Made by a program: the position numbers and the translations under genes. A model generated the notes under the pieces. It saw only the letters and a program-made list of their open reading frames with translations, was not told where the DNA came from and ran no database searches. A DNA stretch of 61,717 nt, filler included, from Choristocarpus tenellus KU-1152 (taxonomy: Eukaryota > Protista > Phaeophyceae), in the NCBI GenBank assembly GCA_964200185.2. It is 11 parts of 11 records of this genome, joined end to end, with 100 filler letters (N's around TTAATTAATTAA, not from the genome) between each part and the next. Parts side by side here need not be neighbours in the genome. Positions count along the whole stretch, not along the records: positions 29,812 to 38,774 come from CAXNAD020004160.1; 10 more parts are not named here. One strand, 5' to 3'. Below are positions 1 through 61,717 of this stretch, in pieces; position 1 is the stretch's first letter; each line of letters starts with the position of its first letter.

Positions 1-590
1 AAAAGGGAAGAGAAAAAAGAAGGAGGGAAGAGAGGGAAGGGGGGGGAGGAAGGGGGGGGGGGGGGGGGGGGGGGGGGGAGAGGTAGAGGAAGTAGAAAGG
101 TTTAGGACTGGAGGTGGGTAGGAAAATATGCGCAAATTCGACGGCGGTATTCTTACTGGATGAGCAGCAACTACACACCACAAGGGTTATGGCGAAGGTG
201 GGGTATACTTTGGGGGGTCGGGAGGAGGGGTGCAGTGAGTCAGGCACACGAGTAGGCATTTTGCTTGAGATTGTACACCAGAGTTCTTCCGTCAGCATGC
301 TAGGGATACACAGATGGTGATCTGGGAGGGATACAAAGCTCGTATTCCACCCATAGTGTAATCCAATATCAAACACAGATGTTTTCCATCACCCATTCAA
401 TCCCAGCTGGCAAGGAGGCCTCTTGCGGAATCCTCCTTGATTTCGAGAGGGCATAATGAACACTTCTGTGCCCTATATCCCTACGCACATCTCAAGGCAA
501 ATCAGAACAGAATCAGAAATTTCAGGGGAAAGGGTGGCACACACTGCACCTTTCAAGGAGGAAATACCGCAGAGACACATGGTGAGGTAG

Positions 591-636
<46 letters not shown>

Positions 637-874
637 ACCCCCGCCCCCCCNNNNNNNAGGAAAAAAAAAAAAAAAAAAGGGGGGGGGGGGGCGAAGCCCA
701 CCCCCCCCCGCAGAGGAAGAACACACAAAACAGACACTGGGGGGCCCCCCCCCCCCCCCCCCCCCCCTTCCCAATATACTCAACACTACTAAGTACAACA
801 CATGCGACAAGCCCGAACAACCTCCTAACATCTCACAGTCCAATATTCACCATAGTCCAAGATCATCATTTGCC

Positions 875-3490
875 TCAACTTAAGCCCACTTTCACACACG
901 CCACAAACCTGAAACTCCCCTCGTCCCCTCCTTCATTGACTGGGCAATACCATCTTCCCAGCGCTCTCCCATTCAACAGATCTCTCAGAGGCTGACTCGA
1001 GAGCTGGGAGTACAGCAACCACTCTAGGTCGCTTGCGCCTTCAGACTCAACCCTCATCGTGGCATGTATATCTCCAGCTAAAACCGTTCCTCCCCCCCTG
1101 TATGTTCTCGCAGTATCGGAGACCACAAGCACGCCTTCCGACAACACCTCCGATTCCAGGTCAGAGTCCTGCCACTATTTCCAGTGGAAGCGACGGGCCC
1201 CACAGATTACAACGTGCAGATATGATTCATATGTAGCTGGAGGGGAGGGGGGCTTGGGCATACTCACTCCCAAAGCAAATCTAAGACGGGGTTTGTTTTA
1301 GGTAGAAAACTTGAAAAATCGTGCTTTTTCGACACTCGAGAGTGCTTTGGAGAGTGAGATCTAATCAACGGTCTTGTTCTTAGGTAAGGTATATTGATAA
1401 GCTACTAGATCTAGCAAAACAGGAGGTAGATACTACAACATGCAGAAAGATCAAGCAGGCGTTGGTGGCATCGAGTGATCCACAGCAGGGTGCAACAAAA
1501 ATTCTTGTGTGTGCACAATAGTATCAGAGGAACACCCTTAGCTGCGATGTTCTCAGAACCAAGAACTTGTCCTGGCATGGTCTCTGGACAATAGCACAAA
1601 TCTCACCTCTATGTGCACACCACTCCCTTGGTGAGACTGTGGGGTGCTGAAAGTGAGGTCCCCATCTATCTCTCTAACCGAGGCAGCAAGACTATCTCCT
1701 CTGGGGCGTCTCTCTGTTGCATTGCTGGCCGGAACCCTGCCCCCTGCCTCAAATCTCTCCAGCTCCCGCCACATCAAAGAGGAGTGTGAGCGTAGGTTTG
1801 GCCGCCGTGATTGGTGTGAATCAGGCTGGGGGCGGACAGCATGCACCATAAGTGACCCCATCCTTGACCTTTCCGTCACAGATGGCACCTCCAGCACGTG
1901 CCCATCCTCATATCTAGCAGACCTTTGTGGCCTTCGCTGAATGTTTTCTGGGGTGGGTGAAGGTACAATGGCCTCATCTGTCCTGCCAGTGCTGGTCAAG
2001 TCAGAATCTGAACCCAGTAGAGGCCATTGATGCCCTCCGTATCCCGAGCTCACCTCAAGGATACATAGCGTCAGGGTTGCGATCAGGGAAACGGTTAGGG
2101 TCATGGTCAGGGCATGCGGATGACCATTGGGGGCACTGTCCAAGGAGACACAAGCTATAGTGTACGTAAAGTTGGACCAGTACAGTAGGTAGAGCAATTT
2201 ACAAAATGTTCAAAGAGGATTCATTGTGTGAGGCAGAATTCAAATGTTGCCGTTGGCATGGAGGGAAGTACGGTGAGGAGTGTAAGTCCATTGAAGAGAT
2301 AGCACTACATCGACTGGCATGCGCACTGAAGTCGGCTCAAGAAAACACAGCTATTCAAACTAAAGAGTACAATCGATGTTCCCAGTGAGGTAAAGTAGAA
2401 CAGAGGGATAACTACACCAGGTTTTGGTATACGATATTAGCAGTCCCTGCACCTCTTCCCGTGAATATCGTCACACTGATCGTTTCCGACACCATCGCCA
2501 TAAGGTGAACCCTACAAACTTTACCTCTTCCTGTTGAGCTATTAACGTCTCCTCAATCTCCCTGAGAAAATCCCTTAGTGACCGCCTTCGAAAGTTTCGT
2601 CCCCGTGTACCGCTTCCTTCCCTCACACGCTCCCTTTGTCTTGCACGCGGCAAAGGACTCTCTGGACCTCCCGTGCTAGGAGATGAACTGGAAATAGAGT
2701 CAGGTGTCAACAAATGTTCTTGTTCAGCATGCATGTGATCGTAGGCTCCCCGAAGAACCGTGGATCTCCTTCTCAATGTTGGTCTGGTAGTTCGATGATT
2801 TGTACTGGTCGATGAAAAGAACATCCTCTCATGCCTTGTTGCAGGGTTCCGGGGTCTTTGAGCATCGATATCTTGGTTTTCTACATCAACTCGAGACAGA
2901 TGACGTTCATCAGGAAGGCTGTTGTTTGTGCTACCCCTAGATATATCATCATAACAATCGAGGTCTTCCCTCCATTCGTAACCATCATTGAGAGTACTGA
3001 CGGGGAGGGGGAAGTCGACACTAAACCTCCGGAAGACTTCATCCAATCTGGAGAGGCTTTCCACCCCGGTCGAGGTCATGCTTTCGGATGTGCTACCCTG
3101 CTCCCAATTTTGGAGGGGAACAGAGGGTGGAGTGTCGGTACTGGACGAAGATTCCTGGGGAAAGCTGTTGAGGTGCCCATCTGCCCAGAAGCCTGGCGGC
3201 CTTGTGCCTTGACTCCTGTGTCGTGGGGCAACATGGGGGCGGTGAATCGACAGGGGTATGAAGTGGTAGTTGTCTTGCCGATCGCGATCATTCGTTTTGG
3301 GGCTATTAGATGTGTAAGACTACAAGCTCAGTCCACCAAATGGTGGGATGACCGAATTCCATTTGGGTATAATTTGCCTCCAACCCTCTCTAGACACCCA
3401 CCGGGTCATGTACTCGTGCAGGGCATCAGTGTAGGCAGATAGAAATGAGGAGGGACTAGTCAACGGAGTTTCCGTTCTTGAATCCTCCAT
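875..3490 (-). CDS. Multi-exon hypothetical protein with a long Ser/Arg/Pro-rich, probably disordered N-terminal part; 3' structure unresolved
   Basis: Exon 3490-3402 (MEDSRTETPLTSPSSFLSAYTDALHEYMTR, donor GTGGGT) joins in phase 2 to exon 3302-2525 (open throughout, ends LIAQQEE, donor GTAAAG). Further open segments on the same strand at ~2150-1588 (donor GTGAGA) and ~1175-890 (WQDSDLESEVLSEG...RFVACVK). No family recognised. Confidence 0.6.
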
Positions 3491-3700
3491 CAAGAAGGGA
3501 ACGCAGAGACTAGGGGGAGGATCAACCCATCAAGCATTAGATGAGGAGCTCTCGGGTCTTCGGGCAAATTGTTGTATTAAGAAGGCAACTGGTCGTTATG
3601 AAACGGTACATTTTGAACCACTATTGTGATGTTGTGGTATTGTGATGATTTTATCCTTCAACATTCCCAAAAGTCATAAGGAGAGGAATCGGGGAGTACG

Positions 3701-6201
3701 ATGGAGGTCATTTTGGATGTCCTCTGTCCAACCGTAATTTCACGAGAGTGGGTTTCAGGGTCTCGGGGCCACCACCATATATTGAAGGCGGTGCGGAATT
3801 CACTTGTAGCCAATCCAGGAAGGAAGGAGAAGGCTATCCAGCTCGGATTAGTTGGCGAACTCCTCAACCTTATTGAAACTTCTACCACAGGGGTGGATTC
3901 CACCAATGATGGAGAAAGAGTTTTTCTGGGAGCAGTGACAGATGACACAGAATGCGTTCTTCACAGCATTGGGTTGCTGGGGTTATTAGCCAGTCACCAT
4001 GCGTTCCTGTCCGGGCTAACAGAGGTCCAAGCGCACAGGCTGCTCTGTCAGGTGAAACAATGTCTGAAATATGGAGATGGCCTCGTTCAAGCCTCCACAC
4101 TCAGGACTCTCACAATGATATACGACAGCACCGAGGCTCTTGATCTACCTGATATGCCTGAAAGCGTAGTACACGGCATACTCAAGGAGCTCATAGGGTG
4201 GACTTGGACGGAGGACGTAAAGTTGCTGGGTATTGGCGCTCTTGCTGCTATGACGAGGGATGATACCTTTGCCAGGAAGTTGGCGATGTCGGTGGCGGCA
4301 TTAGACCCAGGGCTATTAGTGCGACCCTTGCTCAGGATATGGTGAGTCATTTTTGAGCAGTGAAAGTCTTAAATTAATCGCGATGTTCAGTACAATTTAT
4401 GGGAGCCCCACCATGAGGTCTGTCCATATCAGGTCGGCACCAGTTGATGTGTTAGAACACCGACCTTTATCCCTGAATAAATAAATTACGCTTCCCTTTA
4501 TGCGTCCCAGTCAGCACAACAAGTGCGAGGTGACGAAAGCGGCGAAGGCCTCGCGGCAGGCAAGGTTTAGGGGTGGACAAGGGGAAAAGTTAGTACCCCT
4601 CTTGGAGCTGCTGAACAACTTGTCATCTCAGTTGCCTACTGTGATTGGGCAATGGATAGATAATTATGAACAGGGAGAGGCACTTCTGGGGTGCCTGGAA
4701 AACCTGCTGACCTATCCAGAGGAGAAGGTAAGAGGTACCGAAAAGGTCAATAGTAGGTGATGTGACGCCTTTAAAGACCAACCTTATCGTCTTCGAATCG
4801 AAATTTTTCTGCCCTGGATTGTAGGAAGGCTGGTGCAATGCTTTCTGTTTACCACGTCCATACAGTCATGCACCACCTTGCCTACACTACTGTGAGAGTT
4901 CGAGCATCAGATTAGTTGAACACTACCGGTAAGCTCGACTATCCTTCCACCCTAACAGGTGTCATGTCTCTGCCCCTGCCCCTGCCCCCTTCCCCATACA
5001 TACCCATCCCTCTCACACACCTCAATGGCATACATGAATGGCACGTGCACTTGGTTAATGGAAGGTTCGTATCCTGACTGGGATGGTACTGGTGCATATG
5101 TCGTCAAGCAGAGTCCTCAACTTTTCTGAGGGGGGCATGCGTGAGGTTGCCATTGAGCAATGCAAACCTCATTCCCTCGAGCACATTGTCACCCACCGTG
5201 CTGTCCCACTTTTTGCACGCTCCCTATCAGCTTTCGCAAAAGCACTTAAACAAACATGTGGAGGTGAAAAAAAGTCGACCGTTGGAGACATTGGAGTTGC
5301 TACTGGCGTCAAGAAGTGCTCATTTCGCGATGCTAGACTGATGGCACGGGCAGTGGCCGAGGCCACGGGACAGGGAACAAGACGGCAAAAGGAGGCCTTG
5401 CAGTGTGGTGCAGTGAATGCACTTGCAGAGTGGATGCAGGCACGTACAGCTACAGAAATGACAAGCATCAATGGTGATCCAGTGAAGAAGGGGCCTGGGG
5501 GGAGGGAAGAAGAGTGTGCAATGGTAGATTGTGCTGCATTATCCACGCTTGGAGTATTGTGCTCCAACTGTGAAGAGGCCAGGCAGAGGGTAGTGGACCT
5601 TGGTGTGCACCTCAGTGCCCATCGCTGGATAGAATCCTGGTACACTATCAAAGGAAAGAAGACGAGAGGGGGAGAGGGAGGGAGGGAGGGCACACAAGCA
5701 GCACTCACCTTGGTGAAGAATCTGGCACGTTCCAGCATGTCGTGTGTTGTGCTTGTGTCTGCAGGAGTGCATGCTGCCCTCATGTCCCTTGTGCTTGTGG
5801 AGCAAAATACATTGTTCTCTGATACTAAGATGACTACAAACAAGTTGTGGCCATGTGGGATGGAGATGAGCTCTAGGCCCTCTGTTCTTGAGGCCGCAAT
5901 CTCGCCTGCCAATGTTGTGAAGAACACTTCCTTTGTTCCAGAAGTCAATCGTAGCACTGCCAGTGACAACAATGGTCTTGGTAACAGTAGCATCCACAAC
6001 AGTGGTGATAACGGGACTGGAGAAGCTGAAGTAGAGGGAAAGGGACATGTACGGGGCGAGGGAAGGCTGAGCACTCTTACGCTTGCCCTCAGTGCATTGG
6101 CAAACTTGTCCCTAGATAGCCTGGCAGTGAAACGTGTATGCACAAAACCCTCCTCTGTCTATGCGGTCTGCAATCTGATCTTCAAAGGTGTGGATAAGCA
6201 G
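3701..6201 (+). CDS. ARMC8: Armadillo-repeat protein ARMC8/Gid5(Vid28)-like, CTLH/GID E3 ligase subunit; 3' end not in contig
   Basis: Exon 3701-4341 (donor GTGAGT) joins in phase 2 to exon 4511-4727 (donor GTAAGA). A large exon inside ORF 5083-6324 ends at 6201 (acceptor not resolved). LKAVRNSLVANPGRKEKAIQLGLVGELL resembles the ARMC8 N-terminus; ALTLVKNLARS and ALSALANLSLD resemble later ARMC8 ARM segments. Confidence 0.68.
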
Positions 6202-6527
6202 GTGTGTGTGTGTGTGTCTGTGTGTGTGTCTGTGTGTGCGTGTGTATTTCTTTCTTTTTCTTGTATTCTTGATCACACTGCTGTTGTATGTCATCTTCAT
6301 GAGGGCTACCATGACCCCTGGTGATGTTTTTCTCGTTGCCGTCAGTGCTAAGAATGCCTCCCACCAACACCCTCCATTTTTATATGCTCAGGCATGCATT
6401 ACAAGGGATACAAGGGTTGTGCGATCTCATACCCACCCAAGGTGCATTAGTGATCGGGATGTGCATGACTGGGAGGCGTGTACTGTCAGACAGGGGCTCC
6501 ACACACTAACACAGATGTCGCGATACC

Positions 6528-6627
6528 NNNNNNNNNNNNNNNNNNNNNNNNNNNNNNNNNNNNNNNNNNNNTTAATTAATTAANNNNNNNNNNNNNNNNN
6601 NNNNNNNNNNNNNNNNNNNNNNNNNNN
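6528..6627. other. Artificial contig linker N44-TTAATTAATTAA-N44 (first of ten)
   Basis: Identical 100-bp block at 6528-6627, 12922-13021, 17702-17801, 20915-21014, 25812-25911, 29712-29811, 38775-38874, 43347-43446, 53528-53627 and 56798-56897. The palindromic 12-mer puts a stop codon in all six frames. Confidence 0.98.
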
Positions 6628-7915
6628 GTTCTGGGCTGGCAGGGGTACTACAGGTGGGGCATGGGATGGGATGCAGGGGTCCAGTGCAGAGCTATAGAGT
6701 CGAGGCACAGCCCAGATCCAGTGAGTGTGTGCAGGAGAAAAGGAGTACTGGCTGTTGTGTCTCGGAAAAACAGATCACACCGTGTTCCGGTGTAAGCTGA
6801 CGTGGTTGTTGGGATGGGCGTGTGAGTTGGGGTCCCTGGGGGGGGAGGCTGGCCGTCAACGCCCCATAAAATCTCTTATCACCTATACATATTGTCAGTA
6901 TTCTCAAGTATCCATTTTTGTAGTGGTGGATCTTCTGCGAAGATGGATTTATGGAATCTCTTGAAGATTCCAGTTTTACAGATATGGGACTGCATTTAAT
7001 TCAGAGTTGTCAAACATGAAAGATTCAGTTTGTTCTCATGTCTTTACCTTTCTAATGATACTCTCTCACTACATCCTCACTCTTCAATCCTCACCATTTT
7101 TGTACAGATTGTCTTGCACTTGTCCAACCTTAACCTCGTTCTCTCCCTTACGTTTTGTCATGGTTCGTCTGATATGTCTTGCCCAATGATTCTCTTCACC
7201 ACCCTTACCTGAGTGAACCACGTTGTCACACAATATATATTATAATTCATATATATATATTATACAATAATAATATAAGTAACAATAATATACTTCCACA
7301 CACACTTTTCTGCGCGCGTTTTGCGCGAAAGCGAATTCAAGGACCATAAGTGGAAGTTTGTACACCGAAAATGAATAAGAAAATAACGAGGTTTTGACTT
7401 TTGTGAGATTTAAAATGCATTACAGATGGGAAGTTCAATACGTCATTATATATGGTTCTAAATTATACTACTACTCTTACGTCTTTTCTTTTTTTTATAC
7501 CAACATTCTACTACACAACGTACAAACCTCAAATAAACCTAAACACCAAATATACACCTCCAAAACTTCTTGTACCAACTTCCCATTCAACCTCCCTATG
7601 CTCTATACTCTATTCTTGTTGTCGCAAATAATTCCCAGAAACCACAAGCAACAAACAAAATTTCACATCAAAATAATCAGGATTGGAAGTTCTGTAATGG
7701 TAATTTACTACTGTTTGAGTTGAAAAGTTGAAATGTGTGTGTAACCACTGGAAGAGAAGAGAAACTGTCACCTTCACCCTGTTCTCCCTAAAACATAAGT
7801 TGATTATATTCATCATTTGGAATTTCCTCTCTATACATCCTCCCTAGCATCTCACTTTAAGCAACTTGGTCACTTTCACGCCAACAACAAAGTTGGTGTG
7901 TTGGTAGTTGGCCAT

Positions 7916-10900
7916 ATGTCGTCGGTGATTGGGACTCTGTCTTTAGCACTCTTTGCGGTAACAATTGGAACAGTCAGGGCTCACCCTTTATGTTGGTATG
8001 GGCCTGATGGAAGCCCCTCTCAAATATATGAGCCTTTCTTCTGCCCCGATGATCTCAATGGGAATTGTTGCTCGACAGCTGAAGAGCAAGAGGTGCAAAA
8101 TAGGTACATCGAGGCGGGTACCACGGGCAACTGCGCAGCTCTGCATAAAGAGGTAGGTCGTCGGAAGAATGTGATAAACATCAAGAACCCAAGAATATAT
8201 CGTCCGTCCATAGGGATATCCCCAGACCTGGCCAGCAGTCTTTCCGCAGTACTCCGTCAGTGAAAAGTATTAAAGTCCTGGAGCAAGAGACACTTTGCTT
8301 GCGAATTTCATTAACGTATGCCTTGTCCCATGCTCCATCTCGATTCCGCCTGTCCAGGTTGTATGCGGTGTTTGTCTCGGCTTCAGTGCGCACTTGTACG
8401 AGAGGCTTGGTCCCGACCTTGGTCCGGAAGACGGAATGACCCTCACCAATGAGTTTTGTGATTCGTATGTGAAAGCATGCGGTACCCAGCTCAGCCTACC
8501 TGAGGACTACTGCGCCGTCCATACTGGGGGTGATGAAGATCAGTTCTGGTCCTACCCTCTAAAAGTGGATAGTAAGTATTCGAGAAACGGGTGTGCAATG
8601 TTTCTCTTCTGCAATTTTCCTTCTGTGCAGTATACCCTTTCTGATGATCGGAATCGTATATGACGCTTGGATACTGTCGACAGAGGTGTGATGTTGCGAT
8701 ATCTAGGTACTCGAATCTAGTCCCACTTTTGTCCAGTTGCATTTTGCAGGTGTTTTCAAAGAGGTACAGAAAACATACTTCAAAGAACAAAAGCACAATG
8801 AACACAATGTCTGTATTGTTTAGAAAGGGTCCTTCTTCATTTCGGGTGTTACCAATTTTGCCTAAGGAAGGCCCAAAGTTGTACCAAGAGAACACATCTA
8901 GACCTTTTGTTCCCCTACGCATGGGTCACACAATCTGCACAACTGTGAAGCTTGTTTTGCTCCAGCATTGTATATATTTCGTAACTTCTGGACGCAAGAA
9001 TTTGTTCAGGCTTCTTTCGTAACCTATCATCCATCTCTTGGAAGTGAAGATAGCTTGCCGGAACGAAACAGACTTACACAAGAAATTGATGCTATTCATT
9101 ACGCATTTGGCAGACACTGACTTCACTGGAGGGCTGCAGAAAGCTTTCAAGGCACTCCCTTCTGGTCAACTTCCTTCCGATCCCATTGCTATGCACATGA
9201 GCCCTGATAGTAGCATGTGGTGGGTTGCTGGACAAAATGGTCAGATAAAGATGGTGAGTACTCCAGAATACGTAGCTGCCTATCCCTTTTGTATCATGTC
9301 CTTCCTGCCCATTTTCGATCATTCGTCTTCTGATCGAGCCACAACATCATGTGAGTATACTTAGGTCTCTCCTAGGATCACTGACTATGATTTTGAAAAG
9401 TATCCGCCACCCACATAGATTGGCCTATATGGAGAGTGAAAATAGGACCTTCAAGAAGAAAGCATGTCTGTATAACCATCCCTTGCTGTATGAACAATCT
9501 ATTCAGACACAAGATAGACAAATGATAAGAGATTCCTGGCAAACAGCAGCATCAGAATGGCAAAGATGAAAAAATCTTTTAATATTTTGAAACTCACACG
9601 TTGTGCACACCATCCTTTGGAATTGAATGGTGAATATAGATTGATGCAACGGATCCAGATGTTTCCTCGGCTACTGAGGTCATGGACATAAGCTCAGGAT
9701 ACCAACTTTTTATTGGTTTTGAAGAGGTCAGTCAAATCGTGTGTACTTGTATTGCATGTGTCTCATGTAAGCAATTCTTGCAGACCTGTCTACATTGGTG
9801 GTATGTTCTTTTGTTATTGATTGAAATTTTCTATTGAGGTGTTGTTTAATACACTCAACTTCTGTGCTTGGCTAAATAATAAGAATGTATTTGAGTCCTT
9901 GACAACAACAAGCCTCTGGAACCTCGGCAGATAAACAAATTCCAGCTTGACTAGGGCAACTGTTAGTCCAAACTCTTGCTCGGTGTATAGATGGTGATTT
10001 TGATTGAAGCGTCGACTCCAACCTTGACTTTCATTTTCTATGCACACTTTTTTTTCTGCCTTGACTGTATGATCTGTTCTCCAATGTGTTCATTACTTCT
10101 TTCCACTGACGGTACATTCCCATCTGCACTGTCGTTCTTTTATGTCCATATTGTGTAAAACAGGGATTGATGGACTTCGCCTTCCACCCGGAGTTTACCA
10201 CGAACGGCCTGTTCTACGTTCATTACAATGTCGTAACTGTAAGAGACGAAATCGTACACCTGGGGTTGGACTCGAATATTTAAATCTGCATGCGTTCAGA
10301 CGAAAATTGGAACTATTCTGGGTCAATTTTTTTTTTATTGTTGTAATCTTGATGCTTTTTTATTTTGTTCAGTTTTAGTATGCTATTGCCTTGAACATAC
10401 TGAATTGTGTTGGTGATCATTTTAAGCTGTGATTGTCTATAGCTCAGCAATGCAAGGATTCATGGGAATAGAGACAGTGACAATCAAATGGTGAAGATAC
10501 CAAACTAAAGCACCTATTCTCCCCTTTCTGCGTTCTTGGCTTTGTATATTACAGGGAAATGGAGAAAAGTCCCGTGCACGTATGTCCAGATTTACGTACA
10601 AAAAGGGAAACTCTAGTAAAACTAGCAGCTCGGTTGTCGTCCTCTCTACATCCAACCCTAAGCAAACAACCATACACTCAGGAGGCTGGGCTGGGTTCAA
10701 GCCTTCGGACTACATAAATGCAAACAAGGTGGGAATGATTAGTTATGAAGTAGCAACTTGTTGCTACAGTCACAATCTCTAACCAACTTACAGCGCGCAA
10801 TGACACGTCATAAATTGTACCCTTGGTTATGTGCAGTAAAACATGTTGATCCACAGAAATGATTTATTGATGTACATCGAAAAAAATGACGCAATTAAGA

Positions 10901-12879
10901 AAAAAATCAATTATCTTTTAGAGATGAAGTTGCTGATATGTATTGATGTTAGTTCTTTCTTCTGTAAGTACAAGTAATGCGATAAGCTAGGGAACGTGGC
11001 CTATTTTGGATGGTTTTGCTTCCTTGTTAACAACATTGCATCATTTTGAAGCCTTGGCGGTAACGTTGTACATTTTACCAGCTGCTTCTTGTTGTCCCAT
11101 TGAGCAGAATTGGTACGAGTTGTACTGGGTTGTTGGTGATGGAGGACCGCAGCAGGACACCACAAATACAGCTCAAAATACCTACACCCAGCATGGAGCT
11201 ATGATGCGCATATTGGTGTCGTCAGATCCTGACGAGACAAACTACGAAATACCTGATTCAAACCCCTTTTCCAAGAAAGGTCTGTATGGGTATGGATGGC
11301 ACTGAGAAAAAACAAGAACTTCACATGTGGAATTTTGAAATTGATTGCAACATTGCTCATGATACATCAATGTGCCTGATGGGTTTCTCAAGGGTGCTTC
11401 GTTTGTGAAGCATGAATAAGGCATGCACAACACTGGGAGAAAATGCAAGCCAACGCAAGTACTCACCATCCTCCAACCCGAAGGTGTATTGGATTGTACG
11501 ATCTGTGTACAAGATTATATTCTCAGTTACTGTTTTTGAACCTTTGTACGATTTTAACACCTCTTCACCAGGTGGATTACCTGAGATTTGTGCTTACGGA
11601 ATGCGGAATCCATTCAAGTGCAGTTTTGACAGGGAGACCGACATACTTTACTGTGGTGAAGTGGGACACACGAAAATTGAAGAAATCAACATCATTGAGT
11701 GAGAAATCCCCTATCGACAGGTTGTGTGTATATAGTAGTTAAATTCGCCTACCGCTGACATTGCAAACTGGCAATGTCAAATGGGATTTCCACTGTTCCA
11801 TTATACAAAATGTTGAACACGTTTCATTTTTTCAAGTCTATGTATCATAAATATTGAACATGAGCAGACGTGTACTGTTGGCAATTTCACTCGAAGTATT
11901 ATGTTGGCAGTGTGTAATTACATAACATTAGATAACACGTACTGAGCCAAAGTATCTTGGAGGGCAGAGCCATGTACATTTGAGGACCAAATTCGAACGT
12001 TACGAATTTAATGTATTTTGGTTATGGCGTTTGTTAGGAAGTGTGAATATCCATGTTCCAGATACACCTCTTTACCTACTCCTAAACATTTTGGAGTAGG
12101 GAAATGTCATATAAGAACCATGGGAGGCCAAACCCCAAATGGACAAACGAGGCAGAACTCGTACCTTCTAAGATACTTTCACTCACCTGCAAGTTATTTT
12201 TCCACACTTCGGCACATGGGCCCTTACGCTATTCTAACATGACATTGATTTTAATTTCTACTCTGTAATTGAAAGGTGTGGCAATAACTACGGCTGGAAT
12301 AGCTTTGAGGCTGGACGCTGTAATGATGCGGTTGAGGGTGGCAACTGCTGGAACATCGATCGCTCTCCATACACATTCCCAACCTTCCAGTACTGCCATG
12401 CTGACTATGATTCAACGGACAATGGCGAGGACCAATATACCAATGGAGAAGACCTTTGTGGTGACCGTGAAGTTGTGGGGTCCTCAGTTATTGGTAAGCT
12501 TTTAGATGGTGTTTGTAATTGGTTGTGATTCTCAAGTTCTTGTTTAGGCTGGATTAGTGTCAGCATTCATTGAGAAATACATCTATGGGACAATGCCTTG
12601 TCCCAGTAATATATATTGTCACCTGTATTTCTGTGCTGATCACCAGTTGAATGTTTTTCAAAGTCGATTAGTTTTTGCATGATGGCATTCCAAGTCATGT
12701 GAACAATTCGCATATATATATACTGCCCCTATCAAAGCTAGGACGATCTAGTCGAAATCGAAAATATTTCTGTGTTCAAATCAACATTTGCAAACTCCAG
12801 GTGGCTACATGTACAGAGGGACTAAGTATGGAGATATTGGCCTTTATGGCAAGTACATCTTCCATGACTTTGAGTACAA
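7916..12879 (+). CDS. HHIP-like/HIPL1-like secreted protein: signal peptide, Cys-rich folate-receptor-like domain, glucose/sorbosone dehydrogenase beta-propeller; truncated at contig end
   Basis: Ten phase-consistent GT-AG exons: 7916-8152, 8358-8571, 9114-9253, 9640-9726, 10164-10238, 10555-10728, 11108-11279, 11572-11698, 12276-12493, 12801-12879. Motifs: AHPLC, CC, CGVC..FSAHLY, EEGLMDFAFHPEF..NGLFYVHY, HSGG, GDGG, YEIPDSNPF, PEICAYGMRNPFKCSFDR, EEINII, GNNYGW, SVIGGYMYRG, LYGKYIF. Confidence 0.92.
11944..12184 (+). mobile_element. MITE family A copy in intron 8 of the HHIP-like gene
   Basis: Ends GAGCCAAAGTATCTTGGAGGG ... CCTTCTAAGATACTTTCACTC; internal hairpin CCTACTCC/GGAGTAGG; homologous to six other copies in the window. 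Flanks ACT/ACC. Confidence 0.88.
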
Positions 12880-13464
12880 GTGAGTTTAAAGGTTATTGGA
12901 TATCGAAACAACCAGGGATACNNNNNNNNNNNNNNNNNNNNNNNNNNNNNNNNNNNNNNNNNNNNTTAATTAATTAANNNNNNNNNNNNNNNNNNNNNNN
13001 NNNNNNNNNNNNNNNNNNNNNTGTAGAGGGGGGCGCCTGGAGTAGCAGTTGTGGGGGGGGGGGGGGGGGGAGGGGGAAAATATCCCATTAAGTGTCACTC
13101 AACAACTCCAAGAGTTGAGCCGCTCAATGCCAGTTTTCTTTTCAAGATCCACTTGATAGAGGGTAGTCTCGCATGTGTGTTTTTTGTTTTATTTGAGAGG
13201 GAGGGATTAGGGTTAGGTCTGTGGTACACTCCAGAGTACTTGGTGTCAATAGGAGAAAGTAGCAACGCTGCAACCAATGGAATGGCTTGTAAGTTTCAGT
13301 TATACATTGAGTCAATAGCGCCCAAAATTCTGCATGCTCCTCTCTATCACAACCGTCCTACCTTTGTTTGGTCTTGTTGACTTCTGCTCTCGTGCTGTGT
13401 GGTCCCTCTAACCAAGTACATTGTCCCCATGAAAAAATGCCCGAATTCACAACTCCCCACCAAG

Positions 13465-15284
13465 GCCGTTTGGATCACATGAAGTCCTCGAGAGATGTGC
13501 CCAGCGTGTGCGCCTTCTGGGTTGCGAGGCTGGGTATGTTGGACCATGGATGGATGCATCCACCTGCCCTTCAACTGCAGAGGGGGACAGAGGTAGTAGC
13601 AAGAGCAATTGGACTCTGCATGTACACGTTCGTTCTGGTGATATCTTTGAGGGGCACTTCAATCCCTTGTATGGGCAACCACCACTGAGCTTCTATCTGG
13701 ATGTCCTGAAGCTAGGGAAGTGGGACAAGGTGAGAAGGGCGAGTGTGCCCCTTGTGTGGACCGACCTCTCCGTTTCTGTTGTTGCGAGAAGTGTATGGAA
13801 TTTTATGGCTGTACACCAGGGGGGAGGGTGGGAATCGGGGGGGAGGGGGGGGGGCAAGCAATCTCACATGTTGTTGATGTCGTGCTTGGTTGGCTTTATC
13901 CAGGTGTGGGAAACCTTCTCCCCCCCCCATCTCTCTCTTCCTACCTACTACATCAGTAGATTTCATGGCGTATAGGCTGAGCCTCACCTACCTGGCAATC
14001 GACCAATGTCTCTTCACCATGCTTCTATTCCTCTGCTCCTCTGCCCCTGCTCTCTCTCTCTCTGTCTCTCTGTCTCTCTCCTCTCCCCCCCCATTAACAA
14101 ACTCTATCCCCAATTAATGCCCCGTGGTATACTGAGTTCACAGTTGGTACTGATAACGAATGCCAAGGATGAGATCGAATTTAACCCTGTGTTTGAGCTG
14201 CTGATGGAGCAGTCAGCGAGAGGGCTCCTTGCAATAGAGACGATTGTATACACTGTGAGTGAGTTGAAACGAGTAGGGAGTCCAGAGGGGGAAAGGAAGG
14301 GAGGGGTCATGGATGCAACGTGATCAAGACAATTGAGCCCACTCTAAGATGAACACAAATAATAGTCCTATCCTGGAGATGCCACTATTGCTGTTGAGGG
14401 TTGGCTATTGATAGCTCTCACTCTCAAGTCAATAATCGTACCTGATTTTGAGTTTCCTGGTACCATTCTTGTGATCTTCCATTTTGATTGATTCTCTCTC
14501 TGATGATGTGGAATCATAGACTGTAGGTACAAGTATATGCTCACTCGAGGATAGTCTCCCATCAACTCTTTCTATTATCATTACTTAATTGTTCACCACT
14601 AGGTACAGTTATGGCCTTGTTTGGGAAGTGTACATGATCACAAATGGATTAGTTACATCTGCTTTGGTTTTACACAATGTAAGATAGCGTTCACCAATGC
14701 AATGCACATCAGTGATGGGTTATGGCTCATTCTTTGAACTCATGGTCTATCATTAGTTGTATTGGAGTAGGGCCTGCTTGCCCACAGGCTACCACACTTG
14801 TATTCATCCACGATACAAAATATCTGTCGTGGTAGAACCTATTCCCAGCAAGTTGTCTTGTGTGCTTGCCAATAGTTGAAAATATACTATCAAGCTGTCT
14901 ATCATGTTTGTAGTGATGCCGAGATTGAAGTTCTTGTCATTATTACCACAGTGCATGCATCTTTTTGGCTCAATTTGATGAACAACACACTTTTCTAATG
15001 TTGCAGATTTGGTTCCATACCATTCCTCTATGTACATCTGAATCTTGGCTCTACTCTCTCAAATCCACATGCTTGCCATCAGTTTATTTTGGCCTGCCCC
15101 TCTCTACATGCAGGAAGGTCGCTCTCTAGTCCAAGATATGCGGCTCCTCCTTTGTGCAGACTCTGTTGTGGTGCCCCAGATGTCCTCGCTCAATGACATC
15201 ACCCTGTGGCATGGAAGAGCATCACAGGCCTTTGTACCCCAATTCTGTGATGTGGAAGGCATTCAGGTTTGTGGAAAACGTTGA
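13465..15284 (+). CDS. Putative fucosyltransferase-like glycosyltransferase (GT11-like HxRxGD motif), partial
   Basis: Exons 13465-13729, 14144-14254 and 15114-15266 (or to stop at 15284) join in phase 0: LHVHVRSGDIFEGHFNPLYGQPPLSFYLDVL..KWDK|LVLITNAKDEIEFNPVF...|EGRSLVQDMRLLLCADSVVVPQMSSL. HxRxGD is the GDP-fucose-binding motif of inverting GT11/GT23-type fucosyltransferases. Confidence 0.72.
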
Positions 15285-17616
15285 AACATTGGACACTAGG
15301 GTGACGAACTACATACCATTCTGTTGGTGTGGTGACAGACTTCCCGAGTGAGTGTAATTTGAGTTGTTTTGATTGGAATTCATTCTTGTTATACTCAAAC
15401 TTCCTGGTGTATCAAGGCTTGTGTTTTGCTTCAACTAGACACAATTGGTTTTCATAGCTTCAATTGCACACTACTGGAGTTGGGCAACCCAACACCACAT
15501 GTGTCCATCTTTATTTGAGGCGTTTTTTCATTGCTGAACTGGTCTTGCCCCCCACCATTATTGCACAATTTCGAACTGCCCTCTACCTGCTGTCGTCTTC
15601 CTATAGAAAGACACACCAGTCTAGGACATATTTTGGACCCGCTGAGTGCTCTCAATCAGCATGAAGGATGATTTTTTCCATCACAGGACCTAGTGGGATG
15701 GCTTTTCCCTAGCGGCATTGCTGGTTTGAGTTCATTAAGGGCGATATAATTTGTCATTTTTTGCTGCATGGAGTTTTTTTGTTTAGTTTTTCAGACCAAT
15801 TACCTATATTCCTGTGCCAAGAGGAAGGTGGGAAATGAAGGGTAGAGTTCTCGGTAAGGTTCAACCTATACCTGTATGGAGGGTGTTTTCTCCTGTGTGT
15901 GGCAAAAGAGCTTTGGAGGGGCTATGATACCAAGCAATTGCTATAGTAGGGCTGAAGGAGTGGAAATGGATTGAGGCAGTTGTGTAGCAGTCACTGCCCC
16001 AAGACATTGGGATATCCCCTCAAGTTGGTAAAATTGTGGTTACTTCCTGCTGGATATTTCCTACTCTCCGGAGTATTTCTTTCTTCAAATTGGTACGTGC
16101 ACTAAAGCAAACCTGTGAGTGACAACTGAGCAACTCACTTCACTCTTTACTCTTGGCATGCGAGAGTTAAGGAAAACAATTAGGCATTATGCAGGCCGTT
16201 ACACCAGACCAGTATAGCTTGGGCCTGGTCCTGCTAACACCACATGTCTCGGGCGCTAATTTACCAAGCACTCTGAAATGCTTTATCTTATGCGAATGTG
16301 ACAGGTTGTTGTGTTCGCTAAAAATTCCACAAAGAAATAAGCATGTTTTTAGAATGGCTGTGACAGTGTGTATACTTACTAAAATGTTGCCCAAATATTT
16401 TGAAGTATAAAGGCACACTGTAGATGTAGTTGTCATTATGTCATAGCAAGTTCTGTCAATCAATCAAATTTATCAACTTCCTTATGAAAGGTGTCTTTGT
16501 TTTGTACTAAGGTTGTGCTTGACGGATTGTTGGCATTGAAATGTCCAACAGGGCCTACTCTTCGCAAGGAACCTGTTGGTGACCACCCCCCACCCTGATT
16601 CGTCCTTTGAGAGTATATCACTTTAGAGAGTGTACACATTGTCACAATTGTTCTGAATGGTGTTGAGACATATTTCATCCAGGCTGGTGAGTGGCCCAGT
16701 CTGATTACAAGCTTGATGACTCTGATCCAGCCCTATTTAGTCAAATTTGCCTGAGGTGGTCTGTGACTCTGTCTGGTTATACTCTCTGATAGCCCTGAAC
16801 TGGTCTTGTTAACTAATCATACATACTTATCTATAAATTATGTTTTTTGTTTATGTCGGACTAGTCCAGATGTGGTGAAAAATATAATTGGAAAGCCTAC
16901 TACAAACAATAGAATGCAGAGTCTAGTTGCAGTACAATAAAGCAAACAAAATTGATGAGTGATAAGTGGTCGTTGCTCGGTCCTGATACATCAATGGCCC
17001 ATATCCGACCTTGTTCAGACGTTTAACCCGAGCCGGTCCGTGGTCCATTCCTGTTGTACTTTCTTGTGGCCTTGGACTGGTCCCATTAGATCGTATTTCA
17101 CTCAGACTGGCTCCCAACCCAGTCTTGTTGTGTTTACCCGGTCCTATGAAGGGCCTGGTATTATGGTTTTCCCTTACATACTCCTTCAATGATATCCTTT
17201 GTACTGTCATGTTGTCTCATCACATTTTGGGGGGGGCAACAACTGATTCTGTCAATCTTCCAGATATCCGCCAACCATAACACCAAATTTTATACTGTCA
17301 ATATATATTGCAGCCCCTGTGCAGTACTTGTAGCAATTCCTCCATTCGAAATTATGTGCAACATAACTTTTGTAAGCTCCGTTCTCACCCAGGAATGAAC
17401 TGCATGATAAACCCCTCTGGACGAGGCTTGGTTCTCATATAGATTGGGAGGCGTGCAAAGTTTGAGATGGTGGGCTGTCATGACCGTGGAGGATCACTGG
17501 TGCAAAGTGGATCAAGTCACATTTGACAGGGTTCAAAAACCTTGTGAAACTATCGAAGCGGGTTTTGACTCATTTGCCCAGTCATTGCCTGTCGGTTCTT
17601 TGTCCCAGAAGTCTGT

Positions 17617-17701
17617 AAGTCAAAGTATCTGGGGGGGGGGGTGGCGGCTGTCCATCTGGGGCCAATTTTTTCATGTTGCGATTTTTGGGTGATTTGGTTT
17701 C
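17617..17701 (+). mobile_element. MITE family B end, truncated by contig end
   Basis: AAGTCAAAGTATCT-polyG-TGGCGGCTGTCCAT..., closely matching 56697-56797. Confidence 0.7.
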
Positions 17702-18070
17702 NNNNNNNNNNNNNNNNNNNNNNNNNNNNNNNNNNNNNNNNNNNNTTAATTAATTAANNNNNNNNNNNNNNNNNNNNNNNNNNNNNNNNNNNNNNNNNNN
17801 NACAGAGACATACTGCTAGCCGTCCATGGTCCAGGTGACAGTCGTACCTTCTGCGGGGGGGGGGGGGGGGAAGGTATGGGTTGCCATGTACTGACAGGAA
17901 GAAGCCATCGTTAACATCGGCAAAGGCTCAGAGTGACCTCTTTTGCTCGGTGTGCAGGCGTGCTTGGCATCTCTGTCTTGAGAGGGTGGCTTAGTAGTTA
18001 TATTATGCTGTTTGTGTGTGTTTGTCTGTGTTTGAGTGTACGTGAGTGCGTGAGTGCGTGAGTGTGTGTG

Positions 18071-18072
<2 letters not shown>

Positions 18073-18124
<52 letters not shown>
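18073..18124. repeat. (GA)n microsatellite
   Basis: Perfect GA run of about 50 bp. Confidence 0.97.
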
Positions 18125-18125
<1 letters not shown>

Positions 18126-19297
18126 GAAGCGTCTTTGACTGTCAAACTGAAAGCTGGTCCTCCTGTTGCAGTGAGGGGATAAAGGTGTTCTAGCTTTTTT
18201 GTCGTTGAGCAATGCGCATTTCATCACCCCTCTGGCTGAGGTGCAAGAGAGAGGTCGAATTTTGCTATAGCAGTGGTGTCTGTTTTCCAGTGCGCGCTGC
18301 CTCTTACTTGTTTTTGTTTTGTCAATTGTTTTGTATTTAAGTAAATCTATGGCATCTGGGGTGTAATTGTTGTATCGACCTTTGGTGGCACCCAGTGTGT
18401 GATGGCATTCCAATGTTGGCCAATCAGGTTGTGTGGACAAGTGATGGGTGTGCTGTGCTTGTGCTCGGGGGTACCTGAGGAAAAACAACTCTCAAGTGGT
18501 GCAATTGCCCAAGCATAGTGAATTGTTTTTTCCCCTTCCCCTCACCAATGTTTTTGTAGTGAGTTGAAGGGAGAGTAGAACATCTACCACCAACACAATG
18601 AACAAGGCAGCAGAGCAGCTCGGCCAGGTGATGGGTTTCTACACTTGTATTGTGTTGGTAGCGCAAATTGCATCCATGAAACACATGCCACACCTTCCGG
18701 CTGGGTTCAGCACTGTCGGAAAAAATTGCGATAACTTGGACTATACTATACATATAGATGCGATTTTTGGAGTTTAAAGCTGAAAAACGAAGATCCCTGC
18801 TTTACACAAAGACTAGGTTTAATTACAAATAGATGTGTATGTTAGTGCTTTGAGTCGTCTTTTAAGGGTCTTGTCTCTATTTCTAGCAGCTGATATTCTG
18901 CCTTCAGCTCATCATCTACGCAAAAAATTGAAGTTCTGTGTTGTTGGTGATCAGTTCCTGCTATAGTGGAAGGAAGCGATTGCCGAAATCTCATCCTCAG
19001 TCTCTCATCTATGGTAGTTATTTGGCGGTACAGTTGGTATTTTGTTGTGTACTTCAAATGTAGTAAGGTACTGAAATTTGTGTTGAAAAAAAGAACTTCA
19101 AGACTACCACTTCTGGGAACAGCAGACATTTTTTTTGTTATGGAAATGGTTGACATCCAATCACAGTGGATGGTAGTCGTGTTTGCGTAGGTGAAATAAT
19201 GGGTGACAAAATGTAACATGTGCTTGAAATATTATCATTTTGAAGTATCAGAGTATCACTAGAGGTCCTCGTATCCAACGCATGGAGTGTAAACGCA

Positions 19298-19559
19298 CTA
19301 ACTGCTTGAGGCAAGAAACTTCCTGTAATGTCTTATCTTCTGCTGGACATATTTTCCATGACCGAGTTGTCGATCTCCTTTTCCTCCTATCCGGCAAATT
19401 TCACTGTAGAAAAGAGTGGGATGGAAGTATCACTCCTCAGTGTCTTGAGCATCCCATGAAACGAATTTGCAGCGCCTTAGTGGGGCTCGCTTACCGTGTT
19501 ATTGGCGATAAAGAAAAAGGTAGTTTTTCCACATCTATCTGCCCTCCTCTCTGGAACAC
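19298..19559 (-). CDS. Possible last two exons of an unidentified gene
   Basis: 19559-19495 (VFQRGGQIDVEKLPFSLSPIT, donor GTAAGC) joins in phase 2 across a 91-nt intron with a pyrimidine tract to 19403-19298 (EICRIGGKGDRQLGHGKYVQQKIRHYRKFLASSS*). No homology recognised. Confidence 0.35.
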
Positions 19560-22500
19560 CTATGTTATTAAATGCTGGGGGAGAGTTAAGTTGCTCTAGT
19601 CATACGCCCATGTTTGACAGGGTGGTGGCAGCATGAGGAAGGTGATGGAGCGAGGAAAGAGGCCTGTTGCATACATTCAGTCAAACATACATTATTGGTA
19701 CTTGTCGCAGCTTCAAAGTGTCCAGTCAATGGCATCATGAATATAATGTATACTTCAAAGTACAATCAATGTTTACAGATAAATACTAAACAAATGATTA
19801 TTAGAAGAACAGAGGCGATGAAAAATATAATATATAATAGACGCCCCATACTTTCAAATTATTCAACCATAGGAAACTACTCTATTGCCGACTATATGAT
19901 GGTTAATGTATATTCTAGTTCGGAATAATAGCTGGGACTTTTTTTACATTTGAGAGTGTCAAGATGTAGGCAGGCGTATCTACACGTTTTTCCTTATTTT
20001 TTCGGTCTTGTGTGTTCAAGTATTTCTTTTTTGCAGAGTATGTTTTTTCTCAAATACTTGTTTTATGGTATATGATTTGATCTTAATAACGAGAATGTGG
20101 TGAGAGGCCACTTGAAGAGAAAGCAAAAAATAAAAAGGAAATGGAAGAATAAAAATCAGAGGAAGAAAAGGTTCAACTGACAGGAGGACCTGTTGACTGG
20201 TTACAGAAGACGTCAGCAACAACCAGGTACCAGCGTTCAATTCCTAGAAAAAACAGAACCAACATCTAAAGGCTAACAATAATAATAAGGGCAATAAATG
20301 GTGTTCGCTGGTATGGGACATTAGCACCATGTTCGAAAAAATGTAATGCCCCAATAGGAAAATAACAAACCTACATAACAATCCTTGATGCCAGAGCCAA
20401 TGCAAAGTACATAGGATCCTAATATTATATATACACATGATTTACTCTGCATCCCTCCCTACCCAAAAATAATATATTAGCTCAATAAATAGTGCCTCGT
20501 ACGTGTAACTGGTTGAATGCATGTATGTGTATGTGCGTATTGTATCCTGCAGAGTTGTATTACTTCTCGAAATACTTATTAATAACATGTGTGGTCACTA
20601 TCCCTGTACAGAGTACCAAGGGGTAGACCCCACCACATTATTATTTGATGCTACCCCACACAACAAAATACAACCTTGATCAATAGGAACACAAACCGTG
20701 AAACCTCATCCGTACACACAGCCATCCACGAACGAACGGGCAACTACTGTGGTACGTCCAGTTTACCTAATTGCAAGAATTGGAAGAGCTCATTTTTTTT
20801 CTTTATATGCAAACAAACTTCGAACAACGAAGGATTTGAACAAATAACAGGGATTTCTCAAAATTGAGGATGGTGCAGGACTATGAGGATGGTTGTTTTG
20901 CGAAAACGGTCTTANNNNNNNNNNNNNNNNNNNNNNNNNNNNNNNNNNNNNNNNNNNNTTAATTAATTAANNNNNNNNNNNNNNNNNNNNNNNNNNNNNN
21001 NNNNNNNNNNNNNNCCAGGGAAGGAGCGGTCATGAATCCCACAGAGCGTAACGGTGGGGGCGGAGAACTCGAAGATGTAGAGGGGGGGGGAGACTGGGGG
21101 TCCGCGGCAGAGTCGATGAATTTTTTACAAGGGGGTTACGGTAATTTGATGACTGACATGGTGGGCCAGGACTGGTCTGCAAGGGTGAGCAGAATAGAAG
21201 AGGGAGGTGGCCCTGGTGTGCTCAGTAGCAGAGCTCTGGGCTGCCACGGTCAAGGTTCCACGCAGGGGTTTGGGCGAGGGCTGGCACAGTTGCAGCAGGG
21301 CAGGTTGGACAGTGGTGGATGTCATGGGAGGCAGTTGTGTGAGTGTGGACTAGGATCTGGGGCATCAGCAATGGTTGGGGGGGGGGGGTGCTGTCGATTG
21401 CGTGGTTATCGGGTGTTGAAGTTGGTATGTGCAAATACCTCAGTGTCTGCGTCTGGGGCGGCTTCGGCCCAAAGTATTGCTCCAAGGCTCATGGTGGTTT
21501 TAGATGAGGACAGGGATTTGAAGACCCGCGTGAAACATTGACTGCTGCTATTATTTATAGGGGTGGGTTGAGCGGGTGAGGTGGGGCAATGGCAGAGAGT
21601 TGAGTTCATTCCACTCTCGTTTGACAGTGTGATGACTGTTTATTCTCCCAACATTTTGCCAATGAACATAATGTTTACAGCAGCCCCTTCATGGTGGTCA
21701 TGGTTACATGCAAATTCGCTCTGTACTATTTGTCCTTCAAGTGATACGCCTGAAGTTCTGTCATAAAGAAATTGGTCGTATTTGCGAAAACGACTCCAAG
21801 CTTTCCAAATCCTCTGAATGCGATACGATGTACATCATGCTAAAACAGGATGTAACAAAGGCAGCCCAACCAGCTTGGTTGTAAATTAGAGCACATAAAG
21901 CATGCTTGCACAGTGGCTCATCACTTCCTGCTGACAGCTATTTTTTTCACGTTATTGCCTCCCTTCTTTCCTGTTGGGTCCGTCATTTTCATTGCGCTTG
22001 TTCTCTTTCCTCGGTGCAATGTGTGACACAACACGTGTTCAGATTGGGTGGAGGTGTGACACTGATTTTTTTCTGCTTCCCTTTTTTGGCTCATAGTATC
22101 TTGGAATGGGGGGGAGCTTAGCCGAGGTTGTGCGTTGGGGGTATGATAGGGTGTTGCATAACACACCAGTTTGTGATGCCCGTTTTGCGGGTGATTTCCT
22201 TAGGATTTGGTTCAGCCACGGGAATGGAAAAGGAAGGTGCGTTCAGATGAAGGAAATTGCCCTTACACGTCTGACACGTTCACTCAAATGACATGACAAC
22301 TACTACAAGTTCACACAGGTCCCGAGTGGATACCTGACCCCCTTTATGATACTATGGACCCTTTCCCACATAGAACCTGGCAACGTTGTCTACGTTAATA
22401 ACATCCTACCCTAGTTTGTTGGGTGCTATTAATAGTACATCGTTTCTCTTGCCTGCCTTCTGAAATTAGGTAACGAGATTGTTAGTCGCAAAAAAAAAAT

Positions 22501-22988
22501 AGAACAAATGATATTATATGATACATTGCCTTTCCTCCAACTACTTTTTGACACGGTTTTGGGGATTTGGAACCCTCCGTACCATTAACAATGCAAAGGC
22601 GTTAATTACTACATAATTATCAACAACGAAGATATAATTTTAATGCTAGAAATAAATAGCTTTAGTGACGAGAGATGCAACATACTGATGATGTATGGAG
22701 ATGTGTTTTGCACCACCCCTACCCGACATTGCTTACGAGTAGCAAAATATAATAGTACAATCATTAACAGTGTGAATGCCTTGATACGTTGCAAAAAATA
22801 GATCAGACGTCTCTTTCTCTCTCCACGCAGCATCTACCACCTAAGGTGTGGCCACAATGTCAACATTAAATATGACACCAATATAATATACCGAGGGAAT
22901 GTGCTCATCAAATGCAAACGACACTCCTTGAATCGCGTGGAGTGTGTGCAGAGCTCTGCAACAAGGAGCAGTAGAATGATCCTCTTTT

Positions 22989-23135
22989 GACTAAAAGTAT
23001 CTCGGGGGGGGGGAAGGGGTCTACTCTAGGGTGTCCATTTGACCCAAAATCAGCAAAAGTGCATTTACATTATCCATCAGACAGACATACGCAACCCAAA
23101 CCACCCAAAAATCGCGACATGAAAAAATTGACAGA
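22989..23135 (-). mobile_element. MITE family B copy, opposite orientation, one end missing
   Basis: Starts GACTAAAAGTATCTC-polyG. 23095-23130 is the reverse complement of the internal sequence at 17663-17700. Confidence 0.65.
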
Positions 23136-23784
23136 TAATTTTGGCCTTTTGTATGTGTGTTGCCTATTGATCAACAAACACCCTCACTTCAGTTTACTAG
23201 GCGCTCTTGACAGCACTCACTAGCACGCAACATACACACTACATAATGTTTTTTTCATCAAGCAAATAGTCATCCAAGGAGAGGAAACTATAGCCCTGTC
23301 TATCACAACACCACTCAATGAATTGATATTTCACAGAGTGGATCATGGGCAAGTTTTAGTTTTTAGTGTGTTGCAGAAATGCACCTGCTTGGTGGGCAGA
23401 CCTTTCTTCTACAACTATTTCCCAGTCCAGTTGGTGGATCCAAAGCCTTTCTAATAGTATTATATATATACGACCAAAAATTAGGGGAAATTTCTTTTGA
23501 CTATGGGTGGGTGGACATTTTTTCATGTATTATTTGGTACCCACTGACATTTTGAAGATTGATGGTATAGGGAAGATAAGAAGCACCATACAATGTAGAC
23601 AGAGATTAACGAACACAGACAAACAACAGACTCTATTGCTTCCAACAAAGGCTTTGCGATAGACACCCCACAATAGGGAAGAAAATATGTAAGTGGCGTA
23701 GTCCGCAGAAGAACGGTATGACTTAATAGATCAATCACGGCATGAAGGATTGAACATGTACCGTTATTGTTGTATGTGTATGTT

Positions 23785-24046
23785 GAGTCAAAGTAAATGA
23801 GAGGTACCCACAGTCGCATATTAAGGGTGCTGACAAGTATGTGTAAATTCGTCTATTTTTACAAATGTGTATAGGATGTTTTCTGGATTGTGTTCAACTA
23901 TTATTAAAAAATATTAGAGAAAACAACGTTTTCACGTCAAACTTTGCACTTCATCCATAGAAATATGGGTGAATTGTGAAAGATTGAAAAAATGGCTCAA
24001 TATAAAACGGGCAAAACCTGGGGGTACCTCTCATTTACTTTGAGTC
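23785..24046 (-). mobile_element. MITE family C, complete (262 bp)
   Basis: Near-perfect 25-bp TIR GAGTCAAAGTAAATGAGAGGTACCC ... GGGTACCTCTCATTTACTTTGAGTC. Internal sequence is homologous (inverted) to 56424-56670. Flanks GTT/ATT. Confidence 0.88.
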
Positions 24047-25328
24047 ATTGGCGGCATATACTGGAGTATTATTGTGCTATATACCGATCCCTGGCGATCC
24101 CCCCATATCTTGTTGGTTGAAATCTACGATTCATCTCCAAAATCGGCTACCTGTTGATTTTTGCTAACTGTATAACTTACTTCTCCATCACCACCAACAA
24201 AACAGTAGTTCTATCCAGGATAATTCTACCGCTCTTTCCTTGTTGTAGAGCTCTACACACACTCCATACGATGCTCCTCACCCTGGGGTATAGGAATAGA
24301 TAGGTAGATTGGAGGCACAGGAAGGCAGTGGTACAACATAGATAGATCGTAGTGAAATAACAAACAGATGAGTGTTTTTCACATTTGTGATAAATTTTAC
24401 TTCTTTAGGAGTTTTTCTGACATGTGAATAGTTTTTCCTTAGTTTTTCCCCTGACACATCTACAAAATGTCAGAGGGCATAATAATATTAATAAAAGAAG
24501 TGCCGTTTGCATTCGATGAGCACATTCCCTCGGTATATTATAGATGCAAGGTGTCATTTATTAGTGACTTTTTGACCATAACTTAGGTGATGGATGCTGC
24601 ATGGAGTGAGTCCTCTATGTGAGTGCATGTATTACCTTCTTGTGCCTTTCAGCCCGGCTTTGGCATGAGTAAGAGATCTGAATCAAAGACTACTTGTCGC
24701 ACAGGGACGCTTATGGGCATACATACGAGTGAAACAACACATGAGAATAAACCTCTGTGAACCTGGATGGCAATGAAGGCGATGCCGTGCTTGTTGCAAC
24801 GAGATGGCTTGACTTGATGGTAAATCACGATTTCACCCCTCATGGAGTTCAAGGGTAATCGTTAGCAGTACACCTTGGAAGCTCATTATTCTTACTGAAT
24901 TCTGCGTTCTTCTGGCTTGTTCTAATCTGTGATCACGCCTAGAGATCATTGAGTGCCTTGAGCTCTAAATGGTTGTACTATAGCGTACCATGCTGCTGTA
25001 TTGAGTCTACCTATATGTGGACTTCAAATGAAATATTACTTGTGCTCCGAGAAGTAGTGGGCCACAAAATACTAGTACGGAGCAGAGGTTCAAAAAGAGT
25101 TAACGATATTATGTACAGTGAGTGGTAGGAAGCAAGCATACACTGTTGACCTCTCAATCAGGCAGCAGCACCATCCTCTTTGCTCCAGCAGGTGGGTGCA
25201 TTTCCTCTTCGAGAAAAAAGTGTAGTATATGACTGGACAGAGCTCTTCTTCATCACCACGTACGTACTACGAGTGCAATATGTCTCTATTGTTGTCTGTA
25301 GGCCCCGTTTGGATCGATTCTCGCTCTT

Positions 25329-25436
25329 TTAGATTGCTTCAAGGTCTTTGATATGCAGACCTTCGTAGCAGGTCAACCCTTCTCCGTTTAGAAGTGAGTC
25401 ATCAGCTCCCTTCTCCTTGAGGTATTCTCTAAGGTC
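25329..25436 (-). CDS. Terminal exon of an ankyrin-repeat protein
   Basis: Acceptor CACAG then DLREYLKEKGADDSLLNGEGLTCYEGLHIKDLEAI*. YL..KGAD....N..G.T is the second half of an ankyrin repeat. No upstream exon found before the contig end. Absent from the ORF track. Confidence 0.72.
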   Translation of the reverse strand, partial: DLREYLKEKGADDSLLNGEGLTCYEGLHIKDLEAI

Positions 25437-26072
25437 CTGTGGTGTTGGGTTCACATGGGATGGTGTTGTGGAATAAGGTTAGGCGCTGCGGGGATTACAG
25501 GTTTGTCTCGAGAAAAGGTTGGGTGGCAATTTTACTACACTGCTGTAGTCTTAGTTTACACGTGGGCTAGCAAACACACATGCACATTCGCATAGACACT
25601 TGCAGGCACATATACATGTATATATACACACCTACCTACCTACACACACATACATACAAGAGGGCGAGTATTTAGCCCTATTAAAAAACATGGTGTTTTG
25701 CTTTATGCATGTGCGTGTTAGGGTTTTTCTAAGTTTTTGGGTAGGGTGAGGGGTGGGGGGTGGGTAGGTATGGGAAAATAATCAACGGTCCTACCTCAAC
25801 AACACATATAANNNNNNNNNNNNNNNNNNNNNNNNNNNNNNNNNNNNNNNNNNNNTTAATTAATTAANNNNNNNNNNNNNNNNNNNNNNNNNNNNNNNNN
25901 NNNNNNNNNNNTGCACCAATCAAACGTCAGTACAAGCTGGTAGTATTGCGTATCATATCAACAAGAAAAAAATGAGTAGCCTATGTTTTAACACAGCACT
26001 ATCTACGAACACGCTGATGATTGGGATGTTTGTAATAGGGGGCGTACGGTCCTTCTGCATGGGTGTAAGGGG

Positions 26073-27050
26073 ATGGCCCTGGGAATTGATATGGAACAAG
26101 AGACACCAAGAAATGCCATGGATGCATTGAAGGACTATTACGAACTGCCAACCTTGAATGAAGGATTAGGAATTAGGGACAAGAGCCGAACGAGCAGGCT
26201 TGGACCAGGGGAGGAGCCTCAACGAGTCAAATTATCCATTTGGGGACCAAAATCCAATGTTGCGATTTTGATATAATTTTGGCTACCTTGTTTGTTAGGA
26301 GGTGTCAATATCCCTGTTCTGGACACGCCTTTTCATAACGTACACATCTTACCTACTCCGAAACATTTCAGATTAGGTAAAATGTCAGTAAAAACCCGTG
26401 GGAAGCCAAGCCTCAAACGGATAAACAGGGCAAAACTCGTACCCTCTTAAGATACTTTCACTCAACCATACGTGCTGAAGGCGTGTTGGCTTGCTAATAG
26501 ACTGACACCAATGGGTCAGAGAATTTCTGACGAAGAGCTCAACGTGACCATTCCTTGTAGACTCCCAGAAGAGTATGAACATTACTTTTGAGGGCCACTA
26601 CTTTAACCTGGTTGGAGTTGGAACAGGGGCTAGGCAATCGGTTCCGTCAGTTGAAGACGGAGATAGCTGCCCATCAAGGGTATTCCATGGCAGGTTTGAT
26701 GACCAAGAGGCACGATGCAGTACTGCGGTTGGAGCAGATAAAATGCTATACATGTGGCAAGACAGGACACTACAGCAACAACTGTCCGTCCAAGCACAAG
26801 ATAAAATAATGTTTGTCGGCAGACGGGGTATTTGGCATTGACCTACCATGAACAACGAAGGAGTTATGGAGATGGCAATGATGGGACACAAAGGGACCCA
26901 GGAGATCGTGGTTGTGGTGGCAGTGAAGGTGCTGGAAATGGTGGTAACGATGATGGTACTGACAGGAGCAAGGATGCTCAAGGTGATACTTTTTTTGCAC
27001 AGTCAGAAGTAGTTTGGTGTAGTGATGTCGGGTATTCCTTGGTTTCAAGG
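26073..27050 (+). mobile_element. Degenerate Ty1/copia gag(-protease) relic interrupted by a MITE
   Basis: Removing the MITE at 26224-26463 plus one TSD restores PRNAMDALKDYYE...RLGPGEEPQPYVLKACWLANRLTPMGQRISDEELNVTIPCRLPEEYE (UBN2-type gag). CCHC knuckle CYTCGKTGHYSNNC at ~26744-26785; possible decayed protease motif WCSDVGYS; stops and frameshifts. Confidence 0.8.
26224..26463 (+). mobile_element. MITE family A copy inserted in copia gag
   Basis: GAGTCAAA... to ...ACCCTCTTAAGATACTTTCACTC; AAC duplicated on both sides; excision restores the gag frame. Confidence 0.9.
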
Positions 27051-27681
27051 AAGAGATTCAAGCTTCGAGTAGAGGCTTGTCACCTTCTGAAGAAGAGTTT
27101 TGTGCATGTTTTAACTCTGGATATATTCATCCAGTTGTCTTTCAAGGTACACTTAGTGCAGAGGGAACTCGAGGTCTAAGTGGGGGTAAGGCAACTAGAG
27201 AAAAAAGTATAAATCAACCATGAGATACAACTGATTGGTTCTGATCTGAAGTTATAGAAACAAAGAAACAAATTTGAATCAACATCATTGGACAACTTAT
27301 ATACCGCTTGTATGTTTGATAGATGTCGACTGTTCCATACTTGGTACGCACACCACGAACTGGTAAGACTGAATCTTATCCATCATATAAAGATAAGTAT
27401 CCTATGTTTAAACACACTTCCTCATAAACAGGGTAGTTTTTCGTAGTGTGTTACATGAGCATTAACTCAATTTGACTTCGATTACAAGATAGTTCAATCA
27501 ATTTGGTATGTAATTTTCATAGATATTTTAGCGTTTCTCCCATCTCCCTGTAAAACTGTGATAATAAATGGGAGTTTCACCCCAAGGTAAATGCCCATGG
27601 ATACTTACTACCACCATAACATAATCAACCTCCCTACTAGTCAAATTCACAACAAATCATTCCAAAGATACTTCAGTTATC

Positions 27682-28130
27682 ATGGTCCACCCTCTATTCA
27701 TCGTGCCCTTAGCTTTGGCGTTGGGGAATGTCGCAAATGGGCTGCCATCCAACAAGTTTTGCACTGAAGACACCAACTCAACCGAGGATTGGATCTGTGA
27801 TCAACTAAGTCCGATCCCTGCATCGACCTTTGACGGCGCAGATCTCTTTCTTCCCTTACCGGGCAGTCCTGATACCCTCAACCCGATAAAGTACCAGCAA
27901 ATTGGTGGGTTGGATACCTTTGATGCGGACGGCACCAGGAAATAATCCTGCAGTGTTCATCCTCACTGAAGGGACATACTTCTGCATGATTGCCGAGAGT
28001 GAAGGAGAGGCAGCACTTTTCGACGCTCCTGAGGGTGAGAGGGAACTTCTCGACTCCGGAGGGGTAGACCCCGGGACATCCCAAGGGTAAACCCAGGCCT
28101 CCATCGCAGTTAGACACACTCCAGTGTAGC
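27682..28130 (+). pseudogene. Secreted protein with a frameshift near 27938; possibly metallo-beta-lactamase-fold N-terminus
   Basis: Signal peptide MVHPLFIVPLALALGNVANG. Coding-like sequence continues after a one-base shift as NNPAVFILTEGTYFCMIAESEGEAALFDAPEG, resembling the first strands of an MBL fold. No HxHxDH found downstream. Confidence 0.4.
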
Positions 28131-28961
28131 CTGGGCATTCTGTAAATACCGCAAAGAGGAATTAGCGCTTGAAGACTAGACATAGCAAAGCATATGGTCA
28201 CCATATTCTGCTCAAACATTCGGAATCAGAGACATGTGGTGTTCACTAGTTACACCGTAGCTCGGAACTGGTGACACACACGTCCTCCCCTCAACAGCAG
28301 GATGAAACCTAATGACGAAGATCGTGTCCTCCAATACATTGACCCCAATCTGTACCGGAAACAAATGATAATCCTTTCTGAATCTGTTTCCAATCCCAAC
28401 CCTAATCCCTGTCCCAGCTCTAACCCTGCCCCTCAACCCCAACACCATCCCTGACCCTTACAATCCCATATCCCCTGTAGAGAAAGAGGCACAAACAATG
28501 ATCTGTGCATCTGGGGATATATGTAGACCTACACCACATGAAACGTTCGGCATCCCTTCCACGAAGAACCCATCCTATACCATAGTTTGCCGTACAGCAA
28601 AACACACCAATTATAGTCTATATATACGCGATTATTTTCGGGGGTGACACCCACCAAACATTTGTCAACCATTTTCCAAAAAATCCAACCAGAGCATATA
28701 GTCTGCCGACACCAAACTACCTCAATTCACATCGTCCTACGTGCTTTATGGGATGTATCCATAATATTTTTGATGTGGCCAGCGTATTCCCGCATACGCA
28801 ATGCACAACTTTTCAGGATGGTCTAACCAAGGCAGTTTCAGCCCTCGCTGTATCCAACTCCCTGTTGTCGACGTGTTGAACATTAGGTATCCCCCAACAC
28901 GGCCCTAGTCCGTTGAACACATCATGACCATATATTGTACACGCCCCCTCATCCAATCAAC

Positions 28962-29661
28962 ATGGCAGCATTACCGATGTTCGCATCATCAACATCGAAC
29001 TCGAGTGTCAAAGGAAAACAAACCCACCAACCCACATTAAAACCTCACTTAAATCCCACCCAGGAAACGGGGACTCAAGAGACTTTCCAAGACGAACGCC
29101 GCTCGTTCGTGGAAGAAATCCAAAACGCACCAGATCATAGGCCACTTCCTCTCCATGTTTGTCAACCATGACGGTCTACAAGACGTGGAAAGAGGCGGCC
29201 GCACTTGGAACAACCTTGCCTCTTGGTTATAGGACGAAAAAGCAGGTTTGTGCCGTTGTCGAGTGCGTTACGAGTTGTGCTGGCTCAGGAAGAACGCGAG
29301 TCCACGCCTGATCTCCAGATCAAGACATTCCTAGAATGTGTCAAGAAAGATCTTAGCAACGAGCACACCCACCAGGTATACAACTCCATCCTCATCGGCA
29401 CTGCTCCTGATGTTGAAATACTAGAGGACAGGATGATATCGATGTTTCAGCCCCTTCTGTCCGTCACAGCTAGAAAATACGATATCAAAGTCGAAACACT
29501 GAGGTCGTCCACGAAGAAACGCACGGAATTCATAAGAGATATGCGGCGATATGCGCGTCCCTCTGCAGCGCCTGTGAAGGACGCTGGAGGATCATCTCCC
29601 GTATTCGACACTCACACCCTTCCATGTTCTCCACAAGGCACCACCCAGAGGTATGGAAGTT
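28962..29661 (+). pseudogene. Intronless degenerate ORF, possibly retroelement gag/ORF1, cut by a MITE
   Basis: ORFs 28935-29171 and 29205-29663 share a frame separated by one TGA. No splice signals or recognised motif. Ends at the family A MITE. Confidence 0.3.
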
Positions 29662-29711
29662 GAGCCAAAGTATCTTAGAGGGTAGAGCTGCGTCCATTTG
29701 GGGGTCAAAAT
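29662..29711 (+). mobile_element. MITE family A left end, truncated by contig end
   Basis: GAGCCAAAGTATCTTAGAGGGTAGAGC is identical to the start of the 55528 copy. Confidence 0.88.
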
Positions 29712-30180
29712 NNNNNNNNNNNNNNNNNNNNNNNNNNNNNNNNNNNNNNNNNNNNTTAATTAATTAANNNNNNNNNNNNNNNNNNNNNNNNNNNNNNNNN
29801 NNNNNNNNNNNGTATCTGACCGCGCGTCTTATATATACAGTGTGTGGGTGATCCCAAGAAGGAACCTGTCCCTGACAGAGGGCATAATAATAAAATATTG
29901 GTGATGGTGTGAGTCTGTTGGATTGTAATTTGGTAATTTAAGGTGGAGTATAGATTTCAAAGACCCCCCAAATAACCAAACACCATAAAAATAGAAGTGT
30001 TTCTGTTTGACCTATAGGAAGTGATGTAACTTAATGTAGAATGGATGACATCTCCTTCCAAACAAACAAAGACAATCAATCTGTGTCCACCTTTTATTAC
30101 TTGAATGGAGTAGGTGTGGGAACATACGCACACATCATAATATCATCTATCCGAACTGTGACGCCGTCATCAGCGTTAAC

Positions 30181-32173
30181 ATGAGGCAGCTCAGATGGAA
30201 TGACTGCTTAGCTGCTTTAGGATTAATTGGAGTTGGTGGTGGAGCACCTACAGAGCTTCGACCACAATCTGAGCTCCAATCCAACTGCTTCAATTTTCCA
30301 GAAGATAACTTCAGTCCTTCAAACTGCGTAAAGTGTGAATATGGAACGAGTCCATACTTTCCCCTCCGCGTTGGAGACCGAGCAATCGATTTTACGTTGC
30401 ATGATCTGACAGGCCAGCCATGGAACCTGGCGGAGGCACTCAGCGAGGGGAAGCCGGTTGTTCTTATCTGGGGCATGTTCACATGCCCAGCATACCAGGG
30501 CTTGGGGACAGAGCCACCCTTCGATAAGTCGTCCTACTGGTTGGAAAGTGATACGGTAGGTACCTTCGAGTTTTCTGAAGTTTTCGTCGCCGTCTTACGT
30601 AGTCGGGTCGTCAGTGTCATGGCTTCACCCTCAGCCCCTGGTGATGTGGGTTCATTTTTGTGTGTTTTAGAACTAAAGATAGTTTGTCTTTCAGACTTAC
30701 CGCACTAAGCAACCCGATCTCTGGCTTCGTGTGGAATCCGTACATGTTTCTGTCCTATAACACCTTCCACTCCGTTAATACTGACAGGTTGAATTGTACA
30801 AAGACCGTGCTACGTTCGTGCACTTGTATGGTGCAGAGCCACACCCTATGATCCCCGACACAAACTTTGATAGTGGACGCCTTCTCCCCTTGTACTGGAG
30901 TGTGATAAGGCAACCGCTAACTTACGATGGCCGGTTAGAAATGGCACGTCGCACGCTTGATCTCACTCACCCCAATCAGGTGTGTGGTCGATCGAGTGGT
31001 TGGTTGATGGACTAAGACTGAGGGCATTTGATATTTTTAAGGAGTTGGGTCAGTGATTTGTTTATGCCGTGGTTTATTTATGCCGTGGTTCATGTGTGAT
31101 CTTGGATTTGGACTGTGAGGTTCTTCCATGTGTTGCGGATTTTCGTGACCAGTCCAACTAAGAACTTAAACCTTGACGCCCTCACCTCACACCTCTACGT
31201 TAATACCTGGATTTCTATGAGTATTTGATTTTGTGACCCTTTGCAGACGAAGAACTTGCTAATTGTGAACTACCTAGTCTATTTTTGTCTTCATTTATTA
31301 CGGTCATATTGTCACCACGACCCTGGCCAGATTTGTCGTTAAGACTAAGGGAAGTACTGTTGGAAGGTCCTGTCCATGGGCTCGGCCGAGCTATTCAATA
31401 TGGTGCAAATTTTTTCACCTGAATATCTCTCGGCTTTGAGCATTTTATCAACGGTTTTGCTTGATATTGATGGATCGAATGCCCTTCTCAGGCGTACCCA
31501 TTTCTGAATTGCATGAGGTCAAGATATTCATTGACGCACAGTCATACTTTAAATTTACCGTCTGAATTTGACGATGTAACATCCTATCCAATTATGTCAT
31601 AAACCTCAATCTTCACCCTCTCACTCCATACCTCTACACTATTTTCTTGTTTTTTTTTTGCGTCTGCTTCGGTGACCCCATAGACATAGCGAACCTAAGC
31701 CTATGTGGGCTGCCCATTTCTAGTTTTATTTTTCATTTATTCAGAATTGGGGTTAAGTGCTCCAGGTCGATGACCTGTGTTTTGAGACAAGTCCTTTTTA
31801 TTGGACTTTTGCGTGCACTTGTTTTAGCTGTTGAGATGATTTACTGTGGTGCTATAAGTAAGGAGACGAGTTGAGCGAAGAGAAATAGATCCTGCCACCA
31901 ACATAGAACTCTGTTCTATGCGAGAGATATCTCTCTCTGACCTATCGTGCCACACACACATCCCAGGTACTACTGCCTGACTATCTCTTAGGTAACCCCT
32001 ACAGTGAACTTGTGCAGCCTGTGTGGTGCACCTACGCTATGGGGGCGCGCACTGCAACCATTGTGGGTGAGGATGGAAGGATTGAATATCAACGGGACTG
32101 GCTGCAAACAGAGCGTCTTCAACAGGCCATCGATGCGTACTGGTCAAAAAAGCAGGGGGACAAGAAGACTTAA
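30181..32173 (+). CDS. Iodothyronine deiodinase-like thioredoxin-fold protein, Cys homologue, complete, 257 aa
   Basis: Three phase-0 GT-AG exons: 30181-30555, 30788-30979, 31967-32173. Motifs in deiodinase order: GDRAIDFTL; GKPVVLIWGMFTCPAY (cf. RPLVLNFGSCTUPPF); ATFVHLYGAEPHP (cf. DFL.IYI.EAHP); IRQPLTYDGRLEMA; LLPDY..N...VWCTY; IVGEDGRIEY. Active-site codon is TGC at 30484-30486. Confidence 0.85.
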
Positions 32174-34989
32174 AAAGGAGGGAGGTGCGGAGGGAATATG
32201 GGGAGGCGTTCGCACACCCTTGGTGTGAATTGTCGTATGGATAACCGACTCCTATCCTAAAGTTTTGACAGTTACTTTATGTTCCAGCGGAAAGTGCAAA
32301 GTGTCATGTAGTGCAGTTGGTGGGTATTTGTGCACACACTCACATACACCAGCATCAGTGTATTTTGGGACTTTTGTTGTTGCCTTTTGTGCATGTTTTT
32401 CTGTCGTTTTTACTTTTTTGCAGTTTAGATATATTTTTTGGGAGGTCAATAAGATTGATTCACATCTTAAAATGGGCGGATCTAATTGTAATAGTTGTGC
32501 AAGGATTAGCTCTTTCGTGGCGGTCTTGATATACTCAAGAGGATTGTGGAGAGATGGTCATGAAAACATTCGAGAGAGATGGGAGCATTTTTGGACAAGT
32601 TTGGGTGTCACGGTTGGATGTGTATAATGTGATCTGTTACAATGTGAGGGAAGAATTGTTGCATTTGGTTCTACACCACTAGTTCTGTTTCATCAGCAAG
32701 AATTCAGGCGATCTATGGAAGAGCAAAATATGTTGATATTTCCTCTAAAAACTAAGAGTATTTAGTGATGGTGATGAATCCAGGCAGAGCAGGAGCAGAT
32801 GCTGCTTGAAGTTGTTTCCCCTTATGATTGAGCATACAACATGTACTGATGCATGCTGAGGACAAAGAGGGGGTGGGAAGCAAGCACAGGTGAAGGCATT
32901 TTGTGCATGGGAGATACAGTGTGCTGTGAGCTCTGTTTCTCATCACCTACCTACCTGTGTGTTGCAGACTTGGTCTAGGGAGAGAGTACATACTATCGAG
33001 TCTTGCACAAGTTGATTGATATTATCAGGGTCAACTTTCTTCTCATTTAGGGTTCCCTCTTGAAATGGTTTTTAGGTACTAAGAATGGAGGAATCCAGTA
33101 CTCCTGGGTATACAGGATAATACAGCACAAATGTGCAAGAACAGTGAACAATCATGAAAAAAAACTATAGGCACTAATTCCATGATTTTGAGGGTGTGCC
33201 AGAGAGGTGAGAGTTCTCTGGTCCAGGATCCCATCACCGTCACCACACGGGTGACTTAAATCCATATCTGCAACATCACTTTCGCATCCCTGGCCTACAC
33301 TGTGATGTCAACTGTGGTTGGATGTGTAAGGCAACCGTGTTTGATGCATACCATACCTCTTACAACACACCTTGATGTGGATCAGAGATAGAGTCTTTGG
33401 CGTCAGATCCAAACCTTGCTTACATCTCAAGTGACTTGAGCATGCCATGTTTTACCTAAAACTCCTGTGCTTGGTGAAATGCCCCTTCACAAATACTTTT
33501 TTGTGCCCAAGGACAGGTTCCCCCCTCATGGCCTCCACTTTGAATCTTACATACCATGATTCCTTAGGAATCTACAATTTTCTGAAGGTATGTGAGGTGT
33601 ACAGTCAGACTTGAGGATGTTCAGTTGTTCTACATGTATTGACGAGTACTTAGTACGATTGCCTAGAAAAATTCAGACCTGAACTACAATATTTGCTTTA
33701 ATCCCTGTGTGGACTTGTGCTGTTGGTGCAGAGTAAGCCCTGACTCAGGTTCTGTTGTTTCGAACAACTCAGAAATGTATCTATACCTGCACCGAAACTT
33801 GCCTAGTGGAAACAGACGGAAGAATCTCAGTGGTCCATATGGTATACCTTGCCTGCACAACAGTGACGATTCGTCATAATGGAGACTCAATGGTACAGTA
33901 ACGACTGGACTCAGCCACTAATGTTGTTGTGGAATGTACCCTTTTTATAAAGTCTTGATATCGATGGGAATCAAACTGTGAAATTCGTGCGAAGTATTTG
34001 ACTCAATTGATTACCGAACTACAAGGACACTATTGGATTGCCCAATATTGTTGTAGGTTAATATTACCAATTTTTGTTGTCTTGCTTCTCTTTTTAGGTC
34101 TTTTCTGTCTGAGCACCTGCTCACTCACGTTTGCGCATCCGTGGGCTCTCACCTTTGACCAAAATGTCTGGAGTACAGAATGCAAAGAGTCTTATGTAAA
34201 TGAGAGGTAGGCAGGTTTGGAAACTTTTGTGTTCCAAGTAATCTTTTTTACCCTCTGCAATACACTCTGTTTCATTCCTTTATATGCCCAATAGTGTACT
34301 ATGTGAAGTAGACATTCCCCCTTTCCACACATAAAGTAATATCACAATTCAGCAAAGGTTCTTTCTACAATTGTACAAACTTGTATCACTTTCTTGGGAT
34401 CCTTAAAAAACATTTTCTTGCCTACCTTTTCATTGTATTGGCTCGAAAACATATTGCCCTTCTCTGCTGGACGTATACGTGCATTTATTTCGCCTGGCGT
34501 GTGATTGTGCAGCTGCTGTGAGAGGCAGCGAATTCCATCCCCTTCTCTTGTACATTTGTCGTCAGGTCTTGACTGCCATAATCTCATCTCCCAATTACCA
34601 GGGATATGATATTCATGCTCCCTTACGCCTTTTGTTGAAGATACAACATATTCAAACCTTTTTCTTTCCCTCCTCAATCTTTTTCATTTGCTTAAGCAAA
34701 CTTTTAACTGTTGTAAAGTGGAACTACTTGCTAAATGTTCGTACCTGTGCAAGCCACATGACACTTCTTTTTGCACGATGACATGCCCTAATGCTGCAAA
34801 TCTTTTGTCATCTTAATGTTGGATCGCCTATCCTTTTCGTCCATTTAGGTATAGTCAATCTCCTCATTGCTTCCTTGAGTCTATCCTCTGCGTTTTGCAA
34901 AGCCTTAATGTCCTTTTTCCTCTAACAGACCTTGACCTTACCGCTCAGTTGATACAAATAATGTTTTGATGTGTTGCACTCCAACGGTT

Positions 34990-35620
34990 CTCGTGATATT
35001 TGTGTGGGTATGCCTTGCACATACTTTCCTCTAGAGAGGAGGCATGAGGCCAACAGGTGCCTGCTTGCCGAGGGCAGGAGGCATATCGATACTTGATATG
35101 CCCTCACCTACACTAGGGTGTGAGGACATGTGAAACCAGCACATGCTGATGGTGAAACAACTTTGTCAATTATGAAGGGGAATTGGCATCCCTTGCACTA
35201 TGGACGATGGCAGCCCGTTAACATTAGACCAGAGCTTCCACATGGATGTAGTCTTGAATCCTGGGGCACTTTGAGACGCTGGCTCAGCTCTCTAACAGGA
35301 CAAAGGCTTCTAGATGTTGCTTTCACAGAAGTCTGACCAGACTGTCATCTGCCCCACTCATCCACCAGCAATGGTGTACCTGCTGCCGCAGCTGAGGCTC
35401 GAAAGCGCATCCACTACGAGAGATCCTTTGATCTTTGTTGTTTAAATCTCAACACCTTTGTGGTGAAAGGTTTTCAGCACCTTGGAAAGCAATCAGAACG
35501 TTTCTTGGATGAGTTAGCCATGTGCAGTAGGGGGAAGAGATACTGCAGAAGAAAGGGAAGAATCACAACAACCTGTGATGTGCCTTTGTGCTGAACAGCC
35601 CGGTATTTCCAGCTAAAAAT
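34990..35620 (+). mobile_element. Degenerate 3' part (restriction-like endonuclease) of a CRE-like non-LTR retrotransposon
   Basis: Reads LLDVAFTEV*PDCHLPHSSTSNGVPAAAAEARKRIHYERSFD...TFVVKGFQHLGKQSERFLDELA, matching the RLE pattern D-V...AA..AE..K..Y...F.VE.FG.LG. Confidence 0.68.
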
Positions 35621-36519
35621 CCCTCTAAAGAGTTATCTGTGTAGTTATGGTACCATAAAGGCTCACACCAATATTAACAGTCCCTTTTACCCTTGCCATG
35701 TGGGTGGCCAACTCATGAAGGAAGCTATCTGCTTGCTTACTATGGCACCCAAAACTTTGCATCAAGGTATTGAGCTAAAAATTATGAAGACCAAAAGATC
35801 CCTCGCGGTGAGAGCGCACTTGACTCTTGGCTACTACAGCAGCAACACCATTTCTGGTGGATGGGTTGATCAGGTGGCAAGCTGCCTGGACCTCTGTAGT
35901 AGCAACATCAACAAGACCTTTGTCTCAATAGGGGGATGAATCAGCTTCGAGTAAGGCCCTAACATGGAAGACCACATTCATACCGAAGTTCCTATCCACC
36001 AAGGATGACCTCTTATCCTCCATTGTGTCCATTCCCTTGCGGATTGACGCAACCATTTCACCATTGGTGTGTGCTGGCATACTTTTCCTCCCACCCTATA
36101 GGAAGTGCATGCGCATCAGGTGTTTGCATCTTTCCTCCCTCACTGCCTAAATTTATTGTTATGTTGGTAAATACTTCTGTGATTGTACTGTACATAGCGT
36201 AGCCATATTGGCATGTCAGTACACCTTTCTGCAATACATATTGTATAGTTACACCTTTCGATATAATTATGCTATGTTTTGTCTATACTGTGGTATGTTC
36301 TGTATATTTCACCCAGTCAGTCTCCACCAAAAGTCTCTAGTACTACTTTTTGTGGTCACGGAATCCCTGTGGAAATTGATCCACGCCTTTCACTCTTGTT
36401 TCATGAACAAGTGAACCAGTGACAACCCACTACTCTGTTATGACAAAATCATCAGTATATAAGAATCCTCTGTTGTGATAAAAGTACTAAAAAATCGGAA
36501 GTAATGGACAATCACAATC

Positions 36520-38330
36520 CACCGCTATTTTGGACAACACCTCATTTTTTCCGAGAGACCTACTTGCTGGCAGTGAGGTTGAGCTCCATAGAAGGAATTT
36601 GGCGTGGTTGCTCCAGGGGATGTGAGGTAGCCCATGCCTTGCCCACACTGACTCCTGTGGTGGGCTAGAGCCAGCGAGGAACCTTTCCTCTGTTCGTCAA
36701 TTGCTGAAGGAAGGTTGGTGGGTTGTGTCCAGAAGGGGTTCAAGCAGATCCTGTTGAGTAATCGTGTGGCTTCATGTTGATCCCTCCGTGTTATCCCAGC
36801 ATCTTGAGCTGCCAAGGTTTAAGGTCTGGGGTGGGAGTGGTTGTACCTACCCAGTTTACTGAGGCTCGACCAAAAAATCCCTCCCAAAGGGACTTCTGAT
36901 GAGATAATGGCAGAGATTGACAATCCTAGCGCGTGCTCTGTGGGGGTCATAAAATTACCTGTGTCAAGGTCTCTCCATGGGTCCCTTGTTGTCTAGCCAG
37001 AAGGGTGGAAGAGTGGCCTCCAATAATCTAAAAAAAGCTGCGTGTTGGCAGTGCCCCATAGAGGACAGGCCTAGCCCACCCGGACTTGTGGGCATCCGTG
37101 CCTGGACTTGTTGGCTTACTTTTAGGTAAGAGACCAATAATTTCTCATCAATGGACTCAGTTGCCTCGGTCACATATACCACCTCTATGACCTCCCCTAA
37201 AATCCTTAAGGAGGGGCTGTCTGCTTGCTCCATGGTGGGATCTGCAAGGTGCAGGGGAATGACCCTCACCAGGTAACCCAAGTGGGAAAAGAGGGATGAG
37301 GAATTGAGGACCCGGGAAACCTGCTGTCTTCTATCTCACTCAGGCGTTTAGTAAGCAGTTTTGAGTCTGAGCTGTCAATCATACCTTCCATGTGGGCCTG
37401 GAAAAAAATACCCATCCTCATCAATGCCACAAAAGGGACAAAAACATTTGGTCTGGAGTGGTAAGGGGTTACACTTTGGAGGGTGTAGGTCGGTGACCTT
37501 GGGGTAGTGAAGTAATTGTCTTCTTCACATTTGAGACTGTTCCCACCTCAAACAGGTCAGTTTTTTGCTGCTCCAAAGTAACTATTGCGGCGCGGTTGAT
37601 CTCTTTTGTGGACGTGGACAGATCAACTACGCGCTGGGAAAAAATCCCATAGGGTCCAACCGTGGACTAGGTCTGCTGAAGGAGTTTCTTTGGCTGTGAA
37701 AATAAAAGTAAGGATTCAAGGGGATCTTCTTGTTGTGCTCCCATCGTTGAGGACATGTTTTTTATTCCCCTCCAGGTCTAGTGGAAAAGAAGATCAATTG
37801 CGCCCCTGTATACCTTCCCAACATATGCGAGGAGTACTCGCAGGACCTCAGGGAGAGTCTTGATGAAATTTGAGCGGTGTACACTGTTGAAGGCGTTCTT
37901 GGCATCTAGGCTGATCATCCATTCCCCATACCCATTCCCAAGGCGGATTTCCAGCAGAGCTTACTCGATCTCTTTTGGGGCCCCTGCTTCAAACTTCCCC
38001 TTACATCTGAAATGTTCCTCTAGGTAGTGGTACAAATCAGTATAGAAAGCTGAAGCGCATGCCCTTATCAAGGAGCCAAATGCAACTGGACGGCACTTCT
38101 ACCCTACCGCTGAGATTCTGGATATGGTGTGGAACTCCCAGAACTCAGAGGGTAATGGGTCTGGGGAGGTGTATGCCACCTCCCATAGCTTGGCAAACTC
38201 CTTTGCTACATCCTCATGGCCGACATCATGTCGTGATGGCTGATTGTGTAAGGCTGGGGCACATCCCATTGGGACCTGGTTCTGAGTTGCTGTTGGTGCA
38301 CATGAATGCCATTCGTATATGAGGTGGATA
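36520..38330 (-). mobile_element. Degenerate CRE-like non-LTR retrotransposon reverse transcriptase region
   Basis: Motifs in order on the minus strand: LPSEFWEFH..SRISAVG*KCRPVAFG (~38150-38075), ISLDAKNAFNSVHR (~37916-37875), QARMPTSPGGLGL..HAAF (~37105-37033). Many stops and frameshifts. Confidence 0.8.
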
Positions 38331-38593
38331 TGTATTCCCCCTTCGGAGGGCAATACCACTGTCCCCTAGATCCTATCCCTTTCTCCCCTGCTCTTTGCTG
38401 TATTTTCATGTCACCGTACATTATTTCGTTTTCATTAACGTGATTCTCTCCGTCACTTTCATCTCCAATCCACATATAAAACTCGTACATTAGTAATTCC
38501 GTATATCAATATAATATTTATTACGGCCTTGCAAGAGTCCATCCAAGATACCACCTCATTCACCATATCCTCCACATTGGGAAAGTTTACGAA

Positions 38594-38774
38594 GGTTCAA
38601 AGTATCTGGGTGGGGGGGGGGGAGGTGTCGGATTCAGTTTTTCACCCTTTTTTCGATTTTCACTTTTTTGGTGTGATTTGGTCGCACGTGTCGGATTTGA
38701 AATATCAGCAAAAAATAGTTGTTCGACAGAAACGGATGCCCCCTCACAAACCCCCCCCCCCCCCCCCCCCCCCC
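38594..38774 (+). mobile_element. Family B-related MITE, truncated by contig end
   Basis: GGTTCAAAGTATCT-polyG start, ending in a poly-C run at the contig break, consistent with the opposite G-rich TIR. Confidence 0.5.
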
Positions 38775-38879
38775 NNNNNNNNNNNNNNNNNNNNNNNNNN
38801 NNNNNNNNNNNNNNNNNNTTAATTAATTAANNNNNNNNNNNNNNNNNNNNNNNNNNNNNNNNNNNNNNNNNNNNAGCGC

Positions 38880-38933
<54 letters not shown>

Positions 38934-39882
38934 CGTTTAGGATAAAAGGTTGACATTGGAATTATTCTGGATAATTAAAATATATATATTGCACCTGGAG
39001 GACAACAGAATGCCAACAGAATGCCAACAGCGTGGGGAGGGAGGGTAGATACAGCAGTAGAATAATGGGAGAGGGGGGGTAACAGAGGGAGGAAGAGACA
39101 AGCAGTAGTGCTTAGAGATGAAGGAAATTACATCAAAATTAGCAGATTTTCACACCAAATCGTACTACCATACTTTCCAAAAACAAGGAAAACTGAAATG
39201 GTAGCAGACTTTTTGGTAGCAGATCTTTTCTTGAAAAAACCCTAAACATAGCCCTAACCTTGCCTTGCCCGCAAACCAATACAAATCGCGATCCTCATAA
39301 CCACAACAAAATTACTCCAGTATACAAACGAATAAATATTATTCAAGTAGCAGTAACAATAAGCCAAAACAATAACAAAATAATAATATCAATGATAATG
39401 ATTACAATCACATATAAAAATAATACAACAGGAGCTTTCGTGCTCCTGACCAACCGCCCCTTTCACCTCCAAAACCAGCTCCCACATGGACTCCCCACAC
39501 ACCCCACTCCCTCCCTTGCTGTGGCTAAAGGAGCCCTCCTCCCCTCCCCCGATCATACGCTTCAAGTCTCTCAATGTTGTCGGGGAGGCTGGTGGGTCAT
39601 CTGCGCTGGCCTTAATGGCGCCCTACAAAAATTAAATAAAAATAAAATGACACAGAGATTAGTGTTGTGGAGGGTTTGGTTGGATTGGCAAGGGTGGTGG
39701 GTGGGAGTGGAGTGTGCAGAACAGCAAACCAGGTATGAGTCGTGTGGTATACATGCATGAATGATTGAATGCAGGGCAGGCATGAGTGGACATACCACAT
39801 CATATTGGTTGTATATACCACACCTCATTTGGCGTTGTTAAGGTGTCCTTGACGACCAGTTTTCCCCCACAACCAGTCGTTA

Positions 39883-39930
<48 letters not shown>
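39883..39930. repeat. (ATT)n microsatellite inside the 3' LTR
   Basis: About 16 ATT units; the corresponding region of the other LTR is degenerate. Confidence 0.95.
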
Positions 39931-41241
39931 GGTTTATTAGCTTGTATCAAAGTTGAGAAGAGAGTGAGAAAACATCACCAGATGGGGCTCACCAAACCTT
40001 AAAGTAAATACCTCAGCAAAATCAAGAGACCCGACATTCGGCGAAACCAAGAGATCCCACAGTTCACTCCATTGAAGTATATCCCGAATGTATCGCAACA
40101 TCTTTTGAGCGTATATTCAATATGAGTTTGAATCTTATGTTATTCTCACAAGTGGACATGGATAATCTTGACACACTCCCTTGCCCTGACCGTGAAATGA
40201 GAATCAAATCAACCCAAAATATATTCCCAATATCAAATCTGCTCAATCTGCACACTTCGGATCTCATAAATGGACAGGCAAAATCTTGACACACTCCCCT
40301 GCCCTGCCCTGCCCTGCCCTGCCCATGCAGCGAGGATCAAATTAACTCAACCTGCACACTACCCCCTTAGTCACAGTGCATGATAGTTCCAGTGTGGAAT
40401 TCAAAAACGTTACTACTCAAAGGCCTTCGGGAACAAATCTCCATGCTGTTCATCTGAGTACACGGATACAATCTGTGTCTTCCCCTCCTTCACCAAGTTC
40501 CTGACATGATCATATCTAATATCTACATATCTAATATATCTACATATCTAACATCTACATATCTTGTCCTACCCCCCGAAGCTGTCTTCTCAGCCAACTT
40601 GATTGCCCCACTATTGTCTTCAAGCAATCACACTCAATTATTGTGCGTAATTGGCTCCAAAAAAAACATCGGACTCGCTGAAACAACATTACACCTAAAT
40701 CTAACCGACCGTGCAGATCGTCCACATCCATCAACGCGATAGACAGTATTCCGGGCGATACATACGCATTCTTGGTTTTTTCCCAGAAACAGGTGATAAC
40801 ACCAACAGTAGGGACATTAGTAGTGTCTAACGAGTTCTCATCACACTTAACTTTGCGTATCCCTTGTGAGAATTATTCCTCCTCCCCCAACGACGTACCC
40901 AACGAGAGACTTCGTTCCCTGTTGTCTCTGCAAGTCTAGATTCTAGCGTAGCCGATAGACCCGAAATTGTGACCGTCTCACTCACTTGCAAGCCTTGGTA
41001 GAACACAAGTCACCAAGATCAGACACCCACAACGACCACATCACATACACCAGATAACACTCCCAAAATTTACCACTTGAAACACATTCCAATTTGATGT
41101 TGACAACCTCCAACTACAACTGTTCCATCACAAGGCTTACTTAATTTAAACACGTCTTTACTACTGCCCGATGCAAAGCTGTGTGTGGCTCCACTATCCC
41201 AAATTCAAACATGAACCATGATAGTGTCTTGAATGGAAGTG

Positions 41242-41555
41242 TTTTTACCATATTATGCTACCAACATAAACTCACTTCATTAGATATTTTTAAAACCTCC
41301 CAACCAATCTCGACCTTCTTTTTTACCATATTATGCTACCAACATAAACTCACTTCATTAGGTATTTTTAAAACCTCCCAACCAATCTCGACCTTCTTTT
41401 TTACCATATTATGCTACCAACATAAACTCACTTCATTAGATATTTTCAAAGCCTCCCAACCAATCTCGACCTTCTTTTTTACCTTATTATACTACCAACA
41501 TAAACTCACTTCATTAGATATTATTAAAACCTCCCAACCAATCTCGATCTTCTTT
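41242..41555. repeat. 78-bp tandem repeat, about 4 copies
   Basis: The ACC of TTTTACC recurs at 41247, 41325, 41403 and 41481; copies differ by a few substitutions. Confidence 0.96.
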
Positions 41556-42335
41556 CGCCAAATCCGTCCGATTTTTCGTCCTCCTCTCCTTTTTCGTAAG
41601 TGGTCGAGTGGTGAAGGTACAGGCCAGCACCAGTCGGGGAATAATCCAATGATAATAATACAATGATAATAATACCCTCTGATGTTCCTTCGTCATCAGT
41701 GGCTCCCTCAATCCCAATGAGAAAGCGTGAATACGGACGGGTCTAGCCCCCACAGCCACCGCATCTCTAGCCCCATCCCCAACCCCGACCCCTTGCGCAG
41801 CTAATGTCCTGTGATGAATCTCACCCCCTCAACGGGTAATTGACGGTTCTTCAAATCCGTCATCAACGGGGTCCAGACTTGAACCAAATCTTGGCCTGGG
41901 TATCGTCTTGTTTGTCTTCCCTCCCTTCTTCGCCATGATAGATAAAAATCCAAATATTTTTGACTACGCAAAGCACGTTCATAAAGGGTGCTGTAGCAGG
42001 TTCAGCTGTACTTGGCGATCGATCTGTCGTCCCACACAACCAGTTGTATTATTATTGTTTATTATTTATTTTATTATTATTTATTGTTTATTGTTTATTA
42101 GCTTTTATCGCAGTTGAGAAGAGAGTGAGACACCATCACTACCGTGGGGCTCACCAAACCTCACAATAACTCAGCAAACCAAGAGACCTGACCCTCAGCA
42201 AAGTTCAAAGCCAAGAGGTCCCAAAGTTCGCTTCATTAAAATATTCGGAATGTCTTGCAACATCATTTGTGCGTATAATCAATATGATTTCGAATCTTAC
42301 GTTATTCTCACAAGTGGACAAGCATAACCTTGACA

Positions 42336-42470
42336 GGCGTGTATATACCACATCACATTGGGTGTGTATACCACACCTTGTTGGGTGTACATACTACACT
42401 TCATTGGGTGTATAATCCACACCTTGTTGGGTGTACATACTACACTTCATTGGGTGTATAATCCACAACA
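42336..42470. repeat. ~22-bp minisatellite with a 44-bp higher-order unit; continues on the far side of the copia element (~39788-39835)
   Basis: Units like GTATACCACACCTTGTTGGGT / GTACATACTACACTTCATTGGGT flank both ends of the element. Confidence 0.85.
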
Positions 42471-43472
42471 CACCCTTGAATGAACATCGACATATCCCAC
42501 CTAAATACATGTAAAACACACCTAACCCTAACCCTTGAAATGGGTACATGTACCCCACCACACCGTAGTGGATGTAAATACTATACCTTGAAGCAAAAGG
42601 GTGCGATGCAAATATCGCCACAAAAAAAAAAGTCTTACCAACAGGCAACACAATAAAAAATAAACACATACATAAACATACATAAACACTTTCACATGAC
42701 ACCATGACAACATGTGATGTAGCTACCTTTACTCCACGGTATACCTTTGAGGTGCTATTCCAATGCAAGATATAACCACGGAGTCCGTACTTAGTGTCTG
42801 CATGTAGCCATCAAAAAACATCAAAAAACATCAAAATAAACAAATAAATAAATCGCACGTCTCTGTAGATATTCCTTGGATTTCCACTTTACCAGGCGTG
42901 TCCAAAACAAACGCCTGGTGAAATAGGAAAGTCGTATCAACTGTGCTTTACTTACTCCCAACACAGCATTTTTCAACTGATTCCGAAAATGACAAGCAAA
43001 AAAAAATGTAGCACCAGCCAACCAACTCAATATCCAACCAACTGTTGTACAGCTTATTTGAGCCCAATCTTCATAACACTCCACCCTATGGAGATAAACC
43101 ACAAAACCCCATAACCCTAACATTCAAACCACCAGGACAAAACAAGAGCCCTCACACCTCTAATAAAATAATAAAGATGTATATACATACATACATACAT
43201 ACATTATTTTTTCCATGTTTTTTGTTAACAAGTCATGTGTTCACTTCGGAGAGGGAGACATAATAACCACCTTCTTCCTTCCTCCCCCCCTCCCCCCCAC
43301 AAAACCCCCACCTCCCTCCCCCCACCCCCACAACAAAAAACAAAAANNNNNNNNNNNNNNNNNNNNNNNNNNNNNNNNNNNNNNNNNNNNTTAATTAATT
43401 AANNNNNNNNNNNNNNNNNNNNNNNNNNNNNNNNNNNNNNNNNNNNGGGGAGGATGGGTGCAAACCCGGGCA

Positions 43473-43504
<32 letters not shown>

Positions 43505-43506
43505 AG

Positions 43507-45176
43507 GTGGATGCACGGGGGGATAAAGTCGTTCAGGTGGACCATTCCAATGCAGTTGTCACAGGACAGGTGAGAGGAGTGACTTGTGCCTGTGTGTGTT
43601 ACACCTACCCACTCCTCCCTCCCTCAATATTCCCGTTGTGCTGTTGTTGTCTTGGGTGTCATAGCTTCTTAAGAGTGTACCTTTTTTTGTCTCTATCCCA
43701 ACAGAAATCCGATCTATCACCCATCTATCATTCACTAATTCACCCACTCATAATATCTATATGATGATATGTGATGATATTGATGGTATGCTTTTCATCT
43801 CCTCGCCGCCCATCCATACATCCATACATCACTCCCAGACTTGTACTAACATATAGTAATGGAGCCCTCCCTCCCTATCCTGACAAGATGCAATTACTCA
43901 CACGACATGCTATCTGTCTCTTCTCTTTTTTTCTTCTTTTTTTTATGGTGTTCGCTACTGTTGTGAGTCACAGCGATTCAACACTACATCAAATGTAACA
44001 GACATCAAAAAGCAAGGGGTTTGATTGCATTTTGTTTCTTGTCTAGCATGTGTGTGTGTGAGTGCACTACTGTTGTGAAGTCTGCCACGCAGGTTTCGGT
44101 TCTGACCGCAAGCACCATAAACAACTTCTTTTTTTTCTCAATCAGACTTTTTTTTTTGCTTTGTGAACCGCTGAATTCGCAGCACTGCCTCCAACTCTAT
44201 TGTTGTGTGTACTCCAAAGTATATACACCTTGAATCATAGAATCACTATTTATGGAAACTTGCAAGGAGTGAAAGTATCTTAGAGGGTGCGAGTTTTGCC
44301 CTGTTTGTCCATTTGGGGCTTGGCTTCCCATGGGGTTTTTTATGAGATTTTACCTACTCCAAAATGTTTCGGAGTAGGTAATGTTTCGGAGTAGGTAAAA
44401 TGTATACATTATGCATAGGTGTGTCCGGAACAAGGATATTGATGTGTCCTAACAAACACGATAGCCAAAATTGCATCAAAATTGCAACATTGCATTTTGA
44501 CCTCCCAAATGGACTGGTCTGTACCCTTTAAGATGCTTTGGCTCCAAGGCAATAATAGTGTCACTGCATGCGTGCTGTTGCAGGGGCAACGAGCAGAAGG
44601 TGGAGGAGACCAAGAGCTGGAAGAGCTCAGAGCAGCGTTGGAGTCGGAATTGGACGGGTACAGGAGGACGCACTTTTCTGTTGGAGACAGGTTTGAAATT
44701 TGTACTCTTTTTTTTTGTACACTATATTTTTTTCTGTTTTCTACAATGAGGATGGCTTCAAATACTCCTGCTATTGAACAGGAAATATGTCTTGGTAGAG
44801 ATTGTGATGTACTGGTCGTGGTGAACACCTTGTTGTAGGGTTAGGGTTAGGGTAGTATATGATGTAATTTTTACAAGTTTTTTATGTTCGTGTGTGTTGA
44901 TCGGACTCTGGGAGGTCACCTGTTAATTCAACCCACAGTTCGGAGGACCACTGACTGTTGTATAATAGACTCTTCTGTTTGGTGGTCACTGAGTTGTGGT
45001 TTAGGGTTAGGTATTTGCACCATGTAGATTTGGGCTAGGGTTGGTGTATCCCATCCACCTTGTGCTTATCATCAGGGTATTTTTTTTTAGTTTGTATTGA
45101 AGTCAGGAGTTGATGTTGATGCGTGTATTTTTGGATTGGTCCTTTTTGTGCTCTGATACTAGAGGGAGGCACACAA

Positions 45177-45209
<33 letters not shown>

Positions 45210-48200
45210 CCATGGTACTTAGGTCTTGTATAGATGAGGTGGCGTGACTTTACAGACATAGGGGAACAAGTACATTGCAGGTAAACTCAAAGCGGGTGCA
45301 GATCCTGAAATTGTTGTTTGTCGGGGTAGGTATGGTGTAGCCCTGTAGGGTGACTTCGAGCAGCACCGCCACCGTGAGAGCCAGAACTAACCCGCCTGAT
45401 GAAGAAGAAAACCCTTGAAGGGATGGAGGCATATGCATGCACGCATACAGACAAGTGTGCGCGGGTATGCTGTGTACAGTAGTACATAGTAGGGAGTATT
45501 GAACTTTGGAGAAACTTTTTGTTTGTATACAATGTGTGGTGCACTGCTGCTACTGCTGCTGCTGGTGGTTTCCTGTGATGCAAAGATATCCGACCAATGA
45601 GACGCTCTTACATCGTGTGTAGTGGTTACCACTGATTGATTCCCTGTGTTTAAAAAAACATCCGACCAATGATATTCTCTTGCCTGTATGACGCAAGTGG
45701 ACACCTCTGAACACACATTTGTGTCCCCATGGTAAGCTGTCCACAAGGGGCTGTACTGTAGTGGTGGTGGTGGTGATGGATGGAAACTATCCACTGCTAA
45801 GGTGTGTCCCGACAGTGTGGGGGGGTAAGGTCAGGAGGTGGGCTTAATCGGGGTCTCACAAGTGTCTTTTTAAACAATTCTACATAAGGGTGTGTGTGAA
45901 ATAGAGCAAATTGTTGTATCAGCTGGGGAGCCTGTCGTCTTGGAGGAAATAGTTAATTTCCAGAGAGGTAAGAGCACAGGGTTTTTTGGTATGATATCAC
46001 ACAGTACAGTTTCTATTTTTGAAAAGAAAAATGATTGGGGGGAAGGGGGGGGGGGAAAGCTTTTGCCACCATTCCCTGGTATAGTACTTCCCATTAGTAC
46101 ATACATGTGTGGTGTGTGTGTATGATTCATTATCCGGCTTGTGCTTCAATTTATTACCTACCACTACTACACACAGAGCAGTATTTAATAGCTTATCGTT
46201 GCCCTGCTGCTGAATCTGCTTGCTTTTGTTGTTGAAACAAGGTCTTCAGGCTGTGTATTCTCAAGAGCCAGCAATGATTCGCTTGTTGTGTACATTTCCA
46301 GCACCAAGCTCAATCTCCGGAACTGGTGGAGTGGGAGCTGGATGGGGCGGTGAGTCTCTTCTTCTCCCCTCGTCCCTCTTGTTTTGTGTCTGCCGAGGAT
46401 TTGTTTGATTTTTTGCGCAGAATAATTGTTTCAAGCCGAGTTGAAGTTGAAGCGTTCAACAACTCAGGTGGGGCCTGGTGGAGTGATTCGCAACTTAGCA
46501 GGTTGTAGGCTCTCCTGCAGCTCGAGCGTAGAATATGGCAGATGTTGATTATGCTAGGTGTTTGCTTACGGTAGATGCTGATCGTGTCGGTGTCTGTACA
46601 AGTGTATGGTTTGAATAGATGCTTTGTTGTACTAGGATCTGTTTAGCGTCAGTTCAAGACTTCTTTTTTTTCTTCGTCGAAGCAAACAATCTGAAGTGAT
46701 GCTCGCTAGAGGATGTAGTGCCCTCTCTCTCCATATATATATATATATATATATATATCGCTGCATGTTATATCCTAGATGATTAAGGCAGGAAATGGAC
46801 CGAGCACTATTGTACACACATGTAGGGATCATTGCTTTTTGGGATACTGAATAGGAACGGTGTGTATGTAGTGTTGAAAGCGAATCTGAAAATGTATCTG
46901 AATGAGGACAGGGCAGCGCTCAATGTGTGTGTCCTGTTTGAAGTGAATCTGAATGAGGACAGCGCAGTGCCCGAATCTAGGTGTGTGTGTATTTGTGTGT
47001 TTGATCTGTGTTGAAAAAAAAAACAGCAACTTTTCGAAGTGGAGATCGAATTGGGTGATTCAAAGTCAATGAAGAAACTGAGAAATCGCCTTCAGTGCTC
47101 CAAACCTCTGGACGTAGGTAAGCTTTTTGTGAGCTGGAGGGGGGGGCAGTATGAAGGACAGAGGGTCTGGGCCAGGCAATCCACCGCGGTGTATGGAGTC
47201 CTGTCTTCTTGGATGTTTTGCTGTGATTAAGTGTCGTGTATACGTGTAAGAGCCTTTTGGGTAACGTGATTAGGTGGTGCATCCAGGGATGAGCAGTAAC
47301 AATTGAACACATTCCGACCAATTATAATCATCTACGCTCAGTTGTTCTTACGATTTTTGTTGTTGTTGTTGAAAAAAATATTCTGATTCAGAGCACTAGA
47401 GATTAGTGTTCAAGCCGTTGGATATGAGATTCCTTGTGGGGAAACAGCCTGGCTAGGACCTTTCAGTTGCCACGATTCACTAAGCACAGGCTCGTTGCAG
47501 TATTGAACGTAATGACTGTGTATCTCTACCGATTTTCCCGTCAACCAAACGCCTGGCAAGTGTATTGAATGTCGACATGTGATCCATGCGCGAAAATATT
47601 GATGTTGGTTTTTTTCACCATATATTTTTTGAAGCCGTCTTTTTTTTCCTGGGGTTTTGTAGTAGCACCTCTCAACTGTGGGGTAACCGGTATGCTCAGT
47701 GACCCCACCCCGTTCAAATGTTTGATTGAGTATACGATCACTTGGTTTTAGGCTGCTGTGGTTGGACACTAAAACCTAAGTCTGCAAAAGTGTTTGGTGG
47801 AGATAGTTAATCACTGTTCAGAATGGCGCTCACGTTATTAAAATTACAACAGCATAGTGAGAAGACCCATGGTTCAGGGGAGAGCAAACTTTTTTGTGGT
47901 TTTTTAACTTCTTTTTTTTACTGACATTCTCCAACGCATTGGTCTCCCCCTCCCTTCACCCCCCACGGGTGGTTTGTTATCCGTTGTTCCTGGCGTGTGA
48001 TAGCTATGTTGTGGAAATCAGGAGCAGCAAGGGAGGGGGGGGAGGGGGGGGGACAGCTGTTGTGGGGGGAGCAGTCAAGGTGCGTGGCCACTACTTCGAG
48101 AACGGTAACATCCAGCTTCAAACAACCAAGGAAGTCCAAGAGGTCACAGTGGAATTTGAGGTAAGAGGGGGTAAACACGTTTGAATCTACACTGTGTGTG

Positions 48201-50594
48201 TTGATGGAGCAGAAGGTTTGAATTGAAGGTCACATGTAACTCAAATGTCTATTTTTCCCCACGTGTCTTAAGATCGACTGTTCCTGTTTGAGTCTGACTT
48301 TGGTGGGCAGAGTAGAGGTCCATCTGTGTGTTGCTCCGGCTTCACTTCATTACTATTGTTGTTTTTCCTATGGTAGAAGGCATTTTTATGAAGCTGATCA
48401 TAATACTCTGAACGAATGAAGTGTGCTTGGTAGGAGGAGTTCATTACCATGGGTGGATACTGTTCCTGTTAACTGTTCTATTGTGATGATCCCTCGTGCC
48501 TTAAGTGCTCGTTGGGTGTACATGCCATGCCATGGATAATGCATCCGTAAGCTGTGCCAGTTACATGGCAACCTTCAGGTAAGGGTTAGGGAATGCACTT
48601 CGAGGACCGTTTTTGTTGTGTCAAGAATAATCGATCGATGTCTGGTGCAGTCAAGACTCTGTGGATTTTGTCTTCCTATTTAGGGCTGCGCAGTAAATGC
48701 TCTCACCTCAGAGAGGTGTAAAACATAAATGGTGCAGGTCAAGATGTTGTTAAAGACAACTATAGTGTTCCAACATACTCTGCGGAAGAAGCGGGCTCTG
48801 AGCATCGCCTCGAACAGTTTATGGTGTGTAGAAGATGTCCTCTAGGTGTTGTCCTGTCCTTAACAACCTTCATCTTGGACTGAAGCAGGGAAGTAGAACA
48901 TAGGCAAGAAATCGGCAGCGCGATGATCTTTGAAGACGGCTCAGAGGTTCTAGCCAGCAAGGTGGTGTTTGGGGGGATTGGTGGATCGGTGTCACATTAT
49001 AGGGTGTACCTTCAATGTACACATAAATTGCTGATGGTATATATATATATATATATTTCATGCTTCATACTATCATTGGTTTCTTCTTGACAGTCATGTA
49101 CTGTTCCGTTGACTCTTTCCACTTTCGTGTTTAGATCCCTGGTTCCTGGGGATGTGGAATTCAAGCATTGTCCTGAAAAAACACATGTTTGAGAGGGAAT
49201 GGGGTCTGAGTAATGTCATTGATGTTGTGAATTATGGAGCAAATTTGCTCTGAGTGTCACGAGGCAATGGTAGAGTTGAGTGTTGGGCTGTTCAATGAGT
49301 ACATATATATATACATATATATATACAAAATTATTCAAAAGAGAGGCCTACTTTTTCTTATGTGTACAGACATGATCGTTTGACATTTCCAAAGCATCCA
49401 CTGGTTGTACGGGCATCATATTACGTGGCGCTCACAGTCACGGTATTGTTGGTATCACCGATTTCATCACCCTCAATTGCAAGGAACATAACCTGTGGTT
49501 AGGAAGTGAGTTGGTTCCCATCAGATACTTCTGTACAGCGCTCATTGTTCTACATAATGCTAATTATTTTGTGTTTCGGTTTTTCATTGGCGTAGAAGGT
49601 GAAAATACCCTGAACGTCGGAAGCTAGAGCACTCGTGTGTTGAAGCACGGTGGATCAAAGCACAAATGTTGAACACAAATGTTGAGCAGTGCTGATTGGT
49701 TGACCTTCGTTGTGAACTGCACCCCAAATTCTTCGTCTCCTCCTTGGTGGGCACTGATGCCCTGGGGCTGCCTGAACACTCAAGCGTAGGAGATACTTGA
49801 ACCCATTCTGTGTGCATTCCCCTGTTGCCCTGCCCGTTTGCACTGCCCTCCCAATCTCACGTTTGCTCACATTAACTCAAATCAATACGTGCGTGAACTG
49901 CAACAGGGTCCGGCTTCTCTGGCAGAGGCAGTGGTAAAGCGCTTGGCTGAAGTGGAAGGAGAGCTACATGAGGGGCTGGAGGACACCTACGATAAGATGG
50001 GAAGCGTCACGCTCAGGCACGATGGATGGCCTCCCAATAGTGGTGGGGGGTACAAGCAAGCAGTATGTGATGGTTGCTGTCTAAGAAAGGTCTTGAGTAA
50101 TTCTATGCAAGTTCTTGCTTCAGATCTTGTGCGAGACGTATGTCAACACGTGGGTGCATGGACGATGTGTTTTACCCTCTCGTCAACGCCCTTTTGTTTT
50201 TTTTCTTTTTTTGCCTTTCCACCACGTGTTGGCGTATACACACTTTGATTTAAAAAAATTGGTGTAGTTTTTGTGCACTCTAGTGCATCATCACAGCTTT
50301 TTCGCAGTAACAACTGTTGGGTTTTTTTTTAAGAAATGGCCTGTCGCCGTTATATGGTTCATTTCATTCAGTACATCATTGCACTCTGGAATTGCCCCCA
50401 CAGCCGTACATACCCCTCTCTCACACCTCCTTTTCACCTACGTGCCGCCACCACCCCCCACCCCCCCATGGCGATTTCAACCTTTGCTTTTCAGGAACAT
50501 GCGGCGCACCAAGCCTATCACTGCTGACAGATTCTCTTGGAATATAGCCCATATTCGGATGCGCAATACGCTGACACAGTCTTCATCGAAGTGA
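43507..50594 (+). CDS. CAPZA: F-actin capping protein subunit alpha, 5' part missing
   Basis: Phase-consistent exons 43507-43569, 44584-44690, 46242-46349, 48004-48160, 49907-50016, 50495-50594. Motifs: VVQVDH, ELRAALESELDGYRRTHF, KLNLRNWWSGSWMGRY, GAVKVRGHYFENGNIQLQTTK, LEDTYDKMGSVTLRNMRRTKPITADRFSWN. Confidence 0.93.
44267..44544 (-). mobile_element. MITE family A copy in a CAPZA intron
   Basis: GAGTGAAAGTATCTTAGAGGGT ... ACCCTTTAAGATGCTTTGGCTC; CAAG on both sides (4-bp TSD); hairpin TACCTACTCC-N10-GGAGTAGGTA at 44351-44380. Confidence 0.92.
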
Positions 50595-53500
50595 TTTATC
50601 AACAAGGGTAGTCCTGCTTTATGTGACCATTACGTGACTGTGGCGATACACAAGTCTTGTTGAATATTATTGGCAGGATAAACATTGTTACATTGTTACG
50701 TGGTTCGATGTAGTGGCAGTTGTACAAGGACAGGACATCAGTACGGCAGAGCACAGTACAGTATTCATCTTGGACGATCGGGGTGAAATCCCCAATAGTG
50801 AGTACTATAATTATTATAATTGTACAGTACTAGTGGAACTGTAGTGGTGGAGAAGCGATGGCAATGAGAACGACCACAGCACTGTGTGGTACTGTTTTTT
50901 TTAGAAGAGTGCACAGAAAGATCGGTCCCAGGATAATTGTTCAGTTATGTGCGCATTACAGACAGACTATGCACACTTGCTGATTTTATGGCGTTTTTCG
51001 TGGCCAGAGTGATATTTTTTTATCTTGTAGTGTGCTGTCTCTCGTTGTCTCTGTGTTTGTCTCCCTCTCCGTCTCTTTCTGCTTCTTGGTCACCCGGGAC
51101 AACTTCTTGCTAAAGAGGTGGTGGAGTAAAGTTGAGCGAAGTGGAGTTGTAGACCTGACTTGATGGTGTACGTGAGACCGCATAGTTTGAAATACCGTGG
51201 CAAGGTAAGGGATAAAAAAAAGAGTAAGTTATCTAATTTGAACTCCTCTAGTCAACCTAGAATTCCAGTGTGTTTTCAAGATTAACACTATTAGTACTAC
51301 AGTAGGAATAATAGTCAATGCTTTATATATTATACTTTCAAAAAAATCGCAAGGGGGTAGGAGGAGACACGATACATACATATTATTAGTAGAAGCAACT
51401 GCATTTGTATATGTGAATGTATTTATGTACTTACTATAGTACATAGAATTAGGGGAAGGGGGTGCTCCAATTGTGTTATTTATTTGTCACATTGAGTCAG
51501 TTGGATGGCACATACTACTTACACACCCTCAACAACCTTTTTGTATTCAATGATCACAGATGGATTGCTTGTTTGGGATGACCCCTTCAACTGAATGGTC
51601 ACTATCTATTTGTTCAGTACTGTTCAACATTCATTCGTAACTCTGTGAACTTGGTTTCTGTGATGATGAAACTCGTCCTACTATGTAACTTCACCCCAAG
51701 ATTGCGGTTGGACGTTTGGGTTGAGATTACCGTACTCATATGACCCTTGTTGTTCAGCCTAATGATTACAAGCGTTTGAAGATGCCATTTTGTGCCATTA
51801 CAGAAAGAGCCTTTGTGCACTGTGGTGCCAATTTGTGTGTGGAAAGGGGGAATATCAGTTTTCCACGCATTATTGTGCACATAAAGCAATGAAGTAGAGT
51901 GCATTGTACAGGATAAGAAGGGTGACTTAGAATGCACAAGGGCCCAAACCTGCTGTTCGCATCCAAGGTTTGGCTCCCTTGACTCTTTCCAGGTACCAAG
52001 CATACAGAAGGAGTAGAGTTCCCTTGCGGTGCGTTTCAGGTAGAACTCTTCTTTCGTTTACCGTCACATCTAGGTATGTATGTGACTTTGCAGCAGTCCC
52101 TCCTTAGAAGAGGAAAAACCAAGCCATCCATAGAAAAATAGAAAGGACACTACCTCCCATCAAACTGAGTGGTGAAAACCAGAATTGTTTCTAGGTACGT
52201 GTAAAATTGAGTCCATCTGCCAGGTGCCAGGTGTGCCCATCAACATGAATGAGGGAAGATGGTAATGAAGACCGTGATGGACTGATAAAAACAAGAAGGG
52301 GAACTCTAGGGCTTGATCTCGAGGACCCTCACTCACCTTCCCACCCAGTAAGGTGGACGAGCAGAAGAGAACAAGGAAAAAATCCGCCCATGCAGGCTCA
52401 AATTTGGTGTAATGAATTTGCTCATTGCCCAAATATGCTGAGGGGAGGTAAAGGAAAACCTCAAGCCCAGGAGGCAGGTAGGCAGTGAAGATGCTTGCTG
52501 AATAGGACCTACCTCTTTGTCACCACAGATAATAAGTGTGGTCATACTAGCTTTCCCTCTCTCACTATGTGCTTTGCAGCATATTGCTGTTTTAGTGGAG
52601 GTGAATATGAGTGAGTGATAGAAGGAGTTGGATATTGGAAATTGGTAGGATAGAAGTTACAATACGTGGGGTGGCATACACCATATATAATAGTTTAGTT
52701 ATTTGAGGGACTGATTGTCGCCAAGACCACCACGTCACACTGCATGTTATGCGTGAATGAGTGCTTGGTGTAACAGGATTTAGGATTACAACAATTGGTG
52801 AACACATCAGGAGACTTCTCGACTCTTCGGGAGAGTATATACACTTTTAATACATAATACGTCATCAATTGTTGCGTGAAATGAGGTGGCAATTGATTGT
52901 GTTACTCCAACTTTAAGGGGGTAATGAGCCAAACCAATTGAGAGGTAGGAAGGTTTGGACCCTTTTTCGTTCTAAGTCATTGTTCTTACCTGTTCAGCAC
53001 ACTCTATTCTAGTGCTTTATGTGCACCATAGTGTGCGCAATATTGATATTCCCCCTTTCCACACACACAAAGTGTCACCACAATTAAAAGCAAAGGCTCT
53101 TACTGCAATTGTACAAAATGGTGTATTTTTGTCTTTTTGGGGAGGGTCCTTCAAATGCAACCCTGCATCAGTTAAATATTGATTATCTAAGGCCAAAAAC
53201 AAGGATTAGGGGTGTGAAGTTTTTTGGTATGGAAGGGAAAATATGGTAAGGTTACGTAACAGAATTGTTGTCATCGTATGAAGGAGGAGAATGCAGGAGG
53301 AGAGTAAATCTTAATAATATCGTCAAGCCAGAATTTTGACAGATAATTCAAACAAGGCATCAAACAGTCGATTTCAATAATTGAGGATGGAGCTTTTCAT
53401 TGAGGATGGGCTTGATCCAAAATTAACTGGGATAAAGTGTCGATATGTTTTCTTTTTATAAAAAAGAATTTACCAACTTTTTAACAATGATTCAAATATC

Positions 53501-53708
53501 CAAGAAAAATTAAATTCTTTGGAAAATNNNNNNNNNNNNNNNNNNNNNNNNNNNNNNNNNNNNNNNNNNNNTTAATTAATTAANNNNNNNNNNNNNNNNN
53601 NNNNNNNNNNNNNNNNNNNNNNNNNNNCCACCCCACCCCACCCCACCCCACCCCACCCCCACAATCCTTTGTGCCTCCTTCATACGATCATTGTATTCAT
53701 ATTGACAG

Positions 53709-56136
53709 GGCTAGCTCTTAACCAGCTTTTAGAGAGTCTGACCTGGGAAGGCGTTTCTGTGCTTTGTTTCCCCCTGGAGATCCTCCCACCACATTTTGCT
53801 GACCCCAGAAAGGTGGCCTACAAGGCATGGATGGTGCAAGAAGCCCTGAAAGAGTACCCAAGGGTGAGAAAGGGGGTGCCTCCAAGATAGGGGGGAGGAA
53901 GAGGATAAAAGGTTGATCTAACCTGGGAATTACTATCCGGTAGATCTTTTGTTGGCAGTAGGGCATAGTGGTGAGAAGAACCATCAATGGTTTGCTGACT
54001 TAGCCTATATCACTGGCAATTTTCATTATATGATACCCAACCTGATGACTTCCAAATCTCATTTGACGGCGATGCCCTTTTTTTCGTGCGAACATCGACT
54101 GCCCACAGCATTTTAAAGCCCCAATTACATCTCCGATTTGGGTAGCCGGAAGGTAACGATGCTGACCAATAAGAAGGCAAGGATTTGCGTTGCAGTCACA
54201 CCGTCCATGACCTACAATGTGGGGAACCAAGTAACCTCGTAGGACCATTCCCAAGTCCCATCAACCAATCACTATGATAATATCAATCAAACCCAAATGG
54301 TGAAACAAGGCTTGGAGTTTAGGCAGATGTGAGAAACAGGGGACCCAAAGCATTTTAGAGGGTAGGGATTTTGCCCTGTTTGTTCATTCACGGGTTGGCT
54401 CCCCACGATTTTTCATGCCCTTTTTCGTTTTTCTGTGCGAACACAGTTAACCTAAGATTTATACGGCTATGAAAGGCGTGTTTGGAGCAAGGATATTGAC
54501 AACTGCTAACAAACATGATAGTCAAATTTACATCAATATCGAAACATTGGATTCAGGAACCCAAACGGACTCGACCCTACCCTCTTAAATGCTTTGGGTC
54601 AGGGACAAGGAGGTGGTCACCAGCCACAATCAGTGCAGTGGTTGCTGTGAACAAATGTGCGCTGCTTCATCGGTCACGGTTCAACTACTCTGGACTATAA
54701 ACAATTCCAAACACTCATATTATCGTTTCGCTGAATTGCAGCATGTACTGAAGGGGTTAGAACACATTGCCTCGTTTGAGATCATCTCCTCAAGCCTGTG
54801 ATCAGAATCTACTTTGTAGGCACATTCTGGGTTGAAATATCCCCCTCCGGTTCATTTGTATAATCCCAACTGGTGAGATCTAACCCTAACCTTAGTCCTA
54901 ACCCAGAGGACCTGTGAACGTAAGACAAAGTGCAACTCTTTTGTTCAAGTAGGGACTGAGAAATCCTGTGACAGTTACATTGAGGGCGTATTGTGAAAGG
55001 TTAGAAATTCATTACCTGGTAAGCGCCTACCCTCATTTCCTTGCAACAGTATATTCACAGTGCTTCTAGTCCCACACAAGAGGGTCGACAAAGGGTGGTT
55101 GATGAAAGAAACGATGTCACAGACCATCTCTTTTTGCCCCCAACAATTCCTCCAACCAATTCGTTGATGCTATTGTATATTTTGAAGCCTCCCTCTCCCT
55201 CCCAGAATATCTCATCCTCCCCATACGTGGAACTCTGCACAGATTGATGTTCTGCTTTTCACTGGACCTTGTGTTGTTGAGAAATTCGTCGACCAGCGAG
55301 AGTTGCAGTTGCATGGATACAAGTCGATATATAATGAAGATGAAAGTTTTGCGCTCTCTCCATTCCCTACCCTAAGCAAAGTGCTCCCATTTTGCCAAGA
55401 GTATACTAGTACAACAGCAGCAGTACAAGACAAGGATGTCGGACTCAACATATACTGGGCTTGCATCAATCAGCTGTTCCCTCCTAAAAAGGTTCAGCAG
55501 GGTTGATATCCTTTGCTCCTGTCTTTTGAGCCAAAGTATCTTAGAGGGTAGAGCCATGTCCATTTGAGGGCCAAATTCCAACATTGCAAATTCGATGTAA
55601 TTTTGGCTATCGCATTTGTTCGGAAGTATCAATATCCTTGTTCCGGTCACACCTTTTCATAACACATACATTGTACCTATTCCGAAAAAAGTTGGAGTAG
55701 GAAAATGTCATAAAAAAAAACATGGGAAGACAAGCCTCAAACGGACAGAGCAAAACTCGTACCCTCTAAGATACTTTCACTGTTTTGTGCACTATGGCGT
55801 TAGGGTTAGGGTTATATTCTTATGCCAACCATTTCAACCATACCTTGAGCATAATAAATCGCAAGAAGAATGGGTCTGGAAATACTTTTGAATCTTACAC
55901 TCAAGTCCCTTTCCACATTCTTCCCTCTCTACTTTTCTCCCTCCAACCGTGAGCCCTAGGTTCTTTGGCTGGATGCAAACACAGAGATCCGGCGGCCGTT
56001 GGATGAAGTATTGCATTACATGGGTCCAGCCAATTCTGGCCCAGAGCACTGTGGTGATGCAAATGGCAACGGCTACTTCTTGACAGTCTCCGGGAGGAGC
56101 TTTCCCAGTGGCATCAATATTCGTGGACATACCAAG
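53709..56136 (+). CDS. DUF1647-like putative GT-A glycosyltransferase, internal exons only
   Basis: Exon 53709-53863 (GLALNQLLESLTWEGVSVLCFPLEILPPHFADPRKVAYKAWMVQEALKEYPR) joins in phase 0 to 55960-56136 (VLWLDANTEIRRPLDEVL...GYFLTVSG). Matches the pattern GL...F....P.H....A.K..I.EAL..Y..VLW.DA. Confidence 0.7.
54342..54600 (-). mobile_element. MITE family A variant with GAC...GTC ends
   Basis: TIR GACCCAAAGCATTT(T)AGAGGGTAGGG / CCCTACCCTCTTAAATGCTTTGGGTC; AGGG on both sides (4-bp TSD). Confidence 0.88.
55528..55782 (+). mobile_element. MITE family A copy
   Basis: GAGCCAAAGTATCTTAGAGGGTA ... TACCCTCTAAGATACTTTCACTG; TTTT on both sides. Confidence 0.92.
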
Positions 56137-56143
56137 GTTAACA

Positions 56144-56670
56144 GAGCCGAAGTAAATGAGAGAGTCAAAGTATCTTAGGGTTAGGGTACGAGTTTTGCCC
56201 TTTTTGTCCGTTTGGGGCTTGGCTTCCCACGGGTTTCTTATGACATTTTCCTTCTCCGAAATGTTTCGGAGTAGGCAAAATGCATACGTTATGAAAAAGT
56301 GTGTCCGGAACAAGGATGTTGAAACTTCCTAACAAACACGATAGACAAATTTACATCAAAATCACAACGATGGATTTTGGCCCCTAAACGGATGCAGCTC
56401 TATCCTCTAAGATGCTTTGACTCTGAGGTACCCGGTTTTGGCCGTTTTGTATTTGAAGTCTGCAGTTCAATCCTTTGTGATTCGCCCATATTTCTACGGA
56501 TGAAGTGCCAAGTTTGACTTGAAAGCGTTGGTTTCTCCATTGTTTGAAAAATTTCGACACAAAATTCAGGACATATCCCCTATGCATTGGATTTTAAAAA
56601 GTCGAATTTTGCACGTATTTATCAATATCCTTAAAATGCAACCCTGGGCACCTCTCGTTTGCCTTGACTC
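56144..56670 (+). mobile_element. MITE family C copy with a family A MITE (56162-56423) nested in its left TIR
   Basis: GAGCCGAAGTAAATGAGA | family A copy | TGAGGTACCC... ending CCTCTCGTTTGCCTTGACTC. Outer flanks ACA/ACA; inner flanks AGA/TGA. Confidence 0.85.
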
Positions 56671-56696
56671 ACAGTGCTTGCCACTACCACTATAGT

Positions 56697-56797
56697 GGCT
56701 CAAAGTATCTGGGGGGGGGGGTGGCGGCTGTCCATTTGGGGCCCATTTTTCCATGTCACGATTTATTGGGGATTTAGTTGCATACACCGGATGGATA
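56697..56797 (+). mobile_element. MITE family B end, truncated by contig end
   Basis: GGCTCAAAGTATCT-polyG-TGGCGGCTGTCCATTTGGGGCCC, matching 17617-17701. Confidence 0.7.
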
Positions 56798-59469
56798 NNN
56801 NNNNNNNNNNNNNNNNNNNNNNNNNNNNNNNNNNNNNNNNNTTAATTAATTAANNNNNNNNNNNNNNNNNNNNNNNNNNNNNNNNNNNNNNNNNNNNCCC
56901 TTTCACCCCCATACCCCGGTGACTACATCAACCTTGTTCAGGTCATGCACTCACCTTGCCCACATGGTGTTGTGCCTTCCTCACAGGGCTATGAGTATTG
57001 TCAGAGTCAAATGGCAGTCGTTGTAGCTAACAGAGACAACAGGCAAGGTAGGGGACAGACAAATCGCACCGGAGTAAGAGTAAGCAGGCTGCAATGAACA
57101 CGCACACCAGATTAATAACCTTTCCACACAAACATTCCAGGTTGACTTTACGTGGCACAACAGTCTAGTGCACCATATTCAGTACAATTAACAGTATGTA
57201 ATTAACAGTAAGCAATTCATCGCTAACAATCATAGGATAAATAATATGAAACTCTTACACCACCAGAATCACTAGGATTGTTCATCTCGACAGTGACCTC
57301 CAAAGGTCTCATCATTGTTCATGTATCGGCACAGGCTTCTAATGTACTGCACTGTACTCAGAAGAAGTCAAACATATACACTGTCCTTCCAACACAGAAA
57401 TCTACAGCCTAAAAACACAAGCGCAAGAGGTGGACTTCACCTCCCTGCTCCAACAACCCAACAAGATTACATTTATGATGGGCAACGGTACGGGTATCAC
57501 CTAGCATGCGCAGTCTTATTCAAACAGAAAGGTTGCCTGCCCATCCCCCAAACAACAACACACACCATTCCCTATTTTTTTTCATCCACATATTATAACC
57601 CTAAAGTGAGACCATCAAAATCTTCTTCTGCATTCATAAATGTAAAATAAAACTGCGGAGGAAAAAAAAAATGTAATAAAAACAAGGTACAAAACGTCAA
57701 CTGCAATAACAAAAAAAAATTCCTACTGCATTTGTCTTGTTTCTTTTATTATATCCCCCCCATTCACTATCCTATTGTTCTGAAGACTGTCACATCGGAA
57801 CAAATAAATCGTGCCTTTTATAAAAATCCTTAGCAGAGCCTTTGACCAGGGGGGGGGGAAGGAAATGGACTAGTCTGTGGACTGGACTGCTCCTGATATT
57901 TCAGAGAGATCCAGTCTAAGGTCGTCAATCTTTTCTATCATCCAGTCTGCAACCTGGTCAGACCCTGGAATAGATTGTGTGTGTTTTGTGGGAAGACTGT
58001 CGGGGGGATCAAGTCAACACTCTCCATAACAACTGTGACAACGTGTACGCTCGCTGAAATATTTTTTTCCCACAGTTCGGATCAGAGTGGGGGGCGGTGA
58101 CCATCAGGTTCCTTCTCATTAGTAGGACCTTTGGGACACTACAATGCCAGCAATCAGTCAACCACAACCTAGGCGAGGGTTAAATGGAGGAGACGCCTTC
58201 CACACAAAAATGATATAATCTGATTGGCGAAGATGACTTCCAAGGGATGTATTGACACCAATGTCTACAAATTACCTTTCATCCCTCCATTACTACATAA
58301 CCTCTTCTTTTTTTTCCGTTAGTGTAGACACTTACACACTTGCTAATAACGCCTCCAAAAAAATGGTATTTGAGATACACTACCAAACACAAAAAATTGC
58401 CACACACACACACAATAAAAACATCTTCAAAATGGTGCCAAACAAGAGATTTCTACAAAAATAAAGCTTATACCCACACATATTTGAGACAATTTGCACC
58501 ACCTGTGCTCAATTTATCAAATGGCAAACCAACTCCTCAACCAAATATCGACATTTACAAACATCTAACTGCCTAACATTCTCTTTTCATTATCATCAGA
58601 CCAACACCGCGTTAAACGGCTCTTGACAAGATTGGTCTAGTGCTACAAACTGTCCCCATCGTCCTGTCAGCCTAAAGTCCTCAACCACAGTGGCCCGATC
58701 AACTCACTACCTGTCAACAAGTGTCCCCTCCCCCCCCCCCCACTACATTCTCCACCTCGATTAATTGAGTCACAGCGTAAGAACAAAACCCAACCAACAT
58801 CACCTCAAGCACATTGAGCTCCTCCCCTTGTGGTTCGGGAGGTCTTCGGAACCAGTTAAGATCAACACGTGGACTGTGAAAAAGAGCAAAGTTAACCAAC
58901 AAAGTTAACCAACAAACAGTCAGCAGGTCCAGGCATCAAAAACAGGAAGAGAGCTATTGACATTGGTAGCGGAGGGTTGACAAAAGCATGTGGTGGGGGG
59001 TGATTCGAGACATCGAGCATAGCTTCCCTGTATTGGCATCTCACGGAGGGTCTATTGAATTTAATCAACTACTGAAAAAGAATTTTCTTCAAGTTTATCT
59101 CAGGCACCGATCGTCGTTCAACAGTGGCAACACAGTATACAATGTACTTTAATAGCATGCCAATACAGTAAGTATACTCTGCAATACTTCCTACTACTGA
59201 TACTAGTTTCATTCAGTCAAGCACACCGTATTCCCGGCCCTCAACACTTCCCCAATCGATGCTGTATTCCATCACAATACAGCACACTAACTAATGGCAC
59301 GCAGGCAAGCACATACATATATGCATGTACATGAAAATATCACTCCCAACAAATATCCCATCCACAGTATATGCCTAGGTGCGTTTGTGCATGTGTGCAC
59401 ATCTATGTACCCTTCCTTCTACCCTTCTCACCCTCTTTTCGGTGGTGGTGGGGGATAATACACGCACAC

Positions 59470-60980
59470 ACTCAACAGCCTTGCGCGAAGCCGAGGTGAT
59501 AGCATAGGCAGGTCTCTGTCAGTGCTAATGCATGCCTCCTCCAAGGCCGCTTCCAACAAAGAATCTTCCAACCCTGGGGGCTTCAATTTAGGGGATACAG
59601 AAGAAAGGAAAAAAATAAAAATAAAATGACGATGTGCCCATGGAAGGTGTATTCAAAAACAAAGAAAAAAATTAGAAATCGAGTGGTAGCTGAAGGCTGG
59701 CTGCAGCTCTGTGTGATACACACTCTCACAAACAAACAAAAAAGGCCGACTTTGCAACATTACACTTCCAAAACGCACAGAACACAAACAAAACTTCCCA
59801 ATATTTACTAACTCCACCAATTTCACTCAACGCTACAGTAATAGCACGTCCTAGACACTAGCGGTCCGGAAGAAAACACACATACACACACACACACACA
59901 CGTGCATTGCATACCTTCCAGGGGATAGCGTTGAGGTCTACCAGGTCCATCTCACAGGTTAGGAGGGGAAGGGGTTCCTTAGCACAGCGAATCCTGGGCA
60001 CGTAGGTTTCCACCTCGTTGTGGTGTCTGATCAGTACACAATAATTTTTTTAATTCAAAAACATAAAAAAACACATACACACACACACACGAGCACATTG
60101 ACATCGACATAGTTCATCACAAAAAAAACTAAAAAACAACAAACAATTGTTAAGCTGTCCTTGACGATCTGTTGTCCAACACAACCAGTTATATTATTGT
60201 TTACTAGCTAGTATCACAGTTGAGAAGAGAGGGAGACACCGTTAACCAGACCGGGCTCACCAAACCTTACAGTAAATGACTCAGAATACCAAATGACCCA
60301 ACGGTTCTCCAGCACACGTCAGAAACACTTCAGACTCTTACAACATTCCGCCAAATTCCTTCTGGTCAAATACCCTAACCCTAAATAAACTTAACGTCCC
60401 GCATCATCGTTGTTCGTACATAAAATATTACTCTTGACACTCCATGAATCTTATTCTCACAAACGGTCAAGCATAACCTTTGACACAAGAGTTTCTTAAA
60501 AGTTAAGGCGTAGCTGCAAATGAAAAAAAAAACGTTTGAGCCAAGTTGATTGCGTATATAATGGTAGTAGTAATGTAAAGAGTAGTACAGTGAAAGGATC
60601 CTGATCGTTCTGTCCAACACAATCAAGATTTTCTCGCAAAATAAAAAAAACTCTCCCATAATAGCATCACTGCTGTCCCTACACCCAGATTGTAGACTTT
60701 TCATAACATGTCCCTGGCATTTGGATATTAAATAACTGAATATGCTGACTATACTGACTGGCCTTTCCCCAGCAAAAATCAGAAAAGCAAAACAAAAAAG
60801 TGAGATGATTACTTCAGCACATCGCCACTGCTACCCCAGTACACGCCACTGCCATTGTAGGATTGTTACTAACGGCATCAAATTTATCACGGAGTGAGTG
60901 GAGTGGAAGTTGGTGTCGCACCTGATTGTTAGCTGTGTGAACGTGACATGGTGCTTCTTGGCGATGGACTCAGGCGAACC
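59470..60980 (-). CDS. Internal exons of an unidentified gene
   Basis: 60980-60922, 60026-59915 and 59580-~59470 join in phase: GSPESIAKKHHVTFTQLTIRHHNEVETYVPRIRCAKEPLPLLTCEMDLVDLNAIPWKPPGLEDSLLEAALEEACISTDRDLPMLSPRLRARLL. A possible terminal exon lies at ~57964-57870 (SDQVADWMIEKIDDLRLDLSEISGAVQSTD*). Confidence 0.55.
60148..60485 (-). mobile_element. Solo LTR of the copia family at 39836-42335, intronic
   Basis: TGTTAAGCTGTCCTTGACGATC...AGTTGAGAAGAGAG..GGGCTCACCAAACC...TTATTCTCACAA..AAGCATAACCTTTGACA; same length (338 bp); TSD not intact. Confidence 0.85.
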
Positions 60981-61006
60981 CTGTATTCAAAAGGGTTTGT
61001 AAGTAT

Positions 61007-61012
<6 letters not shown>

Positions 61013-61090
<78 letters not shown>
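61013..61090. repeat. (GT)n(GA)n compound microsatellite
   Basis: About 32 GT units followed by a short GA run. Confidence 0.97.
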
Positions 61091-61091
<1 letters not shown>

Positions 61092-61717
61092 CCAGTGTGG
61101 GCTGTTGATACCGCCTGTATGAGTCAGTATCAAGACTGTTACGTAACACTGCTGGAAACAATCACCACTGATCAAAACACATACACTACAAATGAGACTA
61201 ATAACAGTATAAACAATACATATATTTTCATTTTTAATAACGTGATTACAACGGAAACAACACGGGAGACAGAAACGGACCTGCCACACGGTACTGTCTG
61301 ATGTTGTCAATTTACTACACTACACTACCAAAATGGCATGGGTTTCGTGACAACCAAGACACCACCCGAAAGAGAAACATAATTAGCCCACCAGCAGTGT
61401 AACCAGCACAAGGCTTTTGTAATTGATGCATGACATGGCAATGTATGACATGGCACAAGTGTTAATTCGAATCTTTCGATAACCCTAACCCTGAAGGAAA
61501 CAGAGGCGGTAACCTGACTTGAAAATATGATATGAAGGTGGACAACGGGGTGAAACAACTGAGTAGGTGTTGCACAAGAGCAAGGAAGGCATGAACCTCT
61601 GTCCCAGACGCACTACTTTCGCACATAGGTTGATATGATCATTACATACACTAATGTACAAAAAAAAAACTCTTTCCAGAACATGAAAAAAAAATTAAAA
61701 TCCTTCTTCCCTTACCC

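Follow-up and report, generated by a model that had tools for sequence, protein, structure and literature searches.

In mouse Dio3, the proton relay of the animal iodothyronine deiodinases consists of Ser167, Thr169, Tyr197, Glu200, His202 and His219 (PMC11592359). Deiodinase-like proteins also occur in bacteria, where selenocysteine (Sec) and Cys forms were first described from the Sargasso Sea (PMC1088965). The non-animal members of the family have no known biochemical role (PMC1088965, PMC13188914). Cys forms can be active dehalogenases, since the non-selenoprotein (Cys) deiodinase of amphioxus deiodinates triac, according to Klootwijk et al. 2011 as cited in PMC8143656. That enzyme is an orthologue of the animal DIOs with thyroid-hormone derivatives as its substrates, and it is likened to the protein presented here by description, not by sequence. 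A thiol-based debromination is carried out by Bmp8 of the marine bacterial bmp cluster, which is encoded next to brominases (PMC5577590).

The gene compared here with these systems lies in a window of 61,717 nucleotides (filler included) of Choristocarpus tenellus KU-1152. Positions 29812-38774 of the window are identical to the NCBI contig CAXNAD020004160.1 (8,963 b), on which the gene is annotated at 370-2362, corresponding to window positions 30181-32173. The earlier note had described an intact gene of three exons and 257 amino acids from a probable brown alga, and this description was exact: the host is indeed the brown alga C. tenellus, and the three exons translate without internal stops into successive segments of the public protein P0049 (NCBI 'unnamed protein product [Choristocarpus tenellus]'). 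The coordinates of all features are collected in Table 1.

Table 1. Features of the deiodinase-like gene of Choristocarpus tenellus (window coordinates).
Feature	Position	Strand	Basis or remark
Exon 1, residues 1-125	30181-30555	+	stop-free translation; equals residues 1-125 of P0049
Probable signal peptide, codons 1-24	30181-30252	+	hydropathy heuristic
Cys36 codon TGC (NCF), proposed disulfide partner of Cys210	30286-30288	+	co-variation
Cys49-x-x-Cys52 (NCVKC)	30325-30336	+	lineage-specific: only Choristocarpus and Discosporangium
Cys102 codon TGC, catalytic position, homologous to Sec170 of mouse Dio3	30484-30486	+	aligned to the Sec-to-Cys position of 4tr3
Alpha1 insertion QGLGTEPPFDKSSYW, residues 106-120	30496-30540	+	interrupts helix alpha1 just past the active site
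Intron 1, 232 nt, phase 0	30556-30787	+	GT..AG (GTAGGT..TGACAG)
Exon 2, residues 126-189	30788-30979	+	stop-free translation; equals residues 126-189 of P0049
Intron 2, 987 nt, phase 0	30980-31966	+	GT..AG (GTGTGT..TCCCAG)
Exon 3, residues 190-257 and stop codon	31967-32173	+	stop-free translation; equals residues 190-257 of P0049
Cys210 codon TGC (VWCTY), proposed disulfide partner of Cys36	32027-32029	+	co-variation
Stop codon TAA	32171-32173	+	

Exon 1 encodes an N-terminus resembling a signal peptide, an N-terminal extension that includes Cys36, Cys49 and Cys52, a peroxiredoxin (Prx)-like beta module, and the active-site loop WGMFTC(102)P followed by the alpha1-helix insertion; taken by itself, this exon is matched by 39 protein clusters (E 2e-44 to 2.5e-16). 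Exon 2 contributes Tyr139 on strand beta2, the E142-P-H144-P motif, the long loop of the deiodinase type and the helix start Q167-P-x-T-Y-x-x-R174. Strand beta3, the VWC(210)TY helix, strands beta4 and beta5 and the C-terminal helix are encoded by exon 3. All motifs quoted in the earlier note (WGMFTCPAY, the alpha1 insertion, YGAEPHP, QPLTYDGR, NCF, NCVKC, VWCTY and a hydrophobic N-terminus) are present. A short 16-nt tandem repeat occupies positions 31053-31090 within intron 2.

The contig holds this one gene only; it lacks long ORFs downstream, and one of its ends is poly-C. The ORFs at 32174-38774, including a reverse-transcriptase-looking peptide on the minus strand (37778-37918), had no match in a Pfam scan. 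A small, repeat-rich contig of 8,963 b with such an end and no second gene might carry an unexpressed or decaying copy, and thus a functionless gene model. This explanation is very improbable, given the open frame, the canonical splice sites and the presence of all family-invariant residues in the Choristocarpus protein. The Discosporangium orthologue shares 63-73% identity per exon and has both introns at identical positions, the first of which is also consistent with the Ascophyllum gene model. Divergence from this orthologue amounts to a pN of 0.20 and a pS of 0.58-0.91, synonymous sites being saturated, and relatives are present in MMETSP transcriptomes. The gene is real, intact and under purifying selection.

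A search of 1.84 billion proteins retrieved 395 cluster representatives at E<=1e-3, of which 34 reached E<=1e-30. Orthologues at 50-65% identity occur in at least eight other brown algae; besides the Choristocarpus/Discosporangium pair, kelps, Fucales and Ectocarpales have the gene. The orthologues form one starred clade in the tree, in which Choristocarpus and Discosporangium are sisters. Relatives are also found in the unicellular ochrophytes Pseudopedinella and Aureoumbra as well as in sediment bacteria; since these ochrophytes and bacteria have no known iodine accumulation, the family is not tied to that trait. The neighbours of the Ectocarpus orthologue are without Pfam records.

Assignment of the protein to a family depends on the profile used. 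P0049 has no match to Pfam PF00837 (T4_deiodinase; gathering threshold 27 bits) at E<=10, and three orthologues score 17.4, 21.0 and 25.6 bits, below the threshold. Among 67 relatives, 38 match PF00837 at E<=0.01, and some bacterial ones exceed the threshold (27.4-42.7 bits). The Pfam matches of P0049 itself are both sub-threshold: AhpC-TSA (PF00578) with 19 bits against a gathering threshold of 26 bits, over profile positions 1-33, and Redoxin with 13.9 bits. NCBIfam NF038285 (deiodinase_rel) matches P0049 with 39.8 bits (E 3.6e-10; model positions 177-294 of 347) and all seven brown-algal proteins of one scan with E 2e-7 to 2e-13, as well as Ascophyllum P0041 with E 8e-11. As these matches are partial and reach 31-50 bits against a curated cut-off of 250, they indicate homology of the catalytic domain and not equivalog membership. 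Scans of the single exons against Pfam and NCBIfam returned only weak, short matches to AhpC-TSA and deiodinase_rel. A Pfam comparison of the spliced protein, proposed in the earlier note, thus gave no match to T4_deiodinase and a sub-threshold one to AhpC-TSA; the deiodinase signal came from NF038285 of NCBIfam.

Profile comparisons reach further. The brown-algal profile aligns with that of the Pfam-positive bacterial relatives over 203 columns in hhalign (probability 100, E 3.4e-40). Against the PDB, the profile of the whole family has mouse Dio3 (4tr3, E 1.3e-16) and Dio2 (9h48, E 2.8e-12) as its best sequence matches, followed by ResA and Prx at about 1e-6. With a brown-algae-only profile, no PDB family was significant (Dio3, E 0.057; BCP, 0.011), so that superfamily membership rests on transitive and structural evidence. 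The ResA model matches the Choristocarpus protein with E 0.086, and the Atlas neighbours are PF00837 clusters. The predicted structure combines a thioredoxin fold with a Prx-like beta module at the N-terminal end, and its nearest neighbours in three dimensions are solved deiodinases.

Dio3, Dio2 and the algal protein have in common a long post-beta2 loop that is missing from other thioredoxin-fold families. Exon 2 aligns with Dio3 residues 197-229, whereas the alignments of ResA and Prx end before that region. Within it, residues 140-174 align with Dio3 198-225, E142, H144, P145, Q167 and R174 of the deiodinase-specific insertion, the loop-D region between E-x-H-P and Q-H-R-x-x-x-D-R, being kept; the predicted model shows a confident 31-residue loop followed by a helix. 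The E-x-H-P and Q-x-x-x-x-x-x-R elements of this loop are kept family-wide. BCP/PrxQ and AhpE peroxiredoxins as well as TlpA/ResA lack a loop of this type, and their alignments span only the N-terminal third of the profile. The superfamily identity claimed earlier is borne out by the PDB ranking and the hhalign alignment. Judged by these comparisons, the protein is a thioredoxin-fold member of the deiodinase superfamily, on the branch with bacterial 'deiodinase family' proteins, and very probably a redox enzyme with Cys102 as its catalytic residue.

Cys102 lies in the active-site loop WGMFTCPAY (residues 97-105), where helix alpha1 begins. T101-C102-P103 pairs with T169-U170-P171 of Dio3 in the alignment, so that the catalytic residue occupies the same position of a T-[U/C]-P motif. 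The TGC (Cys) codon reported at the Sec position is correctly placed, and bacterial relatives have Sec at exactly this point. Four of the six residues of the proton relay are kept (T101, Y139, E142 and H144, equivalent to Thr169, Tyr197, Glu200 and His202), as is Arg225; YGAEPHP comprises residues 139-145 and QPLTYDGR residues 167-174. In contrast to Dio3, Ser167 is replaced by Met99 and His219 by Pro168; Scytosiphon and Ascophyllum have His at the latter position. Most of the 67 relatives share the relay Thr, Tyr, Glu and His.

Further differences from Dio3 and Dio2 concern the overall architecture and substrate binding. Identity is about 20%, and the algal protein has Cys in place of Sec, some 35 additional N-terminal residues with a probable disulfide to the core, and a predicted signal peptide in place of a membrane anchor. 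None of the thyronine-binding residues of Dio3 (Arg275, Trp207, Phe258) nor the distal Cys239 is conserved at the aligned positions of the brown-algal alignment, and Cys168 is not kept either; Arg232, near the position of Arg275, varies among orthologues. Thyronine is not expected as a substrate. An insertion of 10-13 residues relative to the mouse enzymes interrupts helix alpha1 and appears in the predicted model as a loop between helices 103-106 and 119-129. The segment of residues 95-146 accordingly has 52-55 residues in brown algae and close kin versus 40-50 in bacterial-type relatives. Most other brown-algal copies have a Cys inside this insertion, a candidate resolving Cys that Choristocarpus lacks.

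A classical CxxC oxidoreductase of the TlpA/ResA/DsbE kind was rejected, as the active site reads C-P-A-Y, with one Cys. Alternatively, the protein may be a secreted thiol peroxidase or scavenger of hypohalous acids that cleaves no carbon-halogen bond. Cys102 would then react with H2O2, HOI or HOBr in the cell wall to form a sulfenic acid or sulfenyl halide, protecting against, or buffering, the oxidants made by or fed to vanadium haloperoxidases. Such a role is somewhat unlikely: the Prx signature PxxxTxxC is absent and Thr directly precedes Cys as in deiodinases, deiodinases rank above peroxiredoxins in both profile and structure searches, and the deiodinase loop is retained throughout the family.

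The N-terminus suggests where the enzyme would act. By a hydropathy heuristic, an n-region (MRQLRWND) is followed by an uncharged h-region of 16 residues (residues 9-24) and then by GGA/PTE. Every orthologue has such an uncharged stretch of 11-20 residues directly before a conserved LRPxSEL block. By the same heuristic, an animal-DIO-like transmembrane anchor was rejected, the hydrophobic stretch being just 16 residues long with the conserved domain directly behind it. Plastid targeting was likewise rejected, as the conserved domain starts right behind the signal peptide and leaves no space for a transit peptide. Among 58 relatives, Cys36 and Cys210 are both Cys in 47, both non-Cys in 10 and mixed in one (Fisher p 2e-10, ignoring phylogeny), a co-variation that implies an oxidising compartment. 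The second Cys motif, Cys49-x-x-Cys52, lies at the start of a short helix in the predicted model and is missing from most other brown-algal copies. The extra Cys residues are thus better explained, as far as the alignment indicates, by one structural disulfide (Cys36-Cys210) plus a lineage-specific CxxC. The secretion regarded as possible in the earlier note is plausible in view of the signal-peptide-like N-termini and the co-varying pair, and a secretory or extracytoplasmic location is likely.

The closest relatives outside the ochrophytes are the bacterial deiodinase-like proteins. Homology extends over the full length, with 30-38% identity and phmmer E-values down to 1e-23. Both groups have the N-terminal C-F-x-x-P block, the Cys36/Cys210 pair, E-x-H-P, Q-[PA]-x-T-Y-x-x-R, N-P-V-W-C-T-Y-G and extracytoplasmic signals. 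The bacterial forms mostly read G-S-x-T-[U/C]-P and E-A-H-P, whereas the ochrophyte clade has G-M-x-T-C-P, E-P-H-P and the alpha1 insertion; the algal gene also differs from the bacterial genes by its introns. The suspicion that the protein is closer to these than to animal DIOs was right: it matches NF038285 and not PF00837, and QP/QA is the usual form across the family.

The catalytic codon of 30 bacterial relatives is TGA (Sec) in 21 and Cys in nine. The TGA is followed by conserved in-frame protein sequence and a SECIS-like hairpin with compensatory changes in five of its seven pairs. Sec forms were looked for in the ochrophyte clade and none was found. In the unrooted tree, a bacterial pair (P0080/P0096) falls inside the 36-row starred clade holding all ochrophyte sequences, and P0080 has the signatures GM-x-TCPAYQ and EPHP in common with them. 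The old horizontal transfer suggested earlier fits this placement, in either direction.

The P0080 gene (locus L037) lies immediately downstream of a pair of genes for flavin-dependent halogenases (PF04820, 82.8 and 39.2 bits). This is the sole contextual hint at halogens. The arrangement resembles that of Bmp8, a Cys-based dehalogenase beside flavin-dependent halogenases, as an analogy of context and chemistry and not of sequence or fold. A metagenome scan with the P0080/P0096 alignment for a second linkage gave one locus (L043), with no halogenase upstream, and the L037 halogenases found nothing at any other locus in tblastn. The P0096 contig begins at the P0096 gene itself. All-against-all ORF clustering across 34 loci, together with Pfam scans of ten adjacent genes, revealed no recurrent bacterial neighbours; those found comprise DnaJ, SDR, HTH, a PKD-repeat protein, ATP-grasp, aldehyde:ferredoxin oxidoreductase and NFACT. 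Among bacterial relatives there are lipobox-like N-termini and fusions to tetrahaem cytochrome c, EF-hand, ubiquitin-like and secretion domains, and the Atlas neighbour clusters carry T9SS secretion tails.

Such heterogeneous neighbourhoods and the varied roles suggested by the cytochrome c, EF-hand, ubiquitin-like and secretion-domain fusions would suit a deiodinase fold reused for other redox chemistry, be it a secretory thiol-disulfide or protein-repair oxidoreductase or a reductase of Se, As or S electrophiles. The absence of the thyronine-binding residues and the additional CxxC with which a short helix begins in Choristocarpus agree with this, and no substrate is known for any family member outside animals (PMC1088965, PMC13188914). 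The single active-site Cys, as opposed to the CxxC of TlpA, ResA and DsbE, makes it quite unlikely, as does the widely conserved Thr/Tyr/Glu/His relay: a relay that protonates carbon speaks against simple disulfide exchange because it would be unnecessary there.

Taken jointly, the evidence gives nearly an even chance that the protein is a secreted Cys-type enzyme of the deiodinase superfamily and a candidate dehalogenase of iodinated or brominated organic compounds. The N-terminal signal peptide would take the protein into the secretory pathway, and a Cys36-Cys210 disulfide would fix the extra N-terminal extension to the core; together they would place its action in a non-cytosolic site such as the ER lumen, vesicles or the cell wall. 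Animal deiodinases differ in this, as their N-terminal transmembrane anchor keeps the catalytic domain out of the secretory lumen. The Cys102 thiolate may attack an electrophilic atom, most likely a halogen on an aromatic ring, while the relay would protonate the carbon. The sulfenyl halide so formed would be resolved by a thiol with release of halide. Characterised members of the family work by this chemistry, and by analogy with them, reductive dehalogenation, put forward in the earlier note for iodide recycling, is proposed tentatively, at clearly less than even odds. Among the observations that count against it, the oxidising compartment has no obvious thiol reductant, Choristocarpus lacks the candidate resolving Cys of the alpha1 insertion, two relay residues and the thyronine-binding residues are not kept, and the halogenase neighbourhood was seen once, with nothing recurrent around the 33 other bacterial loci.

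No stronger accumulators of iodine than the brown algae are known. The vanadium haloperoxidases with which they halogenate have been studied in detail (PMC2866472). A literature search found no named brown-algal enzyme that takes halogen off aromatic compounds and no paper on a deiodinase-like gene in brown algae. It is conceivable, if improbable, that this conserved, secreted and selenium-free ochrophyte enzyme constitutes the reductive half of a halogen cycle in the cell wall or secretory pathway. Iodine or bromine would be stripped from halogenated tyrosines and phenolics, or 'I+' accepted as a sulfenyl iodide, and the halide would go back to the pool that vanadium haloperoxidases draw on. 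A bacterial lineage of selenoproteins, in which some members are fused to tetrahaem cytochromes and at least one is encoded next to flavin halogenases, would be the source of the gene.

The gene offers a specific candidate for cloning and is conserved throughout the brown algae. The Sec/Cys site, the disulfide, the extracytoplasmic signals, the cytochrome c fusions and the one halogenase neighbourhood turn the role of the deiodinase fold before thyroid hormones into a testable question. If the protein is a peroxidase or another redox protein, it would represent an ordinary new subfamily of the thioredoxin-fold superfamily. If it does serve a halogen cycle, thiol- or selenol-based dehalogenation by this fold would be ancient and widespread at sea, and not an invention of animal thyroid-hormone metabolism.

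Part of the window is base-for-base identical to NCBI contig CAXNAD020004160.1 (GCA_964200185.2), on which a single gene is annotated. Its product, P0049, is a public 257-aa protein recorded as "unnamed protein product [Choristocarpus tenellus]". The exon translations were compared one by one with P0049, and all three are identical to the matching stretches; whole-protein analyses were run on the public P0049 sequence. The observation of an intact three-exon gene in the earlier note is confirmed, all motifs quoted there are found in P0049, and the "probable brown alga" is indeed one. Like Discosporangium, Choristocarpus is a member of the earliest-branching lineage of brown algae. In the remainder of the contig, the longest ORF does not exceed 120 aa, none of the eight ORFs tested matches Pfam, and a run of about 24 C closes the contig.

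Coordinates of the algal gene, its contig and the bacterial loci discussed
Feature	Position	Strand	Remarks
Contig CAXNAD020004160.1	window 29812-38774
Sole annotated gene	window 30181-32173 (contig 370-2362)
Exon 1	window 30181-30555	+	translation equals matching P0049 stretch
Exon 2	window 30788-30979	+	translation equals matching P0049 stretch
Exon 3	window 31967-32173	+	translation equals matching P0049 stretch; stop TAA
Introns 1 and 2			GT..AG; 232 and 987 nt
Catalytic-position codon	window 30484-30486	+	TGC
Contig remainder	window 32174-38774
46-aa peptide	window 37778-37918	-	L-D-A-K-N-A-F-N-S-V; resembles a reverse-transcriptase motif, unconfirmed
Halogenase/P0080 neighbourhood	L037:681-4665		NCBI GCA_024449685.1, contig JAANST013696059.1; 68% GC
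In-frame TGA, examples from bacterial contigs L002-L034	L007:4205-4207; L003:593-595; L032:3900-3902
364-aa protein beside bacterial P0100	L001:4886-5980		also on a Logan SRR14699975 contig

The earlier note had proposed weighing the Pfam model T4_deiodinase against AhpC-TSA. P0049 alone has no match to T4_deiodinase and by this curated model falls outside strict membership; its Pfam matches, AhpC-TSA (19 bits, first 33 profile positions) and Redoxin, are both sub-threshold. Three orthologues score 17-25.6 bits with T4_deiodinase against a threshold of 27, and a profile of brown algae only is significant against no solved structure. Relatives and profiles, however, favour deiodinases. The NCBIfam model for the bacterial "deiodinase family protein" matches all seven brown-algal proteins scanned together (E 2e-7 to 2e-13) and also Ascophyllum P0041 (E 8e-11). 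An exhaustive phmmer search returned 395 cluster representatives, many of them full-length and 30-47% identical, and 38 of 67 full-length relatives match T4_deiodinase at E<=0.01, some above its threshold. With hhalign, the brown-algal profile aligns to Pfam-positive bacterial proteins over 203 columns (probability 100, E 3.4e-40). The profile of the 67 sequences matches mouse Dio3 at E 1.3e-16 and Dio2 at E 2.8e-12, E-values that lie ten and six orders of magnitude below those of ResA and peroxiredoxins, and the deiodinase alignment continues through the segment following strand beta2, which ResA and peroxiredoxins lack. The AlphaFold2 model from the same alignment is confident (pLDDT 93.8, pTM 0.88), and the neighbours found in the ESM Atlas by language model and by structure are PF00837 clusters, mostly bacterial. 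Judged from these comparisons, homology of P0049 to the deiodinase family is firm, and its assignment to the deiodinase superfamily is supported.

P0049 was mapped on mouse Dio3 by profile alignments, with residue roles taken from PMC11592359. The proposed Cys at the Sec position holds, Sec170 aligning with Cys102. Thr169, Tyr197, Glu200, His202 and Arg225 are kept as Thr101, Tyr139, Glu142, His144 and Arg174, the last invariant in 67/67 relatives. Ser167, Cys168 and His219 are replaced by Met99, Phe100 and Pro168, and the brown-algal alignment conserves no equivalent of Trp207, Cys239, Phe258 or Arg275. This residue-by-residue mapping indicates that the chemistry-bearing core is largely kept but the residues that hold the thyronine are not. 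At the His219 position, Scytosiphon P0051 and Ascophyllum P0041 do have His, in a Q-H-R-S-Y-Q-D-R segment resembling the animal Q-H-R-S-L-E-D-R, whereas nearly all other members have Pro or Ala.

Bacteria supply the strongest evidence for a catalytic Cys102. Of 30 loci, which span Myxococcota, Thermodesulfobacteriota, Anaerolineae, Dehalococcoidales, Gemmatimonadota and other phyla, 21 read TGA in frame at precisely this alignment position and nine encode Cys; the TGA context, G-S-F-T-TGA-P-P-Y/F, closely resembles the animal F-G-S-C-T-U-P-P-F. Downstream of the TGA the protein sequence stays in frame and conserved, and a conserved hairpin follows 14-35 nt past it; compensatory changes at five of its seven pairs match what a bacterial SECIS element should show. 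The TGA-bearing relatives are probably selenoproteins; no Sec form was found within the clade holding the algal sequences. In seven Sec-type loci (L002, L003, L005, L007, L009, L011, L024) the ORF also encodes four CxxCH motifs ahead of the deiodinase-like domain, and the bacterial proteins P0102 and P0122 score slightly under the thresholds of Cytochrom_c3_2 and Cytochrome_C7. These features suggest a fusion protein in which a tetrahaem cytochrome c precedes the seleno-deiodinase-like domain and would supply electrons in the periplasm; no paper mentioning deiodinase and multihaem cytochromes together was found. The 364-aa protein, which belongs to no Pfam family, lies 20 nt upstream of P0100 on two independent contigs and was seen beside none of the other relatives examined.

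Exon 1 alone matches 39 protein clusters (E 2e-44 to 2.5e-16), and full-length orthologues with 50-65% identity to P0049 occur in Ascophyllum, Undaria, Pylaiella, Ectocarpus, Scytosiphon, Discosporangium and others. Both introns lie at exactly identical codon boundaries in Discosporangium. Between this alga and Choristocarpus, synonymous sites have reached saturation (pS 0.58-0.91) but non-synonymous sites have diverged by 0.20 per site, so the gene is under purifying selection. Ascophyllum nodosum has at least two paralogues, P0041 and P0052, on different contigs. In the maximum-likelihood tree, eight brown-algal proteins and P0052 form one starred clade, with Choristocarpus and Discosporangium as sisters and the Ectocarpales together, a pattern suggestive of vertical inheritance among brown algae. 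MMETSP transcriptomes of the dictyochophyte Pseudopedinella and the pelagophyte Aureoumbra contain relatives, and these ochrophytes, the brown algae, many transcript-like contigs and the bacterial pair P0080/P0096 share a starred clade (98) that lies among bacterial forms with Sec or Cys. The old horizontal transfer raised in the earlier note, between bacteria and an ochrophyte ancestor with later intron gain, fits this topology, but the tree, midpoint-rooted and including neither an outgroup nor animal deiodinases, shows neither direction nor event. A sister group (P0061, P0063-P0065, P0068, P0069, P0072, P0074), on mostly transcript-like contigs of about 1.2-3.2 kb, comprises proteins of 296-527 aa with G-M-Y-T-C-P-A-F-Q-G-Y-Y and, in most, long C-terminal extensions without Pfam domains; its hosts are probably marine protists.

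The suggestion of secretion gained support. Every orthologue has an uncharged, signal-like stretch of 11-20 residues directly before the conserved L-R-P-x-S-E-L block, so that a plastid transit peptide would not fit and plastid targeting was rejected. Bacterial relatives have lipoprotein-like N-termini, and Atlas neighbour clusters have T9SS secretion tails. Cys36 (N-C-F) and Cys210 (V-W-C-T-Y) are kept or lost as a pair: 47 relatives have Cys at both positions, 10 at neither and one at a single position (Fisher p 2e-10, shared ancestry ignored), and the bacterial P0080-type relatives without them also lack a signal peptide. On these grounds, the pair is read as a structural disulfide of an extracytoplasmic protein. 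N-C-V-K-C (Cys49, Cys52) is confined to Choristocarpus and Discosporangium. Six of seven other brown-algal copies, and Pseudopedinella, instead have a Cys about 15 residues past the catalytic one, in the alpha1 insertion (position 117; P-P-W-D-K-C-G-Y), and no CxxC at 49-52. Position 117 is Ser in P0049, Ser or Ala in the Choristocarpus/Discosporangium pair, and not Cys in P0052. The insertion Cys is a candidate resolving cysteine, and the contrasting patterns may reflect its relocation; that Cys49-x-x-Cys52 takes over this role would be speculation.

To our knowledge, characterised members of the deiodinase family are dehalogenases only. They include one Cys form, the amphioxus deiodinase (as cited in PMC8143656), which favours dehalogenation, as does the retention of the relay residues that protonate the leaving carbon. 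The nearest bacterial kin gives one contextual hint. P0080, which falls with all ochrophyte sequences in one starred clade of 36 rows, has G-M-x-T-C-P-A-Y-Q and E-P-H-P in common with the algal proteins, though neither a signal peptide nor Cys36 or Cys210. Two flavin-dependent halogenase genes on the same strand (PF04820, 82.8 and 39.2 bits) precede the P0080 gene at a distance of 55 nt, an arrangement recalling the bmp cluster, in which a brominase is paired with a thiol-debrominase (PMC5577590). Against dehalogenation, this neighbourhood is a single case, not repeated in L043, the locus found with the P0080/P0096 alignment, and other bacterial neighbourhoods examined have no pattern; the family also occurs in organisms not known to hoard iodine, and an oxidising compartment would not obviously supply a reductant. 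A serious rival is a thiol peroxidase or hypohalite scavenger in the cell wall: the brown-algal wall is rich in H2O2 and haloperoxidase (PMC2866472) and the deiodinase fold derives from peroxiredoxins, but the Prx motif itself is missing from P0049. A reductive dehalogenase is a reasonable hypothesis for P0049.

That bacteria encode deiodinase-like proteins of both Sec and Cys type has been known since 2005, with function unassigned (PMC1088965, PMC13188914), and algal selenoproteomes list a DIO family (PMC7539508). No paper on a deiodinase-like gene in brown algae was found, and the public records of P0049 and its orthologues give neither a name nor a Pfam domain. The algal proteins are rated as an ochrophyte branch of the known deiodinase-like proteins that is free of selenium, probably secreted and stapled by a putative disulfide, and that has Met for Ser and the alpha1 insertion.
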